Source of the DNA: a phage
Assembly (NCBI GenBank): GCA_024911895.1
Contig: GCA_024911895.1_3948.1
Direction: 5' to 3' (one strand)
DNA length: 64,000 nucleotides
Below are positions 1 to 64,000 of this stretch, one piece after another. Under the pieces are notes generated by a model. That model searched no databases. It was not told the origin of the DNA and saw only the letters and a list, made by a program, of their open reading frames with translations. Both the position numbers and the translations under genes were made by a program. The first letter of the stretch is position 1, and each line of letters opens with the position of its first letter.

Positions 1-1050
1 AAAAAAATATCTGTCTAGGATGTATATCTGCTTGGTAGCCCTTAACATCTCCCTTACAAGTGCTTTGCAAAATTTTAAAATATCCTTAACAATCTCTTAA
101 CAGTTCTCACAAGCTCTTAACATCTCTTCAGAGGTCTTAACAGTTTCTTAACAGAACTAACAAGGGTGTAACAGTTTCTTAACAGTTGATACATAGACTT
201 TACAGAGTCTTAACAGATGACTAACAAGAGCTAACAAGTTAATTTTAAAGAGTTATTTTGTTAAGATAATTAACAAGTTCCTAACAAGTGTTTAACCTTT
301 TTAACAAGCTGTTAACATGGTCACTATCTCTTTTCTTATCGTTCCCTTTCCTTTCTTAGTGATTCTTTAAATAGCCCTTTTAAAAGCTCTGTATAGCTCT
401 GTATAGCCCCTTTTAAGTCTCTTCCTAGTAATTACACCCCAACTGTACAGACACCTCCTTATAGGGCTTTTCAGGAGCTTTAAAGGCTATGCCAAAGGCT
501 CTTACAAGGCTTTTACGTGGTTTTAACAGAGATTTAACAAGTTGCTAACAAGTGCCTTAAAAGCATAACTATTTAGGGATTGTTAAGAAATTGTTAAGAA
601 AATGTTAAGGGGGCTAGCATTTACGTAACTTTTAAGCTACTTTTAAGCAACTTTATAGCCCCTATAACATACTTTTAAGACACTAACAATAGGATTCGAT
701 AGATTCCTATCTCATAGCCCTTTTTAGTTATTCACAAGATACTAACGAGATAATAAAGCTTACACCCTTATAAGATTCTTTTAAGGCTCTGGGAAGCTTT
801 ATAAAGGGCTTTTAAGGGTGAGGTAATGCAATCCCTTAAGTTAGGTTGATAAGGCTGTTATAGGGCTTTATAGAGCGTTTAAATGGTTGCCCTTCCCTTT
901 CGGGTTATGGGCTTATATTTAAGTTGATTTGATAAAAGGCTATAGAGTAGACTATAGAGTTATTGCTTTTTAAGGTATGAGATAGATTCTGACTTGTTAG
1001 GGAGTCTTTAAGATTCTGGGAAGGGATTAGATAGACGTAAAAAAGCCCCT
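1..1050. repeat. ~1 kb AT-rich non-coding region packed with short direct and inverted repeats (TAACAG/TAACAAG iterons, CTCTGTATAG x2, CTATAGAGT x2, TTGTTAAGAAA-type x3, several CTTTTAAG)
   Basis: no ORF with a ribosome-binding site; about 16 copies of TAACA(G/A) between ~40 and ~320, many spaced 10-11 bp apart; inverted copies (TTGTTAAG) at ~581-612. Confidence 0.6.
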
Positions 1051-1101
1051 ATGATAAGGAGCTTTTCAGGTATCTGGGGCTATTTAGCCCCGCTGCGTCG
1101 A

Positions 1102-1350
1102 TTAGTTATAATCTTGCTTGTTGTAGTACAGGGAGACGATTTTTTCTCCCCAATAATGATAAGTATAACCATCCTTGAGAACTTCTTGTTTTGTTTCCTC
1201 CCAGAACTCATCCGAAGGATTATAATCTTTGATGGTCTGACTGATAAGACCTTTCACCATTTCAAAGGCGTTATCAGTACCTGCAATGTCAAATTTAACA
1301 TCCAGAGAGGAAAAACCGAACTCGTTAACAGTAGCGCGGATAGTTGCCAT
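1102..1350 (-). CDS. hypothetical early protein (82 aa)
   Basis: ORF whose ATG follows the conserved family-A leader (GGAG 8 nt upstream); no domain recognised. Confidence 0.55.
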   Translation of the reverse strand: MATIRATVNEFGFSSLDVKFDIAGTDNAFEMVKGLISQTIKDYNPSDEFWEETKQEVLKDGYTYHYWGEKIVSLYYNKQDYN

Positions 1351-1426
1351 TTTTGAATCTCCTAGTTTAAGGACTTTACTTAGTAGGGAGGTTATCCCTC
1401 CCGTTGATTAGTAATTTACTTGTTTT
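1351..1426 (-). repeat. family-A early cassette: hairpin GGGAGG..CCCTCCC plus conserved leader ending TAAACTAGGAGATTCAAAA-ATG
   Basis: near-identical ~80-bp unit also at 1912, 3134 and 4184, each directly upstream (minus strand) of a small ORF start codon. Confidence 0.7.
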
Positions 1427-1563
1427 GATATCTGATTGCAAGCAATTTTTTAAGCTTATCTATAAAGAATCTTTTAAGCTAATCCCTTTTAGATAAACCC
1501 CCTCGAACAAAGTTACCAATGTCAAGGGGTATTGTCAACACTTTTTAAAAAGTTTTTTGTAAG

Positions 1564-1911
1564 TTATTGATTAACTGATGAATATTTTTCAGGTTTTACA
1601 TAGCTGATACGCTGACTTTTTAGCAGGTCATCCCAGATTAACGCGGCGATATGGGCATAACCGGATTCACGTAAAAGTTTCATTGTTTTACTTCTCGTTT
1701 CAAAACGGCTTGCATAGTACTCACTATTCAGCGTCGTTTTATTCCCTTCGTTGTCTACATGGATAATCTGCATCACTTGAAAGGGGCTTGTGTCCTCGCC
1801 TTTGTTCCACTGCTCAAAGTATTTTAGGCACTGCATAGGTGACATCTTATCACTTACTTGAGTTGACCATGATGCGCCAGCTTTATCGGTAATTACGGTT
1901 ACATAAGCCAT
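1564..1911 (-). CDS. hypothetical early protein (115 aa)
   Basis: ATG directly after family-A cassette leader; no domain recognised. Confidence 0.55.
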   Translation of the reverse strand: MAYVTVITDKAGASWSTQVSDKMSPMQCLKYFEQWNKGEDTSPFQVMQIIHVDNEGNKTTLNSEYYASRFETRSKTMKLLRESGYAHIAALIWDDLLKSQRISYVKPEKYSSVNQ

Positions 1912-1985
1912 TTTTAGAATCTCCAGTTTAGGACTTTATTTAGTGGGGAAGGTCATTCCCTCCCCGTTGATTGACAATTTACAGA
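1912..1985 (-). repeat. family-A early cassette (hairpin GGGGAAGG..CCCTCCCC plus conserved RBS leader)
   Basis: sequence repeat shared with 1351, 3134, 4184; abuts the ATG of ORF 1564..1911. Confidence 0.7.
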
Positions 1986-2001
1986 TTTTTATCAGGCTTG
2001 T

Positions 2002-2235
2002 CTAGTCTTTTTCAATGATAATTTCATATTGACCGTCAACACTGTCGAAATAGATTCCATCGTCATCTTCTGTCTTAAAGTAGCATTGAATATCATCACT
2101 GGCGGGATAGTCTTGCCTTGCTATCTGGCAAACCTGAATAGCGTTTTCTTTACTCCCTGTAAACTCTTCAAGCCCTTTAAAATCGCATGAATGACCATTA
2201 CAAATTGAGAGGATAAGATAAATGGTTGTAAGCAT
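2002..2235 (-). CDS. hypothetical small Cys-containing protein (77 aa) with hydrophobic N-terminus, possibly secreted
   Basis: N-terminus MLTTIYLILSICNG; 4 Cys; preceded by hairpin 2253..2269 and AAGAGG RBS. Confidence 0.45.
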   Translation of the reverse strand: MLTTIYLILSICNGHSCDFKGLEEFTGSKENAIQVCQIARQDYPASDDIQCYFKTEDDDGIYFDSVDGQYEIIIEKD

Positions 2236-2301
2236 GATTTAAGCCTCTTAAAAGCCCCTGTGAGGGGCTAATCAGTGTTTATAAGGTGATTGCATAGGTT
2301 T

Positions 2302-2844
2302 TTAGAAAAAGCTTCTTAAATCTTTCTCTGTGATGTTTCCCGTTAATGTGTCCATGATGTCACAAAAAACCTGAATACTGTCCGACTGTTGAACACTTTT
2401 AACAAGTAGCTCTAATGTCTCCTCAAGATAGTTTAAATTTGGATTATCCAGTGAAGGAAGACAAAAAGGTGAAAACATTGCATTAAACTCGGTTACGTAA
2501 ACCTTTTTAATCCAATTTAAATCGAAGTATTCTGTAAAACTTGCTACGCCAGACATATTATCACAAGAATAATCATCATTTAGGTCATCCTCTGGGATAT
2601 CAAGTTCTAAGATAACAATATTTTGGGTTTTCATCTGGAAAGCTGCGGTGATAGCGGCATTACCTAGAGCCTGCTGGATACCTTCAGAGATTATTTCTTC
2701 CTCATCGTCGCCATAGATTTTATTTTCTGGATACACGTAAAAATTGCCGTCCATATCCGAACAATTCCATGCGCCTGATGGTTTATCACCGTTATTAATC
2801 AGGTTGAGGAAATTTTCTTGAGTAGTACCGTGAAAGCATTTCAT
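2302..2844 (-). CDS. hypothetical acidic early protein (180 aa)
   Basis: ATG after family-B leader; strongly acidic composition (runs of D/E). Confidence 0.55.
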   Translation of the reverse strand: MKCFHGTTQENFLNLINNGDKPSGAWNCSDMDGNFYVYPENKIYGDDEEEIISEGIQQALGNAAITAAFQMKTQNIVILELDIPEDDLNDDYSCDNMSGVASFTEYFDLNWIKKVYVTEFNAMFSPFCLPSLDNPNLNYLEETLELLVKSVQQSDSIQVFCDIMDTLTGNITEKDLRSFF

Positions 2845-2932
2845 TTTAGAATCTCCAGTTTAGGATTGAGTGGTAAAGCTCTTTATCTGGGGCTTACTTT
2901 ATCGAACTATAAGCCCCTTGTAAAGTACTTTA
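2845..2932 (-). repeat. family-B early cassette: hairpin GGGGCTTA..TAAGCCCC, palindrome AAAGTACTTT, leader ending AAACTGGAGATTCTAAA-ATG
   Basis: 88-bp unit essentially identical to 3642..3726 and 2 mismatches from 5845..5932; abuts the ATG of ORF 2302..2844. Confidence 0.7.
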
Positions 2933-3133
2933 TTAGTTATTTTTTACAACTTTTAAAACTGCAAGGTAACCTAAGCAATAAGAATCACCGAAAAGAGTCC
3001 TACCCATGAAAGAATCCTCTTTTATATCCTTTTCAGTGACGGTTTTTTCTACTCCGTGAAAAAGGACTATATCACCGACTTTGATATCTTTGATATGAGT
3101 AGTTTCAATGTTTAAACCGTTAATAATAGCCAT
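2933..3133 (-). CDS. hypothetical early protein (66 aa)
   Basis: ATG after family-A leader. Confidence 0.5.
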   Translation of the reverse strand: MAIINGLNIETTHIKDIKVGDIVLFHGVEKTVTEKDIKEDSFMGRTLFGDSYCLGYLAVLKVVKNN

Positions 3134-3212
3134 TTTTGAATCTCCTAGTTTAAGGACTTTACTTAGTGGGGAAGGTCATTCCCTCCCCGTTGATTAGTAA
3201 TTTACTTGTTTT
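3134..3212 (-). repeat. family-A early cassette; minus-strand TTGACA-18bp-TAAATT promoter-like element at 3199..3228
   Basis: repeat family shared with 1351, 1912, 4184; abuts the ATG of ORF 2933..3133. Confidence 0.65.
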
Positions 3213-3236
3213 AAAAACCAGTGTCAACAAAATTTT

Positions 3237-3641
3237 TCAGAGTTCTGCATAAATTGCATCGCAGACATCACGAAAATCATGATTTGTTAAATTACGTTGC
3301 AACCATGTTGCGAAAAAGTCAGCGATTGCAAAATTTGCGTCATACTCAACAGATAGCCACACTTTAACAGCAAAACGAAACATTTTTAAATCAAGCTCTT
3401 TATTCATTACCTTAGATTTGCCTAACATGTCAGACATCTCATGTTGTGCACCGTCTAGCGTGATACCTGCTGCAACGTCAGCCAGTGAGTTTTTTACGTT
3501 TTCAACGTCTAAGATAACACTTTGAATCTTCCCAATAATGTTTTGCAGTGTTTCGTCTGGCGCTGATGATGTGATAACATTAATCCGGTTAACGGTCAAA
3601 CGTGCTTTTAAGATTGATAACTCACGGTTATTAATAGCCAT
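3237..3641 (-). CDS. hypothetical early protein (134 aa)
   Basis: ATG after family-B leader. Confidence 0.55.
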   Translation of the reverse strand: MAINNRELSILKARLTVNRINVITSSAPDETLQNIIGKIQSVILDVENVKNSLADVAAGITLDGAQHEMSDMLGKSKVMNKELDLKMFRFAVKVWLSVEYDANFAIADFFATWLQRNLTNHDFRDVCDAIYAEL

Positions 3642-3726
3642 TTTAGAATCTCCAGTTTAGGATTGAGTGGTAAAGCTCTTTATCTGGGGCTTACTTTATC
3701 GAACTATAAGCCCCTTGTAAAGTACT
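3642..3726 (-). repeat. family-B early cassette
   Basis: identical to 2845..2932 over ~88 bp; abuts the ATG of ORF 3237..3641. Confidence 0.7.
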
Positions 3727-3999
3727 TTATGCTAAGTGTAATTTTTTACCTTTTACCATGATGTAACTTGATGCGTTATTACTGCATACATCTTGATAAA
3801 TTCTGCGCAAACGTCCTTCGTAGTATACTTTCCAGCTAGTTGGAATCTTTTTCCCGTATCCTGTAGCAGTTTTTTGCAGTCCTGCAAGTTGCCAATCCAG
3901 AATATGTTGTTCAGCTTGTAAATCCTCGAAGTGCATTACACCGTTCACATAGTGGCGTAGGGTTATGTTTAAAGTGCGACCGTTGTTAGTAGTGTACAT
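3727..3999 (-). CDS. hypothetical early protein (90 aa); start moved from the GTG at 4041 in the ORF track to the ATG at 3999
   Basis: ATG at 3999 is preceded by CTAGGAGCTTTTAAA, the conserved leader/RBS; position 4041 is GTG. Confidence 0.5.
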   Translation of the reverse strand: MYTTNNGRTLNITLRHYVNGVMHFEDLQAEQHILDWQLAGLQKTATGYGKKIPTSWKVYYEGRLRRIYQDVCSNNASSYIMVKGKKLHLA

Positions 4000-4024
4000 T
4001 TTAAAAGCTCCTAGTTTAAGGATT

Positions 4025-4183
4025 TTATTTTGACAATTCACTAATTAAGACATCAAAGATTATATCATTATCTGCTACAGTTGCAACACCAGTGATATAA
4101 TCAATTTCTAAGATAACAACAACTTTCGTACATAAACCATCATCTATATCATTCCAGACAACTTTATCACCTGCACAAAACAT
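4025..4183 (-). CDS. hypothetical small acidic protein (52 aa), below the ORF-track size cutoff
   Basis: own translation: MFCAGDKVVWNDIDDGLCTKVVVILEIDYITGVATVADNDIIFDVLISELSK; ATG directly after family-A cassette leader. Confidence 0.5.
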   Translation of the reverse strand: MFCAGDKVVWNDIDDGLCTKVVVILEIDYITGVATVADNDIIFDVLISELSK

Positions 4184-4264
4184 TTTTGAATCTCCTAGTT
4201 TAAGGACTTTACTTAGTGGGGGAAGCTCATTCCCTCCCCGTTGATTAGTAATTTACTTGTTTTA
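4184..4264 (-). repeat. family-A early cassette
   Basis: repeat family shared with 1351, 1912, 3134; abuts the ATG of small ORF 4025..4183. Confidence 0.65.
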
Positions 4265-4274
4265 AAAACCAAAA

Positions 4275-4607
4275 TCAAGATGAATTTTTTCGTTTGCTCA
4301 ATTCTTGAACTATTACAGCATGATAATCTTTTAAATCACTGATATTTAAAGCATTTATCAGAGAGTTATAATCATCGACAAGCTGAAAATCATCTTTGAA
4401 AATGTCGCTGATTTGATAAGTTTTTGATTGAAATCTGAAGCTCATTTCTAACCGTTTTATTTGTTCATCGCTTAAACGCTCCAGAAAGCTCATTACAAGG
4501 TTATTATTGACCTGCTGCGTGATTGCCTTACTTGCCAAATTATATGCGCTATAAGCCTTGTAAAGTGCTATAATGGCAATGATTGCAGTGATACCCATCA
4601 TTAACAT
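4275..4607 (-). CDS. hypothetical membrane protein (110 aa, N-terminal TM helix)
   Basis: N-terminal hydrophobic segment GITAIIAIIALY; RBS AAGAGGAAG; overlaps the stop of the upstream gene (coupled). Confidence 0.5.
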   Translation of the reverse strand: MLMMGITAIIAIIALYKAYSAYNLASKAITQQVNNNLVMSFLERLSDEQIKRLEMSFRFQSKTYQISDIFKDDFQLVDDYNSLINALNISDLKDYHAVIVQELSKRKNSS

Positions 4608-4897
4608 GGTGCTTCCTCTTTACGTGATACCTTGCCATTTACAGTTATCTCATAAGATTCTAATAAATCGCTTTTAGACTTTACAGGGCTTTTAAAAGTA
4701 TCATCATAGATATTGACTTGTAATACAGGTTTTTTATATTCCCTGCAACTATTCCATAAGCAAATCACTACACGACGGCCTTTGATTTTTCCGTGTAACC
4801 ATTCCATAACATCATGACTATTCCTTGATGTTTCAATGAAATCAATTTTATTAAGTAATTTGCTTAGATTTTCACGGACTTTATTTGATAGTTTCAT
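4601..4897 (-). CDS. hypothetical early protein (98 aa)
   Basis: ATG after family-B-like leader. Confidence 0.5.
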   Translation of the reverse strand: MKLSNKVRENLSKLLNKIDFIETSRNSHDVMEWLHGKIKGRRVVICLWNSCREYKKPVLQVNIYDDTFKSPVKSKSDLLESYEITVNGKVSRKEEAPC

Positions 4898-4984
4898 TTT
4901 TGAATCTACAGTTTAGGACAGTTGATAAATCTCTTTATCTGGGGCTATCTTATCAGCTTGATAACCCCGTGTAAAGAGGTCTAT
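4898..4984 (-). repeat. family-B-like early cassette (variant hairpin GGGGCTATC..GATAACCCC)
   Basis: conserved leader TTTTTGAATCTACAGTTTAGGA and hairpin; abuts the ATG of ORF 4601..4897. Confidence 0.6.
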
Positions 4985-5497
4985 TTAGTCCTTAAAGATA
5001 TTCATCACTGAATCTTTTAATGCTTCCAAGCGTTCTAATACTTCAGATTCTGCGTCTGCGTTGTTCACTTCCTCTTTTAGCCTGTCATCTAAATCATCGC
5101 CGTCACTATAACACCAATCAAAAGCGTAACCAATATAAAAACTGTCTAAAATTGTTTGACCATTTGCATCGACAACTTTCGCGGCAAGGTTGTATTCTGA
5201 AGCCTCTAAATCTCTTTCTAGTTCTTTCTGTAAGCTGATGTAAGCCTCTCTTGATGGATTTTCCCGGCCTTGTTTTGCATAGTCACTTGAAAGCTGTTTA
5301 AGGCTGTAATGTAAAGGGATTGCATATTTAAATTCATTACGCTGACAGTTGGGGTTTTTAATAGTCACGCCGCCATGATGAGTGTCTGTAAACTCCCAAT
5401 TATCAAGATTATGGCTTGCTTCAAAGCAATTAACAGCTTCGTAAATGATGGAAAATTTTTCTTTTACAACTTCAAAGGTAGCTTCTACAGTTTTCAT
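4985..5497 (-). CDS. hypothetical acidic early protein (170 aa)
   Basis: ATG after family-B leader; D/E-rich. Confidence 0.55.
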   Translation of the reverse strand: MKTVEATFEVVKEKFSIIYEAVNCFEASHNLDNWEFTDTHHGGVTIKNPNCQRNEFKYAIPLHYSLKQLSSDYAKQGRENPSREAYISLQKELERDLEASEYNLAAKVVDANGQTILDSFYIGYAFDWCYSDGDDLDDRLKEEVNNADAESEVLERLEALKDSVMNIFKD

Positions 5498-5586
5498 TTT
5501 TGAATCTCCAGTTTAGGATTAATGTGGTAAAGCTCTTTATCTGGGGCTTAAGATATCAACTTTTAAGCCCCCTGTAAAGTACTTTA
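5498..5586 (-). repeat. family-B early cassette (hairpin GGGGCTTAA..TTAAGCCCC)
   Basis: close copy of 6314..6401; abuts the ATG of ORF 4985..5497. Confidence 0.7.
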
Positions 5587-5844
5587 TCAGATTAAATTGC
5601 CAGTTAATGATAAGTGCATTTTATAGCCTTTTTTGGTAAACACGTTCACTTTACCGAGTGATTTTACACCTTTAAAAAGATTGTTTGAACTGCGTTTTAA
5701 GGTTAGTTGTTTATCAGCCTTCACGCCCCATCTTACAGCAGATGGTTTTCCGTTGTCAACAACTTTCCCGCCTAACTTTTTCGCCATGATGCGAGCGTCA
5801 TCGCGAGTTTTTGCAGTAATTACAACGTTTTTGATAATAGCCAT
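5587..5844 (-). CDS. hypothetical basic early protein (85 aa)
   Basis: ATG after family-B leader; K/R-rich. Confidence 0.5.
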   Translation of the reverse strand: MAIIKNVVITAKTRDDARIMAKKLGGKVVDNGKPSAVRWGVKADKQLTLKRSSNNLFKGVKSLGKVNVFTKKGYKMHLSLTGNLI

Positions 5845-5932
5845 TTTAGAATCTCCAATTTAGGATTTAGTGGTAAAGCTCTTTATCTGGGGCTTACTTT
5901 ATCGAACTATAAGCCCCTTGTAAAGTACTTTA
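5845..5932 (-). repeat. family-B early cassette
   Basis: 2 mismatches from 2845..2932; abuts the ATG of ORF 5587..5844. Confidence 0.7.
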
Positions 5933-6313
5933 TCAGTTAATTTTGAAAATTGTCACATAACCATCACTACCGATTATTTGAGATACTCCAGCTTTTTCTA
6001 CATGATAGCCCATATTTTCAAGATGGTAAACAGCATCATCGTAACCATATGCGCCACCCTGATAACGTCTCTTATCGCATCTTATCAGGTTTTTACCACG
6101 TCCTGCAAGTGCATTCAGTACAGCTTTTTCACTTGATAGCGTACCATCTAACATGGTTGCCGTGTAATGGTTGATTTTATTCCCGTTAATATCATACTTA
6201 AAATTGAATGCGTGAACAACAATCAATTTGCCGTTAAATTTTTCATCAAGTGACTTCTCCAGTGCGTTGCGGAAGTTGTCTTTGTTGATGAATTTCGGTG
6301 CACGATAAGCCAT
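5933..6313 (-). CDS. hypothetical early protein (126 aa)
   Basis: ATG after family-A-type leader (TAAACTAGGAGATTCAAAA). Confidence 0.55.
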   Translation of the reverse strand: MAYRAPKFINKDNFRNALEKSLDEKFNGKLIVVHAFNFKYDINGNKINHYTATMLDGTLSSEKAVLNALAGRGKNLIRCDKRRYQGGAYGYDDAVYHLENMGYHVEKAGVSQIIGSDGYVTIFKIN

Positions 6314-6401
6314 TTTTGAATCTCCTAGTTTAAGGGTTAATTTAGTAAAGCTCTTTATCTGGGGCTTAAGATATCAACTTTTAAACCCCCTGTAAAGTAC
6401 T
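6314..6401 (-). repeat. family-B early cassette
   Basis: close copy of 5498..5586; abuts the ATG of ORF 5933..6313. Confidence 0.7.
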
Positions 6402-6623
6402 TTATTTGTCGTAGTAGTAAATCGCTGTCTGCCTTGTAAATTTCTTAGTGTTTCTTGTAAGGTAGCAATTAGAATTAATAGCCGTTTCTACATAGTTGCA
6501 ATAGTCGGCTTCTGATATTCTGGACCATACGCCACAGATTTGCATGTAAAAACGTTTTGCCTTTGTGTGAATGTTAGTTGTAACCATCAATTCGCGACTG
6601 TATATCATTATTTCGCGCTCCAT
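6402..6623 (-). CDS. hypothetical early protein (73 aa)
   Basis: ORF overlapping the end of 6608..6796 (translational coupling). Confidence 0.4.
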   Translation of the reverse strand: MEREIMIYSRELMVTTNIHTKAKRFYMQICGVWSRISEADYCNYVETAINSNCYLTRNTKKFTRQTAIYYYDK

Positions 6624-6796
6624 TTCTCAAAGAGTTCAGCAGGGAAACGTTCGCTATAACCTTTTAAGGAAAAAGTGTTATCTTCGTGGATAGCTTCCAC
6701 CTGATAAACCTTATAAGAGCGTATAGTTAGCATTTTGTAAGAGTATTCGTGCTTGATGTTAACCTCATCACCAACTTTAATCTTTCTTGATGCCAT
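6608..6796 (-). CDS. hypothetical early protein (62 aa), first gene downstream of the 6847..6875 promoter
   Basis: ATG after leader AAACTGGAGATTCAAAAA. Confidence 0.5.
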   Translation of the reverse strand: MASRKIKVGDEVNIKHEYSYKMLTIRSYKVYQVEAIHEDNTFSLKGYSERFPAELFEKWSAK

Positions 6797-6846
6797 TTTT
6801 TGAATCTCCAGTTTAGGAAGTGGGCTTGATTGCCCGTCTGATGCAA

Positions 6847-6875
6847 ATATTAGATAACTATACTCAAAGAGTCAA
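6847..6875 (-). promoter_or_regulatory. sigma70-like promoter (minus strand TTGACT-17bp-TAATAT) heading the leftward early cluster
   Basis: -35 at 6870..6875 and -10 at 6847..6852 read on the minus strand; 17-bp spacer; ~50 nt upstream of the ATG of ORF 6608..6796. Confidence 0.5.
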
Positions 6876-7050
6876 TAGGAATTTTAAAAATATTTTTTGC
6901 AAAAATTGTAATGAAACGGGTGCGCGCGACTACCACAAAACAGAACTACAATCAAGAATTATTTTTCAATCCGCTACAAATTTTTCTGTTGACTTTTATT
7001 TCCAGATGTGGTAGCCTTGTGAGAAATGGCGACATCCCCACCTGCACCCA

Positions 7051-7240
7051 CCTACCTGCACAATTCTAAAATGATTTTTCTTGCCAGACCTGATTTTTCT
7101 CTGCACGTTTTGAAAATGAAAAAGCTCTTTGGAGATTACCTGCACAGTTTGAAAATGAATTTTCTCTTTGGAGTTCAAAATTATCTCTACAGATTTCTCT
7201 ACAGAACTCTACCTGCACAATCCTGAAATGAAAAAGCCCT
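7051..7240. repeat. four direct repeats, core CTGCACa(a/g)tt(c/t)TGAAAATGA, at ~7051, 7099, 7136 and 7209 in a 500-bp intergenic region
   Basis: read directly; variable spacing 37-73 bp; no coding support (the plus ORF 7026..7226 is judged spurious). Confidence 0.6.
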
Positions 7241-7304
7241 CCTTACCTGAAAAATTTACCAGATAAGAAAGGCTTAGTCTATTGTGAATATACTACGAAG
7301 TTTC

Positions 7305-8090
7305 TTAGTTCTTTGCGTCTAAGAAGGTAAGCTCTGGTGAAGAGAAAACCGTCTCGATATCCTCATCAGTTCTTGCATAGATGTAAGCATCTGCATCACT
7401 GCCAAATGTTACTGCAATCCTGTGATTGCTCTTCGACAGGTGGGTAACTAGAGCGTTACTTAGAGACATCTTTTCAACCGGAGGGTTACTTTGATGTATC
7501 TTACCTTTTCTACGTCTGAAGAGGGTAACTGCATTATCTGTGAAAACTGCTACACCTGCAAAATATTCTGGTTCACAATAGTTCTTCCAACCTGAGCGTA
7601 ACTTATGGTACATTTCACCTTCATAGACATATAGGTAAACATCTACACTCTTCATCACCTGATTGATGATAACTGTGACGGCTTGAGGGTCCAGTCCACC
7701 GATACCTGCACCAATCATAGGTAACCCAACTTTCTTCAACTGATTCACTTCACAGTATCTGTTAAGCTGTTTCAAAGATGACTCTAAAGCACTGTATCGG
7801 GCATCTTTACCAGTCTTAAGCTGAGTGTAAAGGTTAGCTATACGGCCTTGTTTTAAACGTGCTACAGAGAAATTGCCTAGTAAATTCTCACAGGGCTTGT
7901 GGCCTATTCCACCTGCATACAGATAAACTTCTGTATCAGTCTCATATGCTTTTGGGTAAAGTTTAGAAATCTTGTCAGCGATACCTGCACCCATTAAGTT
8001 CATACAGTTGCAACCGTGACCGATGACGTCAAACTTACCTTTATCAAATGCTGCAAAGATATCGCCATTGATGATTTTTACAATACCCAT
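7305..8090 (-). CDS. macro-domain protein (ADP-ribose binding/processing; TARG1/OARD1-like N-terminal domain) with ~110-aa C-terminal extension
   Basis: motifs GHGCNCMNLMGAGIA and LPMIGAGIGGLD match, from memory, the TARG1-type macro signatures (CRMGAGIA ... PRIGCGLDRL). Confidence 0.55.
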   Translation of the reverse strand: MGIVKIINGDIFAAFDKGKFDVIGHGCNCMNLMGAGIADKISKLYPKAYETDTEVYLYAGGIGHKPCENLLGNFSVARLKQGRIANLYTQLKTGKDARYSALESSLKQLNRYCEVNQLKKVGLPMIGAGIGGLDPQAVTVIINQVMKSVDVYLYVYEGEMYHKLRSGWKNYCEPEYFAGVAVFTDNAVTLFRRRKGKIHQSNPPVEKMSLSNALVTHLSKSNHRIAVTFGSDADAYIYARTDEDIETVFSSPELTFLDAKN

Positions 8091-8327
8091 TTAACATCTC
8101 TCCCAAGATTCTTTATCTTCTGAAGGTTTTACACGTTGTCCTTCGTGGTCTACCCAGATACATCCACAACCTTCACAGATTACTGGCATTGCATAGCCAG
8201 CTTTAAAGTCATCTTCAGTGATAAGACCTTTTAAGTCTCCTGTATCACGCCCGAACATTTCGATAGCACAATCTTTGCAGAAATCAGCCATGAATAATTG
8301 CCTCTTGAATGATGATGCCTTCGCCAC
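8091..8327 (-). CDS. hypothetical Cys-rich small protein (78 aa)
   Basis: CKDC ... CEGCGC cysteine pairs suggest a zinc-binding fold. Confidence 0.45.
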   Translation of the reverse strand: MAKASSFKRQLFMADFCKDCAIEMFGRDTGDLKGLITEDDFKAGYAMPVICEGCGCIWVDHEGQRVKPSEDKESWERC

Positions 8328-8517
8328 AGCGACTTTTGAAGTCTTCTAATGGTTCAGAGATGAAGCCGCGTAAACGGTCACTGAATTTACGTTTTAAACC
8401 CTTCTTATAAGTTAGCACATCTTCCCCTGCAAACGGGACGACTTCATCTCTCCCTATGAATACTGCTGAACGTACAATCTTGCGGGTCTTTTTATCTCTG
8501 GCTAGTATTACTTTCAT
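8284..8517 (-). CDS. hypothetical protein (77 aa)
   Basis: ORF in an operon-like array; no domain recognised. Confidence 0.4.
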   Translation of the reverse strand: MKVILARDKKTRKIVRSAVFIGRDEVVPFAGEDVLTYKKGLKRKFSDRLRGFISEPLEDFKSRCGEGIIIQEAIIHG

Positions 8518-8818
8518 AGTTTACCTTCTCAGTTAGCTCATACAAGTCAACATGCTCAATGCTATCAATGTTGATACCAATCTTTTTGAAGCGTTCTATC
8601 ACTTCGTTGTCAGTCATCCATATCAGACACCAATGATTATGGATGGATTCCTCAAGAAGGTCAACACAATCTTTAAAAGTTTTTGTATCACTTCTCGTTC
8701 CAACTACTGCGATTGTTCCATATAGCCACTTACCATTGCCATAAGACACTTGTGCTACGCCAACTTCTTTATCTTTCTCGTAGTAAACGGCTACAAAGTC
8801 TCTTCCATTAATCTGCAT
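8492..8818 (-). CDS. hypothetical protein (108 aa)
   Basis: ORF in an operon-like array; no domain recognised. Confidence 0.45.
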   Translation of the reverse strand: MQINGRDFVAVYYEKDKEVGVAQVSYGNGKWLYGTIAVVGTRSDTKTFKDCVDLLEESIHNHWCLIWMTDNEVIERFKKIGINIDSIEHVDLYELTEKVNYESNTSQR

Positions 8819-8820
8819 AG

Positions 8821-9090
8821 TTACTTCCTCGTTTTAAGAACTGCTAAGATTTCTTTAGAATCTGGTAAGAACCATGTGTAGTGATTCTCTTTGATTTCTG
8901 GATGAGTGTCAACCTTTATTTTGCACTCTTTACCAACATGCTTAAGCTGTGCTGTGACACCTTGCATAAAGATATGACACATCACATTATCCATAATGGT
9001 TGGTATGAAGTCAATTCGCATATAAGTTTCTTTTGGTCGTGGTAGTAGTAAGTAACCTTCTACATAGAAAGTATCTTCGTTCTCTGTCAT
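8821..9090 (-). CDS. hypothetical protein (89 aa)
   Basis: ORF in an operon-like array. Confidence 0.45.
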   Translation of the reverse strand: MTENEDTFYVEGYLLLPRPKETYMRIDFIPTIMDNVMCHIFMQGVTAQLKHVGKECKIKVDTHPEIKENHYTWFLPDSKEILAVLKTRK

Positions 9091-9356
9091 TGCTGTTTGT
9101 TCCCTAATAAAATCATGTCAATAAGGTTATTAGCTTTTATAGTGCACTGGTAAAAACCATCACGATAAAACTCAAGGGCTGCTGCCACATCACTACCAGT
9201 ATTGCCTTTGACAGTGAATCTTGATTCTTCTTGAGTGTACTTGTCACTCTCACTTACTCGGGAGTTTTTGAATGTACTGTTCACTTTGTTCGTTGAACAC
9301 CCTGACATAATTATCAGTAACACAAACATTATAAAACTCTGGCTTAGTTTTTTCAT
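9087..9356 (-). CDS. lipoprotein (89-aa precursor); candidate o-spanin or superinfection-exclusion lipoprotein
   Basis: signal peptide MKKLSQSFIMFVLLIIMSGC with lipobox MSG-C; start lies inside the 3' end of 9250..9597 in another frame; AGAGG RBS. Confidence 0.45.
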   Translation of the reverse strand: MKKLSQSFIMFVLLIIMSGCSTNKVNSTFKNSRVSESDKYTQEESRFTVKGNTGSDVAAALEFYRDGFYQCTIKANNLIDMILLGNKQQ

Positions 9357-9597
9357 ATGTTAGTACCTCTTTTGTATGCTTATTCTTAGCAAGCACATCT
9401 TTCAAATCATTTTTGTAATTAGTGCTGAGTGTGGCTAAACCTTCCTGATAAGCATCTTTAGCAACACTTATCAGCTTCTCATTGTTTAACTCAGCTTCAG
9501 CAACTTGGTAGTCTCTATAAGAGTATCCTCCCCAGACACCTGCCCCAACTAAGAAAACAATTATGAAAGTAGCTTGGCAGAACTCTTTAAATGTCAT
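9250..9597 (-). CDS. type-II membrane protein with helical periplasmic domain; candidate i-spanin (115 aa)
   Basis: N-terminal TM ATFIIVFLVGAGVWGG; 107-nt out-of-frame overlap with the downstream lipoprotein gene. Confidence 0.4.
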   Translation of the reverse strand: MTFKEFCQATFIIVFLVGAGVWGGYSYRDYQVAEAELNNEKLISVAKDAYQEGLATLSTNYKNDLKDVLAKNKHTKEVLTYEKTKPEFYNVCVTDNYVRVFNEQSEQYIQKLPSK

Positions 9598-9606
9598 TTA
9601 ACAATC

Positions 9607-9638
9607 TCCTGAAATGAAAAAGGCTCCCGAAGGAGCCT
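9607..9638 (-). terminator. intrinsic terminator: 7-bp stem AGGCTCC/GGAGCCT, loop UUCG on the minus-strand RNA, then U-run
   Basis: plus strand AGGCTCC-CGAA-GGAGCCT at 9621..9638; T-run on the minus strand at 9607..9620. Confidence 0.6.
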
Positions 9639-9649
9639 GTATCTTAACC

Positions 9650-10129
9650 TTAACCGAGGACTTTAGCAAGGATATTTGCAGCCATCGAAGAAGCTTTTGC
9701 AGCAGCAACTACGCCAGCTTTGACAGTGCTATCCTTAATAGCAGATACCGTTGCAGCATCAGTAAAGAGATAAGTGATTGTTTTAGAACCACTCGTAAAG
9801 GAAAGCATAAGAGTAGTTTCCAGATTGAAAGAGCGATACGGAGCACCTTCTTTAACGATACCTTCAGCACCTAACTCTGAAGCCTTACCCATATCATAGA
9901 TAGTCATCAGGTTTTCTTTGTGTGCAGTCGTTGAACCAGCACCTTTTACGTGCTTTTTAACATTCAACAATGCACGATATTCACGAATGCTTCCATCAGC
10001 TTTTACATTAACAGCACGGAAAATTTTACCTTCAAAGTTGCCTTGAATCATTTTACGAACTACTTCAGATTTGTTTGCCGTATCGTCCAGTGCTACCGTA
10101 ATGATATTGTTCATAAGTTTTTCTCTCAA
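9650..10129 (-). CDS. hypothetical protein (159 aa)
   Basis: ORF; 4-nt ATGA overlap with the upstream gene. Confidence 0.5.
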   Translation of the reverse strand: MREKLMNNIITVALDDTANKSEVVRKMIQGNFEGKIFRAVNVKADGSIREYRALLNVKKHVKGAGSTTAHKENLMTIYDMGKASELGAEGIVKEGAPYRSFNLETTLMLSFTSGSKTITYLFTDAATVSAIKDSTVKAGVVAAAKASSMAANILAKVLG

Positions 10130-10821
10130 TGTTTAACTAACATGGTTTTAATGTGTGGAAGGATTCTGTTAACCTTCTGAACATTCTTCTCTGTATCTTC
10201 TATAAAGCATACTATATTAAAATAAGGAAGAATGCAAGACTGAATCATCCTCACTTTCAAACTTTCTGCACTTATAGAGTTAGTTCCAAAACCACGCATA
10301 AAAAGCATGTAGTCATGCTCTATGTTATGCCTTAAGAACATCTCAGTAGGTATTCTCTGAGATTCACCTCTCGCTGTCAAGAGTCCAATGGCAGCATGAT
10401 TAGCAATTGCATCAATAATACTAAAAACATATGTTGGTTTTGCTCTTACAGAGTCAAGAAGATTAGTGTATTGTGAGAATGACCCATCAGTCAATTCCGT
10501 TGAGCAATCTTCGTGATTAAAATTTGTAAGAACACCATCAATATCTGCTAAGATGAGGTTACCTTTTTCTACAAGGTCTTTATTGACTATGACTAAACTA
10601 TCACGACTTACACCTATAGCTTGTCCAGTTTCTTTATCCACAACGTTCACAATTGGTTCTGATGTGTGGAACTCTTCAAGTGAACATACAACTTCTCTTG
10701 CAGTGTCTTCAAAATCCCTGCACTGTTCTGGAGTCCATACACAGGAATCAAGACCTAACTCATGAGGATGCAAGTCATAAGCGTGGCACAGGACTTCATC
10801 AGACTTTCTTAATTTTTTCAT
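10126..10821 (-). CDS. HAD-superfamily phosphatase-like protein (231 aa)
   Basis: motif I LILADIDGVLT (DxDxV/T), motif II-like GLLTARG, acidic motif IEDTEKN. Confidence 0.4.
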   Translation of the reverse strand: MKKLRKSDEVLCHAYDLHPHELGLDSCVWTPEQCRDFEDTAREVVCSLEEFHTSEPIVNVVDKETGQAIGVSRDSLVIVNKDLVEKGNLILADIDGVLTNFNHEDCSTELTDGSFSQYTNLLDSVRAKPTYVFSIIDAIANHAAIGLLTARGESQRIPTEMFLRHNIEHDYMLFMRGFGTNSISAESLKVRMIQSCILPYFNIVCFIEDTEKNVQKVNRILPHIKTMLVKH

Positions 10822-11347
10822 GATTTACCTTAGAAATGTTTGTTGCAAATTCACATTGAGCAATAACTTTCATATTGTTATAGACATCTTGAGAGTATTT
10901 CTTAGCTTTAGGGATTTTGTACGAATACCCAGCATTATATGATGCTAAAACTTTTTGTAAAGTCTTCTTTGACTTTGGCTGACCATGTACCTTTGTCCAA
11001 AACTCAAGCTCTTTATGTGTTTCTTTTGCGGCATAGTCAAAGTCTTTTAAGAGTTTCTTTTTAGCAACATTAGGACTAATTTTGTTACGCTTTACAACAG
11101 TCTTCAAGTGATTCTGGAAGATACCGTAGTCATGGGTCTTTTTATTTTCTACCTTCAGACCTAACTCTGACTCTTGTAAGGCTATAGCTGCTAGAGTGAT
11201 ACCCCAACCTTTACCCATGTTATTCTCACCATACTGGTAAGCTTTTAACATGTTAACTTTTTGGCTAATTGATAGCTCTGGGCAGTCAACTGCATAAGAT
11301 AAGTGTGCTGTAAACATTAAGCACAAGCCTAGAATCAATTTCTTCAT
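10799..11347 (-). CDS. secreted lytic transglycosylase (SLT domain) protein, possible endolysin or cell-wall remodelling enzyme
   Basis: signal peptide MKKLILGLCLMFTAHLSYA; SLT family-1 motifs in order: LQESELG (E-S), DYGIFQ, SYNAGYS. Confidence 0.5.
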   Translation of the reverse strand: MKKLILGLCLMFTAHLSYAVDCPELSISQKVNMLKAYQYGENNMGKGWGITLAAIALQESELGLKVENKKTHDYGIFQNHLKTVVKRNKISPNVAKKKLLKDFDYAAKETHKELEFWTKVHGQPKSKKTLQKVLASYNAGYSYKIPKAKKYSQDVYNNMKVIAQCEFATNISKVNHEKIKKV

Positions 11348-11412
11348 TGGTTCTCCTGTTTAGTTTATCGTGACAACAATTATACAGCACTCTGCACAAA
11401 ATACAAATAAAA

Positions 11413-11430
11413 AAGGCCGCCGAAGCAGCC
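11413..11430 (-). terminator. hairpin terminator after rIIB (7-bp stem with one mismatch, UUCG loop), followed by a minus-strand U-run
   Basis: plus AGGCCGC-CGAA-GCAGCCT; the plus-strand A-run at 11401..11412 gives the minus-strand U-run. Confidence 0.5.
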
Positions 11431-11447
11431 TTTTAAGAAATTACTTA

Positions 11448-12557
11448 TTAGATTTCACGTTTACGTTGAGAGATAAGTTCACCAGCAGTGCCAACGATGA
11501 CATGCAAAGCTTCAGTCTTACCATCCCATGCTTTCAGCACTTTACGTTGATTATCAACGATTGCTGCAACTTCATAACGAGAGGAACGCATCTTCATATC
11601 GTTGTAATCAGTTGGTACGGATACAACATCTCGTGGATGGACACGAACCTTCAGGATGGTATCACCTGAGAAGCAACGAACATAATCCCAAGCGCCAACA
11701 TGAAGACCTTGAGAGCAAGTTACGTTACGGTTATTATCAACCATCCAACGTGGCATTTCTACAATGTTACCCAAATCATTAGGCACTTTGTAGGTGTGAG
11801 AGTCAACCAGCTTGCCTTCACGAGTAGAGACTTTCTTCCAACCAATGATGTAGCCCTCTTCATCAATTTCAACATCAAGGTGAGATACAAATCCCCAAAG
11901 TTGTTCTACAGAATCTTTAGATGGGTTTTCCATCAGTTTTTCGAAGAACATTACAAGTCGTTCAAAACCTTTATCACCAGTTTTCATCATGTGAAGAATA
12001 CGGTCAACCAGAGTAGAACGCATCTCAACAGCACCGTAGAATAGCTTGTCACCTTTGATTGTAATAGCACCCTGAGTGAAGTTTTCGATAGACTTACGAA
12101 TGTTCATTAGTTCAAATGCTTTCTTGAACTCACCTTTCACAACATGAACTACAATCTCTTGATAGTTTGGATGAGTAGACTCAACAATTTCAGATTCTGA
12201 ACCATAAGTCATAATTACAGAGTCACCAGTAATCATGTACTCAATCTTGTCATCTTTCTGCATAGCTTCGTGCAGTTTATTTACTGGAGCTTTCTGTACA
12301 GTCTCTTTAACGACCTTTTCAACTGGTTTGCCAGCTTTCTTTTTAAAAGTCTTAGCAACTTGCTTCAAAGTCTTCGTAGCTGGTGTAGAAGTTGCCTTTT
12401 TATTCCCTTTTAGGGTTGCTTCATGACGCTCTACAGCACGACCAACTGAACGGGTTGAAGTGTTAAATTTCTGTGCAATAGCTGTTTTGGTCAGCTTACC
12501 TTCTTTTACCAGTTTGTAAATTTCTGCGTCAATCTGTGCTTTAGTTTTAGTAGTCAT
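11448..12557 (-). CDS. rIIB: rIIB-like protein
   Basis: aligns by eye with T4 rIIB as recalled: LFYGAVEMRSTLVDRIL, CSQGLHVGAWDY, KVRVHPRDVVSVPTDYNDMKMR; lies directly downstream of rIIA. Confidence 0.75.
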   Translation of the reverse strand: MTTKTKAQIDAEIYKLVKEGKLTKTAIAQKFNTSTRSVGRAVERHEATLKGNKKATSTPATKTLKQVAKTFKKKAGKPVEKVVKETVQKAPVNKLHEAMQKDDKIEYMITGDSVIMTYGSESEIVESTHPNYQEIVVHVVKGEFKKAFELMNIRKSIENFTQGAITIKGDKLFYGAVEMRSTLVDRILHMMKTGDKGFERLVMFFEKLMENPSKDSVEQLWGFVSHLDVEIDEEGYIIGWKKVSTREGKLVDSHTYKVPNDLGNIVEMPRWMVDNNRNVTCSQGLHVGAWDYVRCFSGDTILKVRVHPRDVVSVPTDYNDMKMRSSRYEVAAIVDNQRKVLKAWDGKTEALHVIVGTAGELISQRKREI

Positions 12558-12602
12558 CTTATTACTCTCTCTTGTTAGTTAATCAATCAATTTGTGAGGC
12601 TA

Positions 12603-12632
12603 TTCTAAGGGGCTTTGAAGCCCCTTGTCAAA
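12603..12632 (-). promoter_or_regulatory. sigma70-like promoter for rIIB whose 18-bp spacer is a perfect hairpin (TTGACA-AGGGGCTTCAAAGCCCCT-TAGAAT on the minus strand)
   Basis: -35 at plus 12627..12632, -10 at plus 12603..12608; hairpin 12607..12626. Confidence 0.45.
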
Positions 12633-12636
12633 CACT

Positions 12637-15003
12637 TTAATCGTAAATTGTTGTACCTTCTGGAACACATTTCACATCAAAGCCTAAAAACTTACTCACT
12701 TCGATAGGTGATACTTTATTCCAATCTAAGTGTGAAAGCAAGAAGTTTTCTTGTTTTCTTTTTGAAAGATAGTTTGTCAGCTTAATGACCATACGGTCAC
12801 CAGCTTTCTTAATTTTCTTGTACAGCTTTGTATCATTGTCAAGGCACTCTTTCAAAGTTTGCAACCGACTAATAGTGTAAGTGTATGCAAACGGTGCAGC
12901 AACGTATTGGATTTTACCAAACATTGCCTCAACAGCATCTTCATTACCTTCTAAGAAGATAGTTTTGTTTGTGTCTCGTGAATAGCAATAGCCACGAGAA
13001 ATCTTCCTGTTATTGAACGTAAAGTTTCTGGCAATAATCCAACTGCTTGTAAGGTCAAGGACACCATTCATATAGATACGTGTCATATACCTGTTATGAT
13101 TAATCCAATGAACATCAGTTAAGCTGTCGTTCAAGAGTTTCTCATCTACTTCAATCCAGTCTTCTGGTATCTTTTTCCAATTTGCTTTTCGGAAAACATA
13201 GACTGTCTTTTCAATGACATTGGCAACTGACTTAGCTACATCTTCTGGAGATGAGCAAAAACATTCGCCATCAACTGTGTCACCTACTGCCTTAATATAA
13301 AGCTGAGGCTCTTCAATCGTGTCTAAGTCTTCTGACACCTCTTTGTATGAAGCTACACCTTCTGCTGGAACAGCTTTCCAGAGTTTTACAACACCTCTTA
13401 CAGCTTCTTTACGCTGGTAATGGTGTTCCTTATCAGACATCTTCACAATCTTTAACAAGCTTTTATCAAGTTTGTGCAGATTGATTAGGTCGTCTAGCTC
13501 TTCCTCATTAGAGAATACAAAGACAATACCATTGTATCTGTGAAACAGACTTGACTCGCTGGCATAGTCTCGACATGCACCACGCAGAATCTGATTGCGT
13601 CCTACAGTCTTCTCAGTACCATTTTTATTGCGACGGTCATTTATAACAAACAAAAACTGTTCAATTTGACTTTTACGCATTGCGCCAAATATATTGAACA
13701 TACTTGCCTCTTGAGTGTAGGAAAGCGCTGTTGCACGAATCTTACTCTCTAAAGAGTTAAACTTAACATAAGCAACTGGATTATAAAGATAATCTACTTT
13801 AGGGATGTTGTTTCCGTTCCTATCAACCTTAATATTACCTTTACCATCACGTTCATAGATAACTGAGCCGTCTTCTGCGTAGATAATTCCACGACGAATG
13901 TTTAGTAATTCTTCTTCCAGAGAATCAAGCTTAACGCCTCCCCACTCTAGCTTTGGACACACAGCATTAAACATCTCTCGTGAGTTCAAACGTAACTCAG
14001 CATAAGCCTGTGCAGCATCCATGAGTGTAGGTTGGCTATTAACTTTCTTGATAACATCCTTTGTAATGGCTTCAGTTATCTTTTTAGTAGCCTCAATGAT
14101 AACATTTTTTGTCGTGTCATTCATCTGCAATGCTTCACGAGAAGCTGCAATAGCAACTGAACCAATAGGCATGTAGATGTTTACAAGGTCTACGCTCCTA
14201 CGGAAAAATTCTGGCAATACTTTGAAGAAATCATCTCCAAGTAATGCTTCCATGTTAACAGGGTAGGCAATGTTACCCATCACCACATTAAACTCTGTTC
14301 TGTTAGCGCCAGAACGCCAGCTTTGCTTATGAATCATGGCATCATAAACACCTTCTTCACGGGCAATGACGTTCATATCTGCTAATACATCGTCGTACTC
14401 AATATTACTTTCTGGTTTTACAGTGAAGTATGAGTACACATTCCCAGCTTCTTCAAAGAACTTTGAGATACGGTGGTCAGCAACTGCCACACGTACAGCT
14501 AAACCATTAGGTTCTTTTGTTGGGTTAGTTGTCAGCTTAGTTACTTGAGGGATACCATTCTCAAGATAAACAGAGTACTTATTAACAACACCGTCAACAT
14601 AGCTAGATACTGTGAATGACTGAGCAATTGCAAATGGTGACTTTGAGCCGATACCCATTGCACCAATGTAGTCATTAGAGTCATTCTTCGTAGAAGCTCC
14701 ATAGTTTAGGTACAAACTCATAACTTTATCATGAGTCAATCCAGTTCCAAAATCACGAACTTCGAAGTAAGGCTCAAAACGAGTAGGTAAATGCACATGG
14801 AATGGAATGTTCTCTTTTCCAGCTTCTTTCTGAGCATCTACTGCGTTACATGACAGTTCACGAATCACTGCCCTTTCTTTAAAGGTGTATACACCAGAAC
14901 TCAAAAGGCTGAACATCTCAGGTGTCATTGTAATCTGTGCTTGAGACGTCTCTAAAGAAGTTGAACTCTTAATCACTTCTGCGTGGTCATTTACCATGCG
15001 CAT
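12637..15003 (-). CDS. rIIA: rIIA-like protein with N-terminal GHKL/HATPase-like domain
   Basis: AVIRELSCNAVDA, EVRDFGTGL, SNDYIGAMGIGSKSPF match the T4 rIIA N-terminus as recalled; 788 aa. Confidence 0.75.
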   Translation of the reverse strand: MRMVNDHAEVIKSSTSLETSQAQITMTPEMFSLLSSGVYTFKERAVIRELSCNAVDAQKEAGKENIPFHVHLPTRFEPYFEVRDFGTGLTHDKVMSLYLNYGASTKNDSNDYIGAMGIGSKSPFAIAQSFTVSSYVDGVVNKYSVYLENGIPQVTKLTTNPTKEPNGLAVRVAVADHRISKFFEEAGNVYSYFTVKPESNIEYDDVLADMNVIAREEGVYDAMIHKQSWRSGANRTEFNVVMGNIAYPVNMEALLGDDFFKVLPEFFRRSVDLVNIYMPIGSVAIAASREALQMNDTTKNVIIEATKKITEAITKDVIKKVNSQPTLMDAAQAYAELRLNSREMFNAVCPKLEWGGVKLDSLEEELLNIRRGIIYAEDGSVIYERDGKGNIKVDRNGNNIPKVDYLYNPVAYVKFNSLESKIRATALSYTQEASMFNIFGAMRKSQIEQFLFVINDRRNKNGTEKTVGRNQILRGACRDYASESSLFHRYNGIVFVFSNEEELDDLINLHKLDKSLLKIVKMSDKEHHYQRKEAVRGVVKLWKAVPAEGVASYKEVSEDLDTIEEPQLYIKAVGDTVDGECFCSSPEDVAKSVANVIEKTVYVFRKANWKKIPEDWIEVDEKLLNDSLTDVHWINHNRYMTRIYMNGVLDLTSSWIIARNFTFNNRKISRGYCYSRDTNKTIFLEGNEDAVEAMFGKIQYVAAPFAYTYTISRLQTLKECLDNDTKLYKKIKKAGDRMVIKLTNYLSKRKQENFLLSHLDWNKVSPIEVSKFLGFDVKCVPEGTTIYD

Positions 15004-15031
15004 AATACTTTCCTCTTAGTTTACTGTTAAA

Positions 15032-15208
15032 TTACTTATTAAACATTTTACCAGAACCACCACACATAGGGCAACAACCTGCTCTTGTATACCCTTCCCC
15101 ATTGCAGTAATCACACTTCTTGTGTTCTGCAAAGTACTTGCAAAGAAGGTAAACAAATACTGCTACGCTACCAAGTGACAGTAAAATTTCTATCCAATAT
15201 GCTTGCAT
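15032..15208 (-). CDS. small membrane-anchored Cys-rich protein (58 aa), below the ORF-track cutoff
   Basis: own translation: MQAYWIEILLSLGSVAVFVYLLCKYFAEHKKCDYCNGEGYTRAGCCPMCGGSGKMFNK; TM helix plus CxxC..CCxxC. Confidence 0.45.
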   Translation of the reverse strand: MQAYWIEILLSLGSVAVFVYLLCKYFAEHKKCDYCNGEGYTRAGCCPMCGGSGKMFNK

Positions 15209-15525
15209 GACTCACCTCTCATATTTTTGTAAAGGATAAAGCTTCTGTCATGGACGATACTTGTAGATACTGCAAAGTTACTTTCAAGCATCTGTTTGTT
15301 TGGATTGTAGAAGCTTTTTTTAAACTCGTCAAGCGCAAATTGGTGGTTGTCTGGAAGACCTTTTACACAAACTTTTATTGTGACTGCTGCTGCAATCTTG
15401 CCATTCAGTTCTTCTTTAGCTGCTACTAAAATTTTGTTAAGGAACTTTTTACCATCTTCAGGTTTCTTAATATTCTCCCAACGCTCTTCTAAGACAATGT
15501 TGATGTTCATCTCTTTGATTTTCAT
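15190..15525 (-). CDS. hypothetical protein (111 aa)
   Basis: ORF; no domain recognised. Confidence 0.5.
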   Translation of the reverse strand: MKIKEMNINIVLEERWENIKKPEDGKKFLNKILVAAKEELNGKIAAAVTIKVCVKGLPDNHQFALDEFKKSFYNPNKQMLESNFAVSTSIVHDRSFILYKNMRGESCKHIG

Positions 15526-15532
15526 AATCTTC

Positions 15533-15564
15533 TCCAGAAATTAAAAAGGCTCCCGTAGGAGCCT
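15533..15564 (-). terminator. intrinsic terminator after the Nampt-like gene (stem AGGCTCC/GGAGCCT, UACG loop, U-run)
   Basis: plus AGGCTCC-CGTA-GGAGCCT at 15547..15564; minus-strand T-run at 15533..15546. Confidence 0.6.
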
Positions 15565-15578
15565 CTTATCATATACTT

Positions 15579-17360
15579 TTAAAGCTGCTTGTCAATATTA
15601 TTTCGAATATCACCAAGAGTTGTGTAACCGAACTGCTCAGAGTCGCTAAAGACTAAACGTAAAGCACAAGCTGGATGCTCAAGTGCATCTGCAAAACTCT
15701 GGAATCCATAGCCGTCTACAGCTTTCAGACTCTCACCATCCCACATAGGGGCTACACCACCAAAAGCAGACTTCTTAACACCACTATCTGTTTTAGGGTC
15801 TTTTGCAAGCATAATCTCTTTACCACCAATGCTTGCAAGAGTTGCTTTGACAGCAAATGCAAAGGTGTCACGAGTCATGTACTGGTAAGTGTAAGAACCC
15901 ACACCAAACACTACGTTAGAGCTTGCAAAACCCATTTCATACAAACGCTTCAGGATTTCGTTTGCACGTTCCAACGTGATAGAGTCACCATAAATAAGGC
16001 CAATGTGCTCATCCAGCACCTTAAAGCCTTTAGAGTTGATAGTTCCTCCAAAGATGTTATACAGTGTTTTGATAGCTCCATCAATCTCCGCTACAGGACG
16101 TGTTACAACGTTTGCAGAACCAACCATATAAGCATTTTTCAACAGCACTGTATCAGCAACTTCAAAGTCTTCTCTGTCAACAACCATTTCGTAGCCTTCT
16201 GACAGTAGCCATCCAGCAATACCATAACTGATATTTTCAAGCTTCATGTTCAGAACAGCATTCAACATCGTGTCGCTGGCTTCAAGCTTGCTTAAGTGTT
16301 CGTAATAAGCCTTTTTAGCACACTCTAAATGGATTGCTTTGTATCCTGCGACAATATGTACAGGGTCTCCAGAATCAGGACGAATTACCAGTTTACCATC
16401 ACGTCCCATAATCTCTTTGCGGAGTTCTGGTAATATGACTGATACAGTCCTCCAGAAATTATAAGTATCTGAGACAACACTTGCAATACCAGTTGGGTAA
16501 GTCTCTGTTAAAAAACGACGGAAGGTTTGTAACTCACCTTTAAAACGTCTTTCATCTTCAATCAACTCATTACCACCTTCCCAAGCAATGTTTGCACACA
16601 TTACAGAGTGTTCAGTGGCTGGTACAGAGCTACCAATATCAGAGATTGGGTAGGACTGTCCATAGATACGTTTAGCTGTATACACAGCAGGAAAACTGTC
16701 AGTTCCTTTAAAGCTTGTTAAGTGACCTACAGCGTTAAATGCATCATCAGTAAAGCCGGACATGCCGCGCATAGCAAAGTCATGGCACTGATAAGGTAAA
16801 TGCAAGTCGTTGTCACAAGTAAGGTCAGCCCACTTCTTACAAATGCGTTTGTAATGTAATGCAATAGTTGCAATGGTGCAAGCCTTCCAAATCTCAGCAG
16901 AGAAAGCATCTTCCAGATAACCTGCTACCCAATGGAAACCTGAAACAGTGTTCTGGAAGACAATCATTGGGACACGCATCGGGACAACTGTGCCTTCTTC
17001 TACAGCGTATACTTCAACTGGTAGGTAACCTAAGTCGTGAAGTGCTTCCCAATGCTCTCGACCGATAGCATCTTTACCCAGAACACCATTCATGACTTCT
17101 AAGATTTCGTCAATTGCTTCTTTTTTATCACGTTCAAAGAAAGTGGCGTTCCAGTGGTCTATCAGGTAATCTTTAACAAAACGTTGAATACCAAAAGCCA
17201 CTACACCATCAATTACTAAGGGGCTGTTAAACCACTTATCACTACGTGGTGTCAGGTTCAACATAAGATATTGCGTAGCATCTGGATACTGATATATATG
17301 TGATGCCTTGTAAGCATCTGCATTAAGACCTGCTGGTACTGCGTAAAGTGACTTACTCAT
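15579..17360 (-). CDS. nicotinamide phosphoribosyltransferase-family protein (Nampt-like; could instead be a nicotinamide-ADPR transferase-type enzyme)
   Basis: 593 aa; overall Nampt-like composition and length class; adjacent to a Prs-like gene; family call from memory of phage NadV-type proteins. Confidence 0.6.
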   Translation of the reverse strand: MSKSLYAVPAGLNADAYKASHIYQYPDATQYLMLNLTPRSDKWFNSPLVIDGVVAFGIQRFVKDYLIDHWNATFFERDKKEAIDEILEVMNGVLGKDAIGREHWEALHDLGYLPVEVYAVEEGTVVPMRVPMIVFQNTVSGFHWVAGYLEDAFSAEIWKACTIATIALHYKRICKKWADLTCDNDLHLPYQCHDFAMRGMSGFTDDAFNAVGHLTSFKGTDSFPAVYTAKRIYGQSYPISDIGSSVPATEHSVMCANIAWEGGNELIEDERRFKGELQTFRRFLTETYPTGIASVVSDTYNFWRTVSVILPELRKEIMGRDGKLVIRPDSGDPVHIVAGYKAIHLECAKKAYYEHLSKLEASDTMLNAVLNMKLENISYGIAGWLLSEGYEMVVDREDFEVADTVLLKNAYMVGSANVVTRPVAEIDGAIKTLYNIFGGTINSKGFKVLDEHIGLIYGDSITLERANEILKRLYEMGFASSNVVFGVGSYTYQYMTRDTFAFAVKATLASIGGKEIMLAKDPKTDSGVKKSAFGGVAPMWDGESLKAVDGYGFQSFADALEHPACALRLVFSDSEQFGYTTLGDIRNNIDKQL

Positions 17361-17376
17361 ATTTTATCTCTCTCTC

Positions 17377-17868
17377 TTAGTTATGTCTTGCAAACTCACC
17401 ATGAAGTTCTATTCGCTTTTTAATTACAGCTTCTTTTGCTTCTTCTACCGTTTTAAATCTTCCACAAAAGTATTCTTTATGGTAAAGCATGACTCTTGCT
17501 TTGTAAAGACCTGTTTGTTTACAAAAACTTACACCCTTCACACCAGTTTTATTATTCTTGTATATACCCCTATTCCTCTGATTTTGTGACTTTGTGCTAA
17601 GTCTTAAATTCTCCAACTTATTATTAGGTTTATCAAGGTCTATGTGGTCTATCTCATATCCACTTGGTATCTCACCTCCAGACATAATCCATGCAATATT
17701 ATGTGCATAGTACCTCTTCTTATTTATCTGGACTTGGATATAACCCTTCTTAGACCTTGTGCCAGCCACATTACCAGCAATAGCGGTACTGCAAAGGGTT
17801 ACTCTCCAAATTAATAAACCTGTATCTGGCTCATATATTAGGTATCTTTCAAAATAACCCTTATTCAT
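17377..17868 (-). CDS. HNH homing endonuclease with C-terminal AP2 DNA-binding domain
   Basis: HNH region GYEIDHIDLDKPNNKLENLRL; AP2-like GVKGVSF...GRFKTVEEAKEAV...HGEFA; inserted between the Nampt-like and Prs-like genes. Confidence 0.7.
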   Translation of the reverse strand: MNKGYFERYLIYEPDTGLLIWRVTLCSTAIAGNVAGTRSKKGYIQVQINKKRYYAHNIAWIMSGGEIPSGYEIDHIDLDKPNNKLENLRLSTKSQNQRNRGIYKNNKTGVKGVSFCKQTGLYKARVMLYHKEYFCGRFKTVEEAKEAVIKKRIELHGEFARHN

Positions 17869-17876
17869 ACTGTTAC

Positions 17877-18758
17877 CTAATCAATGTTTGCTACAGTAAC
17901 TTGACCATAATGTGTTAAGCCACGGTCTTTAGCTTCCCCTAAAGAGTTTGTAGTGTAAATGTGGTCAATACCATTGTCAAGAAGGTTTTCAACACCTTTA
18001 GAGAAAATACCATGTGTTACATAGAGTTCCACACGTTTTGCACCTGCTTCACGAAGATGTTTAGCTGCCTCTACGAATGTTCGACCACCATCACAGATAT
18101 CATCAAGAATCATGACAGTTTTATCTGTCAAATCAACATCATCAAGGATTCGCATACCAGTTATTTCACCAGTCTTAAGGTTGCGTACTTTAGACATTGT
18201 GATATATGGTTTATCCACCTCTTTAGCAGTCTCTGCAATCTTCTTAGCAGCACCTGCATCTGGGGCTACTAAGTAGTCAACCAGAGGGTCATTTGCATAG
18301 TGGACTGCAATCTCCTTTTGAGGAATACTCTGGAAGCAATTGAAAAGGTTATCTGGAACGTAACTGTGAGGGTCAACTGCACAGACTGCACCAAATCCCA
18401 TTGCATTTACCTGTTTAGAAAAAACCTTCAAAGCTGCTGCGTCGCCTTTAAACATGTGACGGTCATATCGTGCATTTGGTAAGTAGTAAAAGATGACAGT
18501 CTTTAAAGCATAATCATGAGGAATTAAATCATCAATTGCTTCTTTAGCAAGCGCCACAGCAAACAATGTGTCTTTATCATAACCTTTTACAATCATAATC
18601 ACATTGTTGATGGATGATGCAGCATAAGCAGTAAAATCAACAAACTCTGGTGAAAAGTGTCCACCAATCTCACCAGAAGGGAATTGGATGATGTTAAACT
18701 CTTCTTCATGAGTTCCTTTAGTTGGTGAATGAACTGTAACACGTATAGATGTTTTCAT
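17877..18758 (-). CDS. ribose-phosphate pyrophosphokinase-family protein (Prs-like; could instead be an ADPR-pyrophosphate synthetase-type enzyme); start moved to the ATG at 18758
   Basis: PRPP-binding loop VMILDDICDGGRT, VDPH, APDAGA; GA-rich RBS GAGAGAGAAA; the ORF-track start at 18773 is TTG. Confidence 0.6.
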   Translation of the reverse strand: MKTSIRVTVHSPTKGTHEEEFNIIQFPSGEIGGHFSPEFVDFTAYAASSINNVIMIVKGYDKDTLFAVALAKEAIDDLIPHDYALKTVIFYYLPNARYDRHMFKGDAAALKVFSKQVNAMGFGAVCAVDPHSYVPDNLFNCFQSIPQKEIAVHYANDPLVDYLVAPDAGAAKKIAETAKEVDKPYITMSKVRNLKTGEITGMRILDDVDLTDKTVMILDDICDGGRTFVEAAKHLREAGAKRVELYVTHGIFSKGVENLLDNGIDHIYTTNSLGEAKDRGLTHYGQVTVANID

Positions 18759-18769
18759 AATTTTCTCTC

Positions 18770-19048
18770 TCAATCAAAAGTTACGTTAGTTACTGCCATT
18801 GCAGACTTGCATTTTACAGGGTCTACAACGTGATAAAGTACACTACAGTTTCCTGTGCTATCTGGCACAGGCTTTACCCATTGCTGCTTGACAGTTGGTT
18901 CTCCTAAGTCTTTGTAAGAACCATCTGTAAAGTTGTTTACCATCTCAAGTGCAATTGGCTCTGGAACATGACCACGTATCATGTACATTTCACAACCATT
19001 ACCACCTTCACTGACTAATGGTAAAATCTCCCACTTTTCTTTAGCCAT
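18770..19048 (-). CDS. hypothetical protein (92 aa)
   Basis: ORF with ATG start. Confidence 0.45.
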   Translation of the reverse strand: MAKEKWEILPLVSEGGNGCEMYMIRGHVPEPIALEMVNNFTDGSYKDLGEPTVKQQWVKPVPDSTGNCSVLYHVVDPVKCKSAMAVTNVTFD

Positions 19049-19556
19049 TGTAAGTTGCCCTATAAACTATCTCGAACTTCAACAGGAGAGATATTGCCAA
19101 ATCTGTATAGTCGTTGTCAAGCACATCTGGCATATTATTTTTGATATATCTCTCTTGCTCTTCATAGGTCATCTTAGGGGTACTTAAAAGACTATCTCCT
19201 TGCTTCTGGTTATCAGCTTTAGTCTGAATAAACCAGTTTGCACAGTGATGTTCACCACCTTTTGTAACAGGTTTGTGATGACCTAATGTGAAGGATTGAC
19301 TGCCTGTGTATCTGCAAAGTTTATTGAGTACTGTAATGGTGTTCTTCACAACAAAACATTCATACAGATTATCTATGGTGTAGTGTGGGTAATATCGAAA
19401 TAATGCTCTTTCACGAGTACTCTCACGATTCCAGAGAATCATGTGATTGGAGTTGGAAGGGTCGTATTGGTGGGAGTCAATGAACTCTTGACGTTCCTCA
19501 AAGCTGAGTCTTAAAACTGACATTGCAGCCGAACGTTTCAGGTTTGACAGATACAT
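19041..19556 (-). CDS. hypothetical protein with HNH-like motif (possible HNH endonuclease)
   Basis: LGHHKPVTKGGEHHCANW resembles the HH..GG..N core of HNH nucleases. Confidence 0.35.
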   Translation of the reverse strand: MYLSNLKRSAAMSVLRLSFEERQEFIDSHQYDPSNSNHMILWNRESTRERALFRYYPHYTIDNLYECFVVKNTITVLNKLCRYTGSQSFTLGHHKPVTKGGEHHCANWFIQTKADNQKQGDSLLSTPKMTYEEQERYIKNNMPDVLDNDYTDLAISLLLKFEIVYRATYNG

Positions 19557-19607
19557 ATTATCTCCAAAATAAAAAGGGAACCTTTACAGTTCCCTTATAG
19601 TATCTGC

Positions 19608-19928
19608 TTACTGAGCTACTTTCAAGATTCTTGTGAATGGAATTTCACTTTCTTCCATTAACTCTTTAGTTTCTTTGGTAACTTTCACAAAGTTATCTAG
19701 GCAGATAATCTTCTTATCTTTCTTACTATAGGTTAATTTAACCTTTTCAATATCTTTCTCAGAGCTTTTCTCTTCATTGAAGAGTTTTACAGCCTCTTTG
19801 AATGGGAGATATGAGCCATCATTATCACTAATGAATCCTGTACCACAATAGTAGGAGTTATGCTCTCTAGCCATAAACTGGCACAGTAAGAAAATCTGTA
19901 ATTTACGAGTGTTATAAACTTTGCTCAT
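19608..19928 (-). CDS. hypothetical protein (106 aa)
   Basis: ORF. Confidence 0.45.
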   Translation of the reverse strand: MSKVYNTRKLQIFLLCQFMAREHNSYYCGTGFISDNDGSYLPFKEAVKLFNEEKSSEKDIEKVKLTYSKKDKKIICLDNFVKVTKETKELMEESEIPFTRILKVAQ

Positions 19929-19930
19929 GA

Positions 19931-20197
19931 TTATTTAGCCTTCTTATTACGTTTACGGTTACGAGCTTTCTTAGCTGCTCGTTTAATAGCTGCTGCACCA
20001 GACGGACGGTGGGCTTGTTTCTTACCACCTTTGCCACGGCCTACATAGATGTAAGGCTGCTGTTCAATTTGGCTTGTAAGAACCTGTGCAACCGCTGAAG
20101 CATCTACACCGACTTGCTTTCCAGTCATAGAAACAATTGCTGCTGCTTTTGCCAGTGCCTTCAAGAATCCAGCTTTCATATTACCTAAAATTCCCAT
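19931..20197 (-). CDS. hypothetical basic protein (88 aa) with Lys/Arg-rich C-terminus
   Basis: ATG at 20197, preceded on the minus strand by a (GA)12 tract. Confidence 0.5.
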   Translation of the reverse strand: MGILGNMKAGFLKALAKAAAIVSMTGKQVGVDASAVAQVLTSQIEQQPYIYVGRGKGGKKQAHRPSGAAAIKRAAKKARNRKRNKKAK

Positions 20198-20204
20198 TTT
20201 TTAG

Positions 20205-20228
20205 TCTCTCTCTCTCTCTCTCTCTCTC
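20205..20228 (-). repeat. (TC)12 on plus = (GA)12 on the minus strand, 8 nt upstream of the ATG of 19931..20197
   Basis: perfect 24-nt dinucleotide repeat read directly. Confidence 0.9.
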
Positions 20229-20310
20229 ATTAAAGTTTAATACAGAACTTATGAAGTTCTTCTTCAGTGATACCAATTGGAGTTATACCTTAGTCCATTT
20301 GCCAGAATAA

Positions 20311-20796
20311 TCACTCTGCTCTCCACTGACAATCACCTTGCCACCCATACTCTTTTCTCCAGAGGTTTTGGTTATCAGAACCACGATATGGTTTAACTGT
20401 TGGTTTAGATGAATCATACTTACCATCAATCACCACGTCAACATATTTCATCACATCAAGGTGAATTTTTTCATGTAACTGAAAACCTGTCCAGAGCCAG
20501 ATAGATTTTTCTGGGTAAACGGTTTTAATACGTTTGCATATGTTGGTAACCTCTTGAATGTTTCTATCATCCAGAGGTTCTCCACCAAGTATTGACAGCC
20601 CACTGATGGCATTATCATCCATTAACTTAATGATGCCATAAAGGTTTGCATAAGTGAACTCTTTACCAGCATTAAACTTCCAAGATTCCTTATTAAAGCA
20701 ACCTTCACAGTGATGCTTACAACCAGCTACGAAGAGGCTTACACGAACCCCTTCACCATTAGCTGTGTCAAATGGTCGAATCTCCATGTAATTCAT
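20311..20796 (-). CDS. nrdG: anaerobic ribonucleotide reductase activating protein (radical SAM)
   Basis: CKHHCEGC (CxxxCxxC) near the N-terminus; 161 aa; same operon orientation as nrdD. Confidence 0.7.
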   Translation of the reverse strand: MNYMEIRPFDTANGEGVRVSLFVAGCKHHCEGCFNKESWKFNAGKEFTYANLYGIIKLMDDNAISGLSILGGEPLDDRNIQEVTNICKRIKTVYPEKSIWLWTGFQLHEKIHLDVMKYVDVVIDGKYDSSKPTVKPYRGSDNQNLWRKEYGWQGDCQWRAE

Positions 20797-20805
20797 CTAG
20801 TTACC

Positions 20806-21105
20806 TCACCAATACATATAAGTGTTCTTAGCGGCTTTCTTTGGAGACTTGCTATCAATATCAAAATCTTCATCTAAGAAGGATGTCTTAGAAAGCTGCC
20901 TGATTTGTGTTCTTGTAAGACGTTTAGTAGCCTTCTTAATCTCCCTACAAGGTTGACTTGTAAAGTCATAAGAGCCACCTTTTCTGGACATCATATCAGA
21001 ATGGAAGTAGACATCTGAGGCATTTTCTCTGTTACGCACCTCATTCCTCCACTCATAGAGTCCGTGAACGTTCTTTAAACCTTTTCTTCGAATTGTTTTA
21101 CTCAT
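20806..21105 (-). CDS. hypothetical protein (99 aa)
   Basis: ORF. Confidence 0.45.
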   Translation of the reverse strand: MSKTIRRKGLKNVHGLYEWRNEVRNRENASDVYFHSDMMSRKGGSYDFTSQPCREIKKATKRLTRTQIRQLSKTSFLDEDFDIDSKSPKKAAKNTYMYW

Positions 21106-21497
21106 TCAAACACCACCTGACAGGGAACCTGTTTAGTAATAAACTCTTCACAGTGCTCTTTAATGAAGTTTTGTAATGGCACACAATCTTGTGCACAAGT
21201 CATTAGCATAATGTACTCTGGATTCATAATATTTTCAAGACTGTAGAAGACAACATCGTCAGATAATTCATGACCGTCTTCTTCAGACCAAGTTCCAGTG
21301 ACTACAGCTAATTTGTCAAGCAATTCATTAGGCAATGCTACACCATCTTCTACAGAATCACTTAGAACGTTGTCACCAACATACAATGTGAAGGTCGTAT
21401 GAAATGTTGAGTATTTTACGTGATTCTTTTCGCAAGAGCCACACTCTGAGGCGTAATCTTTAATCCACTCTAATTGTTTTTGGCTTAACTTAATCAT
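21102..21497 (-). CDS. hypothetical protein (131 aa)
   Basis: ORF; ATGA overlap with neighbours. Confidence 0.5.
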   Translation of the reverse strand: MIKLSQKQLEWIKDYASECGSCEKNHVKYSTFHTTFTLYVGDNVLSDSVEDGVALPNELLDKLAVVTGTWSEEDGHELSDDVVFYSLENIMNPEYIMLMTCAQDCVPLQNFIKEHCEEFITKQVPCQVVFE

Positions 21498-21709
21498 AAT
21501 TTGACCTTAGTTGGTATTGCAGAAAATGCAATAGTTAACCCTAAAAATGGTTTGAAGCATGACCACAAATCCATCTGACCCTGATATGAAAACTCCCATT
21601 GTGGGTCTGAGAAACCCCATACTGTGACACTAACCCCAATAAAGAATACCGCTATATGCAGTATGGGTGTCGACACCTTTAAAAGCTTAGACATAATTAA
21701 TTCCACCAT
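21494..21709 (-). CDS. hypothetical membrane protein (71 aa)
   Basis: two hydrophobic segments. Confidence 0.4.
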   Translation of the reverse strand: MVELIMSKLLKVSTPILHIAVFFIGVSVTVWGFSDPQWEFSYQGQMDLWSCFKPFLGLTIAFSAIPTKVKL

Positions 21710-22080
21710 ATAGTTTTCCCATTATCACATGTGTAAAGATATTCTATAGAAGTTTGTGGAACAAGTATAGTGGTACTCCCACTAAGCACGCTCACAAAAT
21801 AAGTTACCTCACGGTTTTGAGAGGTTTTTACACAATTGTTTGCATCCATCCATGCCATTACCTTATACGAATCATATACAACAAAAGCACAAAATATAAG
21901 GAATCCCACTACCATAGCTTTAAAGATAAACTCAGGCCAAAAATCTGAGCAAATAATGTCTTTAAAACGCATGACACCGATAATGATTAATATGATGAGA
22001 CATGCAAGGCTACAAACTGCTACATAAAGCCACAAGTCCATGATACAACTCCAATAAAAAAGGTGATGTAAGCCTATCAA
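21697..22080 (-). CDS. hypothetical membrane protein (127 aa)
   Basis: multiple hydrophobic helices (LWLYVAVCSLACLIILIIIGV, AMVVGFLIFCAFVVY). Confidence 0.45.
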   Translation of the reverse strand: MIGLHHLFYWSCIMDLWLYVAVCSLACLIILIIIGVMRFKDIICSDFWPEFIFKAMVVGFLIFCAFVVYDSYKVMAWMDANNCVKTSQNREVTYFVSVLSGSTTILVPQTSIEYLYTCDNGKTIWWN

Positions 22081-22103
22081 GACTCACACCACCATGTCAA
22101 GTT

Positions 22104-24248
22104 TTACATAGAAACTCTGTCACGAATCTCAGCGATTTTTGCATCATTCATTCGTGATTCACCTTTAATCTTAGTCCATCCAAGATAACCACACACCCTG
22201 TTAATCACAGAGATATCATGTGAATGGCAAACCTCACATTCTTCAACATCAGCCTTTGGTCTGTTACCACAATGCTCACAGATTGCTAAGTCAAAGTTAA
22301 GTCCCTGATAAAAACCTTTCAACATGCCTCTTGTAATACAGCTTTTAAGTGCTGATAAGTTTTCTGGGTTAGCCACCCTTACATACTGGATTCTGCCACC
22401 TCTACAGATATGGAAGAATGGCTCTTCTAAGTCCTGCTTCTCAAATGGTGAGATGTCTGCTGCAACATTCATATGAAAACTGTTTGTGAAGTATTCCTTG
22501 TCAGAAACACCTTTAATAACGCCAAACATATCTCTGAACTGTTTTAGTTGAGTTCCACAAAGTGATTCTGCTGGAGTACCATAGACGGCATATAAGAAGC
22601 CATCTTCGTTTTTAAACTCTTCAGTTTTCATGTTGATGTATGCCAGAACATCGTATGCAAAACTATAGCTTCCAACTTCATGAAGTCGTTTACCCTCAGC
22701 AAGAACAGATAACTCATCAAGCGCAGTAACCCCAAAAGAAGCTGTGAAAGACTTCACGATATCCCAACCAACCTTGTCAGTAGGTTTCTTAGTCCCTTTG
22801 TACAGACCACCTTGTGTGAATGCAAGAGGGTTAGAACTTGCTGGCATATTAGCAATCATTTCGTAGCGTTTCTTGTGGAAGTTGCGAATCATCTCTAGGT
22901 GCTTATCAAGCTCTTTCCAGAAATCTAAACCATTCTCTTTAGAATACTGGTAAATCATTGGTAAGTTCAAAGATACAGCACCAATGTTAGCACGACCAAC
23001 GTAGAACTCTTCTCCACCCTCATTAAGATATGGAGATAAAAAGGCTCTGCAACCCATCGGTGAAATTACCTTACCAGAACGCTCAAAAGCCTCTGCTACA
23101 GCGCCATGACCAGACACACTTAAGAAATCTGGGTACATTGCTTTAGAGCAACACTCGATGGCTTTACTGTACAGGTGACCTTGACAGATATTTTCATCAT
23201 GTCTCTTCTGGTCATAAATATAAACCAGTTTAGGGAATACAACAGGTTTTTTGCTCTTGCCTTGTCCATTCATACGAACATCTAGGAGAGTACTTGCAAT
23301 CATGTATTGGAGTCGATTATCCTCATTAGACATATCTGAGTCAAGTAAACCAAATGTTAAAGTTGTGAATGCAAAATCACCACGGCTACAAGGTACGGTA
23401 TTTAGTTTCATCTCAAGTGACTGAAAACCCTGAGTCAGTTCAATTTGTAACTGCTCCATTACATAATTGTGGTAATGCTCTTTAGGAATACCATAAGATG
23501 ATGCTTTCTCAGCATGATAGCGTAGAGACTTCTTAGCATACGGTACAAGTACCTTATCAATCTCTGCTAAAGTAAAACCACCAAATTGCTGTGCAGTTGC
23601 TGAAAGTACTACGTCACCAATAACCTGCAACGCTGACAGTACAGATTTAGGTTCACAGTACTCAATGCCGGACATTTCAAAGCCACCTTTTAGTACTTTA
23701 CCAATGTCAAACAGGCAACAGTTAATACCACCAAAAATCAGGTCTCTCAAATCGTGGATATAGATAAAGCCTTTCTCAATGGCTTCAAGTTCCTCTGGTG
23801 TTAGATGATACTGTTTAAAGATTTCTTTAGTCAGATAACCACGGATAATTGAACCTTTCGTAGAAATTAAACTACTGTCAAAGTTAGCATTTTCACGGTC
23901 ACCTAAGAAGAGTGTATCTTTAGTCTTCTGGTAGAGTTCATCCCAATTTTGAGCAACCTCTTTACGGTAATTTCTGTATGTTGAGTAAGACTCATAAATC
24001 TCGTGATTGACCTCTGCCAAAGCACCTTCAACAATACTGTGAATATCATTTACCGAAATTAGTAAATTATTCTGTTTAGTAGATTTTACCAGAATCCTCA
24101 TAAATGCTGACTCAAGAGCTTGAGTAACATCTGGTGGGAGTTCTTTATACCCAACCCTATTAGCTGACTTTGTGACTGCTGCTAAAACTTTTTTGATATC
24201 AGGTTCTTCGAGTGAGCCATTCTTTTTAATAATCTGTACTTTGTTCAT
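22104..24248 (-). CDS. nrdD: anaerobic (class III) ribonucleoside-triphosphate reductase
   Basis: 714 aa; C-terminal glycyl-radical motif RVCGYLG; Cys cluster CEHCGN..CEVCH. Confidence 0.8.
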   Translation of the reverse strand: MNKVQIIKKNGSLEEPDIKKVLAAVTKSANRVGYKELPPDVTQALESAFMRILVKSTKQNNLLISVNDIHSIVEGALAEVNHEIYESYSTYRNYRKEVAQNWDELYQKTKDTLFLGDRENANFDSSLISTKGSIIRGYLTKEIFKQYHLTPEELEAIEKGFIYIHDLRDLIFGGINCCLFDIGKVLKGGFEMSGIEYCEPKSVLSALQVIGDVVLSATAQQFGGFTLAEIDKVLVPYAKKSLRYHAEKASSYGIPKEHYHNYVMEQLQIELTQGFQSLEMKLNTVPCSRGDFAFTTLTFGLLDSDMSNEDNRLQYMIASTLLDVRMNGQGKSKKPVVFPKLVYIYDQKRHDENICQGHLYSKAIECCSKAMYPDFLSVSGHGAVAEAFERSGKVISPMGCRAFLSPYLNEGGEEFYVGRANIGAVSLNLPMIYQYSKENGLDFWKELDKHLEMIRNFHKKRYEMIANMPASSNPLAFTQGGLYKGTKKPTDKVGWDIVKSFTASFGVTALDELSVLAEGKRLHEVGSYSFAYDVLAYINMKTEEFKNEDGFLYAVYGTPAESLCGTQLKQFRDMFGVIKGVSDKEYFTNSFHMNVAADISPFEKQDLEEPFFHICRGGRIQYVRVANPENLSALKSCITRGMLKGFYQGLNFDLAICEHCGNRPKADVEECEVCHSHDISVINRVCGYLGWTKIKGESRMNDAKIAEIRDRVSM

Positions 24249-24262
24249 TATTGCCCCTTTAC

Positions 24263-24288
24263 ATGCTAAAAAGGTCTCCGAAGAGACC
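24263..24288 (-). terminator. UUCG-loop hairpin with U-run just upstream of nrdD (terminator or attenuator)
   Basis: plus GGTCTC-CGAA-GAGACC at 24273..24288; minus-strand T-run at 24263..24272. Confidence 0.45.
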
Positions 24289-24296
24289 CTTTCATT

Positions 24297-24503
24297 TTAA
24301 ATCTTTTTAGAAAACTTCGAAACGAGTTTTCTTAGTTTTTCAGTGATGCCTAGCTGTATCTCTAATATTTCAAAGATAACCCATAGTAACATGGCCCCAA
24401 ACAATGAACCTTGTTCAAAATCAGTAAATAGGTTAACAATCAGCATACCAATCACAATAGCTGGTGCATCAACAACCAAACCTTCCCAAATGCGTTTAAG
24501 CAT
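24297..24503 (-). CDS. hypothetical small membrane protein (68 aa)
   Basis: hydrophobic segments. Confidence 0.4.
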   Translation of the reverse strand: MLKRIWEGLVVDAPAIVIGMLIVNLFTDFEQGSLFGAMLLWVIFEILEIQLGITEKLRKLVSKFSKKI

Positions 24504-24738
24504 TATTCACCTCTGCCATAAAATTCTGTAGCGTCCCAACAGGTTTTAGGTTTTGTCCATCAGTTTTCATGATGAATGGCATCTGACGAACTGGCATCTG
24601 TGCAATATCCATCAGGTCTGACAGTTCATAATCCTGCCCTAACATTCTCACAACATGGTCAATACCACGAGCTTTTGCAAAATTCTTTGCAGTCTCACAC
24701 TGAGGGCATCCAGTTTTGGAGTAAATCACATAAGTCAT
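24496..24738 (-). CDS. glutaredoxin/NrdH-like redoxin
   Basis: CPQC active-site motif at residues 11-14; 80 aa; adjacent to nrdB. Confidence 0.65.
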   Translation of the reverse strand: MTYVIYSKTGCPQCETAKNFAKARGIDHVVRMLGQDYELSDLMDIAQMPVRQMPFIMKTDGQNLKPVGTLQNFMAEVNNA

Positions 24739-25811
24739 TAAGGAACCTCTAAAAATCCACTATTCAAATCATCTACAACAGTATTCAACAGGTACGCACC
24801 GTTCTGTTGCTCCTGATTAGCATTCTGCTCTTTATCAATTTCCATCTTCTTAATCATATACTTCAAAGGTGGTTCTTTAGGAGCTACAAAATCTCTGGGA
24901 ATGCCAAACATATCATACAGTGGGGCAGCATTATAGTAAACCCACTCATGAAGAAGTTTTGTATTTAAGCCAACTACAGCACGTCCTTCGGAGAAGATAT
25001 AATACGACCATTTCTCTTCACTTTCAACTACTTCATCTAGGATTACTTTAATCTCTGGAAGAATTTGTTGAAAAGCTTTCTGCCACTCATCATCTCTTAA
25101 AGTTTCTTTTAAAACTTCAATATCAATTTTAGTGTGAAGGATTTCATCAAGCATAATTTTCTGGACAGCTTGAGCAATACCCTGAAATTTATCTTGAGCA
25201 TCAAGTGCAAAAGTACATGCAAAGGATGCCATAAAAGATATACCTTCAAGTGCAGTCACTGCAAACAGCCCTTTCAGAATCGCTTTATGGAAGTGTAAAG
25301 GGTCTTTGTCCAGAAGTGAATCACGGACATAACTCAGGCGATAGTTTATACCTTCATCCAGTAATTCTTCAAGAACACGATTCACAGTTTTTAATCGGTC
25401 TTGTACAGCAACATTCTGGTTAATCTCATCTAAGATTGTTTCAGGGTTTTTAATACATTGCCTTACAATCTCCGAGTAAGTGAGAGCATGTAGGTTTTCA
25501 ATCTCAGACTGCTTCATAATTGCAGTTGCATAGATGTCATCAGAGATAAATGGTGCAAAGGCAAATGCCAAGCTCTTAGCAACTTGAGTATCTGCTTCCC
25601 ATTGCCACTTAAGAATCTCAAGCATTACACCTGACATTGATGCTGGGACACTCTCAAAATCAAGACGTGATTGTTCAAAAGGGAACTCATCTTCTGACCA
25701 GTCTTGCGCTTTTTGTTGTTTATATAGCTCAAAGATTTTTGGGTAGTGCTTATTAAGTGAGTCAAATGTCTTTCTCTCACCACCTAAAAAGATTGGGTGT
25801 TGGTTAATCAT
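24738..25811 (-). CDS. nrdB: ribonucleotide reductase class Ia beta subunit; start moved to the ATG at 25811 with AAGGAGA RBS
   Basis: ferritin-like diiron protein of typical length next to nrdA; RBS AAAGGAGA 9 nt upstream. Confidence 0.75.
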   Translation of the reverse strand: MINQHPIFLGGERKTFDSLNKHYPKIFELYKQQKAQDWSEDEFPFEQSRLDFESVPASMSGVMLEILKWQWEADTQVAKSLAFAFAPFISDDIYATAIMKQSEIENLHALTYSEIVRQCIKNPETILDEINQNVAVQDRLKTVNRVLEELLDEGINYRLSYVRDSLLDKDPLHFHKAILKGLFAVTALEGISFMASFACTFALDAQDKFQGIAQAVQKIMLDEILHTKIDIEVLKETLRDDEWQKAFQQILPEIKVILDEVVESEEKWSYYIFSEGRAVVGLNTKLLHEWVYYNAAPLYDMFGIPRDFVAPKEPPLKYMIKKMEIDKEQNANQEQQNGAYLLNTVVDDLNSGFLEVP

Positions 25812-26065
25812 AGTGTGATTTCTCCTTTCTTTATCATTTCTAAGGCTTGTTTTCGGTCTAGAACTTCCCAATTTTCTTTGTTGAACATCTCATAAGGTCT
25901 TGCGTAGATTTTACCATCTGCTGTAGAGATGTAAGAGATACCAGTGACCCATGAGTCATCATTTTGTTTTATCATCATGTCTGTGCTACTCACATAGTAC
26001 ATCGTTTTCCGAGGTTTGTGGAGCAAATATATGGGTCTCTCATGTTTTTCTATTAGGTCTTTCAT
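25808..26065 (-). CDS. hypothetical protein (85 aa) between nrdA and nrdB
   Basis: ATG at 26065 with GGAGA RBS; stop overlaps the nrdB start (ATGA). Confidence 0.4.
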   Translation of the reverse strand: MKDLIEKHERPIYLLHKPRKTMYYVSSTDMMIKQNDDSWVTGISYISTADGKIYARPYEMFNKENWEVLDRKQALEMIKKGEITL

Positions 26066-26120
26066 AGTTTCTCCAAAGTTAATTTTAGAGGGTCTTTTAC
26101 GACCCTCATAGTTATTAAAA

Positions 26121-28355
26121 CTAAACACCACAACCCTCGCAATAAGCATCTTGCAGTGCAGATTTACCTACACCGATGCGACTGTTAAGGTAGTACATGG
26201 TTTTCATACCCACTGAGTTGGCATAAATCATGTACTTCAAAGCTTGAGCCAATGATACCTTCTTAGCTTTTGCGTAGTCAACATAGAAATCTGAAGAGAT
26301 AGCTTGACCAGTGAACTTTTGAACAATTGCATAACAATCAATCAGGTCAAAGGTGTCAATACCCCAAGCAATTTCATATACATACTTCAACTCTTCATAA
26401 TCTGGAACAATAAACAGCACGTTACCAGTTGCAGACTTTTTAGTTAAAATAAAGTCACGAATTGGGTACAAGCCATTTGTCGTATTAGTTGCTAGTGAAG
26501 AACTTTCATTAGGCATGTAAGCTTCTAATACAGAGTTTCGGATTCCACCATTCTCTTTGATACGTTGTGCTAAGTCATCCCAATCATATCGTAGTTTCGC
26601 ATCATGCTTTTCATCAATCTTCTTGTTAGCTGTCTTTGGAGGAACCCACCCTTCAGGATACTTAGTGAACTGCATATACTCAGGTACACCACGTTCTTTA
26701 GCAAGTCTTAAAGAAGCTTCGTGTAAGTAGTAAGAGTGCATTTCAGCAAGCTCATGAAGCTTCGTCTTACCTGCTCTTGAAGAGTAGTTCACGTAGTTTT
26801 TTGCAAGGTAATGAGCCACATTTGTAAGGCCAATACCAACAGAACGACGCTTCTGAACATGGTTACGCATCGACGGATACGGATAATCCATAAGGTCAAT
26901 AACGGAGTCAACCATTGCAAGAGCATAATAAGCAACGTCAGCGTATTCATCTTCTGAAATTCTCCCTGCAACCAAACTAGCTAGGAAGCAAAGAGCTACC
27001 TCACCATCCTCTTTCACAGCATCATCTCTGTAAAGGTCTGTCTCTTTCTCAAAGCCGTACACTGGCAACACAATTTCCATACAAAGGTTTGACATCTTCA
27101 AAGGCTCTTTAAATGGTGTATGTGTGTTTGCATTATTCGTGAAGAATGGGTACACACGGCCTGTTGCATAACGCTGCTGGATAAACAGTTTAGCAATTTC
27201 ACGAGCCTTCACCCGTCTGTGTTTAACACCTGAATGTACTGCGTGACCAACTGCCATAGCAAACTCATCAGCAGATGCTGTGTAGAACATGTCATAGAGC
27301 TTTGGTGCATCCTTGTAAGAGAATAGCAACCAGTCTGTATCATATTGAACACACTGCCAGAAATAATCATTTGTACCAAATGAGTAGTCCATCTCGTTAA
27401 TACGTTTCGAAGGAACCGTTGTGGGGTGCTTCAAACGCAGTAAATCTTCAATCTGCGGGTCTAGAGCAGTGTAGAAGTTGTTAGCTGAACCACCACGGCT
27501 CTTCTGTTTGTTTGCCTCTACAGATGAACGTACAAGCTTGTAATAAGGTAGTTTACCCATGTGCTCAATAGTATTTTGACGAATACCATCACCAATAGTG
27601 CGAGTCTCCATCAGCATACCAATACCAGCTTGCTTTGTAGTCATATCATAAGCAACCTTTGCAGCAATACCGAGAGATTCAGCAGTATCATTCGCCTTAA
27701 TCAAACAGCATGACGCATAACCTGATTTAGTAGCTCTTAAACCATTCAGATAAGGCGTAGGAGCATTAATCTTCAGGTCAGATAGGTAAGTGTACAGCTT
27801 GATAACATCTTGCAGTCTACGGTGCTTTGGTTGCTTCTCAAAGGCTTTCATAGCCATACCCATAAACATAAATTGTGGTGACTCAAAAAGTCTTCCCGTT
27901 TTAATATCACGGATACCATACTTGTCTCTGAACTGTTTCAAGACTGCATAACCGTAAGAGATATCTTTTGAGTGCACAATGTAACCTTGCAGATATTCAA
28001 GCTCTTCCTGAGAATAGTCCATCTTCTCCCAAAGTCCTGCTCTCTCCATATTTTTAACGAAGGTAACCAGTGTAGGAACCTTAGTAAAGCCTCCAAAGGC
28101 TTCTTTGTAGATAATTCCCAGAAGTAGCCGTCCAGCCATATCTGAGTACTCTTGAGTTTGCTTATCAACACAAACATCAATCATGGCTTGGTGCATCTCT
28201 TTTGTAGTGCAACCCTCATAGACACGTTTCATGGCTTCCATAGTGACTTCTGACCAGATAATACCACGCTTATCTGCCCATGATGCCCACTTATTCAGTC
28301 TTTCTGGGTCAAAGTTTACTACTGTACCATTTGATTTTTTAATTGTCTTAATCAT
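26121..28355 (-). CDS. nrdA: ribonucleotide reductase class Ia alpha subunit
   Basis: 744 aa; N-terminal ATP-cone-like segment; active-site NLCMEI motif. Confidence 0.8.
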   Translation of the reverse strand: MIKTIKKSNGTVVNFDPERLNKWASWADKRGIIWSEVTMEAMKRVYEGCTTKEMHQAMIDVCVDKQTQEYSDMAGRLLLGIIYKEAFGGFTKVPTLVTFVKNMERAGLWEKMDYSQEELEYLQGYIVHSKDISYGYAVLKQFRDKYGIRDIKTGRLFESPQFMFMGMAMKAFEKQPKHRRLQDVIKLYTYLSDLKINAPTPYLNGLRATKSGYASCCLIKANDTAESLGIAAKVAYDMTTKQAGIGMLMETRTIGDGIRQNTIEHMGKLPYYKLVRSSVEANKQKSRGGSANNFYTALDPQIEDLLRLKHPTTVPSKRINEMDYSFGTNDYFWQCVQYDTDWLLFSYKDAPKLYDMFYTASADEFAMAVGHAVHSGVKHRRVKAREIAKLFIQQRYATGRVYPFFTNNANTHTPFKEPLKMSNLCMEIVLPVYGFEKETDLYRDDAVKEDGEVALCFLASLVAGRISEDEYADVAYYALAMVDSVIDLMDYPYPSMRNHVQKRRSVGIGLTNVAHYLAKNYVNYSSRAGKTKLHELAEMHSYYLHEASLRLAKERGVPEYMQFTKYPEGWVPPKTANKKIDEKHDAKLRYDWDDLAQRIKENGGIRNSVLEAYMPNESSSLATNTTNGLYPIRDFILTKKSATGNVLFIVPDYEELKYVYEIAWGIDTFDLIDCYAIVQKFTGQAISSDFYVDYAKAKKVSLAQALKYMIYANSVGMKTMYYLNSRIGVGKSALQDAYCEGCGV

Positions 28356-28367
28356 TTTTAAATCCTA

Positions 28368-28395
28368 CAGATGAAAAGAGCCTCCGAAGAGGCTC
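28368..28395 (-). terminator. UUCG-loop hairpin plus U-run between gene 28402..28743 and nrdA
   Basis: plus GAGCCTC-CGAA-GAGGCTC at 28378..28395. Confidence 0.5.
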
Positions 28396-28401
28396 CCTAG
28401 T

Positions 28402-28743
28402 TTAAATCTTGAAAATTTGCTCATTCTGCCACATATCGTAAAACTTATCACTTACTTTTGTGACTGAAGAAGTGTGCATACAATTCAGGAAGAACCATGA
28501 TGATGATGTATTATCATCCATAAGTGTTTCAAGTTTTTGTGTAACGTTCACATCCATGTCTGCAACAACGTAATTACCTCGCATCTTGCAAACAATCCTT
28601 CCAAACAAGATTGCACTTCTCCCTCTTCTGTCATCACAGTACATAACTGTGTCTCCGTGCTTAACGTCTTGTCCGATACTGTCAACACCTAACTTAGCAC
28701 CTGAGATAATGTCATCATAAGATAGCTTTTTTGCTTTAGACAC
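28402..28743 (-). CDS. hypothetical protein (113 aa)
   Basis: ORF. Confidence 0.45.
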   Translation of the reverse strand: MSKAKKLSYDDIISGAKLGVDSIGQDVKHGDTVMYCDDRRGRSAILFGRIVCKMRGNYVVADMDVNVTQKLETLMDDNTSSSWFFLNCMHTSSVTKVSDKFYDMWQNEQIFKI

Positions 28744-29068
28744 GGTATTTCTCCAAGTTTCTTTTTAGATATAACCAACCATAGTCGGTTCTTTCTACAC
28801 CCATGAAGAGTGGAGCCATCACAACTTTACCGAAAGTATTTCTGTGTTGGCAGATTTCAAAGGAATACTCTTTCTCAATATCAATCCCGTATTTGTACAG
28901 GACTGCTTTTAAAACTTGTTCATTGTCCAGAAGTGTATCTGGAGTCTCACCATATTTTTCTAGTAACGAGTCATTCATAAACACCGTCATAGAAATATTG
29001 TAGTTTGAGAAGTGGCTCTTCTGAGCCACACACTCTTTATTAATGTTCTGTGAATCCATTATAACCAA
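28736..29068 (-). CDS. hypothetical protein (110 aa)
   Basis: ORF. Confidence 0.45.
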   Translation of the reverse strand: MVIMDSQNINKECVAQKSHFSNYNISMTVFMNDSLLEKYGETPDTLLDNEQVLKAVLYKYGIDIEKEYSFEICQHRNTFGKVVMAPLFMGVERTDYGWLYLKRNLEKYRV

Positions 29069-29795
29069 CCCCTTTTAACCAGCACTTCAGGTTATTAGCA
29101 TCATAATTCAGTTTCGGGTATGAGGTTACATGGAACTGCTCACCATCATAGTAGACAATATCTGCAATCCATAGTCCGTTCTCTTTACAGAAGTCTTTAT
29201 CTGCTTTAGAGGTAATTGGATTAACTTCTACAAAACCATCTACACCCAAATCCTTTAAGCTACCTACAATACCTTTGCAGATAACGCATGTCTCAGATAC
29301 TACCACAAAAAGTTCTTGGCTTTCAAGTTCTACAATGTATTCACCAAGCTGCACTTTAGGGAGATTAGACTGCTTCATAATCTTACCATCGGCTGCACGA
29401 ACAATCGCATACCACTCTTTACCATCAACTACTGACATTCTGATGATACACTCTTGACCAGTACGCTTCTCAATATCTGCAAGACGTTTTAAAGCTTCTT
29501 CATAGTCGTCTGTATACTTCAGGTCATTATTATGGCAAACAGCTTCCATAGCACCATTGTGGTCATGTTGTGACAGATAAATCAATCCGTCAAGAACATA
29601 TTGCAAATCTGCCTGAGCATCCAGTGTCTCAATGGGGTCTTTCTCTTCAATTGCTTTTACAAGCTCTTTTGCTTCTTCAAGCATACACAGAGATTGAGAT
29701 TTTAAAGATTCCCAATACTCATCACTGTAAGGTTGCTTTTGAGTGTTTCCACAACGAAGATTCCAGTTTTTTACTGATTCTCTTGAGTTAAACAT
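29040..29795 (-). CDS. hypothetical protein (251 aa); N-terminal segment weakly resembles a MazG-like all-alpha NTP pyrophosphohydrolase
   Basis: MLEEAKELVKAIEE ... DAQADLQYVLDGLIYL (EExxEL / DxxDxL pattern); weak. Confidence 0.25.
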   Translation of the reverse strand: MFNSRESVKNWNLRCGNTQKQPYSDEYWESLKSQSLCMLEEAKELVKAIEEKDPIETLDAQADLQYVLDGLIYLSQHDHNGAMEAVCHNNDLKYTDDYEEALKRLADIEKRTGQECIIRMSVVDGKEWYAIVRAADGKIMKQSNLPKVQLGEYIVELESQELFVVVSETCVICKGIVGSLKDLGVDGFVEVNPITSKADKDFCKENGLWIADIVYYDGEQFHVTSYPKLNYDANNLKCWLKGVGYNGFTEH

Positions 29796-30034
29796 TTGGA
29801 CTCCTTAAAATATCTGCTAACCTTTAGCTCTCGTGTTTCAATATATTCCAGATGCTCACGTAGCTCTTGACGTTTAAGCATTAGGTGCTGCATTTGAGAT
29901 TCAACAGCTTCAACCTCTTTAATTATTGACTCTCTGGCATTTGCAAGAATGCGCTCAAGTTCTTCAATCTTGCTGTCAACCTTTGCTACATGACTCACAG
30001 CTTTACTTTTGTTAAACATTTTATTCTCTCTCAA
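29771..30034 (-). CDS. hypothetical coiled-coil protein (87 aa)
   Basis: heptad-like charged sequence. Confidence 0.4.
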   Translation of the reverse strand: MRENKMFNKSKAVSHVAKVDSKIEELERILANARESIIKEVEAVESQMQHLMLKRQELREHLEYIETRELKVSRYFKESKCLTQENQ

Positions 30035-30040
30035 TAGTTG

Positions 30041-30541
30041 TCAAGTACAATTTGCTTTCATTACCTTATGGATTCTTTTTTCAGCATCTTCATAAGTTTC
30101 TTTAGTAATAAACTTAATTGCTGCAATATTGGCATTGTAGAAGAGTCTGAGCTTCGAGTCAATCCTTTTTGTCATTACATCGAACTTATGTTGAAGGTTT
30201 GCTTCACCATAAACTAGGCCACCTTTTGTGTAGTAGGTTTGAATAATGTAAAAGTCAAAAAATTCTTTTCCAAAGCTCTCAATATCTTTTTTAATATACT
30301 CAGAAGAAGTCTCATAAGTCATCCAATCACTTTCCTTAGTGACTACCTTCTTCCGAGTCTTCCCAGCAACTTTTCTTTTAGTCACACTATTAAGCTGTTT
30401 CTTACCCAAATAGTACTGTCCAGTCTTTTTGCAGTACACTAGGTAGACAAAGCCAAAGTGCTTTGCTGGGTCAACTTCACCACATAGTGAAACCCAATGT
30501 CCATATTCAGGGCAATTGCCAAAACCTTTTATTTTTCTCAT
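30041..30541 (-). CDS. GIY-YIG-like domain protein, possible homing endonuclease
   Basis: GFVYLVYCKKTGQYYLGKK resembles GIY..(10)..YIG. Confidence 0.3.
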   Translation of the reverse strand: MRKIKGFGNCPEYGHWVSLCGEVDPAKHFGFVYLVYCKKTGQYYLGKKQLNSVTKRKVAGKTRKKVVTKESDWMTYETSSEYIKKDIESFGKEFFDFYIIQTYYTKGGLVYGEANLQHKFDVMTKRIDSKLRLFYNANIAAIKFITKETYEDAEKRIHKVMKANCT

Positions 30542-31065
30542 TCATCACCTTTATTAGCAAACTCTTTGTGTAAACGTTGACGTTCCCTATTTACAACCTC
30601 TGCTGCTTCATCAATAGTGTCATAGTTGCCGAAGAAGTAGACCCTCTTCTTAAAAGTTATCTGTGTAGACCACTTACCATACTGTTTTTTGTAGTACACA
30701 CCTTTAACACCTGATTTATTGTTCTTATTGAGCAACCTATTACATTGGTTCTCTGATAACGTACATGCCCTAAGATTTACCCAGCGATTGTCTAGTGTTA
30801 CATGATTTTTATGGTCAACACACTCAGGTAGGTATCCATCCATATACAGAACGGCTAGGGTATGTGCATAATAGCCCTTACCAAACAAATAAATTCTGGT
30901 GTACCCTCTTAAGTTTGTACCTGCAACAGAGCCAATTTTTGTGTGTCTAGCAGATTTCTTAATCCAAGTAAAGACCCCTGTTTCGGGGTCATAATGTAGG
31001 TACTCTTTAAGAGTTTGTTGAGTTAACATTTGGTGTCCACCCATACTTATCAAAAGTAAAATCAT
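30538..31065 (-). CDS. HNH homing endonuclease with AP2 domain (true start probably internal, near 31029-31044)
   Basis: VDHKNHVTLDNRWVNLRACTLSEN; AP2-like GVKGVYY...GNYDTIDEAAEVV...HKEFA; overlaps the 3' end of the exonuclease gene. Confidence 0.65.
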   Translation of the reverse strand: MILLLISMGGHQMLTQQTLKEYLHYDPETGVFTWIKKSARHTKIGSVAGTNLRGYTRIYLFGKGYYAHTLAVLYMDGYLPECVDHKNHVTLDNRWVNLRACTLSENQCNRLLNKNNKSGVKGVYYKKQYGKWSTQITFKKRVYFFGNYDTIDEAAEVVNRERQRLHKEFANKGDE

Positions 31066-32053
31066 CTTTCTTATTTCTTTCCTGATAAGCTAAGAAGAAG
31101 TGTTGCTGCATTAGTTCTAAAGGTGTTCTGGTAACTGTTTGACCATCCCACGAGACATAAGTGTAGGACTCTTTCTTAGCATAAAGTTCATAGATAGCAT
31201 CAAGACACTCTTTGTAAGTTGTTTTCCCTTCAAGAGCCTTCATCACAGTAGCTTTACCAACACCCTTTAAACCAAAATAATTATCCGCATTGTCGCCAGC
31301 CACAGCTTGATAGCAAAGAAATTTAAAACCTACCCCAACTGTCTTCTTAGCTTTTGGTGTCGATTTTATTGGACAATCCCAAATTTCACCAACGTTGTTA
31401 TCAGCAATGAAGATTAAAGGTGATTTTTCATAGGTCATATCAATGCAGTAAGTGCCTTCAGCTTGGCGAAGGTCTTTATCAATGCTCATTAAGGCAGCCT
31501 TTTTACCCATCTTTTCAGCTTTAGCAATAACGATAGAGTCAGCTTCAAATCCATCAAGAATCAATTTGAACTCTGGTCTTGACAGAAGGTATTCACGACA
31601 AGCGACTAAGTGTGTTGGTGTGACAGCATCTTTACGGTTACCTTGATATTGGTGCTCAAGACCTTTAACGTCTTTATGTTTATGCACACCTTTCTCTGTT
31701 AAATAACCTACCCAAGTTCTCTCTTTACCAACAATCTTAAGCCATTCCTGAAGCACCTGTTGAGTAGCCATGATAGCTTCTTTTTCACTCTTAGCTTCTT
31801 TCCAAGTCTGTCTTTCCCATTCATCTTCATCAAATGTCAGGCCAAGTTCTTCCACAAGGATTCTCTGGTCTGCTAACCATCTTGCAGCATCTTTCGCATT
31901 ATCAAATGGCTCAGACTCTTCTGCTGTGAGTTTATTGACGTATTTATATTTTGCTTTCTCAACTACACAAGCACCTTTATAGGCAATACTATCAGAGTCA
32001 ATAAAGACATGTGTAACTGAATCGGGAAGCTTTGTTAATGTGTACTTCTCCAT
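31007..32053 (-). CDS. 5'-3' exonuclease / flap endonuclease (T7 gp6 / T4 RNase H family)
   Basis: N-terminal VFIDSDSIAYKGA; helix-3-turn-helix motif AGDNADNYFGLKGVGKATVMKAL. Confidence 0.65.
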   Translation of the reverse strand: MEKYTLTKLPDSVTHVFIDSDSIAYKGACVVEKAKYKYVNKLTAEESEPFDNAKDAARWLADQRILVEELGLTFDEDEWERQTWKEAKSEKEAIMATQQVLQEWLKIVGKERTWVGYLTEKGVHKHKDVKGLEHQYQGNRKDAVTPTHLVACREYLLSRPEFKLILDGFEADSIVIAKAEKMGKKAALMSIDKDLRQAEGTYCIDMTYEKSPLIFIADNNVGEIWDCPIKSTPKAKKTVGVGFKFLCYQAVAGDNADNYFGLKGVGKATVMKALEGKTTYKECLDAIYELYAKKESYTYVSWDGQTVTRTPLELMQQHFFLAYQERNKKDDFTFDKYGWTPNVNSTNS

Positions 32054-32115
32054 TATGGCTCTCCATATGAAAAAGCCCCATACTAAGTACAGGGCTTTAA
32101 AGTAACTTTTAGAGA

Positions 32116-32973
32116 TTAGTCTTCTGTATCGAAGTCTTCATCTTCTTCGTCATCTGGGTCTGGCAAGTCTTCATCGTCACCATCATCAGAATCATTCGAA
32201 GATTTATGGTCTGTTGCGTCTTCTTCAGTGATTTCACCGTTATCTTCAACACCATCAAGACCAAGCATAGCCAATTCATCTTCATCCAGTTCAGGCTCAC
32301 CATTAGCACCGTTACCACCAGTGTAAGGTACAAGAGTATCAATGATAAACTGTTCCTGAATAGGTTTTGTCAGAACATTGTTCTCAAAAGTGTAGAAGTG
32401 AGTAGAGAGAATCACACTACCAAAAGAACCGTTGCCAACTGCGATATCTGGATGAATTACGTCATAGTTCTTGTCATCTTCATGTTTATCAGAAGCTTGA
32501 GCTTTGATTTTCTTCATCGGCTGCTTAACAGCTACACGCTTACCATTTACCTCTTCAATCAGCATTACAGGGAATGACTGTTTAGCTGTCCACACAGCAC
32601 CATCTTTATAAGCTGCTGCACGACTTACTTTCAAGATGTAGTAAGTATCTGCTTCAAATGGTGGTTTGCAGCCAAACTTCTCTTCGAAGTCATCTGCATC
32701 AACTGCTTCAGTAGTGACTTTATCCCAACCTTCTGGGTTTTTCTTAGACTTAGTAAACTCTTTAAAGAGTTTGTTACCGTCTTCTGCCAGAATTGATACG
32801 CTGTAGTTACAGTCTTTGCCTGGGAATTTCTTATCAATAGACTTACCTTTTCCCGGACGTGGTGAAGTGTTCAGGTAATAAAACCAGACATCTTTCAGCA
32901 GGTAACGCAGAGTTTGACGTTCAGTACCGTTGTACTTCTCTACCGGAGCTTTCATTTTAACAACTTTAGACAT
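32116..32973 (-). CDS. putative single-stranded DNA-binding protein with acidic C-terminal tail
   Basis: C-terminus DDGDDEDLPDPDDEEDEDFDTED; located in the replication module. Confidence 0.4.
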   Translation of the reverse strand: MSKVVKMKAPVEKYNGTERQTLRYLLKDVWFYYLNTSPRPGKGKSIDKKFPGKDCNYSVSILAEDGNKLFKEFTKSKKNPEGWDKVTTEAVDADDFEEKFGCKPPFEADTYYILKVSRAAAYKDGAVWTAKQSFPVMLIEEVNGKRVAVKQPMKKIKAQASDKHEDDKNYDVIHPDIAVGNGSFGSVILSTHFYTFENNVLTKPIQEQFIIDTLVPYTGGNGANGEPELDEDELAMLGLDGVEDNGEITEEDATDHKSSNDSDDGDDEDLPDPDDEEDEDFDTED

Positions 32974-33045
32974 TATTTAAACCTCTATCTCAATTTATGA
33001 AGAGTACCAATTCTAGTTTGTTGATACTCTATTGTCAAATACTAA

Positions 33046-33195
33046 TTACTGGAAGTTGTGCTTATCTTTAGAAGCTGCTTTGCGTGCAGTTTTTCCAGTT
33101 CTTACACGTTTTTCTTCATAGTATTTTGCTGGTTTTCCAGCAGTGGCTTTTAAGGAATCCCCAAAAACTTTTTCAAATGCTTTAGAGTGTTTCAT
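33046..33195 (-). CDS. small basic protein (49 aa), below the ORF-track cutoff
   Basis: own translation: MKHSKAFEKVFGDSLKATAGKPAKYYEEKRVRTGKTARKAASKDKHNFQ; GGAGAA RBS 7 nt upstream. Confidence 0.4.
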   Translation of the reverse strand: MKHSKAFEKVFGDSLKATAGKPAKYYEEKRVRTGKTARKAASKDKHNFQ

Positions 33196-33485
33196 GATAT
33201 TCTCCGATATACTTGATATTCAAACACATTTTCTTTAATTATAAACAGCCAACTAATATTATGCTGAGGCAGCGAAATGATGACTGTAATCATGCTTTGG
33301 TGGAAATCTTCTTTTATCTCAACTTCCCCGTTGCATTTCATAAGGAGCATTCTATAGAACCTATCAATCTTTGTCAAACACTCTTCCTGAAATTTATTTA
33401 AACTTTTTTCTTCAAAGAAGGGTACGAACCCCTCTCTTTTATAACTATCACTCAGTTTCAAACGGGCAGTCATCTGCATCCTCAC
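33192..33485 (-). CDS. hypothetical protein (97 aa)
   Basis: ORF overlapping the primase-helicase 3' end. Confidence 0.35.
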   Translation of the reverse strand: MRMQMTARLKLSDSYKREGFVPFFEEKSLNKFQEECLTKIDRFYRMLLMKCNGEVEIKEDFHQSMITVIISLPQHNISWLFIIKENVFEYQVYRRIS

Positions 33486-35439
33486 TTAATACAGGTGGAA
33501 TCGTTGAGCTTTGACGCTGTTCTTCAGTATAGACTTCGCCAGTCTCACGGTCAAATACTTCATCCTCATAATGAGGTAAAGAGTCATCATAATGGTCTTC
33601 AGCTTCACCAATACCAAACTGTTGACGAATATTTTCTGCTGCACCATCAATGTCAACACCACATCCAGAAGCTTTGATAAGGCGGCCTGTCTCAGGATTA
33701 TACCAAGTGTGACCAGCAATACCAGTTGACTTACCATGACGACGACACTTAGTTAGTTTAATCTTCGTGATGTTCTTCTTAACAGGGTCTGGGTCAACCT
33801 TGTTACGCATTAACAAAATATTATTCATGGAAATCTGGAAATACGCACCAGAGCCTTTAATATCCTCTTCAGAGATATCTCCACCTTCAGAGTTGGCTTT
33901 CTGACCACCTGCGCTCTTACGAACGTGACAGACGTTCACCTGTGCATACTGGTAGCGTTTGCAACGACGCAATAGTTCAGACAAAACTTCCTCTTCATCA
34001 GTATCTGAACGTGACAGAGCCAACGTAATAGGGTCAAGAATAATAATCTTACAGTCTAAACTGTTAACAAGATAGTCAACAAATTCCAGCAGGTTATCTT
34101 GGTCAATTGCACCTTGATGGTCTACGATATGGATACGACGACCTTTAGATAGCTCTGCATGTGCTTCCTTCAATTCATCCCAATCTCGTTCATCATAAGG
34201 AATCTCAGAAATCTGCTTGCTCAGGTGAATTGCACAGAGCATCTCCATCAACTCTTCATAGGTATCTTCAACTGGAATTACACCAATATTGTAATCGGTT
34301 TCCTTCCAAGCAGTGTAAATCATTTCACGGGTATATGCTGATTTACCTACTGAAGATGGTGCTGCCAGAGTTGTAATCTCACCTAAACCATAACCACCAT
34401 AAGTCAGCCTGTTCAAATCTCCGAAAGATTCTGGGAAAGGAATCAATGGAATCTGACCACGATTCTTCATTGCCTCAAAACCATCTGCGAAGTTCTTGAT
34501 ACCAGCAGGACAGTAACGAGGTGCATTGTAGATACGCTGCTTAAACCCTTCCAGAACTGTATCTTTCTCTTTATAGAACTTTGTCCACCATTCGTTAAGG
34601 TCTTTTACACCTTCTGGATACTGGAACAAACGAACCTTCTCAATAGGTAGGATACCAGCCGCCTCTTTGGTAGCTTTAGCACCTGCTTCATCGTTATCAA
34701 AGCACAAGTAAATCTCATCAAATGATGTGATGTACTGATAGTTGTCTTTGATAGACTTAATGTTTGCACCTGATGGAACAGATACGTGACAGTAATTCTT
34801 ACGACGAGACTTATCTTTAATCGCCAAAGAAGTCATGTAGATAGCTGTAGCGCACTCCATCTCACCTTCCCAGATGAATAGACGGTTGCCACCTTCTGGA
34901 GCAACCCATGAACCGAACATTGCCAGTTCACCTTTAATGTCTCCAACACCACCTGAAAAGTCTTTTAACTTTCCACGTAGATGTTCTTTTGGGTGGTCTT
35001 CTGGGTAACGGTGACGAACACGGTAGCCAACATGTTCTAGCTTGCCATCCTCATTACGTTTGTAAGTTGGATAGAAATGTGCATCAATTTCACCATCACT
35101 GTCAATGTCTACCTTGATGCCTAAGCGTTCAAGAACTTTTGCAGGAATCTTCCTGTCTTTTAAGTCCATTGCTTCAAGGTTTTCTTTTACATCGTCTAAA
35201 TCCATTCCACGGAAAGTACGGTTTTTATTGTCTGAACCAGTAGAATAAGTGCTCACGATTTGTCCTTTATCAAAATCCCACTCTGGGAAACCTTTGTTAC
35301 AACTAAAGCAAGTCATCGAATAAGAATCATCGTCATGATGGTAGATTGAACCAGCATCTGATGAACCACAACGTGGACATGCACAATGACCAATAAACTG
35401 ACCAGCCTCTTTCAATTTACGACCTTTAGACATTAGCAC
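33448..35439 (-). CDS. DNA primase-helicase (zinc-finger primase plus DnaB-like helicase)
   Basis: N-terminal CPRCGSS...CFSCNKG zinc ribbon; Walker A LAAPSSVGKSAYT; 663 aa. Confidence 0.75.
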   Translation of the reverse strand: MLMSKGRKLKEAGQFIGHCACPRCGSSDAGSIYHHDDDSYSMTCFSCNKGFPEWDFDKGQIVSTYSTGSDNKNRTFRGMDLDDVKENLEAMDLKDRKIPAKVLERLGIKVDIDSDGEIDAHFYPTYKRNEDGKLEHVGYRVRHRYPEDHPKEHLRGKLKDFSGGVGDIKGELAMFGSWVAPEGGNRLFIWEGEMECATAIYMTSLAIKDKSRRKNYCHVSVPSGANIKSIKDNYQYITSFDEIYLCFDNDEAGAKATKEAAGILPIEKVRLFQYPEGVKDLNEWWTKFYKEKDTVLEGFKQRIYNAPRYCPAGIKNFADGFEAMKNRGQIPLIPFPESFGDLNRLTYGGYGLGEITTLAAPSSVGKSAYTREMIYTAWKETDYNIGVIPVEDTYEELMEMLCAIHLSKQISEIPYDERDWDELKEAHAELSKGRRIHIVDHQGAIDQDNLLEFVDYLVNSLDCKIIILDPITLALSRSDTDEEEVLSELLRRCKRYQYAQVNVCHVRKSAGGQKANSEGGDISEEDIKGSGAYFQISMNNILLMRNKVDPDPVKKNITKIKLTKCRRHGKSTGIAGHTWYNPETGRLIKASGCGVDIDGAAENIRQQFGIGEAEDHYDDSLPHYEDEVFDRETGEVYTEEQRQSSTIPPVLSEDADDCPFETE

Positions 35440-35626
35440 CTCTTCGTTGTAGTTCTGCCTTCAATCCGTTTTCAATCTTGTCCAGTTCATGAATTTCATC
35501 TGCAATCTCTTTCCTTCGTGATTCAACTCTCTTAAGACGTTCAATCATTACCTCATCGGAAAGAGATGAGAGTTCCACTAAACGATGGTCAATAACTTTA
35601 AAATTATCTTTTACTCTCATCTTCAT
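35426..35626 (-). CDS. hypothetical coiled-coil protein (66 aa)
   Basis: ORF overlapping the primase start. Confidence 0.35.
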   Translation of the reverse strand: MKMRVKDNFKVIDHRLVELSSLSDEVMIERLKRVESRRKEIADEIHELDKIENGLKAELQRRGANV

Positions 35627-35634
35627 TCTCTCTT

Positions 35635-36381
35635 TTAAATTTTCAGGATAGCTCTTAGCTTGCTTTCAAGGTCTTCAAGAGTACCATTATTATGGATAAT
35701 GTCACGCGCATATTTGGTAGAAATTCCATTTTCTGAAACATGTGATGAAACCTTGTCCACATTGTCTCTTTTTACTTCAATAGTTTGGTGTGCAAATCTA
35801 CTCAGCCACTCAGCTTCAGAGTCAAACCTTAAGTCACTGATTAAAACGACACCTTCTTGATTCCTAAGTGAGCAAACGTCAAAGAAGTTTACCATCCTTT
35901 TTTCAAGGTCTTTAGACCAGAACTTGTCACCCATAACTTTACGGATTACTTCAGTGCCCCAAATCTGTTGAATTTGTCTTGATGAGAATTTATACTTTTT
36001 GCTAAATCCCAGACGTGTCAATAGAGTCGGTTTAGCAACCTTCTTAAGCTCCATGATTAATCGTCCGGTTAACTCCGAAATAAGCTTAAAGTCCATATGG
36101 TAACGTTCATCTCTGAAGGTGAACTCCATAGCTTCCGTAACTTTAGTCATAAGTTCAGAGTATGATAAATCAAAGACCTGTGGAGTCTCTTTAGTTTCAC
36201 CGTACAGGTCATTCCAAGTCAGGTCAAATATCTTTGATGCAGATAGCTTAAGATTGTCTGCATAGGCCATTACTGCAACATTGTAGCCATACTCATCTTC
36301 TAAGATATTCTTAACAATAGAACAGGAGGTGTCTTTTCCAGAACGTGCCTTTCCAGTAAATGCAATAATACTACTACTCAT
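35635..36381 (-). CDS. deoxynucleoside monophosphate kinase (T4 gp1-like); start moved to the ATG at 36381
   Basis: P-loop FTGKARSGKDT; C-terminal IIHNNGTLEDLESKLRAIL resembles T4 gp1 ITNDGSLEELFSKIKNTL as recalled. Confidence 0.65.
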   Translation of the reverse strand: MSSSIIAFTGKARSGKDTSCSIVKNILEDEYGYNVAVMAYADNLKLSASKIFDLTWNDLYGETKETPQVFDLSYSELMTKVTEAMEFTFRDERYHMDFKLISELTGRLIMELKKVAKPTLLTRLGFSKKYKFSSRQIQQIWGTEVIRKVMGDKFWSKDLEKRMVNFFDVCSLRNQEGVVLISDLRFDSEAEWLSRFAHQTIEVKRDNVDKVSSHVSENGISTKYARDIIHNNGTLEDLESKLRAILKI

Positions 36382-36442
36382 TTTGTCTACCTTAATTACC
36401 AAAAAGCCCCCAACTAAGGAGGCTTGCAAGATTTATAAAGAC

Positions 36443-37255
36443 TTAGTGCAGTTTGTCACTAGTAATCTGTGATTGCTCTTTTTCAGCCATAGCTGAGACT
36501 TGCTTCACAAAATCGTCACCAAAGTTAATGCGAAGCTTCTCTTCAATGATTGAAGCACCAATGTTTACCAAAACATCATTGATTGCTTGCATACTGACAC
36601 CACCAGTCATCTCCTCAACGAACTCAATGGTTACACCCAACATCTGAGAAAGTTGGATTAGTGCAACGATATTCATCATTGTAGAGATAGCAGGAATCAT
36701 CAGAGCAACCTTAACCTGTAGTGGTTCTACATCAGCTACAGAATCATCTTTCACAGCTTCTGCTAAAGAGTCTTTAGTTTGCTGGATAATCTCTTTGATT
36801 CGTGGGTTTAGCTCTTCTACACCCCAATCAAGTTTTTCATATCGTGACAGCTTCTCTTCCATTCGCTTCTCAAGAGCAGCCATAACAGCACTCGTTGACG
36901 AAATTAACAGGTCAACTAGCTCATTATTATCTAAGAGCAGTAGCGAGTCTTTTTCTTCAGAGGTCATGGCAATATAGTCATTTTTCTGCATCTCATAGAA
37001 AATGAACTCTGCAAGAGCATCAACACCTACAACGATAGATGCTAAAGCAAGTTTTTTGTCACACAGCATCATATTAACCTGTTCTGCAAAAGCACCGTTA
37101 TCAGACTTGTCTTTAGGCAAGTTATAGCTTGCAGGCATAAACTGCTCTGTGTAGTTGTTTCCACGAAGAATCATAGCCATGCTTTCTACGGCATTGATTA
37201 AGAATGCTTCGTCAATACCTTTTTCTTCAAGCATCTGGTCTACAGTAGTATTCAT
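36443..37255 (-). CDS. hypothetical protein (270 aa)
   Basis: ORF. Confidence 0.5.
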   Translation of the reverse strand: MNTTVDQMLEEKGIDEAFLINAVESMAMILRGNNYTEQFMPASYNLPKDKSDNGAFAEQVNMMLCDKKLALASIVVGVDALAEFIFYEMQKNDYIAMTSEEKDSLLLLDNNELVDLLISSTSAVMAALEKRMEEKLSRYEKLDWGVEELNPRIKEIIQQTKDSLAEAVKDDSVADVEPLQVKVALMIPAISTMMNIVALIQLSQMLGVTIEFVEEMTGGVSMQAINDVLVNIGASIIEEKLRINFGDDFVKQVSAMAEKEQSQITSDKLH

Positions 37256-37256
37256 A

Positions 37257-37679
37257 TTATTTCTCTCTCAGTTGGTTAAGTTTCTTTCTAGAACATTTTA
37301 AGTTTTCTGATGAAGAAAAGTCAAGTGTCTTTTCAGAACGTGGATAGTAATGTCTATCCCAAGAAGTTTCAACATCATTAATCAGTGACGCTAGATTACA
37401 CAGGTCTGTACCACTTTGCAACTTCTTTTTAAGAGAATCTAGTAAAGCAACTGTATCTTTAGCTTTACGTCTCGCTGTAGCAACATCTTTCATATGCTCA
37501 AATACAGAGCATTTTAAGTCATCTTCATAGTTTTCAGACAACTCTATTTCATGTTGTATATCAACCATTCTCCTGTGATGGTGAGCATATTCCCGTTGAG
37601 CAGCAATGTCAAGTTCTTCCAACTTCTGCAAAGCTCTAACAAAGTCAGCTATGTCTGGGTGAACAAACATTTTCTGCAT
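37257..37679 (-). CDS. hypothetical protein (140 aa)
   Basis: ORF; AGAGG RBS. Confidence 0.5.
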   Translation of the reverse strand: MQKMFVHPDIADFVRALQKLEELDIAAQREYAHHHRRMVDIQHEIELSENYEDDLKCSVFEHMKDVATARRKAKDTVALLDSLKKKLQSGTDLCNLASLINDVETSWDRHYYPRSEKTLDFSSSENLKCSRKKLNQLREK

Positions 37680-37936
37680 GTAAGCCTCTTTTAAGTAACT
37701 ATTAAGTTTTAATCTTTTATCTTAACGTATTCTATACGTTATACTTTAAAGCTTTTTAAAAGCTATTAAATAATCTTTTAAGAGTTTTAAAGTATCTGTA
37801 TAGTTAAACTGTTAAGTAACCTTTTAAGTAAAAACCCACTTCGCAAAGATTAACACCTTGTCAAGTACATTGTCAACTTGCTTTTTATAATTTTTTGCAG
37901 TAATGTATGAGGTTAATGATTTTAGAGGGAGTAAAA
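37680..37936. promoter_or_regulatory. AT-rich divergent intergenic region between the leftward and rightward gene blocks, carrying copies of motifs from the 1-1000 region (TCTGTATAG, CTGTTAAG, CTTTTAAG)
   Basis: read directly; GAGGGAG RBS before the polymerase ATG at 37937. Confidence 0.5.
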
Positions 37937-40636
37937 ATGGAAAACGTAGATTTTAAAAACTTACATTTAGTTGGTGATACAGAAACTGATGGTTTACTCC
38001 TTGAGTTCACTAAAGTTCACGTAATGGCTTTCGCAGATTATAAATCTGACGATGAAGAGCCACCTGTATGGGTCTTTACAGATGAGCCTATCCTCGGTCA
38101 CAAGTACACTAAGTACATTAAGGGTGGTTTACGTGAAGGTGTTGAGTTTGCGTTAAAGGCAAAACGACTTTGTATCCATAACGGCCTCGGTTATGACTGG
38201 TGGGTCTTCAATCACATTGCACCGGATTTATGGAACTTTGATAATCCAAAATGTAAGCCGTGGAGTAATTTCTTTCAGGATTCTCTTATCCAGTCTCGTG
38301 TTCAGTGGATGGATAGACCAACTCCAAAGGGTTATAAAGGTGCTCATGGTTTGGCTGCATGGGGTGCTCGTGTTGGTGTTCGTAAACCAGAGATTGAACA
38401 TTGGGGTGTGTGGAATGCAGAAATCTTCACTCGTGTTGTAGAAGATATCCGTATTAACGCCAAAACTAAACGGGCACTTGATAATGAATATCTCAAGCTT
38501 AAGAAGTGTGGTATAGACACTTATGAAACTTACATGCGAGCTAAAGAAACATCTTTCTGGATGAGTCAACAGGCTATCAATGGCTGGAAAGCTGATAAAG
38601 AGCTTATGGAGTTCCATGTAAAGGAACTTGACAAGTTGACTAATGAGCTTGCTTCAGAGGTTGAACCACATCTACCTCCAACTATTAAGACCAAAGGTAA
38701 AGTTACTGGAGAAGAATTTGCAAGAGCTTGGAATGAGTATGTTGAAACATTTGGTCATGCAGATGGACTGAAGAGAATCACCAAGTATCCTAAGACAAAG
38801 TATCGTCAGCAGGTACGTAACGGTGAGATGCAGACATATGAAATCAAGCCATTTGGTAAGCCAACTACAAAGATTTTTAACATTGAAAAGAGAAATTGCT
38901 ATACACCAACCAACTCTGTAACTGGTGAAGAGTACAAGGAAGGTTTTGTAGCAATGAAGGATGCTCGTGCAATTTGCAATGAGTTGAATGCAAAGATTGG
39001 TAAGAAATGCAAAGACTGGAAGCCAGTAAAAACAGTTAAAACTGTGAAGTACTATAACAGTCATGTTGTTAACCACTTTGAGCTTGAGTCAAGTCGCTAC
39101 ACAGGTTTGATTGATGCACCATATACACCAATTGAGTTCGAAGTTTCTCGTATGACTCAGGTAGCAGTTGTTAAAGACTACTTGAAATCAGTTGGTTGGA
39201 TTCCAGATGACTGGAACTACAAGAAAGACTCAGATGGTCGTCCTGTTAAGGTTTGTCGTTTCAAAGACAACAAAAAGATGATTACCAAGCATCCTAAATG
39301 GCAGGAGATGGTTGAACGGTGTGGTTTGAGTTATGTTGAACATGAAGGTGTCCAGTACATTGAGCATAACTGGTCTGTGAAGAAGTACACAGATTTGCTT
39401 GAGCCTTGCTTAATCCGTACTTCACCAAAACTTACTGAATCATCTTATGATACGATTGAAGGTGAGCTTGGACAGAAGATTGCTAAGTACTATACTTTGA
39501 TGCACCGACGCAGAACTATTGAGAACTCAAAGGATGATGAAAAAGGTTGGTTGAACCAGATTCGTCCTGATGGTCGACTTAGTGCTGGTGCAATGGTGTT
39601 TGGTACTTCAACTGGACGTATGACACAATATGGTATTGTAAACGTACCGTCTGGTGCTGCTGTCTATGGAGCACCTATGAGGGAGGTATGGACTTGTGAA
39701 GATGGTACAGATATCATCTCCGTAGACCAAAACTCAGCACAGCTAGTTCTCCTTTGTAACTTTATGGGTGATGAAGACTTCACTAAAGCGGTAACTGAGG
39801 GTAAAGAGTCAGTAGAGTTCACTAAGCAAGAGGATGGCAGATACTACTGTAAGCATCTTGATAAGTATCTTAACCCAGAAACTGACAAGTATCTTCGTTA
39901 TGATGCTGAGAATGACCTCTATGAAGTCTATACAGGGACTGATGCACATACATTGAACAGTATTTACTTTGGTCTTAACAAAGAAGAGGATATTATTCTT
40001 TGTAGGGAGACACAGGATGAGGAACTTCTTCACGAGATTACAAAAGGTCGTAAGAAGAGCAAAAATGGCATCTACGCCCTGTTATTTGGAGCCGGAGATG
40101 AGAAGTTTGCGAAAACTATCAAGGCATCATCTACGGAAGAGGGTGCGTTGACTAAACAAACTTACTTTGTGCGTCTACCTAAGATTAAAAAACTGCTTGA
40201 TAGATTAGAGGAAGACTTCAAAGCAACTAAGAAAGCACTTGAAGAGGTTTTCGGAAAAACTTCTGCAATTGCCAAAGGTGGCTATATCAAAGTTGCTGGA
40301 GCGTGGTTATGGTGTAAATCTCCACATAAGTTATTGAATTACACACTTATGGGCAGTGAGGCGCAGGTGCAGAATGAGGGTATTAACTTGGCTAACAGAG
40401 AGTTAACAGAGCGCAAGCTTACAGTTCTAAATGGTAGGAAGCCTGCTATTGGTGCTAGGTGGGTCTGTAGTTACCACGATGAGGTCTCTTTAGAGGTTCC
40501 AACCAAAGATGTACCTGATGTTAAGGAGATTATTGATAGAATGTATGGTCAAGCATCAAAAAATCTTGGATTAAAGAGTAAGACGCTTGTTACAGGCACT
40601 GGTAAGGTAGGTAAGACATGGTACGCCGTACACTAA
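37937..40636 (+). CDS. DNA polymerase, family A (with 3'-5' exonuclease domain)
   Basis: exo motif LVGDTETDGL; motif A-like ISVDQNSAQLVLL; motif B RKKSKNGIYALLFGAG; motif C VCSYHDEVSLE. Confidence 0.8.
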   Translation: MENVDFKNLHLVGDTETDGLLLEFTKVHVMAFADYKSDDEEPPVWVFTDEPILGHKYTKYIKGGLREGVEFALKAKRLCIHNGLGYDWWVFNHIAPDLWNFDNPKCKPWSNFFQDSLIQSRVQWMDRPTPKGYKGAHGLAAWGARVGVRKPEIEHWGVWNAEIFTRVVEDIRINAKTKRALDNEYLKLKKCGIDTYETYMRAKETSFWMSQQAINGWKADKELMEFHVKELDKLTNELASEVEPHLPPTIKTKGKVTGEEFARAWNEYVETFGHADGLKRITKYPKTKYRQQVRNGEMQTYEIKPFGKPTTKIFNIEKRNCYTPTNSVTGEEYKEGFVAMKDARAICNELNAKIGKKCKDWKPVKTVKTVKYYNSHVVNHFELESSRYTGLIDAPYTPIEFEVSRMTQVAVVKDYLKSVGWIPDDWNYKKDSDGRPVKVCRFKDNKKMITKHPKWQEMVERCGLSYVEHEGVQYIEHNWSVKKYTDLLEPCLIRTSPKLTESSYDTIEGELGQKIAKYYTLMHRRRTIENSKDDEKGWLNQIRPDGRLSAGAMVFGTSTGRMTQYGIVNVPSGAAVYGAPMREVWTCEDGTDIISVDQNSAQLVLLCNFMGDEDFTKAVTEGKESVEFTKQEDGRYYCKHLDKYLNPETDKYLRYDAENDLYEVYTGTDAHTLNSIYFGLNKEEDIILCRETQDEELLHEITKGRKKSKNGIYALLFGAGDEKFAKTIKASSTEEGALTKQTYFVRLPKIKKLLDRLEEDFKATKKALEEVFGKTSAIAKGGYIKVAGAWLWCKSPHKLLNYTLMGSEAQVQNEGINLANRELTERKLTVLNGRKPAIGARWVCSYHDEVSLEVPTKDVPDVKEIIDRMYGQASKNLGLKSKTLVTGTGKVGKTWYAVH

Positions 40637-41121
40637 CACTTCAAGATTACAAGGATAATTTTATTTATGACCCCGACAAAGGGGTCTTCTACAACAAGTA
40701 TGACAGGAATAGACAAGCTAAAGCTGGACAGATTGCAGGAGGAAGTGATACTTATGGTTACAAAGTACTTAAATTCAAAGGTGTCGTAATAAAAGTTCAT
40801 CACCTCGTTTGGTGGTTCGAACATGGTTACAAACCCACTAAGATGATAGACCACATTGATGGTAACAGAAGTAATAATCATATCTCTAATCTTAGGGAGG
40901 CTGATAAGTATGGAAACGCCCAAAACAGGGTTAAGCAGACAGCTAACAAGTCAGGTTACAAGGGTGTGCATTATTTTAAAGACTGCAATAAATGGAGGGC
41001 TGCTATAACATGCAGAGGTAAAAGGACATCACTTGGTTTATTTGACACACCAGAAGAAGCCCATAAAGCTTACTGTGAAGCTGCTGTAAAACTCCACGGA
41101 GAGTTTGCAAAACTAAGTTGA
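40618..41121 (+). CDS. HNH homing endonuclease with AP2 domain
   Basis: IDHIDGNRSNNHISNLREA; AP2-like GYKGVHY...GLFDTPEEAHKAY...HGEFA; overlaps the polymerase 3' end. Confidence 0.7.
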   Translation: MVRRTLTLQDYKDNFIYDPDKGVFYNKYDRNRQAKAGQIAGGSDTYGYKVLKFKGVVIKVHHLVWWFEHGYKPTKMIDHIDGNRSNNHISNLREADKYGNAQNRVKQTANKSGYKGVHYFKDCNKWRAAITCRGKRTSLGLFDTPEEAHKAYCEAAVKLHGEFAKLS

Positions 41122-41172
41122 CAATGTGCTCAGGGAAGAGTACCTTATACTGTATCTTGTATAGGAGGTTAT

Positions 41173-41385
41173 ATGACACTTGCAGACGTTATTCAGCAAC
41201 TTCACGACAATTGCTACACTCCAGAGATGATTCAGGAGATGCTTATTGTAGTGATGCCTAGTAAGTTCGTAAAAGGTTTTAATCATGATTCTTTAAGGTC
41301 TGCGCATATCCTTATTGTCGATGGTAAGATTGCAAGAGACCGCACAGGAGTCCTTAAGGGTGCACGTATTAGTATTGACCTCTGA
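41173..41385 (+). CDS. hypothetical protein (70 aa)
   Basis: ORF with GGAGG RBS. Confidence 0.5.
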   Translation: MTLADVIQQLHDNCYTPEMIQEMLIVVMPSKFVKGFNHDSLRSAHILIVDGKIARDRTGVLKGARISIDL

Positions 41386-41402
41386 GTATTGGGGATACCA
41401 AA

Positions 41403-41558
41403 ATGAAACGCAAAGTTAAGTTTTTTAATTTATATGGAAGAGTTGGTAAAGGTTTTGACTGGCAACTGTTACGTTCAAATGTTAAAAGCAATGAATTAGC
41501 ACCACTTATCATTCATTATCGACGTACATACAGAGAAGTAGAGCATCGTGAACAGTAA
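41403..41558 (+). CDS. small basic protein (51 aa), below the ORF-track cutoff
   Basis: own translation: MKRKVKFFNLYGRVGKGFDWQLLRSNVKSNELAPLIIHYRRTYREVEHREQ; GGGGA upstream. Confidence 0.4.
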   Translation: MKRKVKFFNLYGRVGKGFDWQLLRSNVKSNELAPLIIHYRRTYREVEHREQ

Positions 41559-41571
41559 TAGGAGAAGTGTT

Positions 41572-41808
41572 ATGTGGAAAGTAGTAATTGCGCTTGGTGT
41601 TATTTTTCTATCTGGCTGCAACCCTTCTTATGAAGATAAAAATGCTTCTTACAGCCTCCCACCAGAGATGCAAGATTGCAGAGTATACAAGTTACATGGT
41701 GATGCTATAAGCAGAGATATTGTTGTTGTAAGATGTCCAAATTCTCAAACAACAACATCTTATAGCTATGGCAAAAATGGTCAATCACATACCACGGTTA
41801 TTGAGTGA
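41572..41808 (+). CDS. outer-membrane-type lipoprotein (78-aa precursor); start at the ATG at 41572 rather than the GTG at 41548
   Basis: MWKVVIALGVIFLSGC with lipobox LSG-C; AGGAGA RBS 7 nt upstream; two further Cys in the mature part. Confidence 0.55.
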   Translation: MWKVVIALGVIFLSGCNPSYEDKNASYSLPPEMQDCRVYKLHGDAISRDIVVVRCPNSQTTTSYSYGKNGQSHTTVIE

Positions 41809-41818
41809 GGTTTTCACG

Positions 41819-42025
41819 ATGGAAGTATTAGTAAACTACATCTATCGTTATGATGTTGTTCACTCCACTACAACCGTAGCTCAACGTAATCCAATCGTCC
41901 CACGAGAAGGTGAGTTGGTTCGCATTGAGGGTTGGACTTACACTGTGGAAAGCATCATTCATAAGTTTGATGTTGCTGGTGATGTTCAAGTTATCGACGT
42001 AGAGATTGGTGATAAGAGAAAATGA
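41819..42025 (+). CDS. hypothetical protein (68 aa); start at the ATG at 41819
   Basis: GTGAGG RBS; the upstream extension in the ORF track would overlap the lipoprotein gene. Confidence 0.45.
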   Translation: MEVLVNYIYRYDVVHSTTTVAQRNPIVPREGELVRIEGWTYTVESIIHKFDVAGDVQVIDVEIGDKRK

Positions 42026-42213
42026 CTGTAGAAGATAAATTTAAGAACGCAGTTCTTACAGAAGATGGTGAGCTTGAAACATTCATTCTTCGTGTTGATG
42101 GTAAACTATTCCGGTGTCGTTGTGGGTCAAACTGTTTCCATAAACCAGATAAAAATGACTTAGAGCTTTACGCATGTAATGCTTGCAACACTTGGTATCA
42201 CTCAGAGGAATAA
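42022..42213 (+). CDS. small zinc-ribbon protein (63 aa)
   Basis: CRCGSNC ... CNACNTW cysteine pairs. Confidence 0.5.
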   Translation: MTVEDKFKNAVLTEDGELETFILRVDGKLFRCRCGSNCFHKPDKNDLELYACNACNTWYHSEE

Positions 42214-42214
42214 A

Positions 42215-43315
42215 ATGACAATTCTGTACAAACAAAATAAAGACGGCTCTTTTAACGTCTGGTCATGCGTTGCTGTAGGTGACAAAGTTATTACAACCTA
42301 CGGTAAAGAAAATGGCAAGATGATGTTTGAAGAGTATACAGCAGAACCTAAAAACATCGGTAAAAAGAATGAGCGTAACGCTGAACAGCAAGCTCTCTTT
42401 GAAGTTGCTGCTAAGTATAAAAAGCAAGTTGACCGTAAAGGGTATGCTTACACAAAAGAGTCTGCACAGAATACTGAGAAGGTAGGTGTACAGCTTGCTC
42501 ATGATGCTGCAAAGGTTAGTCATGCAAAGTATCTGAAGTTCCCTGCTGATGCTCAACCAAAACTTGATGGTGTCCGTTGTAGAATTTCAAGAGATGCTGA
42601 TTCAGTTAGTTTTACGGCTTATTCTCGTGAGAATACTGTTTACAACGTTCCAGCAGAACTAATCCCAGATTTGCTTTTGTTGCTTAAATTACATCCGCAA
42701 GTTGAGGACTTTGATGGTGAGATTTATGCTCATGGTTGGGACTTAGAAGATATTGTCTCTATGATTAAGAATGCTGACAATCCAGACCGTCACCTTCTTA
42801 AGTTCTACTGGTATGATATCTGTGACAATTCAAAAACTTGGCCTGAGCGTCGTGAAGTTATTGATAACTCACCCATTATTGAGCTTGGTGATACCTGTAG
42901 AGTTGTTCCTGTACAGACTATCCGTGTCAACTCTTGGGAAGAGTTCGATGAAGCTCATGATAAGTGGGTTGAAGCTAAGTTTGAAGGTGCAATGTACCGT
43001 TCAATCTCTGAAGACTCCTTCTATGAGTGTTGTCACCGTTCATACTTCTTGATTAAGCACAAGAAGATGCACACTGAAGAGTTTAAAGTGACTGGTGTAA
43101 AGACCGATAAACGTGGTCATGGCAAGTTCGTTGTAGAGACTCTTCCTAACGTCTTTGTAGATGTCTCATGGAAAACTACTCATGAGAAGAAACAGTATCT
43201 TGCTGAGCATCCTGAAGAGTTTATCGGTAAACCTTTAACGGTTCAGTTCCAGAAGATGACTCGTAAGGGGTCTTTACAGTTCCCTGTGGGGTTAGTTATA
43301 CGAGATTATGAATAA
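42215..43315 (+). CDS. ATP-dependent DNA ligase; start at the ATG at 42215
   Basis: adenylation motif I KLDGVRC; GAGGAA RBS; 366 aa. Confidence 0.7.
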   Translation: MTILYKQNKDGSFNVWSCVAVGDKVITTYGKENGKMMFEEYTAEPKNIGKKNERNAEQQALFEVAAKYKKQVDRKGYAYTKESAQNTEKVGVQLAHDAAKVSHAKYLKFPADAQPKLDGVRCRISRDADSVSFTAYSRENTVYNVPAELIPDLLLLLKLHPQVEDFDGEIYAHGWDLEDIVSMIKNADNPDRHLLKFYWYDICDNSKTWPERREVIDNSPIIELGDTCRVVPVQTIRVNSWEEFDEAHDKWVEAKFEGAMYRSISEDSFYECCHRSYFLIKHKKMHTEEFKVTGVKTDKRGHGKFVVETLPNVFVDVSWKTTHEKKQYLAEHPEEFIGKPLTVQFQKMTRKGSLQFPVGLVIRDYE

Positions 43316-43321
43316 AAGTTG

Positions 43322-43349
43322 TTGACATAGATAATTTGGTGAGTATACT
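43322..43349 (+). promoter_or_regulatory. sigma70-like promoter TTGACA-16bp-TATACT in the 280-bp intergenic region upstream of the secreted-protein gene
   Basis: -35 at 43322..43327, -10 at 43344..43349; a second TTGACA at ~43525. Confidence 0.5.
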
Positions 43350-43597
43350 GAGCAGCATAAACCAACAGGTACTCACCAGCATCACTTAAGAATCTTATAA
43401 GAGGGTTTTTAAGTAATGTATTGCACGGTAAGGTGATGTGAAGTCTGGTTTTGCATGGTGTGGTTTGGTATGGAAGGATGGCAGTAGCCTTATAAAAAAT
43501 CTGCCAAATAAGCTATAAAGTCTGTTGACAAGTCAGGTGTTATAGCTTATTTTTATACTCAATGTAATACAAAATTTAATATAACTTTGAGGTCATT

Positions 43598-43981
43598 ATG
43601 AAAAAGATTTTATTAGCTGCTGCAATGGTTATGACGATGAATTTACCAGTCAATGCAACAGAACTTCCAAATGTGGACTTATCAGGTGTTCCAGAAGACA
43701 CTTGTCAGATTGTAAAAGGTGTTGCCCTGACTAATGGTGAGCTACTTAAACCAATCTCTGAAGAGTCTTTAACAGAGATGACCGATAAGGTAACTGACTA
43801 TCAGTATCGTGTTCTTGCAGAGTATTTCCTGCAATCTGCAAATATTAAAGAGAAGCACCCTGATGATATTGATGTACAGGCTATGCTCAATCATCGTATT
43901 CAGTTTAAAGAAGATTTGATGCAAAAAGCTATGTATGGTGTTGAGTATTTCTTAGAAAACAGAAGCTGCACAGGTATTTGA
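43598..43981 (+). CDS. secreted/periplasmic protein (127 aa) with cleavable signal peptide
   Basis: MKKILLAAAMVMTMNLPVNA signal peptide; own promoter region upstream. Confidence 0.55.
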   Translation: MKKILLAAAMVMTMNLPVNATELPNVDLSGVPEDTCQIVKGVALTNGELLKPISEESLTEMTDKVTDYQYRVLAEYFLQSANIKEKHPDDIDVQAMLNHRIQFKEDLMQKAMYGVEYFLENRSCTGI

Positions 43982-43982
43982 T

Positions 43983-44195
43983 ATGGCTCTTAAAAAGTTA
44001 CATCCCAGAAGCGGTTATGGTAAGATAATTGATGATACAGATGGCTTTACAGTCTTTACAGTTATCTGTCAAGATGATTCACAGATTGAAAAGGCTCTTG
44101 ATGATTATCTTAATGATGAACGTGAAAAGGTCAGAGCTACAAACATAGACTCATTAATTGATACTTCACGTAAACGGAAGAAGAAAGATGAATGA
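43983..44195 (+). CDS. hypothetical protein (70 aa)
   Basis: ORF. Confidence 0.45.
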   Translation: MALKKLHPRSGYGKIIDDTDGFTVFTVICQDDSQIEKALDDYLNDEREKVRATNIDSLIDTSRKRKKKDE

Positions 44196-44487
44196 GGTTT
44201 TTGACCCTTATGCTCCACAAGATGATTGGGAGGCTGATAGAGAGGCTGAAATGGAGAGTTATATTTGTCCAATGGATGTAGACGAAATGAGAGACTTCGT
44301 TGCACATCGTTTTAAGAGAGAGATTAAATCCAGAGGTCTTTCTCAAGAGCAAGTCGCTAAAATTTGTGGTATCTCTCAAGCTCGTGTATCCAACATAATC
44401 CACCTCACTGGGAATGTCTCTCTTGAGTATATGTTGGAAGTGTGTGAAAAATTTGGTGTTAATTTCAATTTAAGGTTGGCAGATTAA
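44188..44487 (+). CDS. helix-turn-helix (XRE-like) DNA-binding protein; start at the ATG at 44188
   Basis: HTH segment LSQEQVAKICGISQARVSNII; GGAAGAAGAAAG upstream. Confidence 0.5.
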   Translation: MNEVFDPYAPQDDWEADREAEMESYICPMDVDEMRDFVAHRFKREIKSRGLSQEQVAKICGISQARVSNIIHLTGNVSLEYMLEVCEKFGVNFNLRLAD

Positions 44488-44488
44488 T

Positions 44489-44848
44489 ATGAAACGTGAA
44501 AACATTATCCACTCTGAAAACTTCGCATTAGGCTTTTATGGTGCACCTACTCACCTTGAAAAGTACTACGGTGTAGAAATTCTTTCCAATCTCATTATGG
44601 CTTACAAAGATGGTAAGATTAAGCATACTGAGAAGAAACGTGTCATGGGTTATATGGCTGTAGGTTCAGCAATCTCAAACATTAAGCTGGAAACAACTAG
44701 CAGCCAGATTGTGAAAGACCACTTCATCAAAGAACTTTACCACAATCTTGATGGTGTAGATGTTCAGGCTGTTTGGCTAGATGTTGATGGTCACAACTAC
44801 ACAAGTTTCGTTTTCAAAAACGATGACATTAAGTGTCTGTTCCCATAA
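44489..44848 (+). CDS. hypothetical protein (119 aa)
   Basis: ORF. Confidence 0.5.
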   Translation: MKRENIIHSENFALGFYGAPTHLEKYYGVEILSNLIMAYKDGKIKHTEKKRVMGYMAVGSAISNIKLETTSSQIVKDHFIKELYHNLDGVDVQAVWLDVDGHNYTSFVFKNDDIKCLFP

Positions 44849-44861
44849 TAGGTGATTAACG

Positions 44862-45377
44862 ATGATTGATATCTACTTACAAGATGCTCATGCAGACTTC
44901 CTTAAAGAGATGCTTAAAAAGTTTATGGCTTCACAGTATGAGAATGAAGCATCTTTTAAAATAGTGACATGTGGTGACGAAGCTGGTTTTGTTGAGATTG
45001 AACATGAAGGTACTGGAAAGACTGTTTGTAAGTTACCTGATAGTATGTTCTCTAACACGTTCTTAACAAAGACTATTATAAATGTTAAGCTTGTGCCTCA
45101 GATTGAAACATACTCTGGTACAGATTACCCTAAAGGTTTTAAGTCACTGATGAAGTACTTCTTAGATGACTTTGTGAGTAATCTTCTGCGAGAGGTAAAA
45201 GAAAGTCGTACAGTGTTAACTGTAGAGAACATCGGAGGAACTGTCAGGGTTACTTCTGACTGTTTTGTGATGAGCCTCTTCGACTTCGTTCCTAAGAACT
45301 TTGATGGTATTCTGGATGAAGAAGATGACTGTGTAGACTTTATATTGGTTCTTGAGCCAGTTTTTGAGGTTAAATAA
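44862..45377 (+). CDS. hypothetical protein (171 aa)
   Basis: ORF. Confidence 0.5.
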   Translation: MIDIYLQDAHADFLKEMLKKFMASQYENEASFKIVTCGDEAGFVEIEHEGTGKTVCKLPDSMFSNTFLTKTIINVKLVPQIETYSGTDYPKGFKSLMKYFLDDFVSNLLREVKESRTVLTVENIGGTVRVTSDCFVMSLFDFVPKNFDGILDEEDDCVDFILVLEPVFEVK

Positions 45378-45638
45378 ATGAAAATTGAACACTGCTATGA
45401 GTCTGATGGAACACCTATCCGATGTCCACATTGTGGGTGTACAGACTTACAAGGTGAGGTAAGTGAAATAGTCAACGGTCATATTGCTGAAGAAAGTACA
45501 AGGTGTACAGGGTGTAATGAAATTATCGCTTTCTGGGCTTATGGTTCATACCAACCATCTCCACATTTTATCTACCATCGTAGTAAAGTCGTGAAGAGTG
45601 TCATTAACTGGTTCATTAAGAAAGGGTTTACAAAATGA
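45378..45638 (+). CDS. small zinc-ribbon protein (86 aa)
   Basis: CPHCGC ... CTGCNE. Confidence 0.5.
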   Translation: MKIEHCYESDGTPIRCPHCGCTDLQGEVSEIVNGHIAEESTRCTGCNEIIAFWAYGSYQPSPHFIYHRSKVVKSVINWFIKKGFTK

Positions 45639-46180
45639 TTAAGCTAATATTTGCAAGTGGTGAAAACGGTGAATTTGGTACACCTACTGGTATGCCGTGG
45701 CCTCGACATAAACAGGATATGCAAGAGTTTAAGAGACTCACTAAAAATAACTTAGTAGTCATGGGTAATGAGACTTTTAAGACTCTGGGTAGTAAACCTT
45801 TACCAGAACGTGCAAACCTTATCTTAACAAACTCTGTACCATATTTAGGCATAGACTTTGACAAAGATGAGATAATGTATGCTAAGGCCACTAAAGAGTC
45901 ATTTGGAGCATTTTTGAAGTATCTTGATAGCTCTATTGATGAAGATGTCTTTGTAATTGGTGGTGCAGGTGTCCTTGTAAATGCTTTACCATATGCTGAT
46001 GTAGTGTTCCATACAGTTTTCCATAAAGTTACTGAAGAGGCCACTGTGCATTTACCTTTTGAAAACTTCTTTGAGAAGTTGTATGATAGTCGTGTATTTG
46101 CAAAGGTGCAGTCAAGACCCTCCGATGATGGTAAAGCAACCTTTGAGATTTATGTTCCACAAGTAAAAGGACACTTTTGA
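45635..46180 (+). CDS. frd: dihydrofolate reductase
   Basis: N-terminal MIKLIFASGENGEFG..GMPWP...LVVMGNETFKTL, typical DHFR signature; 181 aa; directly upstream of thymidylate synthase. Confidence 0.75.
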   Translation: MIKLIFASGENGEFGTPTGMPWPRHKQDMQEFKRLTKNNLVVMGNETFKTLGSKPLPERANLILTNSVPYLGIDFDKDEIMYAKATKESFGAFLKYLDSSIDEDVFVIGGAGVLVNALPYADVVFHTVFHKVTEEATVHLPFENFFEKLYDSRVFAKVQSRPSDDGKATFEIYVPQVKGHF

Positions 46181-46181
46181 T

Positions 46182-47081
46182 ATGTCACAAGCTGATTTGA
46201 GTTACAAAAATATCATGAACCATGTTTTATCCGTTGGTGAACTGCGTACTACACGAACTGGAGATGTTATCTCTGCATTTGCTCCACCACAGTTTCGCTT
46301 TGATATGCGAACTGGTTTCCCGCTCTTAACATCTAAACAGGTGTTTACACGGCAAGTTATCGGAGAAGCTTTATGGTTCCTGAATGGTGAGAATAAACTT
46401 GGTGAACTCCGTTACCGTACTTGGGGTGAAAATGATGGAGAACGCTGGACTATCTGGTCAGATGATTTTAAACGCTGGTTAAGCTCTAACTATTCTTCTG
46501 AACAAGATTGGTTAGAGGATGCAGGTGGGAGAATCTACGGAGTTCAGTGGAGAAACTTTGAAGGTCATAATGGTTGTGTTGTAGACCAACTAGAGACCTT
46601 AGTAGCAAAGATGAAGGGTGATATCACAGACCGTTACATGCTTGTTAATGCTTGGAATGCAGCAGATATTGCAGCAAACTCAATGGCTTTAGCACCTTGT
46701 CATGTTCTGTTTCAGATTTATATCACTAATGAAGGGGAAGTAGATTTGCAATGGTATCAGCGTTCTGTAGACACCTTTTTAGGACTTCCATTTAACATTG
46801 CATCTTACGGCTTTATTCTGGAAGTTCTTTGTAAGATGACTGGGTACACTCCACGATACTTGATAGGTGTCTTTGGAGATACTCAAATTTATCAGAACCA
46901 TATGAAGCAGGTTTATGAACTGATGAATAATGAAGAGTTCCATGCGCCTACTTTTGAGATTGGTGTACAGCTTAACACTCTAAGTGACCTTAAACATCTT
47001 ACCGCAAGTGATTTTATTGGTGGTATTAGCAACTACAAACATGCAGGAAAGATTGAAGCACCTTTATCAGTGGGTAAGTAA
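46182..47081 (+). CDS. thyA: thymidylate synthase (ThyA type)
   Basis: active-site LAPCHVLFQIY and QRSVDTFLGLPFNIASYGFIL motifs; 299 aa. Confidence 0.8.
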   Translation: MSQADLSYKNIMNHVLSVGELRTTRTGDVISAFAPPQFRFDMRTGFPLLTSKQVFTRQVIGEALWFLNGENKLGELRYRTWGENDGERWTIWSDDFKRWLSSNYSSEQDWLEDAGGRIYGVQWRNFEGHNGCVVDQLETLVAKMKGDITDRYMLVNAWNAADIAANSMALAPCHVLFQIYITNEGEVDLQWYQRSVDTFLGLPFNIASYGFILEVLCKMTGYTPRYLIGVFGDTQIYQNHMKQVYELMNNEEFHAPTFEIGVQLNTLSDLKHLTASDFIGGISNYKHAGKIEAPLSVGK

Positions 47082-47082
47082 A

Positions 47083-47125
47083 AACAAAAAGGCTCCTTTT
47101 TACGGGAGCCTTAAAATTTTATTTT
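47083..47125. terminator. hairpin (AAGGCTCC..GGAGCCTT) between the convergent blocks; probable bidirectional terminator
   Basis: stem 47089..47096 / 47105..47112, flanked by A-run and T-run. Confidence 0.5.
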
Positions 47126-47490
47126 TCAGTATTCTTTGTGTTCTTTTCAGTAATAGCTTGGAGGGCTGATACTGATTGAGCCAGATTATTTACACTGTCA
47201 GAGAATTTATCAAGAGTTTTGGTAAGTTTTGCGTTTTCACCCTTAACATTCTCTAACTGAACTTTCTGGTTCTCCATCCCTAGTTGAATCAATCTCATGT
47301 CAGACTGTAAATCACGAATAGCTGAATAATTACTTTTGGAATAATTATCTAGCTGCTGTAACTTTGTTGTGATAGACACTTCTTGTTTACCATCCGAAAC
47401 TTGCATGGTGGTATACATCCCAATAACACTAAAAATACCAACTACAATTGCACCAATATTATTTTTAAAAGCTTCCTCTAGCCACTTCAT
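47119..47490 (-). CDS. membrane-anchored coiled-coil protein (123 aa); lysis or fiber-assembly accessory candidate
   Basis: N-terminal TM IGAIVVGIFSVIGMY then heptad-rich region; GGGGGAGAAA RBS. Confidence 0.45.
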   Translation of the reverse strand: MKWLEEAFKNNIGAIVVGIFSVIGMYTTMQVSDGKQEVSITTKLQQLDNYSKSNYSAIRDLQSDMRLIQLGMENQKVQLENVKGENAKLTKTLDKFSDSVNNLAQSVSALQAITEKNTKNTEK

Positions 47491-47685
47491 TTATTTCTCC
47501 CCCTTAAAAGCTTTTTCTAAGTTATCTACGAACTCATCATCAATAGGTGTATCTGTCTTACTTGCGAGATATCTTGCGAGTCTGAAGAACACTTTCTCAA
47601 TCATGTATTCACTTAGAAGGGATAAAATGAGTTTCCAGAAGAAGCTACCTAGATTTTTTAGAAGAATTGCTAGGATTGTAGGCAT
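47491..47685 (-). CDS. small membrane protein (64 aa), holin-like topology
   Basis: hydrophobic N-terminal half, charged C-terminus; TAA-ATG junction with the downstream gene. Confidence 0.35.
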   Translation of the reverse strand: MPTILAILLKNLGSFFWKLILSLLSEYMIEKVFFRLARYLASKTDTPIDDEFVDNLEKAFKGEK

Positions 47686-47764
47686 TTAATCACCTCATCA
47701 GCCAAGATGGTGAGAATACCCATAAAGAATATTAACACCATCTTAACAATCAGTCAACAAGGGA

Positions 47765-50314
47765 TTAAGCAGTTCTTACCCAAGCCATTAACTTATAGAA
47801 CTGGTTAGTTACACTAAATGCTGAACCAGAACCTGTACCACCAGTGTCGCCACTGAATGTGTGGTTGTGTCCACCAATACCTACACCGTGAGTATGAGCA
47901 TCTACCCAACTTGTTCTACCTGTCCAAGCTCTAGAGGCATAGAAGTTAACAGGAGTACCATAAGTGAAGTTATTACCTGTGAATCCTCTAGAGGCTTGTG
48001 AACCTGAGATAGCAAATGCCCCACTTGCTGTATAAAAGCTATTTGCGTCACTTCTGAAGAAACCGAAGTCGCCAGAGATTTCCATATTACCTCTGTCGTG
48101 GTCGTGAGCACCCTGACCATCTGTATACTTAGTGCCATAGTCAAACCAAGAAGTTGTTCCAGAGAAGCTATGCGTGTGTGAAGGTAAGTTACCAACAGAC
48201 AACGTTACAGAATCTGAACCACCAGTTGTAGCAACATCTGAACCATTTGCTGCTGCGATTCTGATAGTTCTACCAACACCATTATTCAGGTACGTCCAAG
48301 TTAACCCAGGAAGTGCTGTATTAGGGTTAACATTACTGTTAAACCACGTTACAATACCTACTGGATAGATTTTATTAAGGTCTGTGGAGTCACTGATGGC
48401 CTGTGCAATCTTCTGGTCAGTTTCAGTTTTAGTGTATGCACCGATGTCTGAAGGGGTTGGTTTTTGCAAACTTGTGTAGTATTTTGCAATTGTACCCTTC
48501 ACAATACCTTGCGGAGCATCATCAAATGTCTGTGGAACTTCAAACAACTGTACACTTGCATTACTAGAAGATTGAACTCTTGATGTTGTGTTATTTTGGT
48601 ATGAACCAACTCTACAGTAAATGTCATAAGTATCACCAGATGTATTAACATGACCGATATCAGTGATGATAGTATTATCTGATGTTCTCCAAGCCACGAC
48701 ATTTAAACCTTTCGGATAATCATTCGATGTTCGTAAAACAATCTCACACTTACCTGCTTGGTGTGGTGTATTGGCATTAAAACCTGACCCACCAAATACC
48801 TCAATGACAGCAGTGGAGGCTGATTGTGGCATAACAACAGTAGCAATTTTAGCCCATTTTTCATCGTATCCCATATTGAAGCTAGTGCTTCTGATTCTCA
48901 GGTATCTGCTATCGGCAGATGATTTGTTATAGTATCTCCCATCAATGTTAGTCCAGTCTTGTGGTTGAACCTGACCATTGATATACAGATTCTTATTTAC
49001 ACTTACTAACGTTGACTCAAGAGAAATCTGAGTCCCAGAAAAGCTGTTACTTAGTGTCACGTTATTACTATCTGCACCACCAATACCAACCCACCATCTT
49101 GATACATTAGCAGTGTCCACACCACGAATATATAATGGCTTGCTCTGAGTAGAGTTTTTAATAACTAGACCTTCGTTATCACTAACAACTGTCTGCACAC
49201 CATTAAAAGTATTCATTGCATTGGTTCTTGCAATTGTACTTAATGTTGCTGCCGGAATATATCTAGAGTCAATGTTAGACCAATCAGAAGGTTGAACTTG
49301 ACCAGTGATTTTTACACCCTTATTAAATGTTACACCAGACGCGTTTAATTTAATAGAAGTATCACCCTTGTAATCATAAAGTGTGATATTAGAGGTTGCA
49401 TCACCTTTACCAATAAACCACAAACCATTGTTTTCACTATCTCTTGCTAGGATGAACAAAGTATCATTAACAGTTTTATTTTTTAAAATGATAGCAGCCC
49501 CATCAGAGTTCACGCTAACATTATTACTGAATGTGTTTAAACCACTAAAAGTATTATTACCAGCTAACTGTGCAAATCTCTGATTAGCAACTGTCTGAGT
49601 GAAGTATCTAGCATCTAAGTTAGAGAAGTCAGAAGGTTTGACTTGACCAGTGATGCTTAATGTTTTATTGAGAGCCACGACACTAGATAGAATAACTTCA
49701 CAGTCTGTCTTGTGGTTGCGGATAGTAACATTATCACCCCCTGAACCATTACCGATATACCATCTATACTCACCAGCACTATCCTGACCTCTGATATATA
49801 ACGGTGAGTTCTCAGAAGAGTTTTTTAACCTAATAGCTTCACCATTTGCTTGGATAGTTTGTTGGGATGTAAAGATGTTATTTGCAGCAAGCCTTGCATA
49901 TCTTGCATCATTCTCTTCATTAGTTCTCATACCAAGCTCATTAGGACTTGGCTTATTCAGAGTATGATAAACAGTTGCTGACCTTGAAGCATCTGCAATA
50001 GTGAGTTTAAGACCATTTGAGTTAATTTTAAAAGTCTTTAAAATATCCCCAATAGTAATCTCGGAAGAGTCTGTAGGGTCAAATACTACCTTTCCACCGT
50101 AAAGCAACTTGACAATACCTAAATCCCCCGTCATAGTGCTCCCAGCAATCTGAACAAACCTTTCTAGTTTGAAGGAAGCTAAGAAGTCTTGATAGGTCAT
50201 TCTACGGTCTTCGTCACCCAACATTTCAGGTCTTTTCTTAACTCTGATGTGCAATAGGTCTTCTGAACGAATTGTGTCGATTGAGTTTAATTGACTCAAT
50301 TTGTAATCTGCCAT
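47765..50314 (-). CDS. long tail fiber protein (849 aa)
   Basis: three internal ~80-aa repeats (..IRLKNSSENSPLYIRG.., ..IILKNKTVNDTLFILAR.., ..LVIKNSTQSKPLYIRGV..); His-rich C-terminus (HTHSFSGTT, HTHGVGIGGHNHTFSG). Confidence 0.7.
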   Translation of the reverse strand: MADYKLSQLNSIDTIRSEDLLHIRVKKRPEMLGDEDRRMTYQDFLASFKLERFVQIAGSTMTGDLGIVKLLYGGKVVFDPTDSSEITIGDILKTFKINSNGLKLTIADASRSATVYHTLNKPSPNELGMRTNEENDARYARLAANNIFTSQQTIQANGEAIRLKNSSENSPLYIRGQDSAGEYRWYIGNGSGGDNVTIRNHKTDCEVILSSVVALNKTLSITGQVKPSDFSNLDARYFTQTVANQRFAQLAGNNTFSGLNTFSNNVSVNSDGAAIILKNKTVNDTLFILARDSENNGLWFIGKGDATSNITLYDYKGDTSIKLNASGVTFNKGVKITGQVQPSDWSNIDSRYIPAATLSTIARTNAMNTFNGVQTVVSDNEGLVIKNSTQSKPLYIRGVDTANVSRWWVGIGGADSNNVTLSNSFSGTQISLESTLVSVNKNLYINGQVQPQDWTNIDGRYYNKSSADSRYLRIRSTSFNMGYDEKWAKIATVVMPQSASTAVIEVFGGSGFNANTPHQAGKCEIVLRTSNDYPKGLNVVAWRTSDNTIITDIGHVNTSGDTYDIYCRVGSYQNNTTSRVQSSSNASVQLFEVPQTFDDAPQGIVKGTIAKYYTSLQKPTPSDIGAYTKTETDQKIAQAISDSTDLNKIYPVGIVTWFNSNVNPNTALPGLTWTYLNNGVGRTIRIAAANGSDVATTGGSDSVTLSVGNLPSHTHSFSGTTSWFDYGTKYTDGQGAHDHDRGNMEISGDFGFFRSDANSFYTASGAFAISGSQASRGFTGNNFTYGTPVNFYASRAWTGRTSWVDAHTHGVGIGGHNHTFSGDTGGTGSGSAFSVTNQFYKLMAWVRTA

Positions 50315-50333
50315 TATAAATTTTCCTCTTAAA

Positions 50334-50351
50334 AGGGGCTATAAAGCCCCT
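50334..50351 (-). terminator. hairpin (AGGGGCT-ATAA-AGCCCCT) followed by UUUUAAGAGG and the next ATG: attenuating terminator/RBS module between the two fiber genes
   Basis: read directly; the same module type occurs at 2253..2269. Confidence 0.45.
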
Positions 50352-50360
50352 GTAAAGAAA

Positions 50361-51536
50361 TTAAGCTGTTCTTTGCCACACATATACTACAAAAGATGGT
50401 TGCTCAACACTGAAAGCTTGACCACCACCAACAGAACCAGATGTTCCTGAGTGTGTATGTTCAGAGCTAGAGACAGTAACAGTGCCAGTATGACTGTGTG
50501 AACCAATATTAACAGTGTGGCTATGAGCACCAATTGCAACAGTATGGCTATGAGCACCAGATGATGCAGTTGTGCCTGAGAAGCTATGGGTGTGAGCACC
50601 TGCTAAATCAGTATACGAAGCATTACCAACCCCAGCATCAGCAGACGCGGTAATAGCATTCCACCCACTCCTATCATTACCTCTCAGTGGTACTCTATGG
50701 TTATGGTTACCTTCATTACTTGTTGTTCCGCTAAATGTGTGAGCGTGAGCACCAGCACCATCTGTTGCCTTCGTACCATAATCGAAAGTTGATGTACTTC
50801 TTGAACCATAATCAAAACTGGAGATAGATGCACTTGCAGAGTGTGTATGACCACCACCTGTTAAATAGATAGAGTGAGTATGTGCTGGTAAATTATTATT
50901 TGTTAATGCTACAGTCTGAGAACCAAACGTTGAACCAACAGGTCTAGAGTCTGTATCATAACCAACTAGTGCCCTACCTTTAGAGACTAACTCCCAAGTA
51001 CCTCCACAGAGTAAGTAAGTGGATGGGTTAGCAGAGTTAACAGACAGATGAATAGTACCTACTGGATAAGAGGCTTGAATAGCTTTGTATAGATTATTCA
51101 CTGCTCTCGCGGTAGCATATTTATCAGCATCTTCATTGTACAGGTTGGATGTTGTCCAGTTCTGAACATTACTTAATCCAACCTGTGCTTTCGTTGTATT
51201 GTGTGGGTTACTTTTGTCGTCAATATGTTGCTGGATTAAGTTATTCACTTCCTCTGACGACATAATTTGTAGATTTGCTCTTGCCTCAGCAACATTTACA
51301 ATATCTGACAAGTTATTAGCTGCAACTAATTGAAGAGAGTTAATAACATTATCAAGACCAACTTGTGATTTAGTTACACCATGAGGGTTATTCCTCAAAG
51401 ATGCGTGAGGTGCTAACAACTGTTCAAGCGTACATCTTTTATCCTCAACACCTTGCTTAAGATGGAAGATATCACTCAAATCAATTGGTAAGGCCGCTTG
51501 TGGCAAGGCACTAATTTGAATTTCACCTACTGCCAT
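50361..51536 (-). CDS. tail fiber protein (391 aa) with phage tail-fibre repeats and His-rich C-terminal region
   Basis: repeats NPHGVTKSQVGLDNV / NPHNTTKAQVGLSNV; HTHSIYLTGGGHTHS, AHAHTFSGTT; C-terminus similar to that of the 849-aa fiber. Confidence 0.7.
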   Translation of the reverse strand: MAVGEIQISALPQAALPIDLSDIFHLKQGVEDKRCTLEQLLAPHASLRNNPHGVTKSQVGLDNVINSLQLVAANNLSDIVNVAEARANLQIMSSEEVNNLIQQHIDDKSNPHNTTKAQVGLSNVQNWTTSNLYNEDADKYATARAVNNLYKAIQASYPVGTIHLSVNSANPSTYLLCGGTWELVSKGRALVGYDTDSRPVGSTFGSQTVALTNNNLPAHTHSIYLTGGGHTHSASASISSFDYGSRSTSTFDYGTKATDGAGAHAHTFSGTTSNEGNHNHRVPLRGNDRSGWNAITASADAGVGNASYTDLAGAHTHSFSGTTASSGAHSHTVAIGAHSHTVNIGSHSHTGTVTVSSSEHTHSGTSGSVGGGQAFSVEQPSFVVYVWQRTA

Positions 51537-51538
51537 TA

Positions 51539-51841
51539 TTAAGCTCCTACATATTCATATGTGTAAAGGTTTCTTGTACTTGTTGATGCAGTCCCTGTCT
51601 CAGACTTAATTAGATTCCAGCCATTAGCCACTAAATCTGGTTGCTCGGTTGCATAGGAGCGAACTTCACCAACAGTGCCATTTACTTTATTCAGCAGGTA
51701 GTTGATAATATAGTTGAACCACTGTCTACCCATAGGCTCACCCTTTAAAAGACCTGTCTCTTGAACTTCCGTTGGTGGTAAAACTTTTAACTGATTACCA
51801 TCAGTATCCACTTCATTTGTAGACCAATTTAAAACTGCCAT
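51539..51841 (-). CDS. small tail-fiber-associated protein (100 aa)
   Basis: position between baseplate and fiber genes; [16 protein letters not shown] segment. Confidence 0.4.
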
Positions 51842-52695
51842 TAAGAATTTCCTTCTTGTTGTGATTTATCTTTTCTGCCTTTGACAATTTGTGCAACCTC
51901 AGCCATGATTCCATATGCACCACCTGCAATAGCTTCTTTACCAACGATGAAATATCCACTAGTATTAGACCTATCTACAGCCATGTAATCATCACTCTGT
52001 GAGTTTGCTGTTCTGTCAACCTTAAAGTAACCATCAATAACACCAGCATCTGCAAGACTTCCTACTAGGTTGGACTCCAGAGAGCCACCAGTGTTATTTG
52101 TGACAAGACCCCTGTTAGCATCAGTTACAAACCAGTTCTCTTTATCATCAACAATAGCAAGTGCTGAGTCAGCAACCTCTACAGGTGTCCAAGCAGTTCC
52201 ATTTAAAGTAACATCTCTTAAGATAACAGCAGAACCAGTAGTTGTTGCAGAAATCTTTGACAGTGTATATGCAGCATCAAGAACGCTCTTTCTGGTGTTA
52301 ATACGGATAACGATACCACCAGTCTTAGGGGTAATATGCTCAAAAATCTGAGAGAAAGTTGCACCATATAGTGTCATAATTGCTTTTTGCAAGAATGTTG
52401 GAGTAGTGTCAGAGCGTCTTAGGAAGATTTGGATATAAAGCATAGCTCTATATGTTTCATCATCAGCACCTAAAGGTCTAGGAACTTTAATCAGTGAGCC
52501 AATATTATCAAGTTGTTGGCCTACTGACGTCCTAATATTTCTCTCTGTGTGCATCTGCCAGCAAACATCCTCTAGTGTTTGTAGCTCATCAGTGACTGCT
52601 TTCAAGATGCTTGTGTAGATAAATTTATCTTTAAACTGTGTTACAGTTCGTTCATCAAGTGTTTTGTAATAAACACTATCAATCTTTTCAAACAT
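51841..52695 (-). CDS. baseplate protein (gpI-like, fiber attachment)
   Basis: synteny: directly downstream of the J-like baseplate gene. Confidence 0.35.
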
Positions 52696-52697
52696 TA

Positions 52698-54166
52698 TTA
52701 CTCCTTAGCGATGGTATACTGGCTGCTTTCCCAAACAGTATATTGGTCACCGTCAACAGTAATTCTTGCTGTAGTATATTGTCCGTCACTAGGTGGAACT
52801 GATTGGCTGTTTGATAAGGCTACTTTAACCTCGTTAATCTCAATACCTTTAATTACGTCATAGATATATCCGTAGATTCTGTTAGGGATAACGTCATTAC
52901 CAACCTTAAGAGTTCTTCCGTAGGCATTAATACCTTGTACAATACTGTCTCTGATATCCTCTTCAGGGATTGTCAAGCTCTCTTCGTCATATAAAGAGTA
53001 AGAGACTTTAACAAATGCGTATTTTGGTGTTGGTCTGCTAAAATAAATATTATGTGCTAAACCACCTAAATCATAGGCTGTGCCAAAAATCGAGCCATAA
53101 GCCCTAATACCAGCAGGTTTTGTATCCCAGATTGCTTGAGCAACATTATCATTTTGACCACCAACTACGACAATCTTAAAAGATTTTGGTGGAAGACCTT
53201 CTGAGTTTGTCTCTTCAGTATCATTTTCAACACCTGAAGCATCTGAGACCCCTTGAACTCTTTTAACAGCAGCTACAATTGCATCCAAAGTCCCTACACC
53301 AGTAACTGCTAATGATTCTAAATATCTCTGTCTAAGTTCTGTGTCAGTTTCTTCGTTTCTACCAGTTGTTAAGTCATACCTGTTATAGATGCTGTCAAGA
53401 CCATCAACAGTTGTCTCAATCTCAATAAGAGTTCCAGCTAAAGCAGGAATAGCACCAACCTCTTCAGCCACTACATCTGAGATAGTTGTAATCTTTGTAA
53501 AGGTCAGAAACGTTGTCGCAGTAACAACCATAGGGTTTGTTCTTGCAATGATATCACCCTCATCTTTATAGATTCTTAATGAGGCTCCATCATTGATAAC
53601 TTCTGCTTTTGCTACAATACCACCATTAATAGCCTCTGCTAATTTAGTTAGTAGTGTGGTAATTGTGTCTGATGAGGTTGGTTTATATGAGAAAATAATG
53701 TTATCAATAATAATAACATAATCTGCATCAGTTCGTAAAGAGTTAACTTCAAGAACAGCTTCAACACAATATGATGGGGTAAGGGTAATATTGTTAACTG
53801 GATAAAAGATATTTCCAGCAGTACTTCTCAATCTTGTTGTTGAAGAGATGGTAGCACCAGTTGTTCCAGTGAACTCAACCTGACCCCTTGTTGCCTGAGC
53901 AACATATCTGTATACAGCATTCAAAGCTGTAATATCATCAAGGTTAAATCCTTCAGCCTTGTCAATTGTCCCGCCGTCATAGATTTCTGATAGAATCTCG
54001 TGTGTATCTGCTAAAGACCTTGCAATTGAAGCTAGGAAGAGACCTAACTGGCTATCTTCAGAGACGTCAAGGTTTGGTGAAATATCTCTAAGAAGTCTTG
54101 ATTTGATATTATCAAAAATTTCCTGATATCTTAGAGTTTGTAATCCTGTTGTAGTTAATCCTGCCA

Positions 54167-54167
<1 letters not shown>
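52698..54167 (-). CDS. baseplate J-like protein (489 aa)
   Basis: size and position after the gp25/gpW-like gene. Confidence 0.45.
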
Positions 54168-59551
<5,384 letters not shown>

Positions 59552-59552
<1 letters not shown>

Positions 59553-59791
59553 TACATTTTTCCTGCTCTTCTAAGTTCGTTGTAAGCAATTTCCTCTTTA
59601 TACGACCTCTGAATCTCAAGAAATTGTCTCAATGATAATAAATCAGAGAATGTCATAGCAAAGAGTTGGTCAAGTGTTTCTTTACACCCTTCCATACCAT
59701 AAATAGCAAGCACAAATTTCATCTCGTCTGCTTCTTCATAGGTTGCCTCTACAGCAGCATCAGTTAGTGGTGTCTGTAGAGTGTTACCCAT
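59552..59791 (-). CDS. tail assembly chaperone, -1 frame partner (probable C-terminal extension of a frameshift fusion)
   Basis: lies in the -1 frame relative to 59794..60192; that frame is open from the slippery site to this ORF; no RBS before its ATG. Confidence 0.5.
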
Positions 59792-59793
59792 GT

Positions 59794-60192
59794 TTACTGA
59801 GAAGTTAGGCTTTTGAAAATGCTTGCTTCGAAAAAACTTCCGAAGTTTGCCTCCAGCGCAAATGCTAAGTAATCAATAAATTCACCGTAATTTGCTTGGA
59901 AGTAGGTATCGATATTTAGTGGGAAGTCATCAACAGTTGCTCCTTGAAATAGTAGGTTAGCCATTTCTTCAAGGTTAATTTCTTCAATTCTGTCAAAACA
60001 AGCTTCAACAAGTTCTTTAAATGGAACCATTGGAGCTTCTTTCTTACCCTTGTCAGTCAGACTTGACAGCATCTGTGCAAAAGTTGGAACAACAATTTTA
60101 CCCAACTTCATAGACATCTTAATACCATCTCTTGCCCCAAGCAGAACGATATTTACTTTCTTACCATTAATTACTCTAGCTTCTGTTTTCAT
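59794..60192 (-). CDS. tail assembly chaperone (gpG/E-like)
   Basis: 132 aa, between the tail tube and tape measure genes; contains the slippery site near its 3' end. Confidence 0.5.
   Translation of the reverse strand: MKTEARVINGKKVNIVLLGARDGIKMSMKLGKIVVPTFAQMLSSLTDKGKKEAPMVPFKELVEACFDRIEEINLEEMANLLFQGATVDDFPLNIDTYFQANYGEFIDYLAFALEANFGSFFEASIFKSLTSQ
59830..59836 (-). other. candidate -1 programmed ribosomal frameshift site, heptamer T_TTT_TTC (codons AGT TTT TTC)
   Basis: heptamer is in the zero frame of 59794..60192, 11 codons before its stop; -1 frame reads FFRSKHFQKPNFSVN-MGNTLQTP.. without a stop. Confidence 0.5.
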
Positions 60193-60213
60193 TGTGATTC
60201 CTTAATACTTTTA

Positions 60214-60253
60214 AAAGAAACAAAAAAGGGGAAGACCTTTTAAAGTCTCCCCC
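60214..60253 (-). terminator. intrinsic terminator after the tail tube gene (9-bp stem with one mismatch, then U-run)
   Basis: plus GGGGAAGAC-CTTTTAAA-GTCTCCCCC at 60228..60253; minus-strand T-run at 60214..60227. Confidence 0.55.
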
Positions 60254-60265
60254 TTATAGGATTTA

Positions 60266-60712
60266 TTAAACACTTGACGCTGGAATTGTAGAAGTGTAGT
60301 CTAGCTTCTCACAACCAAAAATCCAAGTCTTAGAGTTCTGGTCACGACCAAGTTCAATCTGTGGTAGTTCCTGCAACCAAGCGTTAATACCAGTTGCCAG
60401 AACAGAGCCTGATGGGTCGTAGATTACGAAGTTAGAAGAGATATCTTCTTCAAGTTCCATATTGTCTTGTTTAGCTTGAATTGCAGAAAGCATCTGGTTA
60501 GAGAGAGAAGTCTGCATTAGCTCAATCTCGATAGTACCTGTCTTGTCTGCATTTCTTGTCAGAGCAACTTGACCACCTGCACCTACAACTGGTGTCACAA
60601 GTGGTGATGTTCTCTGTAGACGTAAGAATGAGTCTGGGGCAAAGCCTTCAATGGCAATACCATTCCAGCTACACACAACGTCTTTAGGGGAATATTGCTG
60701 ATACATAGCCAT
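60266..60712 (-). CDS. tail tube protein
   Basis: 148 aa, directly downstream of the sheath gene and followed by a strong terminator. Confidence 0.5.
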   Translation of the reverse strand: MAMYQQYSPKDVVCSWNGIAIEGFAPDSFLRLQRTSPLVTPVVGAGGQVALTRNADKTGTIEIELMQTSLSNQMLSAIQAKQDNMELEEDISSNFVIYDPSGSVLATGINAWLQELPQIELGRDQNSKTWIFGCEKLDYTSTIPASSV

Positions 60713-60727
60713 TCCAATTTACCTCTA

Positions 60728-62080
60728 TTATTCGTAAGCCACTGTACCTTTCAAGTCAACATCCAAGATAGCTCCTGCTAAGATACCTGAGAAGGTAACG
60801 TCTTTCAGGATACGAGCTTTCTTGTCTGCTAAAGCAACTTGAGAGGCTTTAGGAACATTAACTGTGTAAGATGACAGGAAGTTTCTGTTGACTGCTCTTT
60901 GCAGAGAGGTTTCAATGACTTGACGAATACGGGTAATACCAGTATCATCATAAGTAATCTTACCACCCTTCTGGTTAATTAGCAAGTCTCTCAGAGAAGT
61001 TTTCAGGTCTGATTCTAACCAGTCAACACCACGGATGATATCAATCCATTCCCCACCAGAAGTAATCCCTCTACGAACCACTGGAACACCACCATCAAGG
61101 TCAATAAAGTTACAGTGACGTGCATCTAAAGCTGACTTCTGAATACTTGTCAGAGGTCTCTTATTAGCTGGCTGTAGAGAAGCAGCTACACCAGTTAGCT
61201 GTGCATTGCCCCAAGCAATCGAACCTGCATCATATGGAGCACCATAAGCAGTGTATGCCATTTCTGGATAGTCTTCTGCTGCTGTGTGATGCCACAAGCA
61301 AACGGTACGAGTGTACTGACTCTTAGCAAGCTGTGCTGGAACATCATTTGCACTAGCTAATTCTGTACCTTGCAGTGCTGTTACATCAGAGTTAGCTGTA
61401 AAGAAAATCTTCTTACGAGCTTGAATCTCAGAAGCCATTGCTAAGACAAACTGTTGAGTTCTGTCTTCTGCTGCAATGAAATACCAGTCAGTTGAATAAG
61501 CTTCAATAGCTGCCAGAGCAGTTGATGCTGTATCAGCAGTTGTACTTGCAATTGACACTGTTTGTGCTGTAGTGGTAACCTTCACGAAGTCGTTCACACC
61601 AGCTTTGGTGATTACCATTGTTGCTGAACCGCCAGCACCAGTTACATTGACAGTGACCTTATCTTTAATTGTTGGGTCAGCTTCAATCTGTGTTTTAAGC
61701 TGCTGTAACACCTTCTCAGCAGTATCTTCTGACTGTGAAGTGTACTGGAATGGTTGAGAAACTCCACCGCCCACAGCTACAGTTAAAGAATAATTGGTGC
61801 TTTCAGTAACAGAGTCAGGAATTGATACAGTGTACTGCATAGCACGTCTACCAATATAAAGCTGGGTTACTTTAGGAGTCTGACTCCAAAGTTGTTTAGC
61901 AGCCTTATATGCAGCAGAATTTTCATCGAAATCTTCAGCAACTTCAGTTAAGGAAGTGTAACCACGGACTCTTTCTTCAAAGTTATCTGTTGAAGCTAAA
62001 AATAGTGGTAGCCCAAAACCTTCTCTTGTAGTTCCTGCGGTGTTCAATGTAATATCTACATTAACAATTGGATTCCACAT
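60728..62080 (-). CDS. tail sheath protein
   Basis: 450 aa, directly upstream of the tube gene in a myovirus-type tail module. Confidence 0.5.
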   Translation of the reverse strand: MWNPIVNVDITLNTAGTTREGFGLPLFLASTDNFEERVRGYTSLTEVAEDFDENSAAYKAAKQLWSQTPKVTQLYIGRRAMQYTVSIPDSVTESTNYSLTVAVGGGVSQPFQYTSQSEDTAEKVLQQLKTQIEADPTIKDKVTVNVTGAGGSATMVITKAGVNDFVKVTTTAQTVSIASTTADTASTALAAIEAYSTDWYFIAAEDRTQQFVLAMASEIQARKKIFFTANSDVTALQGTELASANDVPAQLAKSQYTRTVCLWHHTAAEDYPEMAYTAYGAPYDAGSIAWGNAQLTGVAASLQPANKRPLTSIQKSALDARHCNFIDLDGGVPVVRRGITSGGEWIDIIRGVDWLESDLKTSLRDLLINQKGGKITYDDTGITRIRQVIETSLQRAVNRNFLSSYTVNVPKASQVALADKKARILKDVTFSGILAGAILDVDLKGTVAYE

Positions 62081-62680
62081 TTATTTTACCCCTTTGGAGT
62101 CTACATCTAGATGGATAGTATATTCTGGTGGCTCTTGTCCTTCTCCGTAAACCAATTCACCATCAACAATGACACGTTCAATAATACCTCCACGTTCATC
62201 TTTCAGGACTGAATTTTTTACAAGAGTTACAACAAGAGGTGCAGAATTTTCGAAATCTGTATTAAGATAAGTATAGTCATTTGGTATAGCTCCAGTATCT
62301 AGAACTGTAGCTCCTGTCTCTTCAAGGATTAAATCTCTGACTGAACTCATCTCTAATCGTTGTTTAAGCTCAAGTATAATACTGTGAGCACCTTTACCAT
62401 TTACCGTAATTAATACTGGAATCTGAAAAGCAATTCTGTAGCAAACTACATCATCCTCAACAAACTTATCAAGAACCCAACCATAAGGTGTTGCAGCATC
62501 TTGACAATATACGGTAATAAATGGTTGGTCAGGTTTTAAACCTTTGTCATTTGAGTTATCAGAAGGGTAAGCTCTAATTACATTTGGTCTATTATTTTTA
62601 TCACGAGCTAGTCTGTGACCAATAACATCCACTAAGGTTCTAACTAGACCTTTTTCAAGTTCTGCTGTTTCTAACTGCAT
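62081..62680 (-). CDS. tail completion / sheath terminator-like protein (199 aa)
   Basis: synteny upstream of the sheath gene. Confidence 0.3.
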   Translation of the reverse strand: MQLETAELEKGLVRTLVDVIGHRLARDKNNRPNVIRAYPSDNSNDKGLKPDQPFITVYCQDAATPYGWVLDKFVEDDVVCYRIAFQIPVLITVNGKGAHSIILELKQRLEMSSVRDLILEETGATVLDTGAIPNDYTYLNTDFENSAPLVVTLVKNSVLKDERGGIIERVIVDGELVYGEGQEPPEYTIHLDVDSKGVK

Positions 62681-63056
62681 TCATTTTATCCCTTCTAATA
62701 ATGATATATTCATAATGGGACGTATGGGCTAATTGCTGTGACCAATCCATAGTCATAAATACTTCATACTCATGACCATCAATCATAACAATGTCAGACT
62801 CATTCCACTCTACATCATCTGAAGTTCTAAGTTTATATGTGGTATACAGGATTCTTGTATCGGTAAGCCTGATACCTTCCGGTAAAGCAATCTGTGTACC
62901 ATTCTTTACAGAACCTTTGATATATGGCTGGATATTACCTTTGCAGTTAACCTCTACAATATCTTGTGAAGCTACCCAATCACCATCATCATTATAATAA
63001 CCGTCTTCAGAGACTTTACGCTTTACTACAAAGCTGTGTCTGTTTAAGAGTCTCAT
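62655..63056 (-). CDS. neck / head-tail joining protein (133 aa)
   Basis: synteny. Confidence 0.3.
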   Translation of the reverse strand: MRLLNRHSFVVKRKVSEDGYYNDDGDWVASQDIVEVNCKGNIQPYIKGSVKNGTQIALPEGIRLTDTRILYTTYKLRTSDDVEWNESDIVMIDGHEYEVFMTMDWSQQLAHTSHYEYIIIRRDKMNAVRNSRT

Positions 63057-63535
63057 TTTTTAATACCCTTCTTAGTAGAAATTTTATAAGCAAGGTTCTC
63101 CCTTAAGTCACCTGTCTCAACAAGAGGTGCATTAAAGCCTTTTTTCTTGACTGTGGAAGGTGCGTTAGGAGGGAGGATAGCAGAGTTACCAAAACCTCTT
63201 TTAATTGCCTTTTGAGCATTCTTTGCAAATGCTTCTAAGGTATCTGAAGGGTCTGTGTTGAGACTGCTAAGTTGCTTATATAGATTCTTCTTAGTCTGCT
63301 CTAACAAGGTCTGTTTGTTTAGCATCATAGTGATTTCAAACAACCTACGATATACTTTACCAGAAGCTGAAGGAACCCCAATAACTTCTTGTAAATACAT
63401 TAAAGCAGGATAAGAAAAACCAGAGCTATGTTGACCTTGTTCTTGAAAATACCCAACTTGAGCATTAGCCGTTTGCAAGTTCTTCATAGCCCCGACTAAT
63501 TTTGCTCTAGCGGGGTGAATAACCCTTTTAACCAT
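63053..63535 (-). CDS. virion morphogenesis / head-tail connector-associated protein (160 aa)
   Basis: synteny; ATGA-type overlaps with neighbours. Confidence 0.3.
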   Translation of the reverse strand: MVKRVIHPARAKLVGAMKNLQTANAQVGYFQEQGQHSSGFSYPALMYLQEVIGVPSASGKVYRRLFEITMMLNKQTLLEQTKKNLYKQLSSLNTDPSDTLEAFAKNAQKAIKRGFGNSAILPPNAPSTVKKKGFNAPLVETGDLRENLAYKISTKKGIKK

Positions 63536-63984
63536 TATTCATCTCGCTCGATAATAAATACGCCATTAACACGGTTGCAGTAATCTCTGCCTTCGTATCT
63601 GGCAGCATCACCATATTCTGTGTATTTCTTGACAGAGCAAGGATTCTGACGACGCATGTCAATATCACACTGATTAATACCACCTGCATAGGGTAGTCCT
63701 GAAACAGAGCTTTTAACAAGGTCGTCATAAACAGCTTTCAGAGACTTGAATCTGGAAGAGTTACGTAAATAAACACCACCAACCTTCTCATCTCCCATCT
63801 TGGCTACTTGAAAGAGTAAATATTTAAGAGCTTTGATGGCTGCTTTCTTTTCATCCTTTCCAGATTCTAGATAGAACCACTCTAGCACAGACTGCTCAAT
63901 AAGAATTTCATCATTATTGGTGTCTGTGCAGAGGATTCTTACTCTATCAAGAGGGTTATTGGCTGGGTCGCCTGTATAACACAT
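63535..63984 (-). CDS. head completion / neck protein (149 aa)
   Basis: AAGGAGGG RBS upstream at 63990..63997; synteny. Confidence 0.35.
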   Translation of the reverse strand: MCYTGDPANNPLDRVRILCTDTNNDEILIEQSVLEWFYLESGKDEKKAAIKALKYLLFQVAKMGDEKVGGVYLRNSSRFKSLKAVYDDLVKSSVSGLPYAGGINQCDIDMRRQNPCSVKKYTEYGDAARYEGRDYCNRVNGVFIIERDE

Positions 63985-64000
63985 TCATAACCCTCCTTAC

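What the first reader, a model, noticed from the sequence alone, without database searches (positions are those of the whole stretch)
59552..60192. Programmed -1 frameshift candidate in the tail assembly chaperone pair upstream of the tape measure gene
Near the 3' end of ORF 59794..60192 the zero-frame codons AGT TTT TTC form the slippery heptamer T_TTT_TTC at 59830..59836. The -1 frame is open from there through the ATG of ORF 59552..59791, which has no ribosome-binding site of its own and lies 2 nt past the upstream stop. A -1 slip would make a fusion of roughly 210 aa, the conserved chaperone arrangement of tailed phages.
Basis: partly seen in the sequence, partly recalled or inferred. Interest (0 to 1): 0.55.

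Follow-up and report, generated by a model that had tools for sequence, protein, structure and literature searches.

The report
Known phage tail-chaperone −1 frameshift site
This is the standard programmed −1 ribosomal frameshift that lets a Felix O1-like phage make a short and a long tail assembly chaperone from one gene; the signal is real and strongly conserved, but it is already annotated and published for close relatives, so it is ordinary.

Summary
The window is a Felixounavirus (Felix O1-like myovirus). On the minus strand the order is sheath, tube, terminator, TAC ORF (59794-60192, Pfam Phage_TAC_15), 79-aa ORF (59552-59791), tape measure gene. AGT TTT TTC gives an in-phase T_TTT_TTC at 59836-59830. 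The −1 frame is open from there to 59555, which predicts a 213-aa fusion.

- **More than chance:** in 31 divergent clusters (about 25-98% aa identity, GC 0.35-0.65) the heptamer is always T_TTT_TTY, fixed at synonymous positions (P about 1e-13).
- **Open −1 frame:** it has no stop in 804 codons between heptamer and zero-frame stop, where about 69 are expected.
- **ORF2 start:** it has no Shine-Dalgarno sequence, and its ATG is lost in a near-identical relative and in Erwinia phages.
- **Possible stimulator:** a GGAGG lies 13 nt upstream and appears selected family-wide. No downstream structure is present in this phage.

The same fusion, with the same junction, is deposited for Salmonella phage Meda (AXY86324.1). 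It is also annotated for Moogle, mentioned in the Moogle, Michonne and Mijalis genome announcements, and covered by a 2025 comparative paper on Andersonviridae. I found no experimental proof. Verdict: supported, already known, low interest.

The parts
60226..60255 (-). Rho-independent terminator hairpin (13 bp) plus T-run between the tube gene and the chaperone gene. Context only: it probably lowers transcription into the TAC/TMP genes.
   Evidence: scan. Annotated as a terminator at the same place in wV8 and Meda.
60199..60203 (-). Shine-Dalgarno sequence (AAGGA) of the chaperone ORF
   Evidence: -6.1 kcal/mol with the anti-SD, the median for the window.
59794..60192 (-). TAC-N (gpG-like) tail assembly chaperone ORF, 132 aa, the zero-frame product
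   Evidence: Pfam PF21822 E 1e-19. PHROG 1613/3840, 'tail assembly chaperone'.
59850..59854 (-). Internal Shine-Dalgarno-like GGAGG, 13 nt 5' of the heptamer; inferred 5' stimulator of the -1 shift
   Evidence: Anti-SD duplex of -9.3 kcal/mol, stronger than more than 90% of real ribosome-binding sites in the window. No start codon follows it. GAG is used at this Glu codon in 24 of 28 clusters, against 8.3 expected. The 9-14 nt spacing rule comes from PMC5009743.
59830..59836 (-). Slippery heptamer T_TTT_TTC (U_UUU_UUC) in X_XXY_YYZ phase, encoding the invariant Phe120-Phe121
   Evidence: U_UU.U_UU.Y is among the efficient E. coli motifs (PMC4066793).
59794..59829 (-). Dual-coding overlap: zero frame EASIFKSLTSQ*, -1 frame (R)SKHFQKPNFSVN. 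It lies inside a 41-nt island (59847..59807) that is 92.7% identical to Erwinia phages that are otherwise too diverged for blastn to align.
59552..59830 (-). -1 frame segment decoded after the slip (TAC-C, 'T domain'; 92 codons plus TAA at 59554..59552). The fusion TAC-NC is 213 aa.
   Evidence: PHROG 4963. Identical in construction to AXY86324.1 of phage Meda.
59552..59791 (-). ORF2 as called mechanically (79 aa, ATG with no SD); best read as the 3' part of the frameshift product rather than a separate gene
   Evidence: ATG to ATA in L016. No start codon in Kolesnikvirus.
57324..59552 (-). Tape measure protein gene (742 aa); its start overlaps the -1 frame stop (TAATG)
   Evidence: Pfam PF20155 TMP_3.
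60266..62080 (-). Tail tube (60266..60712) and tail sheath (60728..62080) genes, upstream context of a contractile-tail module
   Evidence: Annotations of relatives.

Best explanation

**Proposed mechanism**
- Most ribosomes translate 60192..59794 and release the 132-aa chaperone (TAC-N).
- A small fraction slips back one nucleotide when the two tRNA-Phe occupy UUU-UUC of U_UUU_UUC (59836..59830). Both tRNAs re-pair on UUU-UUU.
- Those ribosomes continue in the -1 frame to 59555 and make a 213-aa protein (TAC-NC) with junction ..NFGSFF-RSKHF...
- The GGAGG 13 nt upstream probably pairs with the 16S rRNA anti-SD of the elongating ribosome and raises the slip rate, as in dnaX and IS elements. 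This phage has no downstream stem-loop, so the efficiency is probably low, in the range of a fraction of a percent to a few percent.
- By analogy with lambda, both forms coat the tape measure protein through the shared N domain. The rare C-terminal domain recruits the tube protein, and neither form stays in the virion.

**Status of each step**
- Shown here: the sequence anatomy, the family assignment and the evolutionary conservation of the signal.
- Inferred: that slippage actually occurs, its efficiency, the role of the GGAGG, and the protein functions.
For: **Anatomy**
- Heptamer, phase, open -1 frame and 213-aa fusion.
- ORF1 is Phage_TAC_15, and the tape measure gene lies directly downstream. 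PHROG 'tail assembly chaperone' for both parts.

**In-window control**
- It is the only one of 75 in-phase heptamers with a long -1 extension past the stop.

**Comparative evidence**
- The same heptamer at the same Phe-Phe is found in Felixounavirus, Mooglevirus, Suspvirus, Kolesnikvirus, Pectobacterium phage Arno162 and the roughly 29%-identical Vequintavirinae.
- All 80 IMG/VR loci have TTTTTT[C/T] (73 C, 7 T).
- In 31 clusters the preceding codon always ends in T and the first Phe codon is always TTT. Each has P of about 1e-13 given the locus's own codon usage, including genomes of 60-65% GC.
- The -1 frame has 0 stops in 804 codons between heptamer and zero-frame stop. The same frame upstream has 8.6% stops per codon (P = 3e-32), and it usually closes 1-13 codons before the heptamer.

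**ORF2 start**
- It has no SD.
- Its ATG is ATA in L016, and it is absent in Kolesnikvirus.
- First ATG positions are scattered from 2 to 173 nt past the stop, or there is none at all.

**SD-like GGAGG**
-. The 9-14 nt spacing rule.

**Motif shiftiness in E. coli**
- UUUUUUC gave 0.12% alone, 0.89% with the IS911 stimulators and 7.6% with the IS3 pseudoknot.

**Independent annotation**
- The Meda fusion AXY86324.1 equals the junction predicted here.
- Joined CDS in Meda and Moogle.
- Papers.
Against: - **No experimental evidence.** I found none for this phage group in the library searched.
- **No downstream stimulatory structure in this phage.** The 60 nt 3' of the heptamer fold at -3.4 kcal/mol, z = +1.2.
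- **Low intrinsic efficiency.** UUUUUUC without a stimulator gave only about 0.12% in an E. coli reporter.
- **A coupled restart is conceivable.** In Felixounavirus an ATG sits 2 nt after the stop, so some independent translation of the 79-aa part by termination-reinitiation cannot be excluded. Most GenBank records annotate two separate genes.
- **The GGAGG evidence has limits.** The motif overlaps conserved codons (L-E-A) and is absent in Kolesnikvirus and a few other clades. The 31 clusters are not phylogenetically independent, so the P values are optimistic.
- **Ascertainment.** The IMG/VR set was found through a peptide pattern containing FF. Conservation of Phe-Phe itself is therefore by construction in that set; only the codon choice is informative.
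Confidence: 0.9

Rival explanations
1. There is no recoding. ORF2 (59791..59552) is a separate small gene, translated by termination-reinitiation (translational coupling) at the ATG 2 nt after the ORF1 stop. The heptamer is just the codons for Ser-Phe-Phe.
For: - The ATG lies 2 nt past the TAA stop.
- Most database records annotate two separate CDSs.
- Coupled restarts can work with little or no SD (general knowledge; also mentioned in PMC5009743).
Against: - It has the weakest SD complementarity of all 57 long ORFs on the strand.
- The ATG is ATA in a near-identical relative, L016.
- There is no in-frame start codon before the conserved domain in Kolesnikvirus. The first-ATG position is not conserved, or there is none, across clusters.
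- This model does not explain why the -1 frame is stop-free from the heptamer to the stop in 31 of 31 clusters.
- It also does not explain why T and TTT are fixed at synonymous sites.
Confidence: 0.05
2. The long form is made by transcriptional slippage. RNA polymerase adds one U in the T6 run, and ordinary translation of that mRNA subpopulation yields the same 213-aa protein.
For: - The site is a homopolymeric T6 run, T7 in 7 of 31 clusters.
- A weak hairpin followed by a T-run, a terminator-like pattern, was flagged at 59856..59840.
- Phage CL1's record carries T7 and an in-frame fusion, which shows that this run is prone to polymerase or sequencing slippage.
- The protein product would be indistinguishable from that of a ribosomal frameshift.
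Against: - Efficient slippage in bacteria is described for runs of about 9 A/T (PMC5009743). Here the run is 6.
- In 24 of 31 clusters the run is capped by C rather than lengthened.
- The run is always in the X_XXY_YYZ phase. The T before TTT is kept in 31 of 31 clusters, and no case has TTT TTT without it. Phase is irrelevant for RNA polymerase but essential for tandem tRNA slippage.
- The selected SD-like element at 13 nt fits a ribosomal mechanism.
- The terminator-like hit is at the level expected by chance.
Confidence: 0.04
3. The juxtaposition is a coincidence with no function: the heptamer and the open -1 frame are not used.
For: X_XXY_YYZ heptamers are common: 75 in-phase ones occur in long ORFs of this window.
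Against: - The heptamer, its phase and the open -1 frame are conserved across 31 clusters down to about 25% identity.
- It is the only heptamer in the window with a long extension.
Confidence: 0.01

Closest known systems
Tape measure chaperone frameshift product of Salmonella phage Meda (AXY86324.1, MH586731) and of Citrobacter phages Moogle, Michonne and Mijalis (Felix O1-like; PMC4319497, PMC4591319, PMC5543628)
   Same: - Same gene and same heptamer.
- Same junction GSFF|RSKHF. The Meda fusion is exactly the sequence built by the slip proposed here, and the window's slip region is nucleotide-identical.
- Same 213-aa length (212 aa in Moogle).
   Different: Only a few amino-acid substitutions elsewhere in the protein. 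Those annotations are also predictions, not experiments.
Conserved 'GTTTTT' -1 PRF site of TAC-N genes in Vandenendeviridae and 231 Andersonviridae phages (phage Adele paper, PMC12846349, 2025)
   Same: Felixounavirus belongs to Andersonviridae. The invariant motif they report is the 5' part of the G-T_TTT_TTC found here, and their argument (an uninterrupted -1 frame) is the same.
   Different: In the passages I read, that paper does not mention the codon-level test, the Vequintavirinae and metagenomic clades analysed here, or the upstream GAGG/GGAGG element.
Phage lambda gpG/gpGT (Levin 1993; Xu, Hendrix and Duda 2004, 2013, 2014) and phage P2 gpE/gpE+E'
   Same: - A gene pair directly upstream of the tape measure gene.
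[quoted passage not shown]
- A short abundant product and a rare long product that share the N domain (PMC5009743).
- P2, like this phage, is a myovirus with the order sheath-tube-chaperone-TMP (my own knowledge).
   Different: - No detectable sequence similarity was tested here; they belong to different Pfam TAC families.
- The lambda heptamer is G_GGA_AAG (my own knowledge), not U_UUU_UUC.
- Product ratio and function are measured for lambda and unmeasured here.
E. coli dnaX and IS3/IS911-type -1 frameshift cassettes
   Same: A slippery heptamer plus an internal Shine-Dalgarno-like stimulator 9-14 nt upstream. U_UU.U_UU.C is one of the heptamers used by IS elements.
   Different: dnaX and the IS elements also use a 3' stem-loop or pseudoknot and reach much higher efficiencies. 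No such structure is present downstream in this window.

Membership tests
gpG/gpGT-type tail assembly chaperone pair with programmed -1 frameshift (Xu, Hendrix and Duda 2004 definition) | Located between the major tail/tube gene and the tape measure gene | tested here: met
   Order is sheath 60728-62080, tube 60266-60712, TAC 59794-60192, ORF2, TMP 57324-59552.
gpG/gpGT-type tail assembly chaperone pair with programmed -1 frameshift (Xu, Hendrix and Duda 2004 definition) | The second reading frame is in the -1 frame relative to the first, overlaps its 3' end, and is open from the slip site | tested here: met
   The -1 frame is open 59872..59555. The overlap with ORF1 is 76 nt, 37 nt of it 3' of the heptamer.
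gpG/gpGT-type tail assembly chaperone pair with programmed -1 frameshift (Xu, Hendrix and Duda 2004 definition) | A slippery X_XXY_YYZ heptamer in zero-frame phase inside the overlap | tested here: met
   T_TTT_TTC at 59836..59830. The motif is shift-prone in E. coli.
gpG/gpGT-type tail assembly chaperone pair with programmed -1 frameshift (Xu, Hendrix and Duda 2004 definition) | The arrangement is conserved in diverged relatives | tested here: met
   31 of 31 clusters keep the heptamer, its phase and the open -1 frame.
gpG/gpGT-type tail assembly chaperone pair with programmed -1 frameshift (Xu, Hendrix and Duda 2004 definition) | Both the short and the frameshifted long protein are made in vivo at a set ratio, and both are needed for tail assembly | not testable with these tools
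   This needs western blot, mass spectrometry or genetics. No such data were found in the literature searches.
gpG/gpGT-type tail assembly chaperone pair with programmed -1 frameshift (Xu, Hendrix and Duda 2004 definition) | The products bind the tape measure and tube proteins and are absent from mature virions | not testable with these tools
   Biochemical property; inferred by analogy only.
Pfam PF21822 Phage_TAC_15 | Whole-protein score above the curated gathering threshold | tested here: met
   71.7 bits against a cutoff of 22, E 1e-19, covering residues 9-124 of 132.
dnaX/IS-type SD-stimulated -1 frameshift cassette | Internal Shine-Dalgarno-like sequence 9-14 nt 5' of the shift site | tested here: met
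   GGAGG at 59854..59850 with a 13-nt spacer and -9.3 kcal/mol against the anti-SD. GAG is enriched at this codon family-wide. Its function is not demonstrated.
dnaX/IS-type SD-stimulated -1 frameshift cassette | Stable stem-loop or pseudoknot 5-9 nt 3' of the shift site | tested here: not met
   The downstream 60 nt fold at -3.2 to -3.4 kcal/mol, z = +0.9 to +1.2. The nearest stable hairpin starts 48 nt downstream, and from the sequences its 5' arm appears not to be conserved in Moogle. Some distant clades do have such hairpins.
Transcriptional slippage site | Long homopolymeric A/T run (about 9 or more in bacteria) | tested here: not met
   The run is T6 in the window and at most T7 in relatives. 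The threshold is as stated in PMC5009743.

The most novel reading that the evidence does not exclude
The most novel reading my evidence does not exclude has three parts:
- Across this whole chaperone family (PF21822: Andersonviridae, Vequintavirinae and many uncultured myovirus-like phages), the slip site is locked into an invariant N-[FY]-[GS]-[SC]-F-F protein motif as U_UUU_UUY.
- The site is driven mainly by a selected 5' Shine-Dalgarno-like GAGG/GGAGG exactly 13 nt upstream. That would be a dnaX-style 5' stimulator used as the principal, and in Felixounavirus the only, enhancer of a phage tail-chaperone frameshift.
- Different clades have added or lost 3' hairpins to tune the ratio of short to long product.
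Probability: 0.45. Interest if true: 0.3.

Novelty: already known. Interest (0 to 1): 0.12.

Why it matters
- **Annotation.** Most Felixounavirus records, including the RefSeq entry for wV8, still list the 79-aa ORF as a separate gene. They should carry a joined CDS of 213 aa.
- **Biology.** It adds nothing new in kind. It is one more instance of the conserved chaperone frameshift of long-tailed phages, and one already recognised in this very group.
- **Small added value.** The codon-level evidence shows that the heptamer, and an upstream SD-like GAGG, are under selection across very divergent relatives. That gives a clean, testable frameshift cassette without a 3' structure in an E. coli/Salmonella phage used for therapy and typing.

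Tried and rejected
- **Downstream stimulatory structure.** I folded 59829..59770 and 59860..59740 and 60-nt windows in 31 clusters. There is nothing significant in the window. The hairpin at about 59781..59747 is 48 nt away and does not look conserved in Moogle (sequences), so I rejected it as a stimulator.
- **Hairpin enclosing the slip site.** The 8-bp hairpin CUUCGGAA/UUUCGAAG contains the slip site itself, so a ribosome at the site would already have melted it. It is not conserved outside Ounavirinae. Rejected.
- **Terminator-like hit at 59856..59840.** It is at the level expected by chance. Rejected as a terminator.
- **Solved structures.** There is no significant PDB relative by sequence. 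The fusion's best hit has E = 0.52. The profile's best hit is 5ir0_A 'ORF19' at E = 0.17, aligned over the full length but not significant. Not followed.
- **Pfam for ORF2.** No family matched.
- **Literature.** No paper in the library reports experimental detection of the fusion in Felix O1-like phages. Vladimirov et al. 2022 could not be read. As summarised, its T4-like case uses two gene copies, which does not apply here.
- **Not run.** I did not run structure prediction or the large protein searches. The family assignment was already unambiguous, and the tool would only accept alignment rows from the window or from the search for homologous proteins, so the comparative alignment (A1) could not be submitted.

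Full report
**What the window is.** The 1.5 kb around the finding is 98% identical to about 210 Felixounavirus genomes (KhF3, skuden, wV8, UAB_Phi87 and others). It is 80% identical to Mooglevirus and Suspvirus. Felixounavirus is in Ounavirinae, family Andersonviridae. All relevant genes are on the minus strand:

| Feature | Coordinates | Evidence |
|---|---|---|
| Tail sheath | 60728-62080 | DUF3383 |
| Tube | 60266-60712 | KPP10_Orf10 family |
| Terminator hairpin, 13 bp | 60255-60226 | scan |
| ORF1, 132 aa | 59794-60192 | Pfam PF21822 Phage_TAC_15, E 1e-19; PHROG 'tail assembly chaperone' |
| ORF2, 79 aa | 59552-59791 | no Pfam; PHROG 4963 'tail assembly chaperone' |
| Tape measure gene | 57324-59552 | TMP_3 |

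**Checking the observation.** Reading the minus strand and recomputing frames confirms every coordinate.
- ORF1's codons 119-121 are AGT TTT TTC, so T_TTT_TTC lies at 59836..59830 in the X_XXY_YYZ phase.
- The -1 frame is open from 59872 to 59555.
- ORF2's ATG (59791) is in that frame, 2 nt after ORF1's TAA.
- A slip yields 121 + 92 = 213 aa.
- The junction is ..NFGSFF|RSKHFQKPNFSVNMGNT...
- ORF2 has no ribosome-binding site. Its best pairing with the anti-SD is +0.7 kcal/mol, the weakest of 57 long ORFs on this strand (median -6.1; ORF1 -6.1; TMP -5.1).
- As an in-window control, I looked at all 75 in-phase X_XXY_YYZ heptamers in ORFs of at least 100 aa. Only this one has a -1 frame that runs far beyond the zero-frame stop: 80 codons, against 20 for the next best (one search had a frame-offset bug and is superseded).

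**Comparative evidence from named phages.** I read the locus in GenBank relatives. In all of the following, T_TTT_TTC sits at the same two invariant Phe residues and the -1 frame is open to just before the tape measure gene:
- Felixounavirus, Mooglevirus and Suspvirus;
- Erwinia Kolesnikvirus (43% aa identity);
- Pectobacterium phage Arno162;
- the 140-kb Vequintavirinae (phiTE, UPEC06, 18-1-2), which are only about 29-32% identical.

In Kolesnikvirus there is no in-frame start codon before the conserved C-terminal domain. Roscha1's annotators left that 236-nt stretch empty. In Erwinia phages, blastn aligns only a 41-nt island, 59847..59807, at 92.7% identity. That island is the slip site plus the dual-coding overlap.

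**Comparative evidence from metagenomic loci.** A scan of IMG/VR returned 80 loci.
- All 80 have TTTTTT[C/T], 73 with C and 7 with T. All have a -1 extension of 69-123 codons, while the +1 frame is usually short.
- That set was ascertained through a peptide pattern containing FF. Only codon choice is therefore informative, not the Phe-Phe itself.
- After clustering to 31 groups (less than 80% similar, GC 0.35-0.65), the codon before Phe-Phe ends in T in 31 of 31, and the first Phe is TTT in 31 of 31.
- Given each locus's own codon usage, each of these has a probability of about 1e-13, including in 60-65% GC phages that otherwise prefer TTC.
- The -1 frame contains no stop in 804 codons between heptamer and zero-frame stop. 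The same frame upstream has 8.6% stops per codon (about 69 expected, P = 3e-32). It usually closes 1-13 codons before the heptamer, which marks the heptamer as the entry point.
- The first ATG in the -1 frame lies anywhere from 2 to 173 nt past the stop, or is absent. In one near-identical Felixounavirus contig (L016) the ORF2 ATG is ATA.
- The clusters share ancestry, so the P values are optimistic, but the conclusion does not depend on their exact size.

**How it most likely works.** This is tandem slippage of two tRNA-Phe from UUU-UUC to UUU-UUU.
- In E. coli reporters, U_UU.U_UU.Y is among the efficient heptamers and is used by IS elements (PMC4066793). Its supplement gives UUUUUUC as 0.12% alone, 0.89% with the IS911 stimulators and 7.6% with the IS3 pseudoknot.
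- I found no 3' stimulatory structure in this phage. The 60 nt after the site fold at -3.4 kcal/mol, z = +1.2.
- The only stable hairpin nearby starts 48 nt downstream and does not look conserved in Moogle (sequences). The 8-bp hairpin seen contains the heptamer itself, so it cannot act from downstream.
- There is a GGAGG at 59854..59850, 13 nt 5' of the heptamer. It pairs with the anti-SD at -9.3 kcal/mol, stronger than more than 90% of the real ribosome-binding sites of the window, and no start codon follows it.
- The chance of a GGAGG at 9-14 nt from a given site is about 0.2%.
- That spacing is the one reported for SD-like stimulators of -1 shifts, 9-14 nt (PMC5009743).
- Family-wide, the Glu codon at that position is GAG in 24 of 28 clusters. 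Only 8.3 are expected from the usage of Glu codons followed by G in the same loci (0 of 200,000 simulations reached 24).
- I therefore infer a 5' SD-like stimulator and a low efficiency, from a fraction of a percent to a few percent. This is inferred, not shown, and the motif is absent in Kolesnikvirus.
- Function follows the lambda model: the short form is abundant, and the long form is rare and links the tape measure to the tube protein (PMC5009743). That is by analogy only.

**Rivals.**
- **Separate translation of ORF2 by coupled reinitiation.** The adjacent ATG and most database annotations suggest this. It is contradicted by the missing SD, the non-conserved or absent start, and the conserved open frame back to the heptamer. 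It could still contribute a little in Felixounavirus.
- **Transcriptional slippage on the T6 run.** This would give the same protein. However, the run is short (about 9 is the figure given in PMC5009743) and is capped by C in 24 of 31 clusters. It is always held in the ribosomal X_XXY_YYZ phase, which a polymerase would not care about.
- **Chance.** This is excluded.

**Comparison with what is known.**
- The exact fusion is already in GenBank. AXY86324.1, 'tape measure chaperone' of Salmonella phage Meda, 213 aa, equals the sequence obtained by slipping at this heptamer. The Meda slip region is nucleotide-identical to the window.
- Meda and Moogle carry joined CDSs.
- The Moogle, Michonne and Mijalis genome announcements mention the chaperone frameshift.
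- A 2025 paper on phage Adele reports an invariant GTTTTT near the 3' end of TAC-N genes in Vandenendeviridae and in 231 Andersonviridae, with the same open-frame argument.
- The finding is therefore correct but already known as a prediction. What remains unreported, as far as the searched library shows, is experimental confirmation and the upstream SD-like element.

**Verdict.** Observation confirmed, apart from the one-residue error in the junction peptide. Interpretation supported. Novelty: already known. Interest is low (0.12). The practical consequence is an annotation fix: a joined 213-aa CDS instead of a free-standing 79-aa gene.

Noticed in passing
L009 (Escherichia phage CL1, OK040806.1), the T-run in the TAC gene, homologous to window 59836..59831: The record has seven T instead of six. 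ORF1 and ORF2 are therefore fused in frame and annotated as a single 213-aa 'tape measure chaperone'. This is either a homopolymer sequencing error or a mutant that makes only the long form.
   Followed up: partly
L016 (IMG/VR UViG_3300045988_004167), homologous to window 59791..59789: This near-identical Felixounavirus contig reads ATA where the window has the ORF2 ATG.
   Followed up: partly
L007 1270..1505 (Erwinia phage Roscha1); also L042, L043: In Kolesnikvirus the region homologous to ORF2 has no in-frame start codon before the conserved domain. It is left unannotated in Roscha1.
   Followed up: yes
L066, L080, L081, L088, L072, L091 (IMG/VR relatives), 3-63 nt after the heptamer: Several distant clades of the same chaperone family have strong hairpins starting a few nt 3' of the heptamer (z = -2.7 to -4.4). 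Some share a CGGUAUUGG 5' arm, which also encodes G-I-G in the zero frame and R-Y-W in the -1 frame. The window lacks any such structure.
   Followed up: partly
window 60226..60255 (minus strand): A strong rho-independent terminator (13-bp stem, T-run) lies between the tube gene and the chaperone gene. The chaperone and tape measure genes therefore lie downstream of a terminator within the tail module (annotated in wV8 and Meda).
   Followed up: no
window 59822..59845 (minus strand): An 8-bp hairpin, CUUCGGAA-GUUU-UUUCGAAG, has the slippery heptamer in its loop and 3' arm. It is not conserved outside Ounavirinae, and its significance is unknown.
   Followed up: partly
window 59797..60192 (ORF1 protein): The exact 132-aa sequence is on record only as a 'hypothetical protein' of an E. 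coli assembly (EJR6128098.1, an 87-kb contig). The window's phage was therefore probably deposited as part of a bacterial genome assembly.
   Followed up: no
alignment A1 (TAC-N profile) against PDB: The best PDB hit is 5ir0_A, 'Uncharacterized protein ORF19'. It aligns over almost the full length (8-124 to 12-128) but at E = 0.17. It may be a solved relative of this chaperone family.
   Followed up: no
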